A stretch of DNA of 64,000 nucleotides from Neoechinorhynchus agilis (Eukaryota; Animalia; Acanthocephala): assembly GCA_051530055.1 (NCBI GenBank), contig CM121341.1, positions 13,308,784 to 13,372,783 of the forward strand, given 5' to 3'. This document shows, in pieces, positions 1 to 64,000 of the stretch. A program made the position numbers and the translations under genes. The notes under the pieces are model-generated. The model searched no databases and was not told the DNA's origin. It worked only from the letters and a program-made list of their open reading frames with translations. Numbering within the stretch: the first letter of the stretch is position 1; every line of letters starts with the position of its first letter.

Positions 1-410
1 AAGGTAATTCCAGCATTTATACGGGACGAGCTATCCGCTATGTTACTGTTATGATTCTCACTTCACCATTGTAGATCCCTGAAGACGCCGTTAAACGGCG
101 AAAGTTTTGAAAAACAAAAGACTTATAAATAAGTGCGCAAATTGTCAAACAAAATTTAAGGGGGCAAAGATTAAACAATGCGCGATAATCAACCGGTGAT
201 CCATTGGATTATTAACATGTGGTTGGACAAACCGATACTCACCGCTGTAATAAACTACATAGCGATGTTGGAAAGTTTGAAGAGTCGAGAGCAGCGAATC
301 CTATTCCTTAAGAGATGTCTTAAGAATAAGGTAATTCCAGCATTTATACGGGACGAGCTATCCGCAATGTCACTGTTATGATTGTCACTTCTCCACTTCA
401 CCATTGTAGA

Positions 411-445
411 TCCCTGAAGAGGCCGTTAAACGGCGAAAGCTTGGA
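411..445 (+). ncRNA. Minimal type I hammerhead ribozyme (intact)
   Basis: UCC-CUGAAGA-G-GCCGU(UAA)ACGGC-GAA-AGCU-U^GGA: core, 5-bp helix II, palindromic AGCU in place of helix III, helix I UCC/GGA. Confidence 0.8.
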
Positions 446-512
446 AAAACAAAAGACTTATAAATAAGTGCGCAAATTGTCAAACAAAATTTAAGGGGAC
501 AAAGATTAAACA

Positions 513-719
513 ATGCGCCTGAATAATCAACCGGTGATCCATTGGATTATTAACATGTGGTTGGACAAACCGATACTCACCGCTGTAATAAACTACATAG
601 CGATGTTGGAAAGTTTGAAGAGTCGAGAGCAGCGAATCCTATTCCTTAAGAGATGTCTTAAGAATAAGGTAATTCCAGCATTTATACGGGACGAGCTATC
701 CGCAATGTCACTGTTATGA
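513..719 (+). CDS. 68-aa ORF resembling the N-terminal domain of Penelope-like element proteins; paralogous ORFs at 178-381, 852-1085, 1190-1396 and 1528-1734
   Basis: The LKSREQRILFLKRCLKNKVIPAFIR motif resembles the recalled PLE N-terminal pattern L..L.FL..C....iIP.Fi. Translation is not shown. Confidence 0.5.
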   Translation: MRLNNQPVIHWIINMWLDKPILTAVINYIAMLESLKSREQRILFLKRCLKNKVIPAFIRDELSAMSLL

Positions 720-748
720 TTGTCACTTCTCCACTTCACCATTGTAGA

Positions 749-783
749 TCCCTGAAGAGGCCGTTAAACGGCGAAAGCTTGGA
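749..783 (+). ncRNA. Minimal type I hammerhead ribozyme (intact)
   Basis: Same sequence as 411-445. Confidence 0.8.
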
Positions 784-1425
784 AAAACAAAAGACTGACA
801 AATCACTTCACCGATTGTCAAACAAAATTAAAGGGGAAAAAAGATTAAACAATGCGCCTGAATAGTCAAGCGGTGATCCATTGGATTGTCAACAATCGTT
901 TGGACAAACCGATACTCACCGCTGTAATAAACTACATGGCGATGTTCGAAAGGTTGAAGAGTCGAGAGCAGCGAATCCTATTCCTTAAGAGATGTCTTAA
1001 GAACAAGGTAATTCCAGCATTTATACGGGCGGGCGATCCGCTATGTATCTGTTATGATTCTCACTTCTCCAATTCACCATTGTAGATCGCTGAAGAATCC
1101 GTTGAACGGCAAAAGCTTGGAAAAACAAAAGACTAATTAATCAGTGCGCCGATTGTCAAACAAAATTAAAGGGGGAAAAAGATTAAACAATGCGTCTGGA
1201 TAATCAAGCGGAGATCCATAGGATTATCAACACGCGGTTGGACAAACCGATACTCACCGCGGTAATAAACTACATGGCGATGTTGGAAAGTTTGAAGAGT
1301 CGAGAGCGACGAATCCCATTCCTTAAGAGATGTCTTAAGAACAAGGTAGTTCCAGCATTTATACGGGACGAGTTATCCGCTATGTCACTGTTATGATTTT
1401 CACTTCTCTACTTCACCATTGTAGA

Positions 1426-1460
1426 TCCCTGAAGAGGCCGTTAAACGGCGAAAGCTTGGA
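1426..1460 (+). ncRNA. Minimal type I hammerhead ribozyme (intact)
   Basis: Same sequence as 411-445. Neighbouring copies at ~1087-1121 and ~1765-1799 carry G12>A and are probably inactive. Confidence 0.8.
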
Positions 1461-2103
1461 AAAACAAAACTGATAAATCAGTTCGCCGATTGTCAAACAA
1501 AATTAAAGTGGATTAAAAGATTAAACAATGCGCCTGAATAATCAAGCGGAGATCCATAGGATTATCAACACGCGGTTGGACAAACCGATACTCACCGCTG
1601 TAATAAACTACATGGCGATGTTGGAAAGTTTGAAGAGTCGAGAGCAGCGAATCCCATTCCTTAAGAGATGTCTTAAGAACAAGGTAATTCCAGCATTTAT
1701 ACGGGACGAGTTATCCGCTATGTCACTGCTATGATTCTCACTTCTCCACTTCAAAATTTGTAGATCCCTGAAGAGGCCGTTGAACGGCAAAAGCTTTTAA
1801 AAACAAAAGACTAATTAATCAGTGCGCCGATTGTGAAACAAAATTAAAGGGGGGAAAAGATTAAACAATTCGTCTGGATAATCAAGCGGAGATCCATAGG
1901 ATTATCAACACGCGGTTGGACAAACCGATACTCACCGCTGTAATAAACTACATGGCGATGCTGGAAAGTTTGAAGAGTCGAGAGCAGCGAATCCCATTCC
2001 TTAAGAGATGTCTTAAGAACAAGGTAGTTCCAGCATTTATACGGGACGAGTTATCCGCTATGTCACTGTTATGATTCTCACTTCTCTACTTCATCATTGT
2101 AGA

Positions 2104-2138
2104 TCCCTGAAGAGGCCGTTAAACGGCGAAAGCTTGGG
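2104..2138 (+). ncRNA. Minimal type I hammerhead ribozyme (intact)
   Basis: Core and helix II intact; helix I is UCC/GGG. Confidence 0.78.
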
Positions 2139-3140
2139 AAAACAAAAGACTGATAAATCAGTTCGCCGATTGTCAAACAAAATTAAAGTGGATTAAAAGA
2201 TTAAACAATGCGCCTGAATAATCACGCGGTGATCCATAGGATTGTCAACGGTCCTTATCCGTTAATATGGGTATATGCAGTCGAGGGATGTCCGTTCGGG
2301 AGGTAATATCTGTTCGGAGGGATGTCTATTCGGGTAGGAACTATCCAGTCGGGGATGGTTCGTTCGGGTAAGAATGTGTCCGTTCTTTTGAGAATATTTT
2401 GTTTGGTTTGAAGGTCCGTTCTCGAGGGAATTGGCGGATATTGTTTGCGGGAGAACTTGTAAGGTTGGTCTTTCCTCAGAATCATTTCAACTTCTGATAT
2501 CCGAGAAGATTGGGCAACATGGAGAAAGGAGCGCAGATATAAGGAGGCGCGAGGTATAGGAGGGCGAAACGGATTAGGATTACGAGTGCTGCGTTCATGA
2601 GAAAAGGTGGTGATGTGTGATAGAAAATGGTGGTGGTAGGGTTTATATGCGTTTTGATTGTTTTATGGAACTATGATGAGTTTCTAATTCGGGCAAATCA
2701 TTGAGATAGGAGCCCTATTTTTCGAATGTTATAAGTAAAGAAAATTCACAGATCTCGAAATTCTTTGAGAAGTTTTGATGGTTAAATCATTGACTCTATG
2801 CAATCAAGGCACAAACCGAGGTCGTTATATGTTTCTTATCCCAGTGCATTTCTTTGGTACAATCGTTGTTTAAGTTTTAGTTTTCGCTGTATTATTAATG
2901 ATTTAAAAGGCTGATCGTCCAATTTGTTCACCCTTTATCCTTGGGCGTACACGCGTCGTGCGCTTTCCCTGTATACTTCACATTTCGTTTTTAGATTTAA
3001 ACTTAAGGAATGCCTTTGAAAAATAGATCCTTTAAGCTGTAACACAGCCAAAAATTGCATTTTTTCCTTCTTTAGAATGTCCTCTTGTGCTACGGCCACA
3101 GGACCTATCATAATAGTCAATATTTTTATAAAATCTAAAT

Positions 3141-4748
3141 TCATACGATATAGTGATCAAAGAACATTTTGCCTTGTCTTCGGTGAGTAAAGTCGTATGC
3201 GCCACGTCTACGCCAACAACAAAGTACTTGAGTTGATTTGATAAGTGGATATAAAACAATCGGTGCAGATACCATTGTGCTCCAAATCCATCCGACAATC
3301 CTAGCATTCCGGCCAAACCCGGAATCAGTTTCAAATATCTCTTCAAGTGAAAAAACGTGTAAAATCAAACATGCCATTGGTACAACAATCTTTAGTACGG
3401 GTCGTATGAATTCGATGAAATTTGAGTTAATTTCTTCATAAAATGCGGTTTGTAGCTGAATTAAGAAAACTCGAAAGTCGTAGATGGCAAAGATGCCGGC
3501 GATTTCCAAAATTGCAACAATGAACAGTGCTGGCATTACAGTAAATGTATCGAAGAAGGAAATAAGGAAGTTTCCTTTGGTTTCCAGGACGGTTGGAATC
3601 GATATTAGACAAGAAATGGTGACAATCAAAAATCTATTGAGCTTTTCGTTCTTCATTGACCATTTGAATTGACCAACAAGAGCCGCGTGGATTGTCTCGA
3701 CGAGAGCCATAGTTGTGTTTAAGGCCATTAAGAAGAGACTTCCAAAAAACGCAAATGAATGAAGATGCGGTAATTTGGATTGGTGGACGTGGATTAGATA
3801 TTCCGAGAAAATCATTGAGTAATGCGCAATATTGGTGTGATTATTTGACCAAACGGCTTCAATAGAGTATCCAATCCCTGAAAATACCGTTAACGCTGAA
3901 ATAAAACCCATCGTAATGGATCCGGCGGATAAAAAGATCACGAGCTTAATAACGTCTTTCAATTTTAGTGTTTCTGTATTGCTATAAGAGGAGTACGTGC
4001 TTAGAACACCTAGACCGATACCAAGAATCCGGAATGAATAAAATCCCGCATCTTCCCATGTACTGAAATATCCAAGAACGGATATATCCGGCCTTATAAC
4101 CATTTTCATGCCTTCCCTGCAGTTCTCATTAAACAACGACACAATTAAAATTAATAAAAAAATAAAGACTGGAGTAACTGCTGTAACGTAAGATACTCTT
4201 CCAATGCTTCTCGGACCGTGATATACGAGTAGATAAGTGAGAATACTTATAAGAACTAAGAGTGGTACCAGTTCAGTTTGAAGTCCGAATACTTGTTGTT
4301 TTTCGTTTGAAAGTGTTGTGTTGAGAAGAACTTGATTTGAGTTCCACTGAGTACTGATTGATTCGAGGCATAGACGAAGTATATGGGTTGAAAGCCCGTT
4401 GTTGATAAAAAGAGCGTTTAGACAAATTACGAGAACCGTAATACCTAAACCTTTAAGTGGACGGAATATCGATCCAAATGCCATTATGACACCGTCGGAA
4501 AATACGTGTCCCATAAATAGCTCGAATCCAGCCAATGGGATTCCTAACAGGACAAAGGACACAATAAGTGGTACAATAAATACAAGACCACCGTTTCTGT
4601 ACATTAACAACGGAAATTGTAAAACACTTGCAAGACTGCAAATGAATCCCATGAGTGTAATGAAATATGAATATTTATTTGGGAATCGCTCTTTTTGTTT
4701 CATTGGTATTGGTGGAATGGGTACGCTGATCATTATTCTAAAAGACAT
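3141..4748 (-). CDS. Intronless SLC6 / sodium:neurotransmitter symporter family transporter, 535 aa, divergent
   Basis: GFICSLASVLQFPLLMYRNGGLVFIVP...GIPLAGFELFMGH aligns to SNF TM1-TM2 (GLGNVWRFPYL..NGGGAFL.PY...GIPL..LE..LGQ); multiple hydrophobic segments. Confidence 0.85.
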   Translation of the reverse strand: MSFRIMISVPIPPIPMKQKERFPNKYSYFITLMGFICSLASVLQFPLLMYRNGGLVFIVPLIVSFVLLGIPLAGFELFMGHVFSDGVIMAFGSIFRPLKGLGITVLVICLNALFINNGLSTHILRLCLESISTQWNSNQVLLNTTLSNEKQQVFGLQTELVPLLVLISILTYLLVYHGPRSIGRVSYVTAVTPVFIFLLILIVSLFNENCREGMKMVIRPDISVLGYFSTWEDAGFYSFRILGIGLGVLSTYSSYSNTETLKLKDVIKLVIFLSAGSITMGFISALTVFSGIGYSIEAVWSNNHTNIAHYSMIFSEYLIHVHQSKLPHLHSFAFFGSLFLMALNTTMALVETIHAALVGQFKWSMKNEKLNRFLIVTISCLISIPTVLETKGNFLISFFDTFTVMPALFIVAILEIAGIFAIYDFRVFLIQLQTAFYEEINSNFIEFIRPVLKIVVPMACLILHVFSLEEIFETDSGFGRNARIVGWIWSTMVSAPIVLYPLIKSTQVLCCWRRRGAYDFTHRRQGKMFFDHYIV

Positions 4749-6062
4749 ACCAGGTAGGATTTAAATAAAACCGCTTCTACACCAAATTAAGTATTCCTCT
4801 CTAATGCAGCGTTCAGTTTTCAATGCGTCGAATAACCAACTTATTTAAAAACGACGTGTAAACGTATTTTATATTTGTATTCGTTTGCGAGTGGCCAATC
4901 ACGTTACACGAAGGCGTTGCTTTTCAGACAATAGGTTTTATAATTATACGCTTTGCTCGTTAAATCGAATAATTAAGTCTAATTAAGCTCAAACTGAATG
5001 AATTACACATTCTGCACTTAATCAATAGACTTTCTCGCTTAATTCCAGAATAATTCGGACAATGAGGCTTTAAAAACTATACCTTTTCATCTCATGGGTC
5101 TAATTAAACTTTTATTTGAATTGATCAACATTTTTGAAGTTGACAGATGAACTTCATTGAAGCATTTTAATTAAAGCTAGTTGACAATCATTCTTTTTCA
5201 CTCGCTTTTTTATTTTTCGGCTATCGATGCAATATTGTTTGCCATAGCCAGTATCGAGATTCACAACTTTTGCGGTTAAAACTTTATAAATAATCTCAAA
5301 TAAATGTTTGATACGTTGTGCTGAGTCAATGTTGCGAGGTAGAGAATTAAAGTAGCGAACAGAAATGCAAAACTCAAAATCGCATTTATTCGCCTTCGTT
5401 AAACAATAAATCTTAAACATAACGGCTTCTTGTATCCCCGTCACGCTCCAGTAAGGTTTAAATGTTGAAAACACACTTAGATCTCAATTTTCACCGTCAT
5501 TTCATCTACTCATCCCTAAAGTCGATTATATTTGTAAATTCGTTTCGCTTATTGGTGACATTTCAAAGGTTATTGAAGCTAATTGGCTTTATACCAAGGA
5601 CATCGGTCAAGTCGGAAATCCATGTTTATTTAAAAAGACTATTTTATACATTTCTAAAATATTATTCAAATCTTATAAAGCTTTATTGAAAACGTTAGGA
5701 AGGAATCTTAAATACGGCATTCGATACAGAAGAGGGCTTATCTTTAGTACGTCTTAATTTAGCTAATCGGCTGTACCGCTATTCAGGGCTGTTTAAACAA
5801 AAATCTGAACTGATGAAACTGCAAGTTCGCAATGATTGCCGTTATTTTCGTATGTCCAACCCCTATCCGGCACTCTGGATAAGGTGACAGTTGAAGCCTG
5901 CTGATAAACGCACTTTGATCCATTTAACAAGTTTGCTACAATTGAAATTGTGATTCATCTTTTCCAACGCATACAACTGTAAATTCATTCGAAAATGACT
6001 CAAGAGTATGAAAAAAGAGTTATAACGTCCTCAACAGAATCACAAAGTTTTGCTTTTTAAAT

Positions 6063-9000
6063 ATGGATAATTCTCCTTCGTCAGCGGTTCTATTTGAGCG
6101 TATCGACAAACTAAAGAGCGGTATTCTTCTCCAAAAATGTAGCAAAATTAAGATATCGAACCCTTGCCCTTACGTCATAAACTACAATTACAATTTTCTT
6201 GTTCCAAAGTCTGCTTCAGCGAAGTCAAGATCAATATTTCAAGGGATTTTTGGTAACCGTAAACAAATTCAAAAAAGTAAGACAAGTTTAAAAAAATTAT
6301 TGCAAGATTATACTCGCGAAATTACGACAAACTGTAATTGCTCAGTGCAGACTTAAATGTTTTCCAAGTAAAATGCCCCTGTGAAATTTTCAGCCGCAAA
6401 TGTTGATCGTGAGCAGCAACCTTTTTTTATGTTTCCCTAAAAACATTAATATTGTTTTCTACATTAGGCTTATTGCTTTTTAATTCTAGTTGACCTTAGA
6501 AGTATGAATCAAGTTCGGATCGGTTTACAGAGTCAGGTACATAGAATGCACCTAGAATACCATCGATTAAAAACAACTGATGTGAGTACGTTTTCGAAAA
6601 AATCGCTAAACATGAGTATTTGCAGGAAAAAAGGGCATTTTCATTCACTTTTTTCGGAGGGAAAAAATCGCTGAGCTTTTTGACTCATTCTAAAGCAGAT
6701 TGTGAAACTTGCGTTGATGCATTGCGTGAAGTACTTCAAACTAGGAGAAAAGCGCGAGATGAAGCTTCCATTGGACTTGGCAAATATTCATTAGAGTATT
6801 TCATTCTCCAACAGAATTGTATTTCCTGCATGTAACCGATATGTTCTTTAGATGGCTGCGCCATGAATTTCTTGCTGCAGACGAAAATGAAGATGGACAA
6901 CTAAGTTTAGAGGAAATCACGAATCTATTCCGAAATTTCCATATTAAAAACGATGGTGAATATAAGCGGCTGATACAAAATCTGATGGTAAGGCTAATTT
7001 TCAGCTGATTTTCTCGACAGCAAGTATATATTTTTTTTACTAGAAAGAATATCAAATTACTTAACGGAGTTCATCGTTCAATGGTTAAAATTAATATTGA
7101 TCGCCTAAATACTTACTACCAGTCATGTATTCTTCTTTAACATATTTGGGAATACGCAAACCGTTCTTAAGATTTTTAACTTTAAAATTGAAATTATGGT
7201 TTTGCCAATTTTTGTAATTGAAAGTCCATGTTCAAAATCTATTAATGTAAGAATCGACGGAAAATGCAATATCGAAAATCCCTCTTATTGCTTTATTCGC
7301 GGGTTATTTCTGCTCATTGTGTACGCAAATAATATAATATATTTTTTCAATAAAGTATTTAGCATAAAAATGTTAATGAACTTCTTTAGTCCTTAATTTT
7401 TACTGGCTTTCTTCTTATGGTTTCAAGCATTTTCATACTGTCATCTATTGTACTAAATACGCTATATTTTTCAACAAGATTTGTTACTATCTCTTCAATT
7501 TCTGATTTTTTTCCTTTTCACGTCATTTAACTTCTCGTACTTCACAATTTTGGAAAATCATCCGAATGTTTATTTTCTTAAATACAGTGAAGCAACAAAG
7601 TTTATTAAAAGTATGACTATTTCCTTAGACGACAAGTGGCAAGAATTATTTGAGTGATGTGGATTTCTTCGCACTGCTTGGTTTTATAACAACCCGAACA
7701 GATATCAGCGATATCATCTATCGGTAAATATAAAAACCTCTTGTATACGATGACGCTAAATTTTAGTTTCAAATAGCTATTCAAACGAACGCGCATACGA
7801 TTTATCAGCAAATGAACTTGTATCTTTTTTTAGAGGTGCCTTAAAGGTTAGATTTTTTAACAATTGCCTAAATTCCCAGAGTTATCAAAGGAAGAGCGTA
7901 GCATCTCTGAATGCAATGAGATGATAAAACAATTTGAATTAGATCCAAATTTTCTTGAACATGGAATTATAAGCGCCTATAGTTTGTTGCACTTTTTTAA
8001 GCATTAGAGTGCGCTTCCAAAGGTCTCGAGGCTATACTTCTTTTGCCGAAAAATTTATTACTTGATTATGGGAAGATATCAAGAGTATATCATGATATGA
8101 GCAAGCCGCTTTCTTCGTATTTCATAAACACTTCACATAATACGTGAGTTTTTGAGTTAAATGAATGAAATATTCATGTAGCAGGGCACAGATACTTGCT
8201 TCAAGATCAACTCGCTGGAGAAGTTAGCATCGAAGCTTATACAAGAGCACTGTTGATGGGATGTCGCTGCGTTGAACGTAAGTGTTTAGAATAGTTAAAA
8301 AAATTAAGGAATAATTCGCAGTCGATGTACAAGATGGACCCAACGGTTATCCACAAATATTCCACAAGATGACACTCACGAAGATTTACGCAATGAGTCT
8401 CATGGACACTCTTTTAGCCATCAAAGAAAATGCGTTTACAAAATCAATGTAAGTTTGTTTTTGCTTTGAAAAATCGACTCCCATGTTTTTCAACAAACAA
8501 TTATACATGGAGATCTAGCAAACGCGCAAAAATTCACATGAAACGACCAAAAGATATCATTCTTTAGTTTACCCGGGTTTCAATAATTTTACGATGAACT
8601 TAAAGACTTTAAATTATAAGATGCCACCATACCTTTAAAGAGTCCAAGTTTGTATTCTGCACAGCGCGTTATTGATTTTTAATCTATTCTGATTAGCAAT
8701 GATATGGCAAGATACCATATTTAGATTTTATTTTCGTCTAATCGTTCATCTTAGCACTGTTCGATTTGTTTAGTTATCCGCTCATTCTAAACATTGAGAA
8801 TTCATGTGGTTATGAACAACAAATCACAATGGCTAATATGATTAAACAGGTGCTTGGAACGTTGTTAGCGCCCATGCAGCTATTCAAGTCATGCAAGCAA
8901 CTCCCATCACCAGCTCAGTTAATGAATATGGTTTTAATAAGGGTAAAACATGTTAAAAGAAAAACAAAACTGATCAAAAGATTTTAGTCTCGAGCAAAGG

Positions 9001-9969
9001 CCAAAAGAAACGCAGTGATTGCGAATGAGCTTGTCGATATCATCCACATCCACACAAATCATCTTTCTAAACTGGATGCTGATACTTTTAAAAGTTAGCC
9101 AAAAATTCTTTTTTTCGTGCTTGATTTCCCTCCAGTGCCCGCTAATCAGTCTTGTTCAGTCGATGAAAATGTCGGTGAAAAATTGATCCGTACCAACAGT
9201 GGTGCAATGAAAAGTTTTTGTAAAAAGTATCTACTGAGAATATATCCTTTGGGACTTAGAATCGACAGTTCAAATTATAATCCGTACACACATTGGAAAT
9301 ACGGTGCTCAACTCGGTTAGTTCCTCTCGATTTTCCATCTAGAATCGAACGTAATATTCGCAGTGGCGCTAAATTTTCAAACGGACAAATTGGAAATGTC
9401 ATCCAACCATGGCCTTTTCTTAGATAACGGTGGGTGTGGATACGTCCTTAAACCTCCACAATACGCAACCTGCTCGGCTAATCTTAAACTCAAGGTTTCC
9501 TTTCGAAACACTTAAATTTCTTATATGAAACGTTGGTGTAGTTGATTAGCGGCCAACATCTTGTTCCTCCAACAGCATTCATTAAAAGAATTCAACGGGC
9601 CAATGGTATATATGTAATGATTGTGGTTATTGGTGAAAAACTCGGTTTTAAATATCGGACTCAAACTGTATACGATAATTTTTTAACTCCAAGATTTGAT
9701 TACTCAATGGAATTGAGAATCGACGATATATACATGACTGCTCTACAGTTCCTCGTTATGACTTCCCCGAAAAACTCTGTTATCAGTTCAGTATCAGTAC
9801 CGATACATCTTACGAAGCCAGGTAAATCGAAGATCAATTGTCACTCATCTTGATTAAGATAGGATATCGCCACGTTCAACTGCTGGATTCCTTTAATGAC
9901 CCGATTGCAATGTCATCTCTCTTTGTCTATACGGAAATGAAGCTAATTCATACTACAGCTGAGTTGTAA
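6063..9969 (+). CDS. Phosphoinositide phospholipase C (PH, EF-hand, X, Y, C2), multi-exon; start approximate
   Basis: TSHNT|YLLQDQL, GCRCVE|[60 protein letters not shown]; GT-AG introns mostly 44-50 nt. Confidence 0.9.
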
Positions 9970-10758
9970 GTTTCTAAATGAGCGAGTAAATTCTTTGAAT
10001 AAAAGCGCCACTATTTTATTTCGAGTGTGAGTCTTTTGTATTAATCCCAGTAAAATTGATTTTAAAGCCAAAATATATTTGCAAAAATTCAACGAAATTC
10101 TAATTTCCATATAAGATATCTATAGCTCTGTGGAAACTGCTGATGGTTTTTCAAAACATTATGAGTCTGTACTTCCTTTGTTAGTGACCGAATGGCAGAT
10201 TTAATTTGATCTCATATCGACCTCAAAATGTATATGAAGTACCGAAATTAATTTTGCGAATCTTTTGTTTTAAAATGCACCAATAATGAGACAACATTTT
10301 GCTATCTTGAGAATGTGCTAATAAACTACTACTTTGTCAATTCTCCATCTATGCATGGAAAAATTTTTTTGCCAACTTATGCAAATTATAAAATTTTATG
10401 ACTGACTTGAAATTTAGCCCTGGACCAATTTTAACATTTGTAGTATCTATTCATTTTCATGAGTTCTTCGGAATCCATTTGTCTAACCGAACCCATCCTT
10501 TTGCATTCATAAAATAGTGCAAGATATATATGGTGTTTTTAATAATTACTTATTTTTATTTACACCAATGGAAAATGTTGTTTATAAAATCCCAAAAATG
10601 TGTATCTATTTTCAACGTTTTGATTCGGTTGAAATTTTATTTTTAATTTCAAATTTTAAATTTAAGATTTTGATACAAAGAGTACCTAGTTCCCTTTCCG
10701 GAATTCAAAAAGCATACAATTTTCTTATAGTACAACAAAACCCGAGCGCATTACCCAA

Positions 10759-11444
10759 TCACAACCAATGATCATATTTTCCACTTTCCCTCAATCGTTT
10801 GCATCTCAATTGCATGAATTTGTTTGCAATGAAAGGTCGCATTTGTTCACTGTCACAATGCGGGCACTTTCCATTCTTGGATTCCTCCGATTCTAAACAT
10901 GCCAGACAAAAAGTATATTGACAACACTTAACCTGTGTAGGATCGACCATTAGCTTTTTGCAAACTTTACACAAGTGTTTTTCATCCCCTGCTCGCAATC
11001 CGAATTTAGGGCGAATTATTTTCGGTGCTTTTGGTGGTGAATTCATCAATGCTTCCAAGTCCTCTTTTCGTTTTATGCTTTCCGTGAGCAAATCCTTAAC
11101 TTTATCACCAGGATTTTCATCTTCTTCTATTGGTAAAATGATTTCTGTTGTCTTTGGGCACCGAACAACAATTACATGCTGGTTTTTGCTGATAAAGTGA
11201 GCAGGGTGATATAAAACTGCAATAAGAGTATATTAAGCTTTTTGAATTTATAATAGAAAAACCTACGCTTGTTTGTTTCCGCATCGTAGAACGTGAGTTT
11301 GAAATCTTCAGCATACTTCAACATATCTTTTTGCTTCATGATTTGATACTCGAAAGCCTCGAGGCGAATTCCTTTGCCTTTTATTTCCATGGATTGATAA
11401 TCCTTTTCACTTTTGAACTTGTAATAAACTAAAGCTTTTGCCAT
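10759..11444 (-). CDS. RBBP6: RBBP6/Mpe1-like protein (DWNN ubiquitin-like domain + RING), 2 exons, ~211 aa
   Basis: VYYKFKSEKDY...ISKNQHVIVVRCP (DWNN) and CKVC...CCQYTFCLAC...CPHC (RING). The 50-nt intron 11217-11266 gives a 636-nt frame. Confidence 0.8.
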
Positions 11445-12559
11445 CTTTCAGCTCACAAAAAATGATAAAATTGACGTAGAGTTGTAAAGAGAATCGATAA
11501 GGTTTAGTATGCGATTTGCTGCGTTCAAAGCTATCTACCAGGTTTCACGTTTTCACAGCACGAGCATAACTTTGATTTGATTGATTTCTCGCAGCGGGTG
11601 TTAATGTGAATCGCAGCGTGAGATTCGAAAAACAGATATGTTTTTCGTCGGTTGCTTTTAAGACTAGTAAACTTATCAGGCTCTAAAAGTATTTCCGTTT
11701 AATTGTACGCCTGAAAAGATTAAAAAATTTCTACAATAATACTGCAAATACTAAAGGTTCTCACTTAGATCTTTATTCTTTAAATTAATACCGTTTATGA
11801 AAAAATCTGAGAAAAAGTACTCAGAATACGCAGATTTAAGTCTATAGTTTTTTTCAAAAAGGATGATAATGTGGGTTAGAACGAAATGATTGGGAAACTG
11901 AACGTCGAGGTGAAACGAACAGAACATAGTTACGTTGAAGGAAACTGCATCCTTACAGTATAAACCGCAAAGCGCTGTCAGCCAATCACAATAAAAGTAA
12001 CACCTTAATGTGAAGTTGCAACATTTTGCTTTGTATTAGATGAAACAAAAAGTATAATGTGGCCATAAAATCGATTTTCAAATAATACTTCACTTGCAGC
12101 ATGCAAGCTAATAATTTTAATGTACTTTTTCTCGCAAATAAAGTCGTAAAAGTTATCAAGAATACTTTATCGCTTTGAAGTGTCGTTGCACGGTTCAATC
12201 AAAGTTTATCCGAAACAATTTTATCGCGAAATAAATCTTTAGTTTAACTGTATTAATCATTTTCAACCTATACTCGAGCATCTTTAAGAAGGTAGAGGTA
12301 TATCCATGACTTCGTTTACTCTTTGACTTTAGTGCTAAGCCTTACAATGCCGATAAACCACGACTCCCAATCATGATTGTATTTATTTGTTTTCTAAAAA
12401 GCACTCCATTTTATAGTTGAAATAAATATCGATGGATTGCACAAATGCTTCCGGAATTTCAGGCGACGAAGATTAGAGATTGGATTTTTCGCTATTTTCA
12501 TTAGCTCAAAATGCTGATTAATAAAGTTGATGAGTTCTGTGTCTCTTGCGACCTTGAAG

Positions 12560-13300
12560 CAAATCATGTGCAGATGAACATATTGACGAGCTTTGTAGTG
12601 ATTCTATAAAACAACCTCTTCCTCCATATTTCGCGATTGAAGGTTTCGTCTGGTCGAAGCATTTCGGCTTCGAACTCTCCCTCTGCCTCGACTTTCAGCC
12701 CTTCTTCCAACCAGCGACTGTTCACCCGCAAGGCGTTCGCATTTTGTCCCGTATATCGTCGTAGCCATCTTAACATTTTCGTTTCCATCACGGTGAGAAG
12801 TTGCTCATCACGTTGAGTGATTGACGAGCATTCGGTTCCGTAAAAAAACACAATGCGAACTACTGATCGGTATATATCCTCGATTAGAAGTGACTCCTTA
12901 TAAGCCGATCACAGAGAGCGTCATTTCGTCCAAGTCGATTCGATCTGTGATTTCCCATCTCAAGTCGCCTTTATCTGAGAGTCGAGATATTTGAAGTGGT
13001 CGATGCGTGGTTGATTTTGAGTGTCTTTTTCTTTGTGATCAGTGTTGATATACTTTGTTTTCTTAAGGTTCATTTTCAAACATAATCGTACCAGTCGATA
13101 ACTCCATACTTGGAAAAATTCGCTCAAAGCCTGTTTTGTCTTCTGATGCTAGGACTTATTTTCTCAGTTATCTCATTTTCGTTGAGTCCCCACAATTGCA
13201 TTTGACTTTATTCGAATTACGTTATTTCTGTAAATTTGTCGGCGTTTTATTTTCAAGAAAGTTGTGATACGATCTCTTCGTTCCGTGAACCTTGCTTTTA
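12560..13300 (-). mobile_element. Degenerate RTE-clade non-LTR retrotransposon, 3' part of RT
   Basis: IDHFKYLDSQI, FYGTECSSI..DEQLLTVMETKMLRW and REIWR, with stops and frameshifts. Confidence 0.65.
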
Positions 13301-13739
13301 ACATCATCAGTCAATATTCCGGGATTACGGTAAATATAACGTTTTCCGAACTTGGTGCATCTCGGCTACATGCGAGCATCAGCCTGAATGATTTGTTTGT
13401 TTTGGTTCTAGCGTTTCCTCCAGAGGTGTTAAATCCGAAAATCTTATTTTCTACGTTATATCTTTTTGGTGAATCGCCACAATTCCATTTGATTTGAACC
13501 AGTATGCTCATTTGGCCATTGTACAGTTGGTTTTATATTGATGACCGCTGCTATAATTGGACGGTTTTGAGTAGTGATAGTCTCGAAAGGCACGGCCGTC
13601 GTATTAGTGAATGTGGACATGTATAGGTGTCGAACAAGCATGAAATATATCATGGAAATCGTGCTACTGTTATAGTACGTTGGGAGTTGGTTTAAGCGCT
13701 TCATAAACGATGACAAATGTAATGGGTCTCCATCATTAT

Positions 13740-15440
13740 TTCTTGGGTTTTATCCCTTATCGCCATGATTTCCGTCTTCGTTTTAGCCGACATGGCCATT
13801 TAAATCTCTGGCAATAACCAGGTAATGATGAACTGGGATTCCGAGTGCGCGGTAGTCCAACATATCCCAAAATGCATCTTTCTCTTTCTTAATTGCAGGG
13901 GACTTCAATAATCTATTTCTTCTTCTACCCTTCTCCGAGTTGTGTCAACTTATTGACTTCCCAACTCGTCTTGACGCTCACCTTGACAAAAGTGTTCACA
14001 AATATCGACACCTACTCATCCGCCTCTAAACTCCTCCCCCGCGAACTCTGACCATTCCTCCGCCCTTATCACTCCCTCCACCCCATTCCAGCGCATGAAA
14101 TCTCCCCGTTTACCTGTCTGGGATAAACGTGATCATCACACCCACAATTTTATGAAATTATTCAACTCTAACATCCGCACATCCCACTTTGACAACATAA
14201 ATGACCCTTCCTTGGCCATGTACTCCCTAACCTCAATCATAGAACATGGTGGCGGGCCTTGGTCTACGCCACCCGGATACCGTCTCTAATTTGACCTCCA
14301 CTGAATTAAAACAGGTTTTAGATCCCATCAATCAGAACCTCTGCACTGACTTAATTTACAATCACTGCTCAACATCAGTCTCCACACAATCGTTCACGCC
14401 ACTAAAGTATCCCATGAAATTACCTAAAAATTCGTCCTCTCAATACGAAATCCCAAACTGGGCTCTTTGCTGCATCATCCCCGAACTTCTCGACCCTCTT
14501 AACCACATTATAAACCCCAGTTTTTTATATGGCATCTACCCCTCATGCCTGAAAACTGCCAAAGTTATAGTCGTTCCAAAAAGGGGCATCCTATTTCGGT
14601 CGAATCATTCCGCCCAATTTCCACTCTACCCGCTCTTTCAAAAATCATCGAAATATGTTTTAAATCTCGTCTTTCACTTTCCCACAAAAAGTTATCGCTC
14701 CTATAATTTGGCTTCCCAGCCAGATTTTCCGCAACCGATACCCCCACTATGCATTTATGAAGCGCTACTACGTAACCTCGACAATAATCCCTCCCACGTC
14801 ATCCGTCTCGTTCAATTGGATTTATCTAAAGCTTTCGACTCAGTGGACCGTTCACTCCTTCTCCAGACCTGCTCCGATTTTGGTCCTAACTTGTGGCAGA
14901 TCCGCTTGCTCCAATCTTATCTTCACAATCGCAAACAATACATTCACTGCCGTTCTACCTTTTCTATCAGCCTATCCCTGACCAAAGGCGTACCTCAAGG
15001 TGCTATCACCACTTCTCTTTAATATTTTTCTAAACAACCTCAAGCCTATCTCCTCTCACTCTAAACTCTTCCTATACGCCGACGATATCACCCTCATCAC
15101 CCATTCAACACCCACCTCTCCCTCTAATTAACATATAAAGAAATCATCCACATCAAAGATTTCTGCACTAATCACAAACTCCACCTCAATTTCTGTAAAT
15201 GATTCAAAATGATCCCCTCTCTCCCGCGACCCCGCTTTATCACGTGGGCCTCTAAATGACATCCTACGAGTAACCTCCCTAAGAATTCTGGGTATCCAAT
15301 ATCAATCAAATTTGAAATGGGACTCGCACATAACTCTATCCTTCAAGCGCAACACCTTTAAAATTTTGTCTCAAACGCCTCCGACATTTAGGAATCCTTT
15401 CACTTAATCTCTACAAATTTTACTTCTGCTTAATCTTACC
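13740..15440 (+). mobile_element. Degenerate APE-RT LINE (CR1/L2-like)
   Basis: AGDFN (APE), LDLSKAFDSVD, GVPQG and LFLYADDIT spread across frameshifted ORFs. Confidence 0.8.
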
Positions 15441-15453
15441 TTCCCTCACCTAC

Positions 15454-16880
15454 TGTATTGTATTGTATTGTATTGTATGCAACGGTACTTTCCTACGTTG
15501 CACAGTAGGTATAAGCCCGTCAAATAGAATTAGACTCCGCAAGGAATCTAAAATACACGACAGCAGTCATGTTATGCGGGCAATTCGCGTCTCTTAAAAT
15601 CAGGTCATCGTATGTACGACAGTTCCCTTTGCCTTTACGATACAATGTCGTTGGCTTCCAGAAAAGGAACTGTTGCACGACCTGTGGGCAAGATGCCTCG
15701 GACCGAATTATATTGCCCGTGAACTGCAGTCGTCTGCGGCGCAAATATTCACTGGGCGGTTGGACTCCGGCTCTCTTATACAGTGCTTTGTTGGTCACTT
15801 TATCTGACCGTCTGACCTTGAACGCCGCACGTAAGAAAGATGAATGATTTTGGTCCAACTGCCTCGTCGCCGTTGCTGACAGTGTCCAGGTCTCTGCGTT
15901 GTAGTAGAGAATGCTCTCAATTAGAGTCCTGAACAACTGCGAACGGAGTTCATCTGGCAAAGACTCACTGTCAAACAGTGGTTTAAGTTGCCCCATTGCT
16001 CTCCAAGCTATAACTCTCCGTCGGCTGACATCCGCACTCACCTCAAGAACGACAGCTCCCAGATAGACATACCGCTCTATCTGTTTTAATTGCCCAACGC
16101 CATTCGGCCCTTCGCCAGAGACTGTATGCGCGACATGCGGAATCGTCAAGAATTCCGTCTTTTTCGAGTTGATGGTCAGACCAATCATACTCGCCCTATC
16201 GCACAGTCTATTTAGCATGCGTTGAGCTCCTTCGACTGTTGAGGACATCAATACGATGTCGTCGGCATATACCATGTAGGAGGCGCGTATCTCAGGATAC
16301 CTGCGACCTCTTTTCCTCAACAGAAGAAATCCATCTTCATCATTCGGTAGTGCCCATCTCATTACCCAATCAAGCACCAAGATGAAGAGGAAAGTAGCCA
16401 ATGTGTCGCCCTGCAGAACGCCTGAAGTGGTGGAAAAGTATTCTGTAAACCGTGCGCTCGCAGACTCCTACAATTCAAGGATCCGATTCGTAGTCCTCTT
16501 CTATTTGAAATAGCTGGGCCAAAGGGCTTACGGCTGTCAGCGCCACCTGAACAGTCCGTACCCACCACGGTGATGAGCTTCGACTGACGCTTTCGTTGCC
16601 TCCGGCGACAGTTTCGCTCATTTCGACGGTCAAGTCTTCGGCGAGAGCTATGACGCCCTCGCTTTTCCCGTTGCACTGATGGGTTTTGTTGCTCCCGTTC
16701 GCTGCCGCATCACCAAGTGGAGCGGCACACCGACCTCGCGTTGACAGGCTACTATCAGTAGCTGTCTGGCCGCCGGAGCTGCTTCTTTCACGTGACCGAC
16801 AAGAATCAGTAACATCAAGTCCGATCCCGTATTTAGCACCCCCTCTCACTGAATGCCTTGATGCTATTTTCATTAAACAT
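15454..16880 (-). mobile_element. Internally deleted RTE element with (ATACA)5 3' tail
   Basis: RT ORF 15520-16401 (GVLQGD, YADD, YLG, YNAETWTL). APE first motif LRIGSLNCRSL is joined directly to the RT at ~16452. (TGTAT)5 at 15454-15478 on the + strand. 5' end approximate. Confidence 0.85.
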
Positions 16881-16999
16881 TCAAAACGCCTCTCAACCCT
16901 ACCACCACAATTTCTTTCACATATCCCCCCTTTTCACACGAGCACAACACAACTATGGTAACTTTCATCAGTCGGTCATCGAAAGTTGCACTTCTTGTA

Positions 17000-17290
17000 C
17001 CGAATTCCGGAATCGTTCCGAGATCGACAACCACAATATATTAGTTTATAACCCTTCTAGTCGCGTTCTTGTTCCTTGTCATGAGCCCTTGTGCCACACC
17101 ATCGAGTTTCTTGCAAAGCTCTTATATCTACTTGTCTTCTTAAGAGACCTGTCGCAGGGGCCTTTAGCCATGACGGGTCCGTGTTCAGCACGCCATTCTA
17201 CTGGATTGCTGATTATAGTTTCCGAGGACATCACGTGGAGAAGCGAACTTGTCCCCTATAATTCGAATACATTCAAGCAAATAAAGTACC
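17000..17290 (-). mobile_element. Possible RTE 3' remnant
   Basis: VEWRAEHGPVM...KGS*QGTRTRLEG resembles the RTE C-terminal W.GH..RM...GRPR.RW pattern. Confidence 0.35.
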
Positions 17291-17559
17291 TTTAACACAA
17301 TCCACTGCAAGTTTTCTGAAATTCGATCGTGAATAACGAAAAATACCATTTATTAGGATATTGATTGTGACATCCGTGACGAAAAAAACTGAATTTTTGT
17401 ACAAGCGACAGTTTGACGTTTTCTTAGTGACTATAAAAAAATTTAAAATTATGAATCGGAGCTTGAAAACGAACGTTTGCAGATTTAACTTATGCGGATT
17501 ATTTATTTAAGCACAGTATGATCCGAGGCATAGAAAAATTATATTTACAAACATTCATA

Positions 17560-17700
17560 ACACAGTTCTGGACGATCGAAAGGACGGATGCGGCGTTCCT
17601 TCTAGTTACACAGCCAGGTTTATGTTTTGCAGGAGGAATGCTCCTGATCTCGGACCGCCAGTGATTCGTCTCAGTTTGAGCATGCTAGTAGAGGCTCTAA
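17560..17700 (-). mobile_element. CRE-clade retrotransposon 3' fragment
   Basis: LRRITGGPRSGAFLLQNINLAV / GNAASVL (frameshifted) matches the end of the 44-46 kb element. Confidence 0.7.
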
Positions 17701-17867
17701 AAATATTAAGAATTGTTGAAAAATGAAAAGATAGAGATAAAAATAATCATGTAAATGTTGGAAGGTTACAATCTTCGACTTTTTAAAATCAACAATTTGG
17801 CATCCCAAAATTGTGCAAATTTACTTCTTGAAACACACGCGCAAGTCATGCAATGACCAAAGCGCAA

Positions 17868-19963
17868 TCATTCTTGATTTAGGGTTTGAACCGTAACACC
17901 ATATGAATTTAGAGGATTTTTAGCGACTGTCAATGATTGAGACAGCAAATTTTGCTGTATGCTTAGTTCGTCCAGTTTAATCCAATAAGACAATCTATCG
18001 GCATCTATCTTTATGAGTTCTCGTTTTTCCCATCCAGCATGGAAAGGACACGAATGTTTTTCAAGCTTACAGCAAAAAACACTTCCATCGCCGATGTAGT
18101 CGAACACATTGTCAATATTTAACGGAAATCCACAAATTGTAGTAGCGCTCAATCGGAGCGATCGGTTCGTATGAGTCGAACATTGACTTTCCATTCGCTT
18201 ACAATAACAACCGTCTGTTAGTGCAATATCGCAGAATAGGTTGGGAATTTCACTCTGTTGGTCTCCACTTAGAATTTCCTGGTCCAAGTTCGAATTCATG
18301 CATTTGTTGATGTGATCCCTCATCGAAGACGCCGGTACTCTGCTTATGCAAATTGGACAACGATACTGATCGACTTTCAGTTTGCCGAACACATTGATAT
18401 GAGGGCGCTCATGAAAGCAAGCATTGTTTATCTCGTCGAATACCCGAAGAAGACGTTCTCGTTTAGAATCTAGATCGGCAATACTGTTCCGTACCTCTTT
18501 CATACGCTCGCTAACCTCTGAAATCTGATGTTCAAGTTCCTTTATGTACCCAACAGCGTGTTCACTTCTACTTGCGTTCTTATACTTCCTTAATTCTTTT
18601 ATGACATGAACCTCAAACTATTTCGTGCTGCTATTTAAACGCAGATCTTAAGATACATTGAGATTGCAAAAAATTTGCCGGATTACTAATATACCCAAAA
18701 GTAAAACATACTCATTGTGGATCAAATCTGGATAAAATGTAAGTAAATCCATCAGCCTACCAATCCATTATCTTCAGAATATTGGGTAAACTCGTTCACG
18801 CAGGCGGTTAGGTAGCTAGGGCACCACTTATCCTTCAAAAAAATCCGGTTCGGTCTAAACTCAAAGAGGATGTGACTCGGTCTCATTGGATAGAAATAAT
18901 TCATTGAAATACGTTGACTTTAAAATAGTTTATCGACCAAGGCAATTCAAATAATAATAAAAAGTTGTTTGTTGATCATAATTTTCCAATTAACATAAAG
19001 ATTGTTTCAACTGCGCGCTGGCTATAGTTTTAGACCGCATTTGTTTCAGTAAGCCTGTGAGGCATAACGGCCCATTCAAAATTAATTTGATTTTCGCGAT
19101 TTTCTTTTCAATTCGAAATTTGGATCCCATTAAAAACCACTGTCTTCAGAGATGTGTAGTGGCGACAAAAATTATGTAAATTTATTGAATCGATATTTCG
19201 GCTCAATCCAGAGCCTATATCAAGATTGTTTGAAATTAAATGAAAGGGAAGAGTTTCCTTTCATTTACTTTCGAACAATCTTGATAAAGGCTCTGGATTG
19301 AGCCGAAATATCGCTTCAATAAATTTACATAATTTTTGTCGCCACTACACAACAATTCTAACCCTTGTATTTTTGGTGATGATAATAATCGAGATTGATT
19401 TATTTCGCCCATCTCTTTTAAATATGTGAGCACGAACTCAGCACGACTGAAGTCTGACGAGACGGACGAAATATTGGTAACGAATAAAATTAGTCTCTTT
19501 TTTCTCAATTACCAAACAAATATATATCCATGGATAATTTTACAACAATTCTAACACTAACATCGCGAAGGATTATCCCTGAACGGAAATGACCAAAAAC
19601 CTGTTAGCGAATCAAAATATAATTTAAGTTTCCCCCATTTTTTGGCTCAAAATGCGAAAATAAAGTTCGAACATATTGGTTTAGAGGTTCACATTTTATA
19701 TAAAAATCGACGCCGCATTCGTCAGAACAGTATCTATTTCCCCGTCGAGCATTGTTCATCGAGCATTTTCGACATCTCGTCGTCGTCTCCTCCCGACGGG
19801 AGCGACAAGATCGTCGCTGCATTTGGTAGAGACTGCGAGTGCTGTTAGATGGCTGTGGCGTACAGTTGACGACAATGTTTAGAGGATACAAGAAGATGGA
19901 TGAAGTCACGATAATGTTGGGCACTGATTCGCAATTGTGGCGTGGTAGGCAAGCCAACATCAA
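17868..19963 (-). CDS. CXXC1: CXXC1/Cfp1 (COMPASS subunit)-like, multi-exon; termini unresolved
   Basis: RCRKC...GNRYCSDECG, plus C-terminal FC...YCKR..C..H, ICGFPL and CPFHAGWEK...IDADRLSYWIKLDEL. Confidence 0.8.
19153..19351. repeat. 83-bp-arm inverted repeat in the CXXC1 intron; each arm carries a U3-A8 hammerhead motif
   Basis: Arms 19153-19235 and 19269-19351, 3 mismatches, 33-bp spacer. Confidence 0.9.
19277..19323 (+). ncRNA. Minimal hammerhead-like motif with U3-A8 core
   Basis: AAUC-UUGAUAA-A-GGCUC(UGGAUU)GAGCC-GAA-AUAU-C^GCUU, then AAUAAA. Confidence 0.6.
19447..19488 (+). ncRNA. Degenerate hammerhead (3-nt deletion in core)
   Basis: CUGAA[---]GUCUG(ACGAGA)CGGAC-GAA-AUAU-U...AAUAAA. 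Confidence 0.45.
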
Positions 19964-20199
19964 CCTCGCCTGATGGATGATGGTCGCAGATCAAAACCAG
20001 TTTTTTAAGAATAAACTGAACCTTTCCCGAATTTGATCTCTATAATCAAAGCTTTTAATTATTTTCGACCATCACATCTTATTCGGCATTTAGGTTATTC
20101 GAATTTTATTTTCTCAGGGTAAAGATGAGAAAATCACTTGTCGAAATCGCATACTAAACGGTCTTTCTATATCTCAGCTACAAATTTAAGCAAAAAAAG

Positions 20200-20264
20200 A
20201 AACTAACCCAGCCATCGGGGTGATTCGGTGCCGGTCCCAAGCTCGGGCAAATGGGGAGGGTTTG
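20200..20264 (+). ncRNA. Twister ribozyme (type P1)
   Basis: U^AA 20204-06; P2 CCCA/UGGG; P3 AUCG/CGGU; P4 CCGG/UCGG closing UCCCAAGC; T1 CCC/GGG; T2 GC/GC; conserved GA at 20256-57; P1 AAA/UUU. Confidence 0.85.
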
Positions 20265-20613
20265 CGTGAAGAAGTCTAATACCTCCGATCGATCGGAATA
20301 GGACGTTTCCTTCGTGCGACGCGCAAACCCGGCGCCCGGGGTTTGTGATGTGTAAAAAAGGCTGATTATTACGAATCCCTAAAACGTGACAGTTGTCAAA
20401 AAAATAGAATTGAACCGCAATGGATCAGTTGTACGACAGTGAAATGCAGAAACCGTTATATATGTATAAAAAAGGTGACATTATCCACACAAAGTCTGGC
20501 CTAATTGAACATTGGAAAGTTCAATTTTGCTCGCTGTCTTCCTGTCCGTTTACATCATATTCACGATATCATGTTCAGTTCTCCACATATCTTAATTATT
20601 TAAATAAATTAAT

Positions 20614-21490
20614 ATGGACGACGAAGATCAAGTAGTCAACTACGGCACGTGCCGGGAGATGCTCGATTCCATTTCTGATAAAGTTGAAGAGTGTCTTAAA
20701 TCAGGCGCTAATGGAAAGACTTTATTAGATTGTATCGAGAAACTTAAAGAATTATCCAGGCATAGCATTGAGCTTGCTCCTAAATGCGCAGTGGTATCAG
20801 CTTTCTGTTACCATCACCTCAACGGAGCTCTCGAACTCGAATTGGGGGATTTAAATCACGCTGTTGCTAAATGGATGGATTTAGACCGAGAAATTCTTAA
20901 ATTAGGGCATGATGTCCATTTCACAGGTCGCTGTATCCGGATGGCGCTTCAGAGGGCAGTTCAGTCTATTGATAAAGCAAAAGCCGGACAAAGCCTAGGT
21001 GTGTATTATCTCCTATGGCTGGCTAGTGTCTCGCCTAAAAAAGAAGCTCCTGATTGTGCCAGAAAAGCCGTTGAACGAATTGATCCGGATAGAGAACCTA
21101 ACGCATGGGTATCGGCTCAACGGTCGCTTGTAACGTATTTGTGTCGTACGGTAAGCATTGGTCACGGGATCAGGGGAAAAAGAGAGTGACCAATGACTGC
21201 TTATTGATCGATTTCAGATGGCAAAAGATGAGAATTTGAAAATGATTGATAATTGCGTAGATGAAGAATGGGCCAAAATAACTGAAATTCTCTTGTCCTT
21301 GATTCTTGAAGTCGAACCGAGTGTTACAATTGATTATGTAAAGATTAAGAACAAGGAATCGCCAGAGATGGATATCAGGAAAATTCGGAATCTGTTCGAT
21401 GATTGCCAAGACAGGCTTGCGATGAAAATCATCAGACGTAAAAAGGAGAACTTGATTGACCCTCTTTTGGTCGGATATAGCATGAAATGA
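20614..21490 (+). CDS. Two-exon ~269-aa helical protein of unknown function
   Basis: Exon 20614-21150, phase-0 GTAAGC...TTTCAG intron 21151-21217, exon 21218-21490 in frame. Confidence 0.7.
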
Positions 21491-22092
21491 CCTCTTAATT
21501 AGCAGCTATGTTCCATTTATATTAATTTAAAGATTTCTTTTTCAATCTAAATTGTTGCTAATTTATAAAAGTTGCGATGGAAGTGGAGGTTCACTGATTT
21601 TCTGATAAAAATAGTTGACTGCATGGTGGTACTTTGTTTCAGCATTTGGTATGCATTTTCTAATAAATAATAATTATTAACAACGTTGGCATTTGAGAAA
21701 TGTTCAATGTATGAACTCTGATTTGTTTACAGAAATTCGCGCCGCAGCATTTATCAAAATTGTCTCAAATCTTCACTAATGCCTGTCCACTTTTGAGAGC
21801 CAATTTTCGCAATTATTCACAAATAACGTAACAATTAGACTCCAATTAAACCAAAATACTCGAAATCGAGTTTTATCAAACATCTGAACTTCTCTAGCGG
21901 AGTAAGAATTTCTTCGCGCATCTAGTAAACCGGAGGCGTCTATTTGTAAGTCGTAGACTTTTGATGTAGTCTTAAATTTAGTCGGAGTGTTTTTTCTGGA
22001 ATTATTTTCCAAAAAATACCGATATATCACAATGCTGTAAAGAAGTTGTTCATTTATATGTGTTCTTCGGTGATGAGAAGAATAGATATTGA

Positions 22093-22138
22093 TTTATTGA
22101 TTCAATATTTCGTCCGCCTCGTCGGTCTTCTTCGTAGG
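22093..22138 (-). ncRNA. Degenerate hammerhead (PLE-type terminus)
   Basis: ACGAAGA-A-GACCG(ACGAGG)CGGAC-GAA-AUAU-U-GAAUC-AAUAAA; core and helix II each mutated. Confidence 0.45.
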
Positions 22139-23347
22139 TCACGGTGGCACACATATCACAAAGCATCAATCGCAATTTGTAGACTTGCTCTTTTTCTTTT
22201 CGTGATTGAAACAAAAAATAGTTAATCCCGTGAACATATCGACCAATTTATAACTTCCGATTCGCCAAAAGTACTCAATTATGCTGATTTGAGAACACTG
22301 TTGCTTTCGAGTCATCAAATATCTATAAAAGGGATTGGCATCGAGCAATGATTCCTACTTTTCCTCGCAAATCTTAAGTCTAGAATATCCGTACTTTCAG
22401 GCACATTCAGAGAGACTACTCATCCTTCGCCTCACATTGCCGATGTTAAGTGAAAATTCTGATATTCAATAGATTTTGCTAAAACTCAGAATCTCAAATC
22501 CTCGATTACCTTTCTTGTTTGGTTGTCCTCAAAAAGTTGAAGCAGACAGCCTCAAAAACTTTACTGTTTGCCACTAATATCAGGAATCTCTCGGTCATTT
22601 TTTAGAAAGACAAACGTTACAGCTTTGCTAATTAACAAAAAAACGTCGAATCAATATATTTACCTACGAAGCTAACCAACCAAGAAGTCAAAATCTAATT
22701 TTCCGCAGTACTAAAGTGTCAACAGCTTGCGATTACGCTGAATGAAAAATAGCACCGCCTTGGGTGAGTCGCAAAAAGATTTTTGCAAACATTTGGAACT
22801 GGAAAAAAGAAAAAATGCGAAAAGAGATCCGGGCGAATCTTTGCGGCTAATACAAGCGAGAAATTGATAAGGGTACATCACTCACTCGAGTAACGATACA
22901 TTTATCTCTTCTAGATTTTTATATTTAGTTTTCGGTTCATCGATAAGACTAATACTCTAAAAATTGAGAGCTGATTTACATTTTTGGATATTTTACACTT
23001 AAGTACATCTTGGTAAAGTACGAAATCGTTGACATTCAAAGTTAATACGCTTTTTGCTATTCCATTGTTGTTCGTTTACGGCGGAAAAAATGAAGGCATT
23101 TTAAGGTACAATATTGTGCTGAACCCGAGCTTACCAGACAAAACAAATAAAAAGAACTACCTAAAAAACTTTTATTTATATGACTCATGAGGCGAGGTTT
23201 CCTCTTTCGAAATATTTCATAATAATAAAGGAACCTTTAACCGCGGGATTATGCTCACCACCACCATTCAATATTTACCACACCGAAGGATCTTCGTGAT
23301 ATCATTAAAATGAAAAGAGTTCCGGGCGAATCTTTGCGGCTAATACA

Positions 23348-23545
23348 TGGTTCCTACAAGACGACGCAAGTAGATGCACTGGCCCTCGTGAAGGAATTGG
23401 GGAAACGAATCAACGCGGCGACTGGAGAGCCAAGATCGACTTCGTTCCTAGCCCAAAAAATAAGCATTGCGGTGCAGCGGGGCAATGCGGCTAGCATTCT
23501 GGCCTGTGCCGATGAATAGGGGCGTCGAAGAAACTATAAATTATG
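23348..23545 (+). mobile_element. CRE-clade retrotransposon 3' fragment
   Basis: LVKELGKRINAATGEPRSTSFLAQKISIAVQRGNAASIL, followed by A-rich sequence. Confidence 0.8.
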
Positions 23546-23585
23546 TATGCTCTTGTTAAAAAAAAATCTTCAGATTGAAAAAAAA

Positions 23586-24755
23586 ATAATCCAAGATATT
23601 TATATTTATCTTGAAATGTTTGGATGAAGCCTCTATAAGAATACAATGAGAATTCTTATATAAACAACGACGATGCATCTAAAATACATTTATATTTATG
23701 TTTTCCCACGAAGATAATAATCCAAGACATTTATATTTCGCTTGAAATGTTTGGATGAAGCCTCTATAAGAATACAATGAGAATTCTTATATAAACAACG
23801 ACGATGCATCTAAAATACATTTATATTTATCTTTTCCCACGAAGATAATAATCCAAGACATTTATATTTCGCTTGAAATGTTTGGATGAAGCCTCTATAA
23901 GAATACAATGAGAATTCTTATATAAACAACGACGATGCATCTAAAATACATTTATATTTATCTTTTCCCACGAAGATAAAAATCCAAGATATTTATATTT
24001 CGCTTGAAATTTTTGGATGAAGCAACGACGATGCATCCAAAGTACATTTATATTTATCTTTTCCCACGAAGATAATAATCCAAGACATTTATATTTCGCC
24101 TGAAATGTTTGGATGAAGCCTCTATAAGAATACAATGAGAATTCTTATATAAACAACGACGATGCATCTAAAATACATTTATATTTATCTTTTCCCACGA
24201 AGATAAAAATCCAAGATATTTATATTTCGCTTGAAATTTTTGGATGAAGCAACGACGATGCATCCAAAGTACATTTATATTTATCTTTTCCCACGAAGAT
24301 AATAATCCAAGACATTTATATTTCGCTTGAAATGTTTGGATGAAGCCTCTATAAGAATACAATGAGAATTCTTATATAAACAACGTCGATGCATCTAAAA
24401 TACATTTATATTTATCTTTTCCCACGAAGATATATATTTCGCTTGAAATGTTTGGATGAAGCCTCTATAAGAATACAATGAGAATTCTTATATAAACAAC
24501 GACGATGCATCTAAAATACATTTATATTTATCTTTTCCCACGAAGATAATAATCCAAGATATTTATATTTCGCTTGAAATTTTTGGATGAAGCAACGACG
24601 ATGCATTTAAAATACATTTATATTTATCTTTTCCCAGGAAGATAATAATCCAAGACATTTATATTTCGCTTGAAATGTTTGGATGAAGCCTTTATAAGAA
24701 TACAATGAGAATTCTTATATAAACAACGACGATGCATCTAAAATACATTTATAAA
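23586..24755. repeat. Satellite of 131-bp and 96-bp units with a 227-bp higher-order repeat
   Basis: ATAATCCAAG-type starts at 23586, 23717, 23848, 23979, 24075 and onward. The duplicated ORFs 23941 and 24168 are 227 bp apart. Confidence 0.95.
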
Positions 24756-25109
24756 TGCATCCAAGTTTTTTAATTGATCTCGTATGCAGGTTAAATGTGT
24801 TATGTAAAAGGACAAATTAAAAATTTCAGCAAATTACGATCTATTTTATGATTTTCAGTGAATTTTTTATGCATGTTGTGTTATATTTTGTAAATAAATA
24901 TGAGAAGCAACGCTTATCATCTAGATGTACAGTCTAAAACAAGTGTATTTTCAAAAATATGTCATTCTGCTTTCGATCGTTTATCCAAAAAGTTCAATAA
25001 TTTTTTGATTTGTATTCAAAAGGATTTCATCAAATTTAATGGTAAGTGAGTACTTAGTAAAAAGTTTACATTTATTTCTTACACTTAAAAGTTCATTTTA
25101 AATTATTAA

Positions 25110-25330
25110 TGAATGATCGGAATGAAAGAGAAACGAATGAAGGATAATCGCAAACTAATAGCTAAATTGTGGAAAATAACAGGAACTCGCGTGAAACTGA
25201 AGAGCAACAAGATCAACGTTTATTTGCTGCAACACAATATAAACGCTTACGAACAATTAATGAAACTGTCTATGAACGCCATCAGCGTGTAATGATAATT
25301 GCCAAATTCAAAGACCCGAGTAAACTGAAC
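25110..25330 (+). other. Degenerate ET..Q...RL repeat coding remnant (STPR/Helitron-associated type)
   Basis: RETEEQQDQRLFAATQYKRLRTINETVYERHQR; an upstream stop interrupts the frame. Confidence 0.3.
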
Positions 25331-26099
25331 AACAACGTCAATATTGCAAAATTCAATAAAGAAGATTTAAGAAATATTTTTTTTAAATTCGTAAACATTA
25401 AGTTATTTTATTGAGTATCAATTTGTGGTTTTTTCACGGCTTATAATTTTCCCTGGGTACGGTTATGAGTTTGTACATCCCAGTTCGGATTCTCAGATAC
25501 CTCCCGGGGAGGCGGGACTGTTCAGTGAGTTTCCTCCTCCCTTCAACGAGGTATTTCGCCCCGTTTGGTTATGAGTAATCGGCGATAATCAGGAGCTTTA
25601 GTCCACTTGACCACCTCGGCACAACTACGCAGTTATTTCATAAAATTTCTATATACACAAGAAAAATGATTTGACGGGTAGGCGATTTAATCGCAGTTTA
25701 TTCAAATTGTTTGTCAATAAAAAAATTTAATCTCAGTCCCGGCTATTTATTCTGAGAAAAATAAAATTCAATGAGCTGATTATTCTAAGAATGCTTATTC
25801 GAAAAGACATGTTAAACACACATTTCACTTCTTCAATGAGCTAAAATGATGTGCAAATAGATCGTGAACAGTTCAATTTAAAATATCAACCCCAAATTAG
25901 GGCGTTTGTGGATTTATAAGGTTTCGGTGGTTTTGAACTAAAACGACGTTCAATTTTGCTTCTAATATTTATCGATGAAATTTGATGCGTTTCGGTTCAC
26001 TTCAACGATAAAATCCTGGACTCTTTAGAATGAGCATTGTAAAGTTCTGATTCACTCGATTTGACAAATGAGTTGCATCATTTCTATGGACACTGATGA

Positions 26100-27700
26100 G
26101 TCTAAATGTTCAAAAGCCTTACCTCAACAGTTGTCTTCATCATCCATTATCTCTTTAAATCATTTTGTTTCTGAGGAAGCTCTTCTGTTCCACTTTAGGC
26201 TCCATTGTATGTGTGGCGTTGATTCGACGTACAGCTTCCTTTAAGCTTTCTTCTAGCCGAGGAGGACTAATATTATGCGTGACACGATCTCGCTTCCGTT
26301 GATGGAGATCGTTGGTCACAATGTTCTATACTTTTGAAGCGCTTAGACGTCGTTTTGCTGTCGCTCACGTTTTATTATCTTGAAGAATATCTTGGTGAGT
26401 GGGATTTCTTAAAGGTTTTGTTCATCCGTTTCTTCGCAATCCATTTGATCCGTAAACATTTTTGAACTAATCATTTCAGCATTTTTCTCATTGAATATCA
26501 AAGAAGTTCCAAACTAAATTCTCGAGTTGTCTAAACTGTTCTACAAAAAAGGTCACTTTCAAACAATCGACTTTTTTAACGTCTACCAATGAACATAAAG
26601 GTCTTGTATTTACATCAGCCAAAATGAATACTTCTAATAACCGTTCTCGTGAATGTGCCTCTAAATCTTTCTTTGGTCAAACTTTTCAAAATGATAAACC
26701 ACCATGACGCTAATTTAACTCTAATTTAAACTCCCTGAATATTTATTTGTCGAAGATCGCGGAGACTGCCTTTTATCGTCTATCTGCTTTTTTATTCCAC
26801 TGTATTTTCTCTGGTGTCGTAAATTCAAATGTTTCTACCAAAAAGTTTTCCTCGCCCTTTTCGCTGTTATCGTCGCATCCGTTTTGAGTGATTTTTTTGC
26901 CGTATAAGTGGATATGTGGCAAAATATCCGCACATACGTCAATTTGACTTTAAGATTTTCAGTACAAGTGCCTAAGCCATTTTAATCACTGTATCGGGGT
27001 TATATAAAGAATTAGACAATCCTTTCTGCTGGGCTTGTTGTTAAAAGTTTTAATCGTCATCAGTTCAAATCATCGCCGTTGGCTGTAGAATTTAAAGTAG
27101 CTTGTTTATGGCGAATTGTATTCATAGCAATGTTTAAAATGGTCAATTTTAAATATCACGTCGTTTCCATTGTGCTATTTAAAATTGATTTATTGAGAAA
27201 AATTATAAACGTTCCGATTGAAACGACGAAACAGCTTTATCCTCCATTGCCTCGAGGATGTACCCAGCATTCCTTTTTTGAATCGCTGATTCTCTGATAA
27301 AAAATAGTTGGATGCATGGTTGTCCATTGTTGCTGCGCCATTTTCGAACCATGATTAAAAATTCTATGGTGCTTGGTCTGACGGCACCAATTTTCTCAAT
27401 GGCGAGATTAGTTAAAAATTTAGAGCGACGGATCAAGGCATTTGTATTTCTCCCAGTGCTCCTGAAACTGCTAGGGATATACTCCGCTATTTCGTGATGC
27501 AAAAATATCCCTAATGTACTTTAAAATGTTTCTATTTTTAAAGCCAAACGCTCAAAATGTCAGCGTTCTGAAATATGTAAATGGGCGTTCGGTAAGTTTT
27601 TTATTTATTGCCCTTAGGCTGTTAAGGAAATTCGAATTCTTTGTTATTTATACAAATCTTTTAGAGTATGTCACCATAATTTGTCTGTGTAGAAATTAAA
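26100..27700 (-). other. Unresolved coding-like region, possibly a multi-exon gene head-to-head with PMM
   Basis: ORF 27203-27502, charged low-complexity pieces, and a GAG|GTAAGG donor near 26120. No family was recognised. Confidence 0.3.
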
Positions 27701-27969
27701 ATTTTTATTGAAGCTTCCCTAAATTTTTATGTATCATAAATAGTTTTTACTCTCGCATCAGGAATGAGTATACCGAAAATCTCAAGTTCCCAGAACAGTA
27801 CTCACTAGAGAAAATCCTTAAGAATTTTTCAAAAAACATGCTGCATATGATACACTTATTTTATATCCGAATAATTATTATTTTTTATAAAAATGAGTAT
27901 TCGATATTCTCTTCGTTGCATCAATAAGTTCATAATGGGATTTCATTCTCGCTGAAGTTGTAGATATAC

Positions 27970-29729
27970 ATGAGTGATTGTGTGATATTGTTGTTCGATG
28001 TCGACGGTACTTTGACATTACCCCGACAGGTCAAGCAATACAACAAAAACATGAAAATCCATGCCTTCCATTAAGGTCATGTCATTGGAAATGGTAGAAT
28101 TTCTAAAGGAAAAATCTAAGGACTATTGCATTGGTATTGTTAGTGGATCGGACGAGAAAAAGGTAATGGAACAAATAGGAAACAATGAAGGCAAGCATTT
28201 CTTTCTATCAAAAATTGATCATATCTCTGTCTAATTAAAGCATTTTGCCATTATTTATTCAGTGAAAATGGTTTAGTCGTCCGCCGAAAGGGAGAGATCA
28301 TTTCCAAAATGGTTTTACTCCTTTAAGAGGGCAACTATTTACTCAATGTCTATCACAGAGTTTGGTTGAACATATTGGAGATGCTGAACTTCAAAAATAT
28401 CTAAACTTCTGCCTTCAATACTTATCCGAAGTAACCCTTCCATTCAAACGGTATTTCGTGCTCTAATCTTTCAAAAATAATTAAATTAGCTCGTGTTTAG
28501 AGGAACCTTTATTGAGGTTAGAAATGCGATGTTGAACATTTCTCCGGTAGGACGCGGATGTACTACAGATGAGAGGAATTTATTCGAGGCTTATGATCTT
28601 GTACGTTTTCATTACGTAGATCTCTAGATATTTGCAGTCGATCAAATTAGTTTTATAGTTCATGTGCACACTTTTTAGATAAAAATCGCACAGTTGCATT
28701 TTACTGCCGATTATCTTTGAATTTCGTGATTTCTATAAAGGTTTTTAAGTTGATTTAGATTTTTGAAAACTAAATTAACTTAAAGGAAAAAAACATTTCA
28801 CGATTGAAGAAATGCCATCTTTTTAATTTAGGATGAAACAATCTATCTATTTTTAATCGCTATCGACATTTTGAAAGTCTTTATTTCGAAAAGTTAACAA
28901 CCATTTATTTCTGAGCACACTCCTAGAATTCTATTTTCGTTACGTTGACGGAAGCTAGCATACAAAATTCCTGTTGTATCCTAAGGGCAAATTTAGCGTA
29001 AAATGTAGTAGTTGTGGTGATCATTATCCCCCAGATAAAGCGCATTTTATTGGAATGAAATATTTCGCGATCTACATAGAAACAATGACTGATGAGGCTT
29101 GGTTTCCTCGCAAAATATTTGATTTCAATAAAATATGTTTTATCCGGAGGATAATGATCATCACAACTATAACTCTATTATCCCGAAGGATTTTCTCTCG
29201 GTGATATCGTAAAATGCTTTCATCGAAATCATTGTCAGTGCTTTTATTGCCTTGTTCTATGCGACTTATTCTACGAAATCGGCAGGATATCCCACGGGAA
29301 CGTTTTGACGTGACCTGGTTCTCTCGAACTCGCTCACCCGTCCCTTTTCATAAAGAAGCATTGCATAAGGAGTAGCATGATTCATGCGCTTAAAGACAAA
29401 TTCCGTCACCTTGATTTTCATTACTCCGTTGGCGGACAAATAAGCTTTGATGTATTTCCCACCGGTTGGGATAAGCGATATTGCCTTCGTCAGTTAGAGA
29501 AGGACCGACTTGGTACTATTCATTTCTTCGGTGACAAAACCGATCCGGTGGGTACTTCCCCAATTCGACTGTTCAATAAAACATGATAAGCATGCAGGGT
29601 GGAAACGACCACGAGATTTATATGGACAGTCGAGTTATAGGACACCGAGTTCGTGATCCACAGGACACGATGAATCAAGTTAATGAAGTTTGTTTACATT
29701 ATGGCGCAGTCTGCAATCGAAAGCAATAA
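27970..29729 (+). CDS. PMM2: Phosphomannomutase (HAD family), 7 exons
   Basis: [76 protein letters not shown]. Confidence 0.95.
29009..29169. repeat. ~160-bp fold-back element (62-bp arms) in the long PMM intron; half copies at 23181-23278, 49340-49422, 57441-57523 and a degenerate one near 63549-63680
   Basis: TAGTTGTGGTGATCATTATC...GATAATGATCATCACAACTA; shared GAAATATT..AATAAA..TTTTATCCGG..GATCACCAC tail. Confidence 0.75.
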
Positions 29730-29808
29730 ATTATCTCTTTTTCGATATGTGCTATATGCCGTGCTCTGCACGTTTGTCACGCACGACAGCCCGGTGTGCG
29801 AAACTGCG

Positions 29809-32800
29809 ATGTTTCTTTATCTATTTGTGATGCTGGCTGAACATTCTTCAGAGAGAATAAACCAACGATCGGTCAGTTTTTTTATATTTCCCGTTATTCA
29901 AACCGTTTTTTGGATAGAGTGCATCATTTTTGATTAACGCCTATGAGTTATGGGACCGTGGATTCCTTGGACAAGGAGTCAGAATTAGCGTGATCGATAG
30001 CGGATTTTGTCGATACATTGGGGATAATGTAGAATTTATTCAAGATTTTCCTCAAATGTTTTCAGGGACCCATGGATGTAGGATCAATGAGATTTTAGGT
30101 ATTCCGAGAAAGTGTTTCGGGCTATGTCCGATGGCTACTCTTTATCTTCACAATGTCTTTAGTTCAAATAAGGTTAGTAAGAGGTTTGCCTCTAGGTTTT
30201 GATATCTGCATTTAGACGATTGAAACTGAGTTAGTGGTCACTGCGTTGAGAACGAGTATGAAACTTAATGTGGACATTATCAATCTTAGTTTCGGCGGAT
30301 CAGATTATTTAGATGAAGAACTCACAAATCAGGTTTGTTGCAAAAAATGCAATTCTAAATCGGATTGCGCCCGTGCCATTGCGGGAAAACCGTCCACTTG
30401 TCTCAGTCAAATAGCGAGCAGGAAATCTCAATTTTACAATTCAACAAGAAACTCCGGCAAGATTAAATTTCTGAAGCTATCTCTGAAACCTAACAGACCA
30501 CGTATACCCTCTATTTTAACGACGTATTGCGTACCGCACGAAAATCCATTTAGCACTTACATAATATCCTCTTGCCTTATCTTACGATTAAGGGTGATAT
30601 TAGGATCCCTGTGGAACGAAACCACTCCTGGATATCTACTTACAGGACCGACGAAACGAGGCTCAAAAAATAAAAAATTATTGTCTTCATTCCTTTTAAC
30701 CACACTTTCTCTGTGCCGACTTTTCATATCAGCCATCTTCCGACTTAAACACAGTTAAATGCCGCAGCCTCAAATGGAATCGTAATTGTATCAGCAGTTG
30801 GAAACGATGGTCCTTCTTTAGGGTGAGTTAGTCGTTCGTTTTAAAAGGAAATCCATCAAACTTCTTTTCAATTCAGAACTATAAAAAGTCCAGCTGACCA
30901 TCCATTGGTTATAGGAGTTGGTGCTTTTAACAGTAGCAGCGGCGACATTGCGATGTTTTCATCAAGAGGGATGACTACCCGAGAGTTGGCTTATGGATCT
31001 GGCCGAATGAAGCCAGACATTCTCGCACCAGGGATTCAGGTGGATGGCGATTGTTTGTCTAGACATCACTTTAGTACGGGAACATCGGTATCTGCAGCCA
31101 TAATCACCGGCGCCATAGCATTGTTGATGAGGTATAAAATGACTTAATTTTTATAATCCGCTTCTTTTAGTGCTCAACGGATTCTTAAACCAGAGTTGTT
31201 CGTATCGAATGGCGGATTTAAACATATACTAACTTCTACTTGCGATAAAATAAATAATCGGTCGATAATGGAACAGGGATGTGGGGTGCTCAATCTCACC
31301 CGGGCATTCAATTACCTTTTATATGAATATGAGGCTAATATTTGGTAGGACATTTAAATTAGTTTAATTTTAATTCGATAAAAAATTTAAAGGATATCTC
31401 CCGGTACAATCGATATGACCAACTGTCCCTTGATGTTTCCCTATTGCTCACAGCCATTATTTCTGGGTTCATCTCCATTGATGGCGAATCTTACAATCAT
31501 AAACGGATATGGATCCTATGGATTTCAACAAAGTCAGGTTCGTCTTCGTATACTACTTGAAGTATCCTTTGTTGCTGCTATCCACAGGTCCGATTGGTGT
31601 CTGATCTTAAAGTGGTCGATGTAGACATTGAAGTATCTTTTTCAACCATATCTGTGAAGATCAATGTCAGAGAAAATGTGTCGGCCATTATAAAAGATCG
31701 AGTAAATCTTAACATAACTGACCAACAGGTATTTGTCCTGTTTTGAATCTATGAGCTTATTAGACTGATTTTAATTTTTATACATAACCGTGACATTGGG
31801 CGCTTCTGCAAAGAACATCTTATGATAATATGTGAATTTCTCTCATATATGTTTTAATATTCGATATAAAAGTTTCACGGCTTTTACGAATTCCTTAAAA
31901 GTACTTTTTGTTGGACGCAGCCAAAAATTTCTTTTATTTCAATTATCATTCTTAACCTTTTTGTTCAATTAAAACGGTTTAATGAGCTCACCTCGTTATC
32001 TTATTCGTTTTTCATAGGACTTTCAAACAAATAATAATAGGGCGTATGTCGCGAATTGAGCATACCGCTTCGTTTATGGATAATTCAATCTCCACCGCGC
32101 TCTAAACGTATTTTATGGGATCAATATCACAGTATAACGTATCCTTACGCCTACTGTCCTACGGATCGTTTATTCCCGAACGTATTTGAGTACGACGAAC
32201 TTGGCGACCATCTTTACACGAATTTCAACCAATTATACACAATACTCGTAAAGCGTGGATACTATGTGGATGTTTTGTACGAACTTGTTAGCAGTGTTAA
32301 GCTAGCTAACTATGGTAAGTTGAACTGTGTGTTCGCGTAGGTTTTCGTTTTAAAGAATGAAAGTTTAGGCGTCTACATGATACTTGATTCTGAAAGGTGG
32401 TTTACAAGTGCTGAAATCGATTACATTTCCGAAAATTCCACAGCAGTTCTGCGTGAAAGTATCGGATTACCAATCCATCGTCATGGTTCATTTTGATTAG
32501 ATCTCATATCAAGCGTATCGAAAACGACGTTGACGTTTTCGATCAAGCCTCCGTGTTTCGCTTTAGCTCCTACTGTCCATCGCTAGACGGTGAAAATTTA
32601 AGTTCTTATGGTTTGTATATTTCGGAAATTAGAGGAATCACGAACTTTTGGGTTCTTGTGAACAAATAGGGTTGTTTATTTTGGAGTAGGTGACGGTTCC
32701 GCTCGAGTGGAGAAGTTTACTAGGTTGGGTCTTTAATCCGGTTCATTTTAGGATACATTGGAAAAATCTTGGTTTTATTATAAAATCGTGCCTAAATGCA

Positions 32801-34400
32801 GTACATTAACAAGTTTTTTAAAGGAAGTGCCTCGAGGATATGGCTTTTCAATATCATGGTATTTTGCCAATATGAACCGTACTGCCGATCAAAAGGGCAA
32901 ATTAATATGCGAATCGGCTTGTTTAAATGTCGCGTATACGCCTTCAACTATCTTCTCAGTGATCACTAAACCATTTTTAATAGCTCAAACCGTAAAAGTT
33001 CTTATGGAACAAAGGGTAGATCATTGCTCTTATTGATCTTCCACTGCAACCAAAAGAAGAATTTTCTTTGAGTTTAGAATCTTGATACTTTTACAATGCG
33101 CGACTACCGGATCGCCTCGACCTAACGCAGTCATCCCTCTCGAGTATAGTGTCCATTTTCTGCTGGTCCGATTTTTTCCACTAAAGCCATTGGTTTGACG
33201 AAGTGCGTCTCGTCTCAGTCAATAACACACGTCACTTTTAAAGCATACCCCTGCCTTATTTCCACGCCGGACTGTTTTAATTCCACTGCTATATTTGTAA
33301 TGACCAGTTGGTATAGCAAGTTCATCGTGGAAAACCTAACGATGTACGACATCCAGAAAAGGTTTGTTATTGTTTGAAAACCGCATTAAAATTCTCGAAT
33401 TTCGCAATTTTACAGACGTCGTCTAACACCAATAACGGGTGGTTCCAATATTCCATCTCTTAATCAACTTTTTGCTAAATTTGGAATTGAATTGGGGTGA
33501 GTTTTTGTTGTTACTCTTTTCCGCTTACATTTATCTTTTTAAAGTGAACATAATATTTACATAAATGAGGTTCGATTAAAGGACGGATTTCTATTCGGAA
33601 ATGGAATAATTCGATTTCCTAAAGGCGGTCATTTAATAACGAAAAATCTTTCACGCATCTCTGTGTTTATAAATCAAAAGCACCAACCAGAGTTCAGCGT
33701 TTCGAAGGCAAAAGAGCAAATCGCTGTAATCGGCTGGACAAAAAAGCCTCCGTTTATATTTATTCATACAGATGTAACCTCTGTAGACTCGTCTTACATG
33801 GATAGAGAAGGTCAGTATAAAAGATAAAAGCTTTAAATTCTAAAGCCTTGTTTTCAACCTTGAAGATGCGTTAAATTTTGTAATCGACCGGATCGATGCG
33901 TTTACACGTGATTGCCCTTAAAGCTTTTATCCTCTGTTCAAGTACACTTAAACAATCCATGGCCTATTCTATCCGCTTACGTACGCTCGCATAAGGGTTG
34001 TACGTTTGTGGCACTTTGGAACTTAATGTTCAATTACGACACTTGGTGCGTTCAGTTTTAATGAAGGCGATTGAATGGGTTGGGTTCATCTAGCGAATGT
34101 TGAGACGAAACCCTATTTCTTTACTACAGCCTTTAAAGTCGTGGCTGTATCGATTCTTAGACGACTTTTGTTCGTTCTAACGCCGCATGAAACAGTTCTG
34201 CACTCGTTATTGTGGCACATCCGTCGCAAATGGGTGCACTAGACGTGGGTTTAAAATCGAGGTACACGGCTCAATTTTGACGACACCCGATTTTTTGTCT
34301 AGTAAGCGATTAATGCAAATTAGAAAGCTAAAATGGGTTTGTTATATTAACTTTGACCGTGTTTTTGTACACAGGGGAGTACTTGTAAAATTTCGTTATT
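29809..34400 (+). CDS. MBTPS1: Membrane-bound transcription factor site-1 protease (subtilase), multi-exon; end approximate
   Basis: VIDSG, THG, GNDGP, FSSRGMTTREL.YGSGRMKPDI, GTSVS, DMTNCPLMFPYCSQP, PPRSKRILWDQYH, GDHLYTNF, TGGSNIP. Confidence 0.92.
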
Positions 34401-34983
34401 GAAACAATTTAGGGACGATTGGACATTCGTTGGCTCTTTGAAGATCTTGACTAAGGAGAATTTTACACACATCAAGTTTGAGCATAATAACTGGGGAAAA
34501 ACTATTAATGTACGAGCATTGCTTTAAATTATCGGAAAAACCTGAAGTAAACGAATTGCCATTTATTACAGCTTAAAAACCTTTTAATTAGAAAGTTCCA
34601 GCCTATTTTTGTACGTGATCCAACTTACATGTTATTCGCCATAAAATCTTTTAGTACCCGACGCTAACGTTGATACAAATGGGAGAAATTTGACTTTGTA
34701 CTTCATTCAGCACGAAGACTCGCACGAATCACTAGAAAAAGCATTTAAAACACTTATATTTACGGAATCTTATATGTATATATAGGTCTAATTTTGGTAT
34801 ATTTCAATAATTTTTTTCTATCCTTGTTTCGCTTATGACCTTTTTGGCGTGTGTCATCCTTGAGATGTTCTTAAACGAAGAATGACGAGAGTGTGTTAAC
34901 AATATAAATAATATCGCATAACTCCATTCCTTGCCTGTTTAGATTTATAATCAAAATTCGTCTGTGTTAAAATCCTATTTCAG

Positions 34984-35973
34984 ATGACTCATAACCAACA
35001 GCGATTCACTCACCATCACCACCAACAGCAACCATTGGAAGTTGTTCGTCAGAGACCAGTTCAATCAGGAACGATGCATCCTTCTCTACGAAAGCCTATG
35101 ATGGCTAGAGCTGTCACTGGTCGTGTAAAGTGGTTCAACGTTAAGCGAGGCTATGGATTCGTAAACAGAGACGATACACACGAGGACGTCTTTATTCACC
35201 AAACGTCCATAATCCGCAATAATCCTAATAAGTATTTAAGAAGTGTTGGTGACAATGAGCCTCTTGTATTTGACGTAGTCAAAGGAGAGAAAGGAATGGA
35301 GGCGGCTAATGTCACCGGCCCAAACGGAGCGCCGGTTCAGGGTTCAAGATACGCAGCAGATCGTCCTCAAAGAGAGTTCGGACCACGTCGTGGTCAACTG
35401 TATGGCTTCTATAGGAACAGAGCCGCTTATAATGGAAACAGCCAAACGAACCAAATACAAGCAGCTCCCATGATGTACCCTCCGCCAGCATTTGTGGCAA
35501 ACACAGCCGCTGCGGCTTATTTCTACCATCATCTTTACCAACAAGGAGCGCAGTTCAATCAGGCTCAATTGGCACCGCATTACTACATGGGTATACCACC
35601 CAATCAGATAAACGGATACCAAACGACGGACGAAGGCCTTTGCATTTCAACAACGGCCCCAATAGTTAACGATTATGTCAATTCACCGCTTAGTACTTCC
35701 GCAAATGATTCAGCGACACCTCCACTTCCAGATATGCCGGCACCGATGGTAACACCTCCAAGCCACCACTTGAACAATAATAATACGGCTTATTTCACGC
35801 CGCAATCTAGATCTCAAAGAGGCAGAGACCAGCAACGTAATGGGTTGAACAACTCTCATCATTCATCAGGTCATAGGCAATCGCGGGGGAGAGGACGTCG
35901 GAGTCGCAGACGTCGATACAATGGCAGGGGTGCTCGAGGATCTGCTCCATTACCGGGCCAAGGAACCCAATAA
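34984..35973 (+). CDS. YBX1: Y-box cold-shock-domain protein
   Basis: [45 protein letters not shown]...AANVTGP, with an Arg-rich C-terminus. The paralog identity is uncertain. Confidence 0.9.
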
Positions 35974-36847
35974 ATGCGAGCGACGATTTTGTGCCAGAAA
36001 CGTGTTTGTAGCATTAGTTTTCGTGTTCGGTGTTTCTGTGAGTGATTTACGTGAGTGAAAGGGACTTGTAAATTGTTCAATGGTAAATGGAAGATCTTAA
36101 TGGGATTATTTTTGCGTTGGTATGTTCGCTCAAGAGGTATTCTGATTTTCGACATTCAATTCAAAGATTTGAGTTTTCCAAAATATTGAGTACTAAAAGC
36201 GATAAATGCTTGTTTTTACTTGTAGCGTCTAAAATCACAACACGAATTTATTGCTAGCGTGCCATTTCTATGGGTCATTTTATCCCGATATCTAGTAGCG
36301 CGTTTTCGTTGAAGCTGTTAAGACTTAACCTAGTAATGATCGCCAATTTCAATCTTAAAATATAAACCGTCATCTTCGTAAAGTATTAAATGCCTTCTGT
36401 GCGAGTAGAATTTTCTCTTGTTGTACTCAAATCCGTTTGTGTGATTCTCAATACGTAAGGCTACGACTTGAGACGAGGAAGTGCTCAGATTTGGATTGAA
36501 AACGGTTTCTTAGGCAATCATCTTGATTGTTAGCGCGACATATAGTTTTTTATTTCTTAATGTTAATAACTTCGAACTTATGGGCAGCCATGGAAGTTGA
36601 TAAATCGTGCTACAACACAACTTTGAAGCTAAAAATTACATGGGTTTAAGCGATTTCAACGCTGCATAAGTTATGAAAGTAAAATGGTAACAAACCTCAT
36701 TAAAAATAGAAATTAATTAGTGAAATCACATTAAATATTTGACATTTATCTCGTGTATAAAACGGCATTAATCTTATTGAAGAGAATTTACTACTTCAAC
36801 TAATCGAAACTGTTATAAAAATTAAAGTAATTACACTTCATTCTAAG

Positions 36848-38080
36848 ATGGGAAATGAAATTCAGCATCTCAGATCAAAAGAAAGTCGCAAAATCGAGGA
36901 GAGGATACAAAGGGCACAGCAAACCGGAATTCTACAAGCTACCTCCATGAAATTGCATAAGGTGAGCCGAATATTTCTTCACTAAAAATATCGTATTATA
37001 GGTTGTTCCAATAAAACTCTCGGTAGGGGAAACATTGCGACATATTGATTTAAGTCGAAATTCGATTAAAAATGTAACAGTCGAGTTCATGCGGTCGATT
37101 CCCAATATCCGCCATTTAAATCTCAATTCAAATTTGATAGGTATGGATCTTTCGAGGGATAAAGGGATTAAATATTCCCTAACCACAACGAAAACAATTA
37201 GTTTATTGTATAATAAGGCCCAAACTGTCATATGTCATTTTGATTAAAGCGATCAATTCACATTTGCTTTAAATATGAAAAGATTTGAGACCAATAATCT
37301 AAACATTATAATCCAAATTTCCTATGGATTTCCTTTCCCATTCGGGCATTCTTAAAGATCACCAAGATGTTTTGTTTAACATTTTCTCACGTTTCAATCG
37401 CTTTGACCTCTATTTTCGCGAGAAACCCAATTACTTTGAATGCGTTAAATGTGTTTGGATTAAAACTTGGGAACAATTAAAAGGCTTTTCGTTAAAATAT
37501 AGAAACATTCGTTTGCTTGGATACCCTAACAAAACTAGAGGAACTTTCTATTCGAAACAACAGACTGATCAAAGCGCCGGAAAATCTGCCAATATGTCTC
37601 AAACGACTTGACATTTCTTCAAACCGAATAAGATCGCTTTCACCTCTGTTTCATTTGACGAAGCTTGAGGAATTAAACGCGGACAACAACACCATAAATG
37701 CCGTTCAGGACGGGGTCGTGATCTTAGAAGCATTAGTGAACCTAAGTTTAATAAACAACCAAGTTGGTTTTCGTTGCGTCCTTCATTTTTTCCAAAAAAA
37801 ACACAGGTTGAGAACTTATCACCGTTGATTGGAAGGCTGTCAAAACTTCGAACACTTAAATTAGACAATAATAAGCTAAAATGTTTAGCCGAGGAAGATA
37901 TATTGGTGAAATCGGGAATTTGTCAAATCACAGGACTCGATTCGAACCCATTAGACAAACCATTTCATGAAATGATCGGATATGACGAGGTTTTCCAACT
38001 TGGACTTAATCTCAAGACTTTACATTCTTCCTTTTTAGTACATGGAAAGACACACTGCCATGAAGTTGAAAGGATTGTGA
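36848..38080 (+). CDS. LRRC57: Leucine-rich repeat protein 57, multi-exon
   Basis: MGN start, RIQRAQQTGILQ, LRHIDLSRNSI, LRTLKLDNN, GYDE|YMERHTAMK terminal exon. Confidence 0.85.
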
Positions 38081-38309
38081 ACTTTCATACGATTGCTAAT
38101 AATTTTATCTTTTTGTCTCCTTCCTAACCGGAGTGTTACAAGCTGGATTTCTTTTTGCCGCCTGTTATTTTTAAATGCACATTTTATTTCTTGACATTGA
38201 CTCCCAGTGTTTGCACTCTTGTGCTCCTCTCATAAAAGCGAATTATTCTTTCCAATAAAGCACATTTAACGGTTTTTACTGCCGCCTCAGTGTCGATTAG
38301 ATTTATTTA

Positions 38310-38358
38310 CAACTTTGATAAAGGCACACGATTGTGCCGAAATATCGGAATCAATAAA
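38310..38358 (+). ncRNA. Minimal hammerhead-like motif with U3-A8 core (weak helix I)
   Basis: UUGAUAA-A-GGCAC(ACGAUU)GUGCC-GAA-AUAU-C^GGAAUC-AAUAAA. Confidence 0.55.
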
Positions 38359-38587
38359 TTCTTTTAATTTTTCCGCCATATAAGAACAAATACATACCTA
38401 AAATCTATATGGCAAGAAAGGTAACAACTCGTTGCAATTAACATGTATAAAATTTTATAATTGCACGTTCCACTTGTTTTTTATATCTAAAAGCAGTAAA
38501 TGTTGCCAGAAATGTGATATTCACATAACCTACCCTCTCAATGTAGTCACTAAAAGAGTGCCTAATTTGCAGTACGTAAATTAAAGA

Positions 38588-38652
38588 TGGATTTTGCCGG
38601 AAATTGAATCCGGGACCTCATGCACTTTAAGCGAGAATCATACCATCAAGCC
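38588..38652 (-). pseudogene. Degenerate tRNA-Pro
   Basis: GGTATGATTCTCGCTTAAAGTGCATGAGGTCCCGGATTCAATTTCCGG resembles the eukaryotic tRNA-Pro body; 5' end and anticodon are damaged. Confidence 0.6.
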
Positions 38653-38984
38653 TGACAAAACTTTGGCTTAATCGAAAATTTTAATTGAATTCCAAAGTAA
38701 TAGACCCGATTTTTTTCAGTAGGTCAAATTTTACATGGGAGTCGTTGCAAAAAGGCCGTGTTTCTTGATTGAAATTTTTGTTTTTATGGAGATATTCATC
38801 GTCCCTTATAGCAGTGCCCACATACAGCCCGCGAGCTGATTTTAAATAGCCCGCCAGAGCTCAAGGATCTGCTGGAAAAATTTTCAAGTCCATTTAGTTT
38901 TGTTTTTCGAGAAAGTTTTTCTCTTCCTTTTTTAGCAGTAATAAGGTCTATTAAAGAAACAAACTGACGATCTGATACAATAAC

Positions 38985-39320
38985 CGCCGTCCGCAAAATC
39001 TTAGCATCGCTCCTTCCTCGGATGACGCTATCACGATAGCATCATAGCCTCGTTGTTTTGCAAGCGAGATATTTGGTCACAGGAAAAATACACCTGTTCG
39101 TGCGTCGGCGATCGTTTCTCTCAATTTCTTCGAGAGATCCTGGAGCAGAGTGAGTGCCAGGATCTCTCGAAGAAATTGAGAGAAACGATCGGCGAGAGAT
39201 CCTGGCACTCACTCTGCTCCAGGATCTCTCGAAGAAATTGAGAGAAACGATCGGCGAGAGATCGTTTCTCTCAATTTCTTCGAGAGATCCTGGAGCAGAG
39301 TGAGTGCCGAGCTACCAAGC
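38985..39320 (-). mobile_element. CRE-clade 3' fragment with internal fold-back amplification
   Basis: Near-match to 54755-54930 (LLQDLSKKLRET...ISLAKQRG). Confidence 0.75.
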
Positions 39321-40344
39321 GCTCCATACGTCTCTACTCCGAAGGGGACAAAATAGTGGCCCCATGCTTATATACAAGACACCGAAGGAATGCTGCTCTT
39401 GGCGGTCAATAATGTGGGATGAAGAGTAGGTCTGATTGTATTATTGATAGCAAATAACGATTTTCCAATGGTGTAACGGTGGGTGTATTATTAAAATCCC
39501 GATGCCGTTCCTCTAGAAATTGAAGAAATGGAGACCGCGGCGGGTATATTCATGGCATTTATTGATGCATAACCTAGTTTTCTCTTTTTCAAAAGTGAAA
39601 TTATAATAACAATACGTTTTGTTGTTCAAAGAAGAGGATCCATGCATCTCTGGGTTCTCATAAACACAGAACTCGCGAGCATTCGATTTCTGATAGGTTA
39701 AATGAATGTAGTTGTTTATTATGGCGTGGATGGCGGATCCCTTCGAGTGGGAAAGTTGGCTATCATTGGTATAGGAGAGTTTGGTTCATTTCTGGTCATA
39801 ATATCCGAGAATATTAGACAGTATGGGAAAAGAATCCTGAATAGAGGGCGTGGATGCCTCAGGTGAATATCGACTTTGTTCCCATTCTCAATGAGGTAAT
39901 CTTATGAACATTCTCTACGGTCGTGTCTTGGATCACTGTAAGTCTTATCAATATTAAGTGCTACATTTTGAAATCTCGCTATCCTGATGAGGAAACTTAG
40001 GAAATTCTTCTAATGAGCCAACAGCGTTCGAAGCCGTCTGATTCGTTAATCTCAGTTAAAATCATAGATGTTAAGAGATGCATAAACGTACCAAACAAAA
40101 CTAACAAAATTTACGAGTGATGCATTTAGGTTTTTAAATTTGCTGGTCCCGTTTGATGGCGATTAGAATCTACGTGATTAACAGGGTATCGGTTTGTAGT
40201 CTTTATTTTGTGAAGGATGCAAGAAGGGGATTAGATTTCATGACTCGATTTTAGACGTCGCTCATACAAATGAAGGATTTTGCATAAAATGCATAAATTC
40301 AATGTGGAGTTAGGAGGAAACACGTTCTTTATACCAAAACCTTG

Positions 40345-40818
40345 TCAATAATCCGAAGTCCGTTTCCTATTATTGATGGCCTTACCGAATCCTCCACGAC
40401 CAGGATCGAAATCCTGCCGATACTCATCTCTCACTTGACCCCCACTTCGACCTCGTCCGTATTCTCTTCCACTAGCATACCCAGCATCCCAGTCGGTTCG
40501 AATTATCCGGTTGTCCAATCGGGTTGCGTTAATATACCGCATTGCATCCTCAGCGTCGACTCGGTCGTAGTATTCAACAAAACAAAAACCGCACGGAGTC
40601 TGATTGAACTTGTCGAGGCCCATTATTACGCGACGAACGGGCCCAGCTCTGGAGAACAATTCGTAGATCTGTTCTTCATTCGTTACAAAGGCGAGATTCC
40701 CAACGTAGAGTGTAGTGCTCTTCTTTAAAGCATCTTCTTGCTCGGTTTTCGAACCCTGATAACGATTGTCTCTATATTGACTGAGAGCTATCGATTTTTC
40801 GCCGAGAAAAGCCGCCAT
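40345..40818 (-). CDS. NCBP2: Nuclear cap-binding protein subunit 2 (CBP20), intronless
   Basis: [21 protein letters not shown]...[33 protein letters not shown]. Confidence 0.97.
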
Positions 40819-41663
40819 CTCGAAAATTTCGTTTAATAAACTCGGTTAAAGCGACAAAATATACGTTTTACCGTATACTAGAAACAAATGAAATAAAAAG
40901 TAAAGAAATTCAATGTTAAGAAAATTTTGAACTACTTTTTAAATGACTCACTGATCTCTTGACCATCGCCAGTGCAAAATTCATCACAACCAACACAACT
41001 GCTTGGTTACATCCGATAAGCTGACAAGGAAGAGCAAAGAAATGCGTCATCGTAGTCAATTGGTCACATTTTACCATTCGTCGTTCTTCCGCAATTGCGT
41101 TCGTCACCGATTTTGCGAGGTAAACTTTGTTTTTGTGAAAAAATACCGAATTCAACAAATTACTTCATTTTTTTCCGCCATATGGAAACGGCACGGACAA
41201 TACAATTTTTGATTTAAGAAGTTTAATTCGCGTTAAGAATAAAATCAATGTCATAGCCACCCCCTTACGCTGGCGGCACCTCCACGTAGGCTCCGTCATT
41301 TTCAGCGCCGACTCTCCTAGGGTCCATAAAGTCTCCGGTCAAAAGGGAACAAAGTTGAAATCTGTAACTATCTATATTTTAGAAATCACTTTTGCTCCGC
41401 TGCTATATGGCGGATCGCCTCTTTTTATACCAAAGATGTTTTGACACAACGCTCTCTAACTCAAAAATTGAATAATAATCAACGAGACTTAAAGGAATAA
41501 ATTTTAAAGGTATTGCGCTTGTGGGAAAGTGTAATTTGCGAGCCCTATTTCCGATTTGATTGAAATTGAAGACTTCCGACCGAACGTGACTCGTAGGATG
41601 TCATTTAGACGCTCGAGGGAGAATGTGTGTTCCGTTGTTTTCGGAGGAAAATTCGACCGAAAA

Positions 41664-41715
41664 CAATCGCTGAAGAAGATCTGAGATAGTGGATCGAAAT
41701 ATCAAATCAATAAAT
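41664..41715 (+). ncRNA. Minimal hammerhead with intact core but unpaired helix I
   Basis: CUGAAGA-A-GAUC(...)GAUC-GAA-AUAU-C^AAAUC-AAUAAA. Confidence 0.55.
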
Positions 41716-41917
41716 TCTTAATTTCATTTATCTCTCCTATCGACAAATAATTTATATTATCTCAATTTCCATCCTTTCATAATATCTCTAGAAAGAGACA
41801 CTCTTATATTGACGGAGCTGTTATCAAGAAAAATGTCTCGCTAGACTTTTCCCCGACCGTACAAATTCAATCTCAATCGCTATTAGGACATGATTTTATC
41901 ATATTTCAAACAGTAGA

Positions 41918-43790
41918 TTGACTCTAAGAGGCTCGCTTATAATGAGTCAATCAAACATTGCTAATTTTAATAATTTCATTTTAGCACAGTTAGCTAAATG
42001 TAAAAACATCACACTAAGACCCTTTAATGAGATTATTGTACGCTCGGCCAATCGGAATCTGGTAGTCTCTCAATATATCAGGAAACCCCTTAAAAGTAAA
42101 ATTGCCAACTTCTTTTATCGCCAGGCTATTGTCGCTGACTTAAGTGGTAATGCTGCACTGCATAAGAGATACATGGAGAATTTTTACAAAACCTTTTTTT
42201 TCCAAATTGAGAGATATGAGAATTTTTAAAGAAACAAAGAAATTTTTCTAAGGACTTTTGGTCAATCATCCTTAACAGGAAACCAGTTTGGTAAGATTAC
42301 TAAGCGCTGCTTGGTTGTTCAGCCGCATGTTTTATCTATTGATGATTGTTTGATTGACAATCCGACTGAAAGAGAGAGATTTTATTGAAACACCTAGCTT
42401 TCGCCGTCCAACGGCTTCTTCGGGGTGTAATTGTTTGTTAGTTTGACAATCCGACTGAAAGAGAGAGATTTTATTGAAATACCTAGCTTTCGCCGTCCAA
42501 CGGCTTCTTCAGGGTGTAATTGTTTGTTAGTTATTAAACCAGTTTAATGGAAAAGCAAAGCTGTTAGCTGGATCGGTTCAATCTCATTCCCAAGTGTTAT
42601 TGAACAAATTTTAAATTATCACACATTAGTGCTTTCTCTCAAACAATTTAGATGGAATTTTAAACTAACTGAGTTTCTTAACGCCTGTAAGCCTAATCCT
42701 TCCAGGGCCTTTAATAAAGTTTCCGTTTCTCCGAAATTTTTTACTTCGATGTACGGATCCATATTTACTCTTTTCCATCATAAATTTTATCAATACAAAT
42801 TAGATTTTAAGGATCTTCAAGAGATTAATATTGTAAAGAAAATGTTTATTCCGAAAGCTAAAGGTGCCATTAGCACGCCAAATCACATTAGAATCATTGC
42901 CATTCAAAATCCTATAATATCCTGTTTAGAGAGAATAGTCAATAACTCTCTTCTGAATTTTTTATACTCGAAAAACTAATCCCTCCATATTTTCACGGAT
43001 TTGTACGCAAAAGAGGTGTGCACTCACTTTTAAATGACTTGAATAATCTTAATCTTCCAATACACACAAATGAATTGTTAATCCAATTAGACCTGTTTAA
43101 TTGAAGGTCCCTTTAAACCTCATTTATAAGATTCAACACCTTATTGAATCCAAATCTTTTTATTATGAGGTGGATCCTTCGTGCACTAGATTTTACTCTA
43201 AATTCGGCGTTCCTCAAGGCTCGCCTTTATCTCCCACCCTCTTTCTTATTGTAACTATTTTTATATTCAAATCAATGAAGGGTTTTAGAAGCATACATCC
43301 ACTAGTCTATGCGGATGATATTTTTTTATTTTGTTCTGCTTAAAAAAATTAATTATTAATGTAAATAAGACTTTTATAATACCATTGACTAAATCCCGTC
43401 TTCCAAGGCGATCCCTAGTCAATCTTCTAAATTCTTCGCCCTTTTATAAAGGCGTTACAACTAAAATGCATACGCGACTATTAGGTATTAATTTCCCCTC
43501 GTCCGCTAACAGATTCTTTATAAATACTCATTTTAAATCTACTTTTAATAAAATTAAAGTAATCATTAAGAGGTATCGGTATCTTTCGCAGGACAAGGGT
43601 GTTCTCTACAACATTCTCGAAACTCTGATAAGGGGATCTGTCTGTTTTTTCGCTAGGGGTCGTCCTCCTGAAATGAGGCATGATTCTTTCAATAAGTTTT
43701 ATAATAAATTAAAGCAATTAATGAACAATCTAAAGTTAGAAGTGGATCCCATAAACTCCTTTTTATTAAAATTACTTTTTACAAAAATCT
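41918..43790 (+). mobile_element. Degenerate LINE reverse transcriptase region (same broad family as 59819-60763)
   Basis: IRIIAIQNP..CLERIV, FHGF, GVPQGSPLSPTLF, YADD, RLLG; stops and deletions present. Confidence 0.8.
42354..42531 (-). ncRNA. Tandem pair (89-bp unit) of minimal hammerheads inserted in the LINE
   Basis: ACACC-CUGAAGA-A-GCCGU(UGG)ACGGC-GAA-AGCU-A^GGU(G/A)U-UUCAAUAAA; the copy at 42390-42428 has U4>C. Confidence 0.85.
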
Positions 43791-44049
43791 GATTTTACAA
43801 TCCCCATCTTAACAACCGTAAGTTTGTTACGATGGGTTCCTTTGTATATAGACTCAAATGTGACTTACAAACAACGATTGAATCAATAATAGAGGTATTT
43901 AAACAATAATCGCAGGAAAAATCTCTAGCGATCGTTATTCTTGGAGATTTTCTACTCCTCAGGTTTGTGGACAAAATTCTCACTGGGTATCAAGACGATC
44001 TAAATTGGAAAGGTCCGAGCTCTAACTATTGCGACGTTCGCCTGAGCAC

Positions 44050-46340
44050 AGTCTTTTAATCCTTGCCCTAACTCGCTCTCGAAAAGAAGGTTTTATTTGA
44101 ACTATTAAGACGCGATTTGGGGTCTAAGATATCGCTGAATCCATTTCTGCCACTTGTAAAGGAACTCAATTCAGCGATATCCTCCTTTGCTAGTGGATCC
44201 GGTCATGGGCTAGACGGACTTAGGCCTCAACACCTCAAGGACATGTGGTCCTTCTCCGTCGGTGAAGCCCCTCAGAGCCTTTCGAATGGATTGTCACGCC
44301 TCGTTGATCTGTTCGTTGGTGACGAATTACCTCCCGTCGCAATTCAGTTGTTCTTTGGCGCTTCACTCTGTGCCCTTAAAAAGAAAGACGGTGGGATTCG
44401 TCCCATCGCTATAGGATCGACACTTCGGCGTCTTGCAGCAAAGATTCTTTGCAAACGTCTTGCAGTTGATCTTGGCGAACTTTTCCGCCCGGTACAACTC
44501 GGTTGCTGTACGCCTTGCGGAGCCGATCCTGTGTTGTGCTCAAGTGCGATTTCCGAAACGCCTTCAACTGTGTTGATCGCAGTGTGCTTCTAGAAGCTGT
44601 CGCAACTTACGCACCGGAAGCATACCAGTATTTCCTCAACGCCTATGGGACTGAGACTCCTCTTGTTTTCAACGACCGTATCATCTGGTCTCAACGAGGT
44701 GTCCAACAAGGTGATCCTCTCGATCCTATCGGTTTCTCTCTTGCCGTCAACCCGATCGCTCATTCGCTCCAATCCAAGTTTAATGCTTGGTATTTGGACG
44801 ATGCAACACTCGGTGGGTCTCCCTCCGTAGTGTTGCGAGATTTGGAGGTCGTCATGAGGGAAGCTGCCAAGCTCGGCGTTGAGCTTAATACCTCGAAATG
44901 TGAGCTGTTTGTGATGAATGCAGAAAACGCCGCTAGTCAAACTGAGATCCTCAACAGCTTTACGCAGCTAGCACCTAACATCAAAATAATTTCGCGTGCT
45001 CAACTGTCTCTTCTGGGTAGTTGCGTTTTTAATGAAAATATACCTCAAGAGATCCTCCAAATAGCGCCGAGAGTCGAATTGCTCTGCAAGCGTACGAAGG
45101 AACTTCCATCCCATCAGGCATTATTTTTAATAAAGAGTGCCCTGTTCCTTCAGAAGTTGCTGTACAAGTTGCGTACAGCGCCCTTCTTCAAACATCAACA
45201 CTCCTTGACGAAAATTGATGATAATTTAAGGAGGTGCCTCGAAAGGATTTTAAATATCCAACTGTCGGATGAGGCATGGAGACAAGCTTCCTTGCCTGTA
45301 TCTTAAGGCGGTTTGGGTATTCGTAAAACAGCCGATGTTGCGATTCCGGCCTTTTTAGGTTCCTATGAGAGCAGCCGAAAGTTAGTAGCTAAATTGCTCG
45401 AAAAAGAGTTTTTACTTGATGAAAATTTTAAAGAGGCGGTCTTCGAATTTTGTCGCATTACGCAGTGCGATGAAGTTACTTTGAGAAGCAAGAGACAGTC
45501 AGTTTGGGATAAACCTTTAATCACGCGAGTTCACAACTCAATGCTTTCTGACGCGCGTGATGAATTGACCCGAGCTCGATTGTTGGCGGTCTCCTCGAAG
45601 GAATCCGGTGCCTGGCTGAACGCAGTTCCGATTCCTTCGATCGGAAATTTACTGTCGGACGAAACAGTAAGGATCGGAGTGTCCCTACGACTAGGTCTCC
45701 CGATTTGTGTCCCACACTACTGTCGTTGTGGGGCCCTTGTGGATTCTTTGGGTAGACACGGTCTCGTTTGTCGCCAGTCCGGTGGCTGGTATGCTCGCCA
45801 CGCTGAGATTAACTCGGTTATTAGTCGGGCCTTAAACACGATACACGCACCGAATCTGCTCGAACCGAGTCACCTCTGCAGACTCGACGGTCGAAGACCG
45901 GATGGGTTAACGGTGTTCCCGTGGCGAGAAGGGAAATCCCTTCTCTGGGACGCTACTTGTGTGGACACCCTTGCTCTATCCAATCTAAGACATTCCTCAA
46001 GGCGCGAAGGAGGCGCTGCAATTGCCGCAGAGGAACTTAAGCGCGGGAGGTACGCGGAGCTCTTGAGGGCACATCACCTCGTCCGTTTCGGCGTTGAGAC
46101 GCTCGGTGCCTTCGGTGCTGAGGCCAAGAACTTTACGGCGGATCTTTCAAGGAAGATGAGGATCGCAACCGGAGACCCAAGAGCAGGAACGTTCTTCCTG
46201 CAAAACATAGGTCTCGCGATCCAGCGCGGCAACGCTGCAAGTGTCCTTGCGACGGTTCCGAATGGTAAAGAGATGGATCTGGGAGGCTCGTAGATACATG
46301 AGACTTTATTTGCTGTGAGCTTAGTTTATGTTTATTCTTA
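44050..46340 (+). mobile_element. CRE-clade (RT + restriction-like endonuclease) non-LTR retrotransposon, 5'-truncated, one frameshift and one stop
   Basis: GIRPIAIG, DFRNAFN, GVQQGDPL, WYLDD, CRCG...RHGLVC, RHAEIN, RPDG, WDATC, GVETLG, IQRGNAASV. Confidence 0.92.
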
Positions 46341-46880
46341 AATAAATTATAGAGTTATAATATGACTAGACTTACGACACAAGAAGTTACAATTTTTAAT
46401 CAGCTAAGTAAAAATTTCCTTTCAAAATGCTACCATAATTATATTTTAGAGAAAAATAACTGATGAACACTGATTGAGGGATTTGATCAATCCGACACTC
46501 GATCGGTGTTAATTATCAGTTTTGTTAATTGACAATACAATTAAGGAAAAGAGTATCAATATTAAATCTTATAAAATTGAACTTGTATTGGGTCAGAAAT
46601 AAATAAATAAAATAAATTTAACGAAAAAATAATGTCTCAAGACCAATCGCGATTCGAAAGAGCCCAGTTTGAGATTTCGGATTAAGAGGACGAATTTCGA
46701 GGTGATTTGTTGAGTTGCTGTAGTAATTCGTATGACGAAATCAGAACCTCTACCCTGACTCAAATTGCAATCATTTTTCCCTGAAACTTTTATCAACTCG
46801 CCGATACGATGCAAAAATCAATAAAACGTGTTATTATTAAATTTATGAATGTTGTGCAAATGTAGAAGATTAAATGTATA

Positions 46881-47736
46881 CAGGGTGTAACACACCCTTA
46901 GTACCCCCCCTCCACAAGGAAAACTATAACAGATATTCTGATGCGGTTTTCGGGGTTTGAAAGCTTATTTCAATACGCTTCTGAACACACCCCTACTACC
47001 CCCCTCCACAGAAAAAAACAGTGAAGATAGAAAGATGTGTTTATCACCATTGGAAAGCTTATTTCAATACGGATTCAACGGTATATCGCACTATGACATT
47101 CAATAATCAGTTAGGCCGCCATTGGCCTCCAGAACGGCCTTGATACGGGCAGGGTAGGAGCTCAAGAAGCGCTCGAACAGGCCGATGTTTCCGCGCAGCC
47201 CGGTCAGCACGACGTCGATGGCTCGACGCAGGGCTGCTTGGGAGTGGTCTCCGTCCTGCCGGAGATGCTCCTCGACCCCGTCCTTGATGATCGCTCCAAT
47301 GTGTTCAGCGAGGTTGAGGTCCGGAGACGACCCGGGCCACTCGGAGCTGGAGAAGAAGTCGAGTACGGAATCCCGGAGGAGCGCCTGGGTTGCAAGTGCC
47401 TTGCAGCACGGCGCCTTGTCGTGGAGGAAGGTGACATCTTGGACGCTGAGCACGTTTTGAGGGTTTTTCAAGAAGGGATTGACCTGCTCCGACAGAATAG
47501 AGCGGAAGTATTCGCCGTTCCACTTGGCCCCCTCCTCCTTGATGACCCAGAGGATCGCCTTCGCCGTGAACACCACGAAGATGCCGATGCAGGCTGGGGC
47601 TTGGGGGAGGCCGTGGGGGCGAAGTTATATATCGTTAGAAGCGTATTGAAATAAGTTTTCAAACCATGAAAACCGCATTAGAATATCTGTTATAGTTTTC
47701 CTTGTGGAGGGGGTACTAAGCGTGTGTTACACCCTG
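46881..47736 (-). mobile_element. Internally deleted Tc1/mariner element (D37E spacing), ~100-bp TIRs, TA target duplication
   Basis: TA|CAGGGTGTAACAC...GTGTTACACCCTG|TA; HDKAP...WPGSSPDLNLAE with 37 residues between D and E; subterminal direct repeat in the left end. Confidence 0.92.
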
Positions 47737-47974
47737 TATAGTTAACAGTAAAAAGAATGGTTGCTGATTACCTTTGAAAGTGAGTCTTTAAAAAACTCAT
47801 GATCTAAAAAAACTCGCGAAGTTGTCGTGCTGTTATAATTTTCATGCATAAACGTTTATACGAAACTTCTAAATCAACGCTTTTATAAAATGTTCAAATG
47901 ACATTGAAAATGTAGGTTAATGAAGTAAACGTTTATTAAACAGCGGTTCATATGATTTCAATTTGCGTCAAAAA

Positions 47975-49909
47975 TCATACAATTGGGCCTATCCGAACTG
48001 ACTTATCCTGACTTGCAATAGCAACGAGCGTCGCATTATCATCATTGGTGGTAATGCCATCAACATCAAAAACAATCACGTCTTTTGGTAGAAATTTTGA
48101 AGCCAGGGGGGCGTTCGTCTTTCGAATATCCCATTCAAATACTTGACCGCGACCCGAAGCCGTAAGGACCCGAGTGCTTTTGTCCAATACTCTGACCCTG
48201 TAGGTCCATCTCTGATGACCACCGAGTCTGAATGCTTCCTTTAGATCTAAATGTACGACGATACTATTGCTATACGCGAAAAAGGAAAAGTATATGGACC
48301 GTTTCGACAATCTAGAGCTTTAGCAAATTCGTCAGCCAAACTAATGTAGATAAGGTTATCATCGAAGCTAAAATCCGCCGATAAACAACTCGTGTGCATC
48401 ATCTAAATCCATTGATGGAAAATTGACAGTTTTTTCTCCATTAAAAATACCTGTTTTTGAACACACGTCATAGAGTCGATGCTCCATATTTTTGTATAAC
48501 GATCAGTATAAGAACACGACAATGCTTCAGTATCTGATATCCACTTAAGCGCCATCAGAGGCCCTCTAACATGAGCATCTTTTATCGCTAACAATGCCTC
48601 TGAATCTTTCTCCAATTTCTTCAAAATCCACAAACGTATTGATCCATCGTCACTACCACTAATAAGGCGGTGATCACGAACACTGAAGCACCGTACAGCG
48701 TCGTCATGAATCAATTCCCGTTCATTTGAAAACCCTTCGTCATTCTCAAATGCACGAATTAAACCGTCTTCACATGAGCAGAGGATAAGATTGTCAATTA
48801 CTTCAACTTGAGTAACGGCTGCTGGCAAAAGTTCGGGTGACCTTTCAATCAATGATTTCTCAAGAGAAATTTTCAAAAGTGGACAAATCAACGATGCATC
48901 ATAAAAGCCTTCCAATCATCCACCTTATCATAGATTCTAACGTAGCCGTCAAAACATCCACTTATGATTTTGGATTTTGATAATAACCTAAAGTTTGTGT
49001 GTGTGAGAGAGCAAATAGATTAAATAGATGGATACTTGCAAAAACGTAGATACGCCGCCGATGCAACTAAAAAGCGCATGAACTTTTAAGCATAGAAATG
49101 CTCAAAAGCACATAGAAAATACAAACGACCACGAATTCTTGATTTTCGCCAGAGATGCACACAAAAACGCCAGTACAAATAGATGGATAATTCCAAAAAC
49201 GTAAACGATGCCACACAAGAACCCATGTATACACGTGAACACTAGCAAAAATTTTGATTTGTGGTGAAGATAATCAATCATCTGGATAAACCTTATTTTA
49301 TTGTAATGAAATGTTCTAAACACTTGCGAAACAATGATTAATAATGCGAGGAGGTTTCCTCTTTCGAAATATTTCGCGAACAATAAAATACGTTTTATCC
49401 GGGTGATTATGATCACCACAAATCAAAATTTACTATCCCGATATGGATTTTTCAATCGATATGAATAGCAAAAATATATAGATCTCCGTATGCACCGACA
49501 CTAACACGAAAAAGACTCAAGAACGCGAAATACCTTACGCACGAAACCCAATCTTGGTGTTTTAGTTTCTTGTCCTTTTCATCGGACAATCGTTCCGGCT
49601 CGTATTCAATCATTATAATTTGCTCCTATCGCACAAATTAAAAAACTCTCGTGAAGGAAATTGAATAAATGGTACCCTCTTGTCAGGTAACTGATCGAGT
49701 AGTGACCTAAGATCAGATTGTATTTTAAGATCCTCATGATAGAACGTGTAATTGATCGATTGGTTGATCTTTGACTCTGCCGATTTGATTAACTGATTGA
49801 GATAATCAACGCTGACGTCCGGAGATACACGAATGGGCGCACTGTATGCGTTTTTAATATTCTTGGTTAAGAGCGGTCCAAGTGCAAAGAAAAAACGAAA
49901 ACCTTTCAT
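47975..49909 (-). CDS. WDR12: WDR12/Ytm1-like NLE-WD40 protein, multi-exon (left copy)
   Basis: N-terminal NLE-like exon, then LISGSDDGSIRLW, DRYTKIWS, GHQRW and WDIRKTNAPL (compare WDR12 WDTRSCKAPL). Confidence 0.6.
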
Positions 49910-50456
49910 CTTGATTGGAGAATCTTTGACGAAAAGAGATATTTATAAAGTCCGTCGTAGAATTCATCTGAATATAATAATTGTAAACGCCGATAGACTG
50001 AATTTTTTCATTATATAGCAAACTCTTCGAATGCTAAACAGCGAAAGTATTCTCCTCTACCTACTTTTTTGGGCTAAAAATTGAAAAGCGTTAATCTGCT
50101 TCCCTATTTCCAACGACAACAACACTATCAATGCAACTGGGCGGCGTTAAGATCTTCATTTACGATATTCTTAGACGAAAGAACGCTTGTTAAGATGTTG
50201 ACGTTCTCTTTAGGACAGATTTAAAGTATTTAAGGATCTTCATTCTAAAAATTGAAGTACACCGTTAAATTGAAGTATTCACCACTTCATAAATTGGTGA
50301 AACTCGCGCAATAATTCCACTGAAACGGTCAGCTAAGAGAAAACTCAACAAGAAGGAAAATTAGGGACGAAGTCGTTCCGTAGCTTATTTCTCTGTGAAC
50401 GTTCAACGTTTTAGGCTAAAATTTGGGTACATTTCTAAAGAGAGCGTGAACTTCTT

Positions 50457-50528
50457 TAGCAGCGAGTTGCTTCGATCCACCGACCTCTTAGTTATGAGAC
50501 CGGCACGCTTTTTCTGCTCCACGCTGCT
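50457..50528 (-). pseudogene. tRNA-iMet(CAT) pseudogene
   Basis: D-loop GG lost; D and anticodon stems mismatched. Confidence 0.8.
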
Positions 50529-51600
50529 GATTGCAGGTGCAAGCGGATAATCAGCAATGCCCAACTCCAATCTGGAGGGATGGTGAAGACAGTTTCAAGC
50601 AAGTTAACTGATCGAGTGCTCGCTGGCGAGTTCGCTCGATTCAATCGTGTTTTGAATGTACAACTACGGAAAAATTGGCATCGCAGAGAGTTCATTATTT
50701 GATTCGTTGTGGAATACCGCAGCACACAGTTGTTCGATTTGAAGAAATTCAAGGAGCTGTCTCTCACGAGGACTTCAAGACCTTCGGACTTGCCACTCCC
50801 CTCGCGCTGAAAAATTCATCTGAGCGAAAATCATTGTCCCTGACTCCGTTAAAAAAATAAGAATTAATAGGTAGATGATGTGAGAAATGCCTAGACGCGA
50901 GAGTAAAGGAGACTCCCACTGCACTGCGTCTAGGATTGATAAGACCTTTGGATGGAGTGGTTGCCGAATTCATCACCGGACTCCGACGAGTCAGAACCGT
51001 GTTTTTTTGCTTGCTCCAAACTCTGCTAGCAGAAGTGCTCTGAGCATTATGGCTCAGATTATGGTTGTGCGGCGAACGCTGAGATTCGTTGGCTATTTTT
51101 TTCAACAACACGTTTTATTTATTTTGTTTAAGAATAGGACCCATGTACTTCTGGGTCCTCGTGATCACTTTAGAGTTGATGACGGATCCGGAGTGGATGA
51201 AGGATAGCGAGGGTGATGGTCAACGACGACGAGGTCGTCGAGAGAGAGGCAAGCCAAATGTTTTCTTTGCCTTCCCTGAACCTGACATTATGATGTGATA
51301 AGACGGCATTATTGCTTTTATTGGCTATTGTTCTCTAATTATCCAAAGAAGCATCCTAAATTGAGAGAAAGTTTTCTATTTATCCTGTCTATGCACTAAA
51401 ACGAAAGCGCACAACGCCACGCTGCTGCTGATGGAACTGCCCATGCAAGGTACGAAATTTCAAAGATCCAAAACAACAAATGTTGAGCGTAAAGCACGAA
51501 TATAGCTTCTTGGGTCATTATCTCACTTTGTATTTCAAAAGGAAGGAATCAGTTTGAATTTACATATTTGTGCATCATGTTCCATATTTAATTGGCAATC

Positions 51601-51672
51601 AGCAGCGTGGCGCAGAGGAAGCGTGCTGGGCTCATAACTCAGAGGTCGGTGGATCGAAACCACTCGCTGCTA
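51601..51672 (+). tRNA. trnM: Initiator tRNA-Met (CAT)
   Basis: A1-U72 pair, 7-bp acceptor AGCAGCG/CGCTGCT, CAT anticodon, initiator-type T-loop ATCGAAA; G30.U40 wobble. Confidence 0.93.
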
Positions 51673-51742
51673 AGAGAGAGAATTGAACACCGGAAGGATC
51701 GAGACAAGGTTTTAATCGTTAATCCGATGAAGGAACTTAAAG

Positions 51743-52330
51743 ATGGCAAAAATGTTTGGCACTCGGTATTTTAGTGAAGATCAGGACATTTTTGATCACA
51801 ATGCTTGGGACGATGTTGAGTTAAACGATGAAGATATGGAAAAAGCATTACGTCGCTTAAAAGAAGCAGAAAATCATTCTTCATCGATGGCTGTGGATCA
51901 ACGGGAGGCTATTTTGAGAGAAGGTACTGCCCGTCACTGGGAAGCATTTTATCAGAATCACGGAAATAAGTTCTTTAAAGATCGTCGTTGGATTATGAGA
52001 GAGTTTATCGATTGACGTGCGATTGGACTTTCTATTCGTCCTAAAGACCAATCGCATTCCATACGGAAATATCAGACTTTGCGTTAAAGCAACAATGCGG
52101 TGATCCAATCAGGATTGTCGATGTCGGTTGCGGAGTTGGAAATACGTCTTTGATGCTCCTTGAGAACTTACCACCGCACTGCCTCATTCACGGATTTGAT
52201 TGCTCGTCGAAGGCATTGAATGCATTTAGACAAAATCCGAACTTCGATCAAAGTCGATGCCAATTATCATTGGTGGATCTATGCGATCGTAACGATATGA
52301 CGGCGAGAAGATGTGAGCTTTTAAGAGATT
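51743..52330 (+). pseudogene. METTL2: METTL2/Trm140 tRNA m3C32 methyltransferase, frameshifted and 3'-truncated
   Basis: FGTRYF...FDHNAWDDVE, WEAFY...FFKDRRW, IVDVGCGVGNT. A 1-nt deletion at ~52012 precedes a predicted 30-nt intron. Confidence 0.85.
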
Positions 52331-52332
52331 GT

Positions 52333-52741
52333 AGAGAGAGAATTGAACACCGGAAGGATCGAGACAAGGTTTTAATCGTTAATCCGATGAAGGAACTTAA
52401 AGATGGCAAAAATGTTTGGCACTCGGTATTTTAGTGAAGATCAGGACATTTTTGATCACAATGCTTGGGACGATGTTGAGTTAAACGATGAAGATATGGA
52501 AAAAGCATTACGTCGCTTAAAAGAAGCAGAAAATCATTCTTCATCGATGGCTGTGGATCAACGGGAGGCTATTTTGAGAGAAGGTACTGCCCGTCACTGG
52601 GAAGCATTTTATCAGAATCACGGAAATAAGTTCTTTAAAGATCGTCGTTGGATTATGAGAGAGTTTATCGATTGACGTGCGATTGGACTTTCTATTCGTC
52701 CTAAAGACCAATCGCATTCCATACGGAAATATCAGACTTTG
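52333..52741 (+). repeat. 409-bp direct duplication of 51673-52081 (offset 660)
   Basis: Identical ORFs 51743-52015 and 52403-52675; boundaries read directly from the sequence. Confidence 0.95.
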
Positions 52742-53183
52742 AAGTTGGATTCAAATTAAGATGCAACTTAGCCAAAGCGTCAAAAACTAATGTGTACGAT
52801 TCGTTTCCAAAGACGCAAACATGCAGTTTAAATGCAACACCAAAGTGGATTTTCGAAAAAATTTCTTTTTCTTGGATCTAAATTTTAGCCTATTTTAAAT
52901 GTTCATTTTGGTTTAGTGCTCACAGAGAATCCAATGAGAAAATCCGAAGCAGATTCTTTGAGACTTTTCACTTTTATATTCTGGTCGAGTAAAAGTTGAT
53001 AGGTCCTCATTGGTGGATTTTTTTATGAATATAGAGTAATCGTTATTTGAGCGATAAAGAATATTGGATTGAATCGATGGAATGCTAATTTGGTGAGGTC
53101 GGGGGGGAAGTCCTTTGGATGTTATCATTTGCCTGCACCGTTTTTAGGGTTGAGAAGAAAAGCGAGTATATTTGCCATTGTTA

Positions 53184-53611
53184 AATTGATATTTGGCGCA
53201 ATTAAGGAATTAAAGATTAATTTAATTAATTTTCGGCCTGAGCGTGGGCCATCTTCAGATATCTAAAACACGTCATTTTACAAACATTTGTCCTTTAGGA
53301 CGTATATCAGGTGGAAATCGCAGGTGGAGTTTGTAATCCGCCTTATTGTGCGTAAATGTACGCGTTGTTTGTATTAAAATGGCCTCCATCGTTGTTCTGT
53401 CTCTACGGTTATCACATTTTGCTGGAATCTCAGTGGCATCAAAATTGATCTGGTGATCATTTTCAATCACGTAGTGTACAATCGCAGAGCTTGTATCCAT
53501 TTTTCTGGACACAGTTCTACGATGTTTGTTGAGCCGCCTAAAAACAAACGAACATTATAAAGAGACGGCTTAAATTAATCTATAATTCTTTAGTTGCGCC
53601 AAATATCAATT
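53184..53611 (-). mobile_element. 5'-truncated Penelope-like element: GIY-YIG C-terminus, hammerhead and inverted tail copy
   Basis: RRLNKHRR...SSAIVHY..ENDHQINFDATEI...RTTMEAILI; 42-bp inverted repeats 53184-53225 / 53570-53611. Confidence 0.8.
53222..53263 (-). ncRNA. Minimal hammerhead ribozyme
   Basis: CUGAAGA-U-GGCC(CACGCUCA)GGCC-GAA-AAUU-A^AU, about 15 nt after the GIY-YIG stop. Confidence 0.7.
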
Positions 53612-53869
53612 ACGTAGGAATTGTTATGACGTGACGTCATTGCGCTGTTAGGGCGTTTGCTTGTAAGTTTTTAGTATAAAAGCTATCCTGCCTGAAGTGA
53701 CGATGCTAATCGGTTCATTTTCCAATTCGAACGCAATTTTTGTCCCGTATTATCGAGGTTTCAGCCTTGACAGATTAAAATTTTAGAATATAAGCTTCAA
53801 TCCGTCGCCTTTTAGGCACTGTTCCAAACTCTTTAATAAACGGTGGCGACTTCCCTATTAAGCCGTTTG

Positions 53870-54935
53870 TAGTTCCGGAAATTAAACAGATCCAGGTTTG
53901 CCCATAGGGAATTTTCTTGGCTAAGGGCATTAAAGGTCGAAAATGTAAATGTACAAATGCTCAGATGAGGCGTGGCGACAAGCTTCATTGCCTGTGTCAT
54001 CTGGAGGATTGGGCATTCAGGCGCTAGTAGACCTTGCCTTGACAGTGTTTCTTTGATCGTATGAGGGGAGTCGATCAACAGCGAAGAAAATTCTGAGGGA
54101 AAAGTTTTGTCTTGACCAAGACATTGTGGTGGCAGTTGAGGAATGGTATCAGCAGACAGGCGCTAACCATGTTCCCTTGAATGGCCTCAGACAGTCGATC
54201 TGGGACAGACCTCTTTTCGCGAGAGCTCACAGCTCTCTACCTTCAGGTTCTCGCGATGGGGTCGTCCGAGCTAGACTGTTGGCAGTTTCAACACGAGAAT
54301 CTGGGGCGTGGTTGGAGGCTGTTCCTCTGGCATCTGTGGGAACTCCTCTCACTAATGAGGCAACGAGGATCGCAGTGTCCTTAAGGCTTGGTCTCCCGAT
54401 GTGCACGCCCGGTCGCTGTCTATGCGGGTCTTTGTTTGATGCTTTCGGGCGACACGATCTCGTTTGCCGAAAGTCAGGAGGAAGGTTCTCACGCCATTCC
54501 GAGATCAATAGCGTAATTTCTCGGGCGTTGAGAACAGCGAACTTCCCCAACATCTTGGAACCCGCCCATCTTTGTCGACTAGACGGTCGTCGACCTGACA
54601 GAATTTCGGTCTTTTCGTGGCGGGGAGGCAAATGCCTTCACTGGGACGCCACGTTTGCGGACACCCTCGCAATAAGCAACGTTCCCTATTCTCTAGATAT
54701 CGCTGGAGGTGCAGCGGAAGAGACGAAGGTACGAAAATGAGCGCTTGACAGCTCAGCACTCACTCTGCTCCAAGATCTCTCGAGGAAATTGAGAGAAACA
54801 ACCAACGATGCACGAGCAGTTGTATTCCTGCGACAAAATATGTCGCTTGCAGTACAACGAGGCAATGCTGCTAGCGTGATAGCGACAGCCGAGGAAGGAG
54901 AGGAGCTCCAATTTTGCGGACGGCGCTGATTGCAC
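53870..54935 (+). mobile_element. Second CRE-clade copy, degenerate
   Basis: SDEAWRQASLPVSSGGLGI, GAWLEAVP, CLCG...RHDLVC, RPD, WDAT, VQRGNAASV. Confidence 0.88.
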
Positions 54936-55190
54936 GTTTTGTACTTTATTATTTTATGATTAAAAAATGTTATCTTGTTTTTATAAAATCGAATACTTTG
55001 CTATTTATTGTTAAAAGGGACGCGTTTTGTATTCAAATTTCAGCTTCGGAGATTTAAGAGATGTTGAAAATAAGTAAGCGAAATTGTGAAAAAGAACTAA
55101 AGAAAGTATTTCATAAACAAAGAACAATCAAATGTCGAAGAATACAGGAAACCGCAAAAGATTGTCCAGCCGGTGTTCTATTCTCTCTTT

Positions 55191-55262
55191 TAGCAGCGAG
55201 TGGTTTCGATCCACCGACCTCTGAGTTATGAGCCCAGCACGCTTCCTCTGCGCCACGCTGCT
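55191..55262 (-). tRNA. trnM: Initiator tRNA-Met (CAT), mirrored copy
   Basis: Reverse complement of 51601-51672. Confidence 0.93.
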
Positions 55263-56334
55263 GATTGCCAATTAAATATGGAACATGATGCACAAATATG
55301 TAAATTCAAACTGATTCCTTCCTTTTGAAATACAAAGTGAGATAATGACCCAAGAAGCTATATTCGTGCTTTACGCTCAACATTTGTTGTTTTGGATCTT
55401 TGAAATTTCGTACCTTGCATGGGCAGTTCCATCAGCAGCAGCGTGGCGTTGTGCGCTTTCGTTTTAGTGCATAGACAGGATAAATAGAAAACTTTCTCTC
55501 AATTTAGGATGCTTCTTTGGATAATTAGAGAACAATAGCCAATAAAAGCAATAATGCCGTCTTATCACATCATAATGTCAGGTTCAGGGAAGGCAAAGAA
55601 AACATTTGGCTTGCCTCTCTCTCGACGACCTCGTCGTCGTTGACCATCACCCTCGCTATCCTTCATCCACTCCGGATCCGTCATCAACTCTAAAGTGATC
55701 ACGAGGACCCAGAAGTACATGGGTCCTATTCTTAAACAAAATAAATAAAACGTGTTGTTGAAAAAAATAGCCAACGAATCTCAGCGTTCGCCGCACAACC
55801 ATAATCTGAGCCATAATGCTCAGAGCACTTCTGCTAGCAGAGTTTGGAGCAAGCAAAAAAACACGGTTCTGACTCGTCGGAGTCCGGTGATGAATTCGGC
55901 AACCACTCCATCCAAAGGTCTTATCAATCCTAGACGCAGTGCAGTGGGAGTCTCCTTTACTCTCGCGTCTAGGCATTTCTCACATCATCTACCTATTAAT
56001 TCTTATTTTTTTAACGGATTCAGGGACAATGATTTTCGCTCAGATGAATTTTTCAGCGCGAGGGGAGTGGCAAGTCCGAAGGTCTTGAAGTCCTCGTGAG
56101 AGACAGCTCTTTGAATTTCTTCAAATCGAACAACTGTGTGCTGCGGTATTCCACAACGAATCAAATAATGAACTCTCTGCGATGCCAATTTTTCCGTAGT
56201 TGTACATTCAAAACACGATTGAATCGAGCGAACTCGCCAGCGAGCACTCGATCAGTTAACTTGCTTGAAACTGTCTTCACCATCCCTCCAGATTGGAGTT
56301 GGGCATTGCTGATTATCCGCTTGCACCTGCAATC

Positions 56335-56406
56335 AGCAGCGTGGAGCAGAAAAAGCGTGCCGGTCTCATAACTAAGAGGTCGGTGGATCGAAGCAACTCG
56401 CTGCTA
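56335..56406 (+). pseudogene. tRNA-iMet pseudogene, mirrored copy
   Basis: Reverse complement of 50457-50528. Confidence 0.8.
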
Positions 56407-56953
56407 AAGAAGTTCACGCTCTCTTTAGAAATGTACCCAAATTTTAGCCTAAAACGTTGAACGTTCACAGAGAAATAAGCTACGGAACGACTTCGTCCCT
56501 AATTTTCCTTCTTGTTGAGTTTTCTCTTAGCTGACCGTTTCAGTGGAATTATTGCGCGAGTTTCACCAATTTATGAAGTGGTGAAGACTTCAATTTAACG
56601 GTGTACTTCAATTTTTAGAATGAAGATCCTTAAATACTTTAAATCTGTCCTAAAGAGAACGTCAACATCTTAACAAGCGTTCTTTCGTCTAAGAATATCG
56701 TAAACTAAGATCTTAACGCCGCCCAGTTGCATTGATAGTGTTGTTGTCGTTGGAAATAGGGAAGCAGATTAACGCTTTTCAGTTTTTAGCCCAAAAAAGT
56801 AGGTAGAGGAGAATACTTTCGCTGTTTAGCATTCGAAGAGTTTGCTATATAATGAAAAAATTCAGTCTATCGGCGTTTACAATTATTATATTCAGATGAA
56901 TTCTACGACGGACTTTATAAATATCTCTTTTCGTCAAAGATTCTCCAATCAAG

Positions 56954-58888
56954 ATGAAAGGTTTTCGTTTTTTCTTTGCACTTGGACCGCTCTTAACCAA
57001 GAATATTAAAAACGCATACAGTGCGCCCATTCGTGTATCTCCGGACGTCAGCGTTGATTATCTCAATCAGTTAATCAAATCGGCAGAGTCAAAGATCAAC
57101 CAATCGATCAATTACACGTTCTATCATGAGGATCTTAAAATACAATCTGATCTTAGGTCACTACTCGATCAGTTACCTGACAAGAGGGTACCATTTATTC
57201 AATTTCCTTCACGAGAGTTTTTTAATTTGTGCGATAGGAGCAAATTATAATGATTGAATACGAGCCGGAACGATTGTCCGATGAAAAGGACAAGAAACTA
57301 AAACACCAAGATTGGGTTTCGTGCGTAAGGTATTTCGCGTTCTTGAGTCTTTTTCGTGTTAGTGTCGGTGCATACGGAGATCTATATATTTTTGCTATTC
57401 ATATCGATTGAAAAATCCATATCGGGATAGTAAATTTTGATTTGTGGTGATCATAATCACCCGGATAAAACGTATTTTATTGTTCGCGAAATATTTCGAA
57501 AGAGGAAACCTCCTCGCATTATTAATCATTGTTTCGCAAGTGTTTAGAACATTTCATTACAATAAAATAAGGTTTATCCAGGTGATTGATTATCTTCACC
57601 ACAAATCAAAATTTTTGCTAGTGTTCACGTGTATACATGGGTTCTTGTGTGGCATCGTTTACGTTTTTGGAATTATCCATCTATTTGTACTGGCGTTTTT
57701 GTGTGCATCTCTGGCGAAAATCAAGAATTCGTGGTCGTTTGTATTTTCTATGTGCTTTTGAGCATTTCTATGCTTAAAAGTTCATGCGCTTTTTAATTGC
57801 ATCGGCGGCGTATCTACGTTTTTGCAAGTATCCATCTATTTAATCTATTTGCTCTCTCACACACACAAACTTTAGGTTATTATCAAAATCCAAAATCATA
57901 AGTGGATGTTTTGACGGCTACGTTAGAATCTATGATAAGGTGGATGATTGGAAGGCTTTTATGATGCATCGTTGATTTGTCCACTTTTGAAAATTTCTCT
58001 TGAGAAATCATTGATTGAAAGGTCACCCGAACTTTTGCCAGCAGCCGTTACTCAAGTTGAAGTAATTGACAATCTTATCCTCTGCTCATGTGAAGACGGT
58101 TTAATTCGTGCATTTGAGAATGACGAAGGGTTTTCAAATGAACGGGAATTGATTCATGACGACGCTGTACGGTGCTTCAGTGTTCGTGATCACCGCCTTA
58201 TTAGTGGTAGTGACGATGGATCAATACGTTTGTGGATTTTGAAGAAATTGGAGAAAGATTCAGAGGCATTGTTAGCGATAAAAGATGCTCATGTTAGAGG
58301 GCCTCTGATGGCGCTTAAGTGGATATCAGATACTGAAGCATTGTCGTGTTCTTATACTGATCGTTATACAAAAATATGGAGCATCGACTCTATGACGTGT
58401 GTTCAAAAACAGGTATTTTTAATGGAGAAAAAACTGTCAATTTTCCATCAATGGATTTAGATGATGCACACGAGTTGTTTATCGGCGGATTTTAGCTTCG
58501 ATGATAACCTTATCTACATTAGTTTGGCTGACGAATTTGCTAAAGCTCTAGATTGTCGAAACGGTCCATATACTTTTCCTTTTTCGCGTATAGCAATAGT
58601 ATCGTCGTACATTTAGATCTAAAGGAAGCATTCAGACTCGGTGGTCATCAGAGATGGACCTACAGGGTCAGAGTATTGGACAAAAGCACTCGGGTCCTTA
58701 CGGCTTCGGGTCGCGGTCAAGTATTTGAATGGGATATTCGAAAGACGAACGCCCCCCTAGCTTCAAAATTTCTACCAAAAGACGTGATTGTTTTTGATGT
58801 TGATGGCATTACCACCAATGATGATAATGCGACGCTCGTTGCTATTGCAAGTCAGGATAAGTCAGTTCGGATAGGCCCAATTGTATGA
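56954..58888 (+). CDS. WDR12: WDR12/Ytm1-like protein (right copy)
   Basis: Exon ORFs (98, 170 and 111 aa) are protein-identical to the left copy. Confidence 0.6.
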
Positions 58889-59126
58889 TTTTTGACGCAA
58901 ATTGAAATCATATGAACCGCTGTTTAATAAACGTTTACTTCATAAACCTACATTTTCAATGTCATTTGAACATTTTATAAAAGCGTTGATTTAGAAGTTT
59001 CGTATAAACGTTTATGCATGAAAATTATAACAGCACGACAACTTCGCGAGTTTTATAGATCATGAGTTTTTTTAAAGACTCACTTTCAAAGGTAATCAGC
59101 AACCATTCTTTTTACTGTTAACTATA

Positions 59127-59524
59127 CAGGGTGTAACACATGCTTAGTACCCCCTCCACAAGGAAAACTATAACAGATATTCTGATGCGGTTTTTAGGGT
59201 TTGAAAGCTTATTTCAATACGCTTCTAACGATATATAACTTCGCCCCCACGGCCTCCCCCAAGCCCCAGCCTGCATCGGCATCTTCGTGGTGTTCACGGC
59301 GAAGGCGATCCTCTGGGTCATCAAGGAGGAGGGGGCCAAGTGGAACGGCGAATACTTCCGCTCTATTCTGTCGGAGCAGGTCAATCCCTTCTTGAAAAAC
59401 CCTCAAAACGTGCTCAGCGTCCAAGATGTCACCTTCCTCCACGACAAGGCGCCGTGCTGCAAGGCACTTGCAACCCAGGCGCTCCTCCGGGATTCCGTAC
59501 TCGACTTCTTCTCCAGCTCCGAGT
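59127..59524 (+). mobile_element. Truncated mirror copy of the Tc1 element (one TIR plus partial transposase)
   Basis: TA|CAGGGTGTAAC...; homology stops at ...CCAGCTCCGAGT. Confidence 0.9.
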
Positions 59525-59820
59525 TAATATCTTCGGTAATGTAGTTAAAAATATATAACCTGCTTAGAGCCGCGGCTCCACCCGAATTCCATTGTAAGCA
59601 GTGTAAATTGAGCGGCACGGCGAGGACCCACTCATTGTCATTCCATAGCGTCCATCGCAACGTCAGAGTCGCTTGTGATATGTCTATTGTTTGATACATT
59701 GTTCGAGCGTCGTGAATTTTTGCCGCTTATTTTATTGTCTTTAGGCGGTATTCTTTGCCTCTTATTCAGTCCTGATTGTACTTGGTTCCCGCTATTCGCT
59801 GTCGGGTTGATAATGGTCTT
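59525..59820 (-). mobile_element. Fragment of a second LINE (ORF1 end / APE start)
   Basis: Low-complexity ORF1-like tail followed by LHCLQWNSGG (APE first motif). Confidence 0.45.
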
Positions 59821-62800
59821 AAAAAAGTATGGATGATAAAGGTGAGCCTTGGGGGACCCCTTTGGATTGATAGAATATAGACCTTGATGGATCATCTTCA
59901 AAGAAAAATCGTTTACATTTCAGAATGTTGCTCACCCTAGCAAATATATTGAAAGGAAAACAAAAAAATCTTAAAATATTCACCATAAAAGCAATGTCAA
60001 TATTATCAAAAGCTTTAGAAATATCGAAAGAGATAAGAATGTTTGTTGACTTGGGGTGGCTAAAAAGGTTATGTATTATTTGAGCAATTGCAGTATGAGC
60101 AGATTTCCCTGGGAGGAAACCATGACAGCGCTCATCAATAAGGTGATGTTTAAAAGAAAAATCAATTATAATTTTGGCCAGAACTCGCTCGTATATGGAA
60201 ACAAACGAATTCTGAATGGAGATAGGTCTCACATCACTAGGTGAAGAAACAGCCCTACCTTTTTTCTTACAGAGAAATATTCTCTTCGCTATGTTTATCT
60301 GAGACCATTCATCAGGGGATGCTGCCAACATGTGCTCAGCTAAGGAAGTGATATTTGCTTGATTGAGAACGTTGGTGGCTTTGAAACAGGGGGAAGAACC
60401 ATTGTTCGATGTAAGATTTTTTGAACCCCACCAAATGATAAAATCATTCCGGCGTAAATCAAAACGACGAGGCTTAATTTGAATAAAAATATTAAAGACC
60501 GGGACACTACTTGCTCCATTACAATGTTCAATGCAAAGAGCGCTAATAACATTGTCCCACCCCGAGGTTTTAATCCAACTCGCTGCGGCCCTTTTCCACG
60601 GACAAAATCTTTTTGGTGCAACGACATGCCACCGAGGAGAGGAATAAGGCATAAATTGGCTAATTCGCTTACTGTCGCAAGCTATTTGAAATCGAGTTCT
60701 ACAGGGCCAGTATAAAGAGGACCAAAACTTTATCGACTCCCGATCATCGATTGCCTTAGCCATACTTTTGGTTTCTGCATTTTCGACCCGATACTTCTCG
60801 TGACCGTTGTTAAAATCGAGTCACTAGCTGTGATCATAAATTCATTTAAGCCCTTGAGCTGATCAAAAGCGCCAAAAGTGAAAGCAAAATTTATGGCAGC
60901 GTTAAAGATGTTGATGTTAAGTGTACTAAATTTAAATTTACGGCACAAAAGAATATTCCGTCCCAATTCCCACACTAAGATATCGTGTCCAGCAATACGG
61001 AAAATTGATGATTGAGAAACCAGTTTGGGTTTAACGAATGAGTTACTTCGAGCAAGACACAAATCTAGAAAAGAATGAGACCTGCCGTCGGTAAACATCG
61101 GATCCGCAGGGACAATAAGGTCGTTGAAATCTCCGAAGCAAAAGTCAATTCCGGATGCTAAAACATTTTTTATAAGATCTTTATTATGAGTGAGGTGTAT
61201 TTTCCTATGTTTAATATAGAAATTACCTAAGAGCAATTTCCTCCCCAAGATACGTATAGAAAATAAAGCGTAAGACAAATCTGGGGAAGTAAACTCATAA
61301 ATTAGGGTTAAAATGGATAATAAGCCTTGAGAGTAGTTTAAAAGGGGTTTTGTACAAAATTAAGAATATTCACTTGATAAAATATTAAAACTATTCGGAA
61401 GGTTGTTAAGAGAGTACAGCGACTTAGTTTCTTGGATAAAAGTAATACCACTTCTCTGTGCTTCAGACAAAAGGCCGGGAATACCCAGAAGCCCGCCTGC
61501 GTTCCACTGCGCAATTCTCAATTCCATTGAGACCTACCCTTGATGAAATTTTGGACCCCGTCAACACAAACCTGAGTTTGCTCGCTTATGATGTTGCTCA
61601 CGAACTCCTCGGCCTCGTACATATCCACATCGTCTACACCGTTGCTACTTGAAACCAGTGCTCGACTGCGTTTGCAGGGTGCTGGAGCTACCCCGGTCGC
61701 GATCTGAATATCTTTGAATTTTGTCGAGAGAGTTTCGATGAGACCGTTTAACTGGGCAGACAGTCTCCTCTCAAGACCCTGAATGTCCGCGGTGATTCGT
61801 AGATCGACCATGTCGAGGATTTTAGCGAAATCAGCAAACTTCTTTTCCAAGGTGTCATCATAAGTCGTTCGTAGATTATTAACATCTTTGGATGTACCCA
61901 GTTGTTGCCTTGGGCATGTTTTTATGGTTGTGACAGACCCTCTTATGAGTATGTACTTTGTCGTATTCCAACTATTCTGTGCAACTCGAGTGTCGGATGA
62001 ATTATTTCCCTTGGATCCAAGCAGTCTCGCCCACACAACATATTCCTTGAATGCTTCACAATTCGTCGAGAACGCACAATGGCCATCTCGATCGCAGTTT
62101 GAGCAGTGCCTTTTGTTTTTGTCACATTTGGTACTGTGGTGGTCTTGGCCACAAAAAGCGCATCGCGTGACCTTGGACGGGCACCTCTTCTCCCAATGTC
62201 CCCAACATTGACACACACTGCACCGAGGAAAGTAATAGTCGTAGTAACGCGAAATCTTGTTTGAAGTAAATTTAACATCCGTGGATTGGAAGAAGGATCG
62301 CTCAGTGCAAAGTGCGTCCCTCCGTTCAACCGCAGCTTTTACAATAGCTTTGGGAATAAACTTCCTCGTTCTTGATGACTTCAGTAAAAAGAGCAATTTG
62401 ACTCCGAATTTTTCCTCGAACGCTATCTTGTCTGCATCATCAATATCTGGAGAGATCCCAGAAACGATAAAGGTTAATCCATAACTTGTGTTCGAAATTG
62501 TCACACCTGCAAGGTTGCAGTTTTCCTTGATGAAAGCCAGAAAAGCTTTCATAAAATCCGCTGCTATAAACCTGATTTTCAATATTCCTCCGAAATAGCT
62601 GATGGATGAAATACGATGGATATCATCCTTAAAGGATTTGAGCCACGGAGCCAGATAACGCCTGTGTAGCTCTTCTCTGGGTTGTATTGGATTTGCTTCG
62701 ATTCTTATCGTATTGGGCCATCTTTTTGAAGGCACCTCGACGAAGTGCTTACTGTTTTGATCGCTGAGAAGTTGACTCCGAATGTCCAGAGGCACGGGAA

Positions 62801-62880
62801 TTCTCAGAACATTGGGTGGCCGTTCGCCACCCTCCACCGCAACAGCTTGTTGCGCACACATTTTTGAAAGGTATAACGTA
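59819..62880 (-). mobile_element. APE-type LINE (I/Jockey/R1-like) with intact ORF1 and broken, 3'-truncated ORF2
   Basis: FIQETK, GDFND, RPISI, HGF..GKS, DISKAFD, GVPQGSPLS. Confidence 0.88.
61518..62861 (-). CDS. LINE ORF1 (gag-like, three CCHC knuckles), 447 aa
   Basis: CSVCQCWGHWEKRC, CAFCGQDHHSTKC, CSNCDRDGHCAFSTNC. Confidence 0.85.
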   Translation of the reverse strand: MCAQQAVAVEGGERPPNVLRIPVPLDIRSQLLSDQNSKHFVEVPSKRWPNTIRIEANPIQPREELHRRYLAPWLKSFKDDIHRISSISYFGGILKIRFIAADFMKAFLAFIKENCNLAGVTISNTSYGLTFIVSGISPDIDDADKIAFEEKFGVKLLFLLKSSRTRKFIPKAIVKAAVERRDALCTERSFFQSTDVKFTSNKISRYYDYYFPRCSVCQCWGHWEKRCPSKVTRCAFCGQDHHSTKCDKNKRHCSNCDRDGHCAFSTNCEAFKEYVVWARLLGSKGNNSSDTRVAQNSWNTTKYILIRGSVTTIKTCPRQQLGTSKDVNNLRTTYDDTLEKKFADFAKILDMVDLRITADIQGLERRLSAQLNGLIETLSTKFKDIQIATGVAPAPCKRSRALVSSSNGVDDVDMYEAEEFVSNIISEQTQVCVDGVQNFIKGRSQWN

Positions 62881-62915
62881 ACCTAATATGCTAGCGTTCA
62901 ATGCGCGCAAATCGA

Positions 62916-63140
62916 TTATTTTAACATTGACTTTTTACGTCGTTCTCCCCCTCCGAAATCGTAGTTTTCCACTAGGTATCGGGACGGTCTTCTAATTCTT
63001 TTCGATTGTCTTCTGGTTATCTCGTCGATCTGATCGTGAGTATGTCCTTGCGTGATGTAATTCGGTTCTTTATTTAGACCGTCTTCATTATCATCTTCAT
63101 TGATAGGCGTGATTCTTGATGTCTCCTTTGCGTACGCATC
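62916..63140 (-). mobile_element. Possible LTR-retrotransposon pol C-terminus with purine tract
   Basis: RRQSKRIRRPSRYLVENYDFGGG and GGAGGGGGAGAA; no LTR is seen. Confidence 0.35.
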
Positions 63141-63460
63141 AACGCCCTGGGGCACCCACTTCGCTATCCGCCACGAGGGAGCCAGCCCGGTTTTCGACGT
63201 TGGGGTTCTTTATCGGGCATCAGATCCCATTGAACTCTCTATCTCGGAAGCCCTGCTGATCAACCGTGATTGGGTAGTGCGGTCAGGTGCAAGTGGGGAT
63301 CTCGGCTGCGAACGGGAAAACCTGAACCGCCGGGACGAATTGACAGGGAGCATGGGCCTCTTATGAACTCCCTTTGTGTGTTTTAGACTATCAAGGAACC
63401 TGAAGAAGGCGTGAGGCGCCGAAATATCGGATTCAATAAAAGATTGTGTGTGTGTCCCTC
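63140..63460 (+). mobile_element. 5'-truncated Penelope-like element (GIY-YIG C-terminus plus hammerhead)
   Basis: WGTHFAIRH...FDVGVL...LSISEALLI...NLNRRDE, then stop at 63366. Confidence 0.75.
63395..63440 (+). ncRNA. Minimal hammerhead ribozyme
   Basis: CUGAAGA-A-GGCG(UGAGG)CGCC-GAA-AUAU-C^GGAUUC-AAUAAA. Confidence 0.75.
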
Positions 63461-63851
63461 AACGTCTAAAAAAATTAAAAAAAATGACTGAACAAAAGTA
63501 CACGACGTTTTGGTTTTTCAGTATCCGTAAAAGTTTGTCTAGGAAAGTGGTGATCATAATAACCCTCCCGGATTCAAGGGGGCGATCCAGCGTATCCGGG
63601 CCATAATAAAAAATTAAAGCACCATTTTAGATGACTAATGAGGCGGCTTCCTAACCTTTCGACAAAAATATCTCTCAATTATGTTTTATACCACATCGCC
63701 CATAAGTCTAATCTGGTTAATTTCGATCGCCCGTATAAAATGTAAGCGAAACAACAATTTAACGTCAAAAAATCGATTTTGAAGCATTTGTGGATTTTAA
63801 GACACGGAAGAATCGCAAAATTGCCGTGCAAATCTTACCAGTGGTAGAGAA

Positions 63852-64000
63852 ATGCCAACGTTGGAAATGAAAGATACGCGTGAACGTAGTCCGATAGTGA
63901 GTGGGTCTCCTCGTCGGCGTCGCAGTCCTGGCACGAAGATGGCCAAGAAAAGACGGGATCGATCGGCGACTACGTCGTCCAGTGATCTATCTTCTTCGAC
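63852..64000 (+). CDS. Start of an Arg/Ser-rich protein (runs off the window)
   Basis: MPTLEMKDTRERSPIVSGSPRRRRSPGTKMAKKRRDRSATTSSSDLSS, open to the window end. Confidence 0.5.
   Translation, partial: MPTLEMKDTRERSPIVSGSPRRRRSPGTKMAKKRRDRSATTSSSDLSSS

Follow-up and report, generated by a model that had tools for sequence, protein, structure and literature searches.

Autonomous Penelope-like elements (PLEs) encode a reverse transcriptase (RT) and a GIY-YIG endonuclease (EN) in a single ORF. Their insertions are typically partial tandems that give rise to terminal repeats and are preceded by a 5'-truncated copy in inverted orientation (PMC8557442). The hammerhead ribozymes of the terminal repeats are minimal type I motifs recurring every ~3 kb, with an unpaired nucleotide between A9 and position 10.1, a G10.1-C11.1 pair and a short helix I with an internal loop; they lack helix III, possess a palindromic tetramer and are expected to act as a dimer of two copies, and motifs also occur on opposite strands, separated by a few hundred bp (Cervera & de la Pena 2014, PMC4209133). 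Self-cleavage of these motifs in vitro is weak even for published examples. Animal non-LTR retrozymes are short tandem repeats of ~150-450 bp with low GC content and a type I hammerhead in each repeat, and have no LTR, PBS or PPT (PMC7229834). Their hammerheads are canonical, with loop-loop contacts, and their linear and circular RNAs are abundant; minimal variants are set apart as those of PLEs and Terminons (PMC7229834). Retrozymes encode no RT, a dependence on PLE enzymes has been proposed, and they exhibit sequence kinship with PLE termini (PMC7229834; 10.64898/2026.07.22.740005). The case made for their derivation from PLE terminal repeats draws solely on vertebrates (Li, Clavereau & Pollet 2026 preprint, 10.64898/2026.07.22.740005). 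A further comparison is offered by Chlamys/MRC1 (Craig et al. 2021, PMC8557442), where non-autonomous PLE derivatives form head-to-tail multicopy insertions; these come from a PLE clade whose endonuclease is N-terminal and which lacks canonical hammerheads.

The window analyzed here is a 64,000-nucleotide stretch of the acanthocephalan Neoechinorhynchus agilis (assembly GCA_051530055.1, contig CM121341.1, positions 13,308,784 to 13,372,783), which begins with a tandem array of 338-bp units. The array shares with PLEs the structural hammerhead features listed above, including the occurrence of motifs on opposite strands, but its hammerheads recur every 338 bp and have a helix II of 5 bp, compared with 7-8 bp in the Schistosoma families (PMC4209133). 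With retrozymes it shares the size and low GC of the unit, the type I hammerhead, the lack of an RT of its own and the kinship with PLEs, including the proposed reliance on their enzymes; it differs from them in its minimal PLE motif, in keeping ~59 PLE codons, in showing only trace RNA in library contigs and in a monomer RNA that is not unusually structured (z −0.28 against shuffles, neither unusually stable nor rod-like). The retrozyme label of the original prediction suits the unit's size, composition and type I ribozyme, but the hammerhead is not of the canonical kind by which animal retrozymes are defined. Unlike the Chlamys/MRC1 clade, a full relative of the array described below, L003, has a C-terminal GIY-YIG domain together with hammerheads. 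We consider it highly probable that the array is a non-autonomous, retrozyme-like, internally deleted ("gutted") PLE derivative that is now decaying and whose small ORF is a relic.

Organization of the array

Positions 1-2249 of the window form a tandem array with a period of 338 and 6.7 copies (91% matches, score 3624 by TRF), in agreement with the original prediction, and the unit has a GC content of 40.6%. The locus is larger than had been predicted: the window array is part of one arm, arm A, of a 4.8-kb head-to-head double array on the chromosome stretch L004 (Table 1), which was reached through P0010, the window's own 457-aa SNF product. No contig encoding the 68-aa ORF of the array or the 535-aa SNF frame is on record. 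The array continues 386 nt upstream of the window start and meets the inverted arm B at −387/−386. The inner ends of both arms are 5'-truncated and the outer ends lie shortly past a hammerhead, which, with the head-to-head orientation, is the architecture of a PLE insertion. No target-site duplication of at least 7 nt was found around the double array.

Most units have their nearest copy in the opposite arm, and the unit variants are mirrored between the arms (A0-B0 98.5% identical, A7-B4 98.2%, A8-B5 100%). Within arm A there is a two-unit higher-order repeat, A5 resembling A7 (96.2%) and A6 resembling A8 (95.8%), and a G12>A change in the hammerhead is common to these variants.

Table 1. Coordinates of the array, its parts and neighboring features (window numbering; negative numbers lie upstream of the window start)
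Feature	Position	Strand	Basis or remark
Arm A, whole	L004 12266-14901 = window -386..2249	+	TRF
Arm A, window part, 6.7 units of 338 bp	1..2249	+	TRF; unit alignment
Arm B, inverted, 6.3 units	about -2520..-387		L004
Intact PLE-type minimal hammerhead	414..442	+	C3-A9 core, unpaired G, 5-bp helix II, GAA, AGCU palindrome, U17; predicted cut after 442
Intact minimal hammerhead	752..780	+	predicted cut after 780
Intact minimal hammerhead	1429..1457	+	predicted cut after 1457
Intact minimal hammerhead	2107..2135	+	predicted cut after 2135
Impaired hammerhead	79..107	+	AGCU palindrome changed to AGUU (AGTT in DNA); helix I GG to UG
Presumed dead hammerhead	1090..1118	+	G12>A, 2.1 C>G, helix II changes
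Presumed dead hammerhead	1768..1796	+	G12>A as in copy 1090; helix I GG to UU
Leader, 70 nt, predicted cut to ATG	443..512	+	unit alignment
Relic ORF, 68 codons	513..719	+	codons 1 to ~59 are PLE ORF start; last 8-9 codons and stop past deletion joint
ORF copy, 67 aa	178-381	+	
ORF copy, 77 aa	852-1085	+	frameshifted tail from 1-nt deletion
ORF copy, 68 aa	1190-1396	+	
ORF copy, 68 aa	1528-1734	+	
ORF copy, start lost	1868-2074	+	ATG>ATT
ORF copy, truncated by array end	2208-2249	+	
Deletion joint (near 687-695) and ~60 nt before hammerhead	687..751	+	includes 5' strand of helix I; PLE homology ends 686-692
Last, partial unit	2208..2249	+	array ends exactly after ORF codon 14, 114 nt beyond cut site
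Flank, different repeat family, outside element	2250..2600	.	RNA-library contig depth; other copies have different sequence before 2250
Related PLE 5' fragment	42302..42532	-	two 89-bp units, minimal hammerhead in each (one U4>C), then leader and ATG MRLNNQAAL

Hammerheads of the PLE type

A pattern search of the window located the core CTGAAGA-N-GCCGT/ACGGC-GAA-AGCT-T at 79, 414, 752, 1429 and 2107; in total the hammerhead pattern matched 11 times where 0.7 matches were expected, a count that no shuffle reached. The unit alignment places a minimal hammerhead in every unit and bears out the four copies previously proposed as intact (414, 752, 1429, 2107). Across the whole double array there are 15 hammerheads, five of them intact and four of these five in the window, and the catalytic boxes CUGANGA and GAAA in type I order are fully present in 5/15; two thirds of the copies carry changes at conserved positions. 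The copies at 1090 and 1768 are presumed to be disabled because G12>A alters a conserved core base.

The hammerhead is of the PLE minimal type, as the original prediction had it. All four published hallmarks (PMC4209133) are present: the unpaired nucleotide after A9, the G10.1-C11.1 pair, the palindromic 15.1-16.1 tetramer (palindrome 15.2-16.2) and the absence of helix III. In every hammerhead family examined, an unpaired G, C or A is followed by a G...C pair closing helix II. Helix II varies yet stays paired across the families of the window and the other loci (GCCGU/ACGGC, GAUCYG/UGGAUC, GGCGU/GCGCC, GGCC/GGCC, GACGU/ACGUC), and each family has a palindromic tetramer (AGCU in the array, AUAU, AAUU and ACGU in others). 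For the isolated motif at 414..442, helices I and II constitute the MFE fold. The array hammerhead has no loop 1 and a 3-nt loop 2, and the canonical tertiary contacts between the loops of helices I and II are absent. The Rfam hammerhead models found no match in positions 1-2400, either at the gathering score or at E<=10, which may be due to the absent helix III.

Kinship with full Penelope-like elements

The original prediction likened the ORF to a PLE N-terminus, and profile searching substantiates this. Against 1.84 billion proteins, HMMER returned nine matches to the ORF, including P0005 (729 aa, E 1e-4) and P0008 (568 aa, E 5e-4), whose own residues 1-60 align to ORF residues 1-60. Conversely, tblastn of PLE proteins matched every unit of the array (E 1e-8 to 1e-12), and the homology runs from the first Met to about residue 58-60. 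P0005 has an RVT_1 match (E 4e-8). By eye, DKG and RT-type motifs can be seen in P0005 and P0008.

The contig of P0008, L003, is a full PLE with identical minimal hammerheads at 130 and 3203 and an ATG at 233; its second ORF contains YVDD and a GIY-YIG region, VYQIVC..C..YVGET (Pfam E 0.004). The spacing between hammerhead and ATG in L003 (~75 nt) agrees with that of the array unit, whose leader is 70 nt long. The terminal repeat of L003 stops within codon 14, 118 nt downstream of its cut site, and the array likewise ends after codon 14, so that its end at 2249 is read as the element's putative 3' terminus. Upstream of the hammerhead, the last ~25-30 nt of 687..751 resemble the pre-hammerhead stretch of a paralogous copy, L001. 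The leader contains a small hairpin, ACUUAU..AUAAGU, which is ACUGAU..AUCAGU in other units, a two-sided change noted by eye only. Taken together, the ORF homology, the layout of L003 and the shared 3' terminus lead us to regard each unit as a PLE from which about 2.7 kb has been deleted.

No RT or endonuclease was found in either arm, as had been predicted for the array. When P0005, P0008 and the second ORF of L003 were used in tblastn, the window, L001, L004 and L005 yielded no RT or EN of the array's PLE family; the sole match was to another, 5'-truncated PLE that lies to the left of the array. The RT-like ORFs of the window (43-46 kb and 59.8-62.9 kb) gave no match to the same three proteins at E below 0.001-0.01. 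In this genome's window, L001, L004 and L005, no autonomous PLE with the array's N-terminus was found, and the array does not extend into a complete, ordinary PLE of its own family, the outcome that would have made it an amplified dead terminal repeat in the original account. Since the array has neither RT nor EN of its own, movement would be possible only in trans.

The small open reading frame

The original prediction gave each unit an ORF of 67-77 aa. Such a frame is present in five window copies, but one copy has lost its start codon and another is truncated by the array end (Table 1). The stop, 8-9 codons past the deletion joint, looks fortuitous. There was no Pfam match for the 68-aa ORF, and a search limited to similarly small proteins found no homologue on record. 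An AlphaFold2 model from a nine-row alignment shows, at moderate confidence (pLDDT 68.6), four helices packed as a bundle; a Foldseek search of the PDB returned nothing below E 3.7, and the fold provides no functional reading.

The proposal that the frame is protein-coding, in which the 68-aa frame would be translated into a functional PLE N-terminal peptide kept by selection, such as a dominant-negative or trans-acting factor, did not survive analysis of substitutions, and we regard it as very unlikely. Changes among copies comprise 15 synonymous, 27 non-synonymous, 3 stop and 1 start-loss states, where neutrality predicts 24% synonymous, 70% non-synonymous, 4% stop and 1.5% start-loss. Although the estimates of omega (about 0.54, range 0.54-0.62) lie below 1, they are not different from 1 (p 0.12). 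Damage to the frame (2-3 stops, a lost start codon and a frameshift) has accumulated at about the neutral rate, and several copies carry radical changes, namely W>R, V>E and, in a predicted helix, L>P. An ATG and an open frame are retained in 9/13 copies, which would favor coding were it not that 49-62% are expected to be open by chance. The ORF columns are less variable than the rest of the unit (16% versus 29%, Fisher p 0.007), and there may be some constraint on this stretch; this and the predicted helical bundle are consistent with a coding role, whereas the end of the frame being set by the deletion joint, the lack of a similar small protein or fold and the scarcity of RNA argue against it. 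The decay looks neutral and the frame looks like a passenger relic, without sign of selection; neutral evolution of the ORF was the outcome that, in the original account, would take away the coding claim. A related idea, that the 338-nt unit is still mobile, its hammerhead-cut linear or circular RNA being at once the template that a PLE RT copies in trans and the message for a 68-aa PLE N-terminal peptide that helps or restrains the parent element, is highly improbable.

Array RNA

In contigs from four RNA libraries, the word depth of the array is 0-4, a measure from which small RNAs may be lost and in which circles cannot appear, whereas the flank at 2263-2600 reaches 75-1230 per bin in the same contigs. 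One low-depth contig, 1281-1525, bridges a predicted cleavage site uncut, which speaks neither for nor against cleavage. The locus looks inactive at present.

Origin of the array

If the array is a gutted PLE, each 338-bp unit would be what is left of an element of roughly 3 kb: the single PLE gene would survive as its first ~59 codons, flanked on one side by the minimal hammerhead and the 70-nt leader and on the other by the final ~60 nt ahead of the next hammerhead. The unit could have spread in the way envisaged for PLE-derived retrozyme-like elements. Read-through transcripts would be cut by pairs of neighboring hammerheads, with helix III formed from the paired AGCU tetramers, and a PLE would provide in trans the RT/GIY-YIG enzyme that copies the RNA pieces and inserts them; unequal exchange may later have reshaped the array.

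A possible, though less probable, account is that unequal crossing-over and an inverted duplication multiplied, at its original site, a single PLE insertion that was 5'-truncated or internally deleted and carried its terminal repeat, the unit never having been mobile and its hammerheads having played no part in the spread. The two-unit higher-order repeat with its common G12>A, the copying of the mirrored arms after the units had diverged, the small proportion of intact hammerheads and the trace levels of RNA are all compatible with such a local satellite, as is a published model in which satellites arise from PLE termini (10.64898/2026.07.22.740005). What speaks against it is that both outer ends lie where a PLE 3' terminus is expected, that of arm A at the codon-14 position of L003, and that the head-to-head layout with 5'-truncated inner ends is the signature of a PLE insertion (PMC8557442); however, both could also have been inherited from one ordinary founding insertion. 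It is extremely unlikely that the inverted arm or the array length is an assembly artefact caused by chimeric or fold-back long reads. Assembly of palindromic tandem arrays is difficult, and a second inverted repeat in the window is 99-100% identical, but the arms differ by 0-5% and in the number and order of their units, where a fold-back would be near-identical. Parts of individual units are reproduced exactly by RNA-library contigs, and a DNA run, which may be the assembly's own source sample, holds 44% of sampled words.

Considered as a decaying PLE derivative, the locus is a clear invertebrate intermediate between a full PLE and retrozymes with their short hammerhead repeats: the unit keeps the start of its parent gene and ends where the terminal repeat of a full relative ends. 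That retrozymes are linked to PLEs has been published before and the locus adds no new mechanism, but its anatomy directly supports the published PLE origin of animal retrozymes, and indicates that minimal, dimer-dependent hammerheads can occupy retrozyme-sized arrays. What would have been surprising, a coding role for the frame, is not supported.

Microhomology at the hexamer GAAGAG was considered as the source of the inversion joint, and no simple strand-switch model could be derived from it. The hexamer adjoins both inversion breakpoints in the source sequence, as CUGAAGAG in the hammerhead and as UUGAAGAGUCG in the ORF.

The tandem array and its hammerheads

Tandem Repeats Finder returned a single array at window 1-2249, with a period of 338 bp, 6.7 copies, 91% matches and a score of 3624. 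A hammerhead-box pattern found five array copies, at 79, 414, 752, 1429 and 2107, and further copies elsewhere, giving 11 matches in the whole window where 0.7 were expected; no shuffle reached 11. Alignment of the units indicates that the hammerheads at 414, 752, 1429 and 2107 are intact, that the copy at 79 has lost its AGCU palindrome, and that those at 1090 and 1768 have in common G12>A at a conserved core base. Every unit contains a frame of 67-77 codons that runs in the same direction as the hammerhead, and wherever it was checked, the original prediction had described the array correctly (period and copy number, four intact hammerheads, an ORF per unit). Rfam missed the motif in the array, both at the gathering score and at E<=10.

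Four features were described from searches of hammerheads of Penelope-like elements (PLEs), including a G10.1-C11.1 pair, palindromic 15.2-16.2 and plentiful compensatory changes within families (Cervera and de la Pena, PMC4209133). All four are present in the array motif, CUGAAGA-G-GCCGU-uaa-ACGGC-GAA-AGCU-U, which places it in the minimal Penelope type. Other hammerhead families in the window and fetched loci keep this layout with different helix II pairs (GAUCYG/UGGAUC, GGCGU/GCGCC, GGCC/GGCC and GACGU/ACGUC) and tetramers that are all palindromes (AUAU, AAUU and ACGU). Helix I of the array is short, with GGA/UCC followed by a 3x3 internal loop and ACAA/UUGU; the relative at 42.5 kb has GGU/ACC in place of GGA/UCC, a two-sided change. 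The minimum-energy fold of the isolated motif contains helices I and II. A small hairpin, ACUUAU..AUAAGU, lies shortly after the cut site at window 456-470 and at the equivalent place in other units, where a two-sided change to ACUGAU..AUCAGU leaves it paired; the hairpin may belong to the PLE leader as a structured element.

The ORF matches the N-terminus of PLE proteins

A HMMER search with the ORF against 1.84 billion representative proteins gave nine matches. Residues 1-60 of two of these proteins, P0005 (729 aa) and P0008 (568 aa), align to ORF residues 1-60, and both proteins have a DKG motif and RT-type motifs, as judged by eye; P0005 matches RVT_1 with an E of 4e-8. P0008 is encoded on L003, a 3574-bp marine-metagenome contig that carries minimal hammerheads of identical sequence at 130 and 3203, a spacing of 3073 bp. 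The left terminal repeat of L003 begins just 2 nt before the CUGAUGA box, an ATG lies at 233, ~75 nt beyond the predicted cut, and a second frame encodes YVDD together with a GIY-YIG region (VYQIVC..C..YVGET, Pfam E 0.004). L003 is a full or near-complete PLE of the C-terminal-endonuclease kind.

In tblastn searches with these PLE proteins, all array units were matched with E of 1e-8 to 1e-12, and the matches stop at window 686-692, corresponding to ORF residue 58-60. The protein alignment is conserved from M1 through FLKRC..IP.FI, with no conservation beyond, and the last 8-9 ORF codons and the stop lie past the deletion joint. The array ORF is the start of a PLE gene, and the PLE link proposed in the original prediction is borne out by the HMMER and tblastn matches.

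Two arms arranged head to head

The array's full extent was read from L004, a 21.4-kb stretch of CM121341.1 (GCA_051530055.1) in reverse orientation, which was reached through P0010, the SNF transporter encoded in the window; subtracting an L004 coordinate from 14515 gives the window coordinate. There are two arms, A and B, whose 5' ends meet at a central joint and whose 3' ends point outward.

Features of the array and the surrounding window
Feature	Window position	Strand	Description
Arm A	-386 to 2249		7.8 units, 8 hammerhead cores
Arm B	-387 to about -2520	inverted	6.3 units, 6 cores and one cut through
SNF-family sodium:neurotransmitter symporter	3141-4748	-	host gene, long intron-free stretch
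Cold-shock-domain protein	34984-35973	+	host gene
89-bp unit, 2.1 copies	42302-42532	-	PLE minimal hammerhead in each copy, U4>C in one
Inverted repeat, ~4.35 kb	47339-51698 and 55165-59524		99-100% complementary, spacer 3466 nt
tRNA gene, identical in each repeat arm	51601-51672; 55191-55262	+; -	
170-aa ORF in each repeat arm	48403-48915; 57948-58460	-; +	
Minimal hammerhead-like motif	53231-53258	-	in spacer of inverted repeat

At the joint, arm B starts with GGCCG, immediately after a lost CUGAAGA box, and arm A starts with GAAGAGUCGAG, within ORF codons 33-35. In the source sequence a GAAGAG hexamer adjoins both inversion breakpoints (L004 14895-14910, window -387/-386), in the contexts CUGAAGAG in the hammerhead and UUGAAGAGUCG in ORF codons 33-35; no simple strand-switch model was found for it. 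Arm A stops exactly where ORF codon 14 is complete, 114 nt beyond the last cut site, and the right terminal repeat of L003 stops within codon 14, 118 nt beyond its cut, so the right edge of the array corresponds to the element-terminus position of a relative. Arm B stops directly before the ATG, about 72 nt beyond its own last cut site. No target-site duplication of at least 7 nt was found around the double array.

Most units have their nearest copy in the opposite arm (A0-B0 98.5%, A1-B1 95.0%, A4-B3 96.2%, A5-B4 97.1%, A7-B4 98.2%, A6-B5 97.4% and A8-B5 100% pairwise identity), whereas within-arm neighbors differ by 3-12%, and the inverted copy therefore postdates the divergence of the units. 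Arm A has an additional dimer of the B4-B5 type, and G12>A is common to A5, A7 and B4. This pattern could have arisen at the DNA level, through inverted duplication and subsequent unequal exchange; alternatively, a long multimer whose units already differed could have been reverse transcribed, with a copy-back step.

The original prediction had considered that the array might continue 5' into a full-length PLE, but it joins no full PLE of its own family. About 500 nt from arm B on the left is a 5'-truncated PLE of another family (L004 17590-18660, window about -4145 to -3075, + strand), with RT thumb and GIY-YIG region, terminating in its own minimal hammerhead, CUGAAGA-A-GAUCCG..UGGAUC-GAA-AUAU-C; an almost identical hammerhead is found at window 41670-41699. 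The right flank, window 2250-2600, belongs to another repeat family, one with degenerate sub-repeats of 16 nt. Since other copies of this repeat have different sequence ahead of position 2250, the array abuts or interrupts it.

Decay of the ORF and relationship to retrozymes

Among 13 full ORF copies compared from both arms, nine are open; the defects are a codon-16 stop common to A1 and B1, a codon-28 stop in B0, loss of the ATG in A7 and a frameshifted tail in A4. Relative to one of the real copies, the distinct changes comprise 15 synonymous and 27 non-synonymous ones, one start loss and three stops; one of those stops falls in the A4 frameshifted tail and could be an artifact of alignment. 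The neutral expectation is 24% synonymous, 70% non-synonymous, 4% stop and 1.5% start-loss. For the window copies alone, omega was ~0.54 (p 0.12), with 7, 5 and 11 variable sites at codon positions 1, 2 and 3. By chance, 49-62% of copies would still be open after 8-12 random substitutions. These data fit near-neutral decay and lend no support to the candidate protein-coding role of the original prediction. A lower proportion of variable columns in the ORF than in the rest of the unit (16% vs 29%, p 0.007) points in the opposite direction, although it could equally stem from the indel-rich leader. The small ORF is a relic rather than a demonstrated gene.

Four runs from the same organism, labeled RNA by the tool's guess, contain few of the array's words. 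Contigs from these runs on window 1-2600 include short exact array pieces (1868-2026 and 1817-1987) and one, 1281-1525, that crosses a predicted cut site uncut; the right-flank repeat, over 2263-2600, reached mean per-bin depths of 75-1230. No abundant unit-length RNA was seen in the contigs, a kind of data that reveals neither circles nor RNA ends. Folding of the 338-nt monomer is no more stable than that of its shuffled sequences (z -0.28).

Animal retrozymes are tandem repeats of 150-450 bp with canonical type I hammerheads and abundant circular RNA (PMC7229834). On paper the array works like a retrozyme, but its hammerhead is not canonical, and its word depth in the RNA contigs, which cannot show circles, is 0-4. 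Vertebrate data in a 2026 preprint (10.64898/2026.07.22.740005) were used to argue that retrozymes are PLE-derived, non-autonomous and akin to the terminal repeats of PLEs, and shortened multicopy head-to-tail derivatives and inverted 5'-truncated copies are known in PLEs generally (PMC8557442). The array fits this published frame. It is best classed as a gutted PLE, a non-autonomous and decaying derivative left by deletion within a PLE, with its tandem units set out as a palindrome. Its anatomy, intermediate between that of PLEs and that of retrozymes, makes it moderately useful.

Related fragments and other repeats

The 89-bp repeat is followed by a leader and an ATG that opens MRLNNQAAL, resembling the array ORF start; it is a still shorter deletion derivative, or a 5' fragment, of a related PLE. 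Within the same assembly, dispersed and diverged fragments (~50% aa) of the same PLE N-terminus occur at L001 4940-5315, on a different chromosome, and L005 4200-4360, on the same chromosome, with RT absent downstream at both loci. The L001 fragment lies directly behind a degenerate hammerhead and is annotated as a gene (P0001/P0002). The ~4.35-kb inverted repeat could stem from a very recent inverted duplication, or else from fold-back during assembly. A complex tandem repeat at window 23585-24753 has nested periods of 96, 116, 131, 227 and 343 bp, with 84-98% match.

Follow-up and report, generated by a model that had tools for sequence, protein, structure and literature searches.

HDV-like ribozymes are found in non-LTR retrotransposons of the R2, RTE and L1Tc types, where they occupy the 5′ end, and canonical twister-P1 ribozymes are those reportedly described by Roth et al. 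in 2014. For twisters, the closest described system is Perere-3, an RTE-clade element of Schistosoma mansoni that carries T-variant twisters at its 5′ end (Liu et al., 2021, Nucleic Acids Res 49:10573, PMC8501958). The S. mansoni twister variants are co-transcribed with upstream DNA and cleave at N^AA both in vitro and in vivo; the base at −1 is not critical for them, and mismatches in P1 are tolerated (Liu et al., 2021). In Perere-3, the target-site duplication abuts the cut site and provides the 5′ strand of P1 (Liu et al., 2021). The same paper also cites the HDV-like ribozymes found at the 5′ ends of non-LTR retrotransposons (Liu et al., 2021).

Here, a twister motif was analyzed in a stretch of 64,000 nucleotides from the acanthocephalan Neoechinorhynchus agilis (hereafter, the window). 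The segment at 20205–20348 is very probably a dead remnant, the 5′ stub of an RTE-type non-LTR retrotransposon with a twister head. The model developed for Perere-3 fits the N. agilis elements point by point. Both have a type-P1 twister at the extreme 5′ end and, in the sister copies of the window copy, a single open reading frame (ORF) with endonuclease (APE) and reverse transcriptase (RT) parts. In both, the N^AA cut marks the boundary of the element, and the 5′ strand of P1 comes from flanking DNA and is hence mismatched. The 3′ strand of P1 reads UUGG in most copies in both species, the L4 loop (GUCCCAAGC) is identical, and many genomic twisters have no RT downstream. The window ribozyme is of the “2A” type (U^AA), a class with canonical-twister-like activity.

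The two systems also differ. The host is a platyhelminth in one case and an acanthocephalan in the other, and P2 is CUCC/GGAG in S. mansoni but CCCA/UGGG in N. agilis. Unlike Perere-3, the N. agilis elements form at least three lineages with the same head, and the window copy is a 144-nt stub that lacks an ORF, a tail and a target-site duplication. Moreover, cleavage has been shown for the S. mansoni twisters and is predicted for the N. agilis ribozyme. With the HDV-like ribozymes, the twister-headed elements would share co-transcription from upstream DNA, after which self-cleavage would set where the retrotransposon RNA starts; the former adopt the double-pseudoknot HDV fold, whereas the latter have the twister fold, and R2 is site-specific, in contrast to the dispersed N. 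agilis elements. Finally, the window motif has the conserved core nucleotides and the helices P2, P3, P4, T1 and T2 of canonical twister-P1 ribozymes but differs from them in its weak P1 (two A-U pairs) and in a score below the curated cut-off. The relevant features of the window are as follows.

17868–19963, minus strand: CXXC1/CFP1-like gene, with a CpG_bind_C domain (PF12269, E 3e-25) in the exon 17868–18539
20200–20264, plus strand: twister-P1 ribozyme motif (RF03160, 54.5 bits, full model), with core helices that pair across 25 copies
20205–20348, plus strand: element remnant, a 144-nt 5′ stub of a lineage A twister-headed RTE-type element (BLAST to the copy L042, 87–88%)
20268–20271, plus strand: junction left by the internal loss of about 53 nt (alignment of 13 copies and BLAST coordinates)
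20272–20348, plus strand: conserved element leader (5′ UTR), from repeat homology and the copy alignment
20319–20351 (about), plus strand: GC-rich hairpin GCGCAAACCCGG...GGGGUUUGUG, from folding; conserved in the copy alignment
20614–21490, plus strand: ACOME3_003111, hypothetical protein of 269 aa, with coding exons at about 20614–21174 and 21218–21490

The twister motif and its structure

A search with the Rfam twister-P1 model (RF03160) gave a full-length match (model positions 1–68) at 20200–20264 on the plus strand, with 54.5 bits and E-values of 9e-12 in a local search of 20100–20400 and 3.3e-10 over the whole 46.2 Mb genome. The score falls short of the RF03160 gathering cut-off of 67.2 bits, which is a curatorial threshold and not a structural feature. 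All of the genome's matches to this model (at least 44) likewise lie below 67.2 bits, the top score being 60.4, and the window motif is within the top four of 44. Because the gathering score is high, the twister was missed by a default Rfam run on the whole 64 kb window, which returned two tRNAs only; an E-value threshold is needed to recover it. The shortfall of the window motif is due mainly to two non-standard pairs in P1 together with a short P3 loop.

In the model alignment, the helices of the window twister are P1 (AAAC/UUUG), P2 (CCCA/UGGG), P3 (CAUCGG/UCGGUG) and P4 (CCG(G)/(U)CGG). All pairs can form in P2 (four of four), P3 (six of six), P4 (four of four, one of them G-U), T1 (two of two) and T2 (three of three), and both pseudoknots can be drawn, T1 as GC with GC and T2 as CCC with GGG. 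The conserved core nucleotides, namely U^AA in L1, GC, the L4 loop, AAA and GAGGG, are all present. Only two strongly conserved model positions depart from the model: in P4, a C is replaced by U and the fourth pair is G-U as a result; ahead of AAA, a U is replaced by C, a change common to many sister copies. P1 has two of four standard pairs in the model register, or can be drawn as three A-U pairs with a bulged C. Its 5′ strand (20200–20203) is flanking host DNA that lies outside the element, and a G-to-U change in its 3′ strand gives one more pair with the flanking AAA. The scissile bond is predicted between U20204 and A20205.

An earlier note on this DNA had stated that all twister pairings (P2, P3, P4, T1, T2, U^AA and GA) can be drawn, that P1 is short with one unpaired C, and that cleavage should occur between 20204 and 20205. 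The covariance-model alignment bears out the pairings, agrees with the description of P1 and places the cut at the same bond; homology between copies also starts at 20205. The Rfam twister-P1 search that the note had proposed as a check thus yielded a full-length match, though one under the cut-off.

The pairing was further compared across 25 genome copies. P2, P3, P4, T1 and T2 pair in 89–98% of cells, compared with at most 52% in a control in which the partners were slid; P1 pairs in 55%. As the genome copies are close kin, there is little covariation among them; double changes occur at three pairs and add no evidence.

The repeat family and its coding lineages

The motif had been taken for a solo twister, which is wrong at the level of the genome: it is one copy of a dispersed repeat family. 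Genome copy number, another of the proposed checks, was found to be at least 44 by the Rfam model search of 46.2 Mb, and a 17-nt core pattern matched at 123 places when up to two mismatches were allowed, vs. 0 places for the reversed control. When 30 loci were compared all against all by BLAST, the homology started at locus position 1506 (window position 20205) in 26–29 pairwise comparisons per copy. Position 20205 is the A that directly follows the scissile bond; in nearly all copies, the cut site is also the boundary of the element. Between copies, the DNA upstream of this point is unrelated, and the base at −1 varies (T, G, C or A), as is expected if it belongs to the target site. The start of all copies at that site provides indirect support for self-cleavage at the predicted N^AA.

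Most copies have a common leader downstream of the ribozyme, and the long copies then continue into Exo_endo_phos (PF03372) and RVT_1 (PF00078) domains. In the sister copies, the two domains lie in one reading direction, in an ORF that starts approximately 100–130 nt past the ribozyme, and the element is approximately 2.9 kb long and has no ORF1. These comparisons were made directly between the element copies themselves. At least three lineages with a common twister head can be told apart among seven extended copies.

Lineage A: copies L041–L043, with mutual homology over approximately 2.9 kb
Lineage B: copies L044 and L045
Lineage C: copies L046 and L047, approximately 70% identical to lineage A

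The 3′ end of lineage A reads ...GAAATNTTGTTGT and carries no poly(A) tail. In all seven long copies, the ORFs are broken over several frames, and all seven are therefore dead. A natural 249-aa endonuclease ORF matches animal proteins at 42–51% identity, and its named relatives are “craniofacial development protein 2(-like)” (CFDP2-like) proteins. Craniofacial development protein 2 carries an RTE-1/BovB-derived endonuclease domain. Together, the architecture (approximately 3 kb, no ORF1, no poly(A) tail and the 3′ end given above) and the CFDP2-like names of the homologues point to the RTE clade, an assignment that is drawn from these two features rather than from an RT tree.

Many members of the family are reduced. 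Among the 30 loci, there are about ten head-only stubs (46–314 nt) and about nine further copies with large internal deletions, and in two loci the head is joined to the tail. The ends of the stubs differ in position between copies, which fits random deletion. In L040 (G000:C1:15778818-15781894) and L013, the 3′ region of the element follows straight after the twister head and leader, giving a length of a few hundred bases. These internal-deletion derivatives could be non-autonomous, SINE-like elements mobilized by the RTE element.

Twister cores are also found in two tandem arrays outside the window. At G000:C2:3484140-3488395 (L048:541-4796), a 151-bp tandem repeat with 28.8 copies and 94% matches carries a variant twister core (GACGGTCCCAAGTCCGG) in its unit. 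No unit reaches E 0.01 with the Rfam twister-P1 model, and the ribozyme of this array therefore looks decayed. In another example, at G000:C1:4573463-4589655 (L049 = 4586800-4590600), twister cores (GACGGTCCCAAGCCCGC) recur approximately every 300 nt on the minus strand, and four units of L049 have weak twister-P1 matches (28–37 bits). This array may be a tandemly amplified head-bearing element.

The window copy and its surroundings

The window copy aligns with the lineage A copy L042 in two blocks: 20205–20267 corresponds to L042 positions 60–122 (87% identity) and 20272–20348 to positions 176–252 (88% identity). Element positions 123–175, which are present in the sister copies, are missing between them. 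The leader block at 20272–20348 occurs at least 18 times in the genome at 75–91% identity, and in other copies lies approximately 55 nt past a twister. The hairpin that had been pointed out at about 20320–20345 does exist; it is, however, no separate feature but part of the conserved leader, and is present in the sister copies. Its fold (−16.5 kcal/mol, z −0.8) is not exceptional for its composition.

Element homology ends at 20348. Past this position, no homology to the element body or tail was found; a homology suggested by MAFFT was rejected, as local alignment scored no better than shuffled sequence. No retroelement ORF was found after the stub, as had been stated before, and the window copy is without the APE/RT coding part. 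The downstream orphan ORF was considered as a decayed RTE ORF and rejected, since tblastn and sensitive blastn searches against the element copies found nothing. Likewise, a head-plus-tail, SINE-like structure was rejected for the window copy because 20349–20620 matches no element 3′ region. No target-site duplication was found beyond A-runs that are common to both flanks (CAAAAAAA at 20191 and 20397; AAAAAAG at 20193 and 20354), which fits loss of the 3′ part of the element by deletion. The window copy is a fragment of a twister-headed RTE-type element and not an element in itself. Of the two origins offered in the earlier note, a leftover RTE 5′ module agrees with homology that starts at the cleavage site and with sister copies that run into an APE and RT ORF. 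The other, a short non-autonomous element, finds no support, given the lack of a tail and of a target-site duplication and the unique sequence after 20348.

The stub lies between two genes that match their earlier description, a CXXC1/CFP1-like gene on the minus strand, recognized by its CpG_bind_C domain, and, on the plus strand, a hypothetical gene that is restricted to its lineage. The latter, ACOME3_003111, is single-copy and has no Pfam family; a word search found no relatives outside N. agilis, and the ESM Atlas gave only weak TPR-like hints for its protein, with low recognition. The twister is in the sense orientation relative to this gene, whose ATG at 20614 lies 409 nt past the cut site, in agreement with the distance of approximately 410 nt given before, and 266 nt past the end of the stub.

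The CpG_bind_C match of the CXXC1/CFP1-like gene is the only one of its family in the genome. An upstream exon of this gene is probable in the ORF 19604–19963, which encodes RYCSDECG and has possible ATGs at 19960 or 19822. No PHD or CXXC domain was matched in the minus-strand ORFs beyond 20200; a genome search for zf-CXXC matched nothing, a result that extended to the control genomes and is therefore uninformative. CpG_bind_C is the only domain seen, with no zf-CXXC or PHD exon found nearby; in this parasite, the gene may have been reduced to a Spp1-like form. Its intron of approximately 1.1 kb contains a duplicated segment of approximately 150–190 nt, visible as similar peptides in the ORFs 19152–19301 and 19236–19508.

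Several other repeats and genes occur in the window. Another retroelement fragment lies at 15463–16401, with an RVT_1 match on the minus strand (ORF 15520–16401); 632 nt of it (15463–16094) share 91% identity with sequence found downstream of the L045 element, and its position and strand are unrelated to the twister stub. A complex AT-rich tandem repeat with periods of 96, 131, 227 and 343 and 84–98% matches occupies 23585–24753, approximately 2 kb past ACOME3_003111; it gives rise to identical spurious ORFs at 23941–24135 and 24168–24362. Two identical tRNA-Met (CAT) genes, at 51601–51672 (plus strand) and 55191–55262 (minus strand), are inverted and 3.5 kb apart. They are presumably of the eukaryotic initiator type, with A1:U72 and GAUCGAAAC in the T arm. 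Between them, 54080–54965 contains repeats akin to sequence that follows the L042 and L043 elements.

Origin of the stub and its significance

For a retrotransposon origin of the stub, the following course of events may be proposed. The live element, which has no demonstrable promoter, would have been transcribed from upstream DNA, and the twister at its extreme 5′ end would have cut the transcript at N^AA, yielding an RNA that starts with AACCC. This RNA would have been reverse-transcribed into new sites by the endonuclease and reverse transcriptase of the element. With the transcript cut at the twister, new copies would begin at the cut site and would borrow the 5′ strand of P1 from the DNA of the landing site. 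The window copy was probably inserted at or near full length (approximately 3 kb): its 5′ end is present, so reverse transcription would have reached the end of the RNA, and a full-length or long insertion is the simplest account. Later deletions would have taken 53 nt out of the leader, together with all of the element past position 252, leaving the ribozyme and leader between the CXXC1-like and the species-restricted genes. Such whittling-down by deletions would be in keeping with the compact 46 Mb genome.

Other explanations of the motif were weighed against this one. That the motif resembles a twister by chance, without descent from a ribozyme, has a vanishingly small probability. The score under the Rfam gathering threshold and the unremarkable minimum-free-energy fold of the window ribozyme (z +1.3) would be compatible with chance, but nested folding is blind to pseudoknots, and an E-value of 3e-10 genome-wide is decisive against chance and effectively refutes it. 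Furthermore, the motif forms part of a repeat family, at its conserved 5′ end, and the family is bounded by the cut site; the reversed-pattern control gave 0 matches against 123 for the pattern itself. It is also unlikely that the window copy was retroposed at its short length, whether inserted as a short RNA, through a premature end or a template switch, or as a non-autonomous SINE-like derivative. Several other copies are indeed short heads of 74–174 nt, the joining of the head straight to the element 3′ sequence in L040 and L013 would suit such an origin, and the end of the stub adjoins an A-rich stretch at which sister copies read GTGAAAAATT. However, a copy with no element tail would leave the reverse transcriptase without anything to recognize, and the flanks share nothing beyond A-runs that could serve as a target-site duplication. 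The varying positions of the stub ends, with their fit to random deletion, and the unrelated 53-nt internal deletion in the window copy also speak against short retroposition.

A further explanation, and a very improbable one, is that the twister has been exapted as a regulatory ribozyme, acting in the 5′ UTR of ACOME3_003111 or in upstream read-through transcripts and thereby setting the 5′ end of the RNA or lowering its level. The sense orientation and the short distance from the stub to the ATG would favor such a role, as would the intact core with its high rank among the genome matches and the additional P1 pair formed with the flanking AAA. In addition, translation was possible after twister cleavage in reporter constructs (Liu et al., 2021). 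Conversely, the mean identity of the window copy to its sister copies is 84.9% for the ribozyme vs. 86.0% for the leader, both values being typical of the family. Conservation of the ribozyme does not exceed that of the leader beside it, and there is therefore no sign of selective retention. The leader has suffered a deletion, and nothing else of the element is left, a state seen in many other stubs of this genome. The four differences between the window ribozyme and the family majority all keep pairing or fall in tolerant positions; selection would give the same pattern, which amounts to weak evidence. From these sequence comparisons, a present-day regulatory role of the twister on the neighboring gene seems very unlikely. 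There is similarly little probability that the twister is both catalytically active and transcribed in sense within the 5′ leader of ACOME3_003111; if this were true, a retrotransposon fossil would trim or destabilize a host mRNA, providing a case of a domesticated twister in an animal. Under the preferred reading, that of a dead retrotransposon stub, the ribozyme core is intact and might cleave if transcribed, and the twister is most likely an inert fossil now.

The arrangement of a twister at the head of an RTE element, together with its mechanism, is already published for S. mansoni (Liu et al., 2021). None of the papers searched links twisters to acanthocephalans or rotifers, and the N. 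agilis genome paper makes no mention of ribozymes (PMC12690905). The present elements add Acanthocephala to the animal groups in which twisters head RTE-type retrotransposons, and what is new is this taxonomic extension, not the kind of element. They also provide an example of a compact 46 Mb genome that reduces such elements to ribozyme-only stubs. For the annotation of “orphan” ribozyme matches, a lone twister near a gene should by default be regarded as a retrotransposon fossil and not as a regulatory ribozyme.
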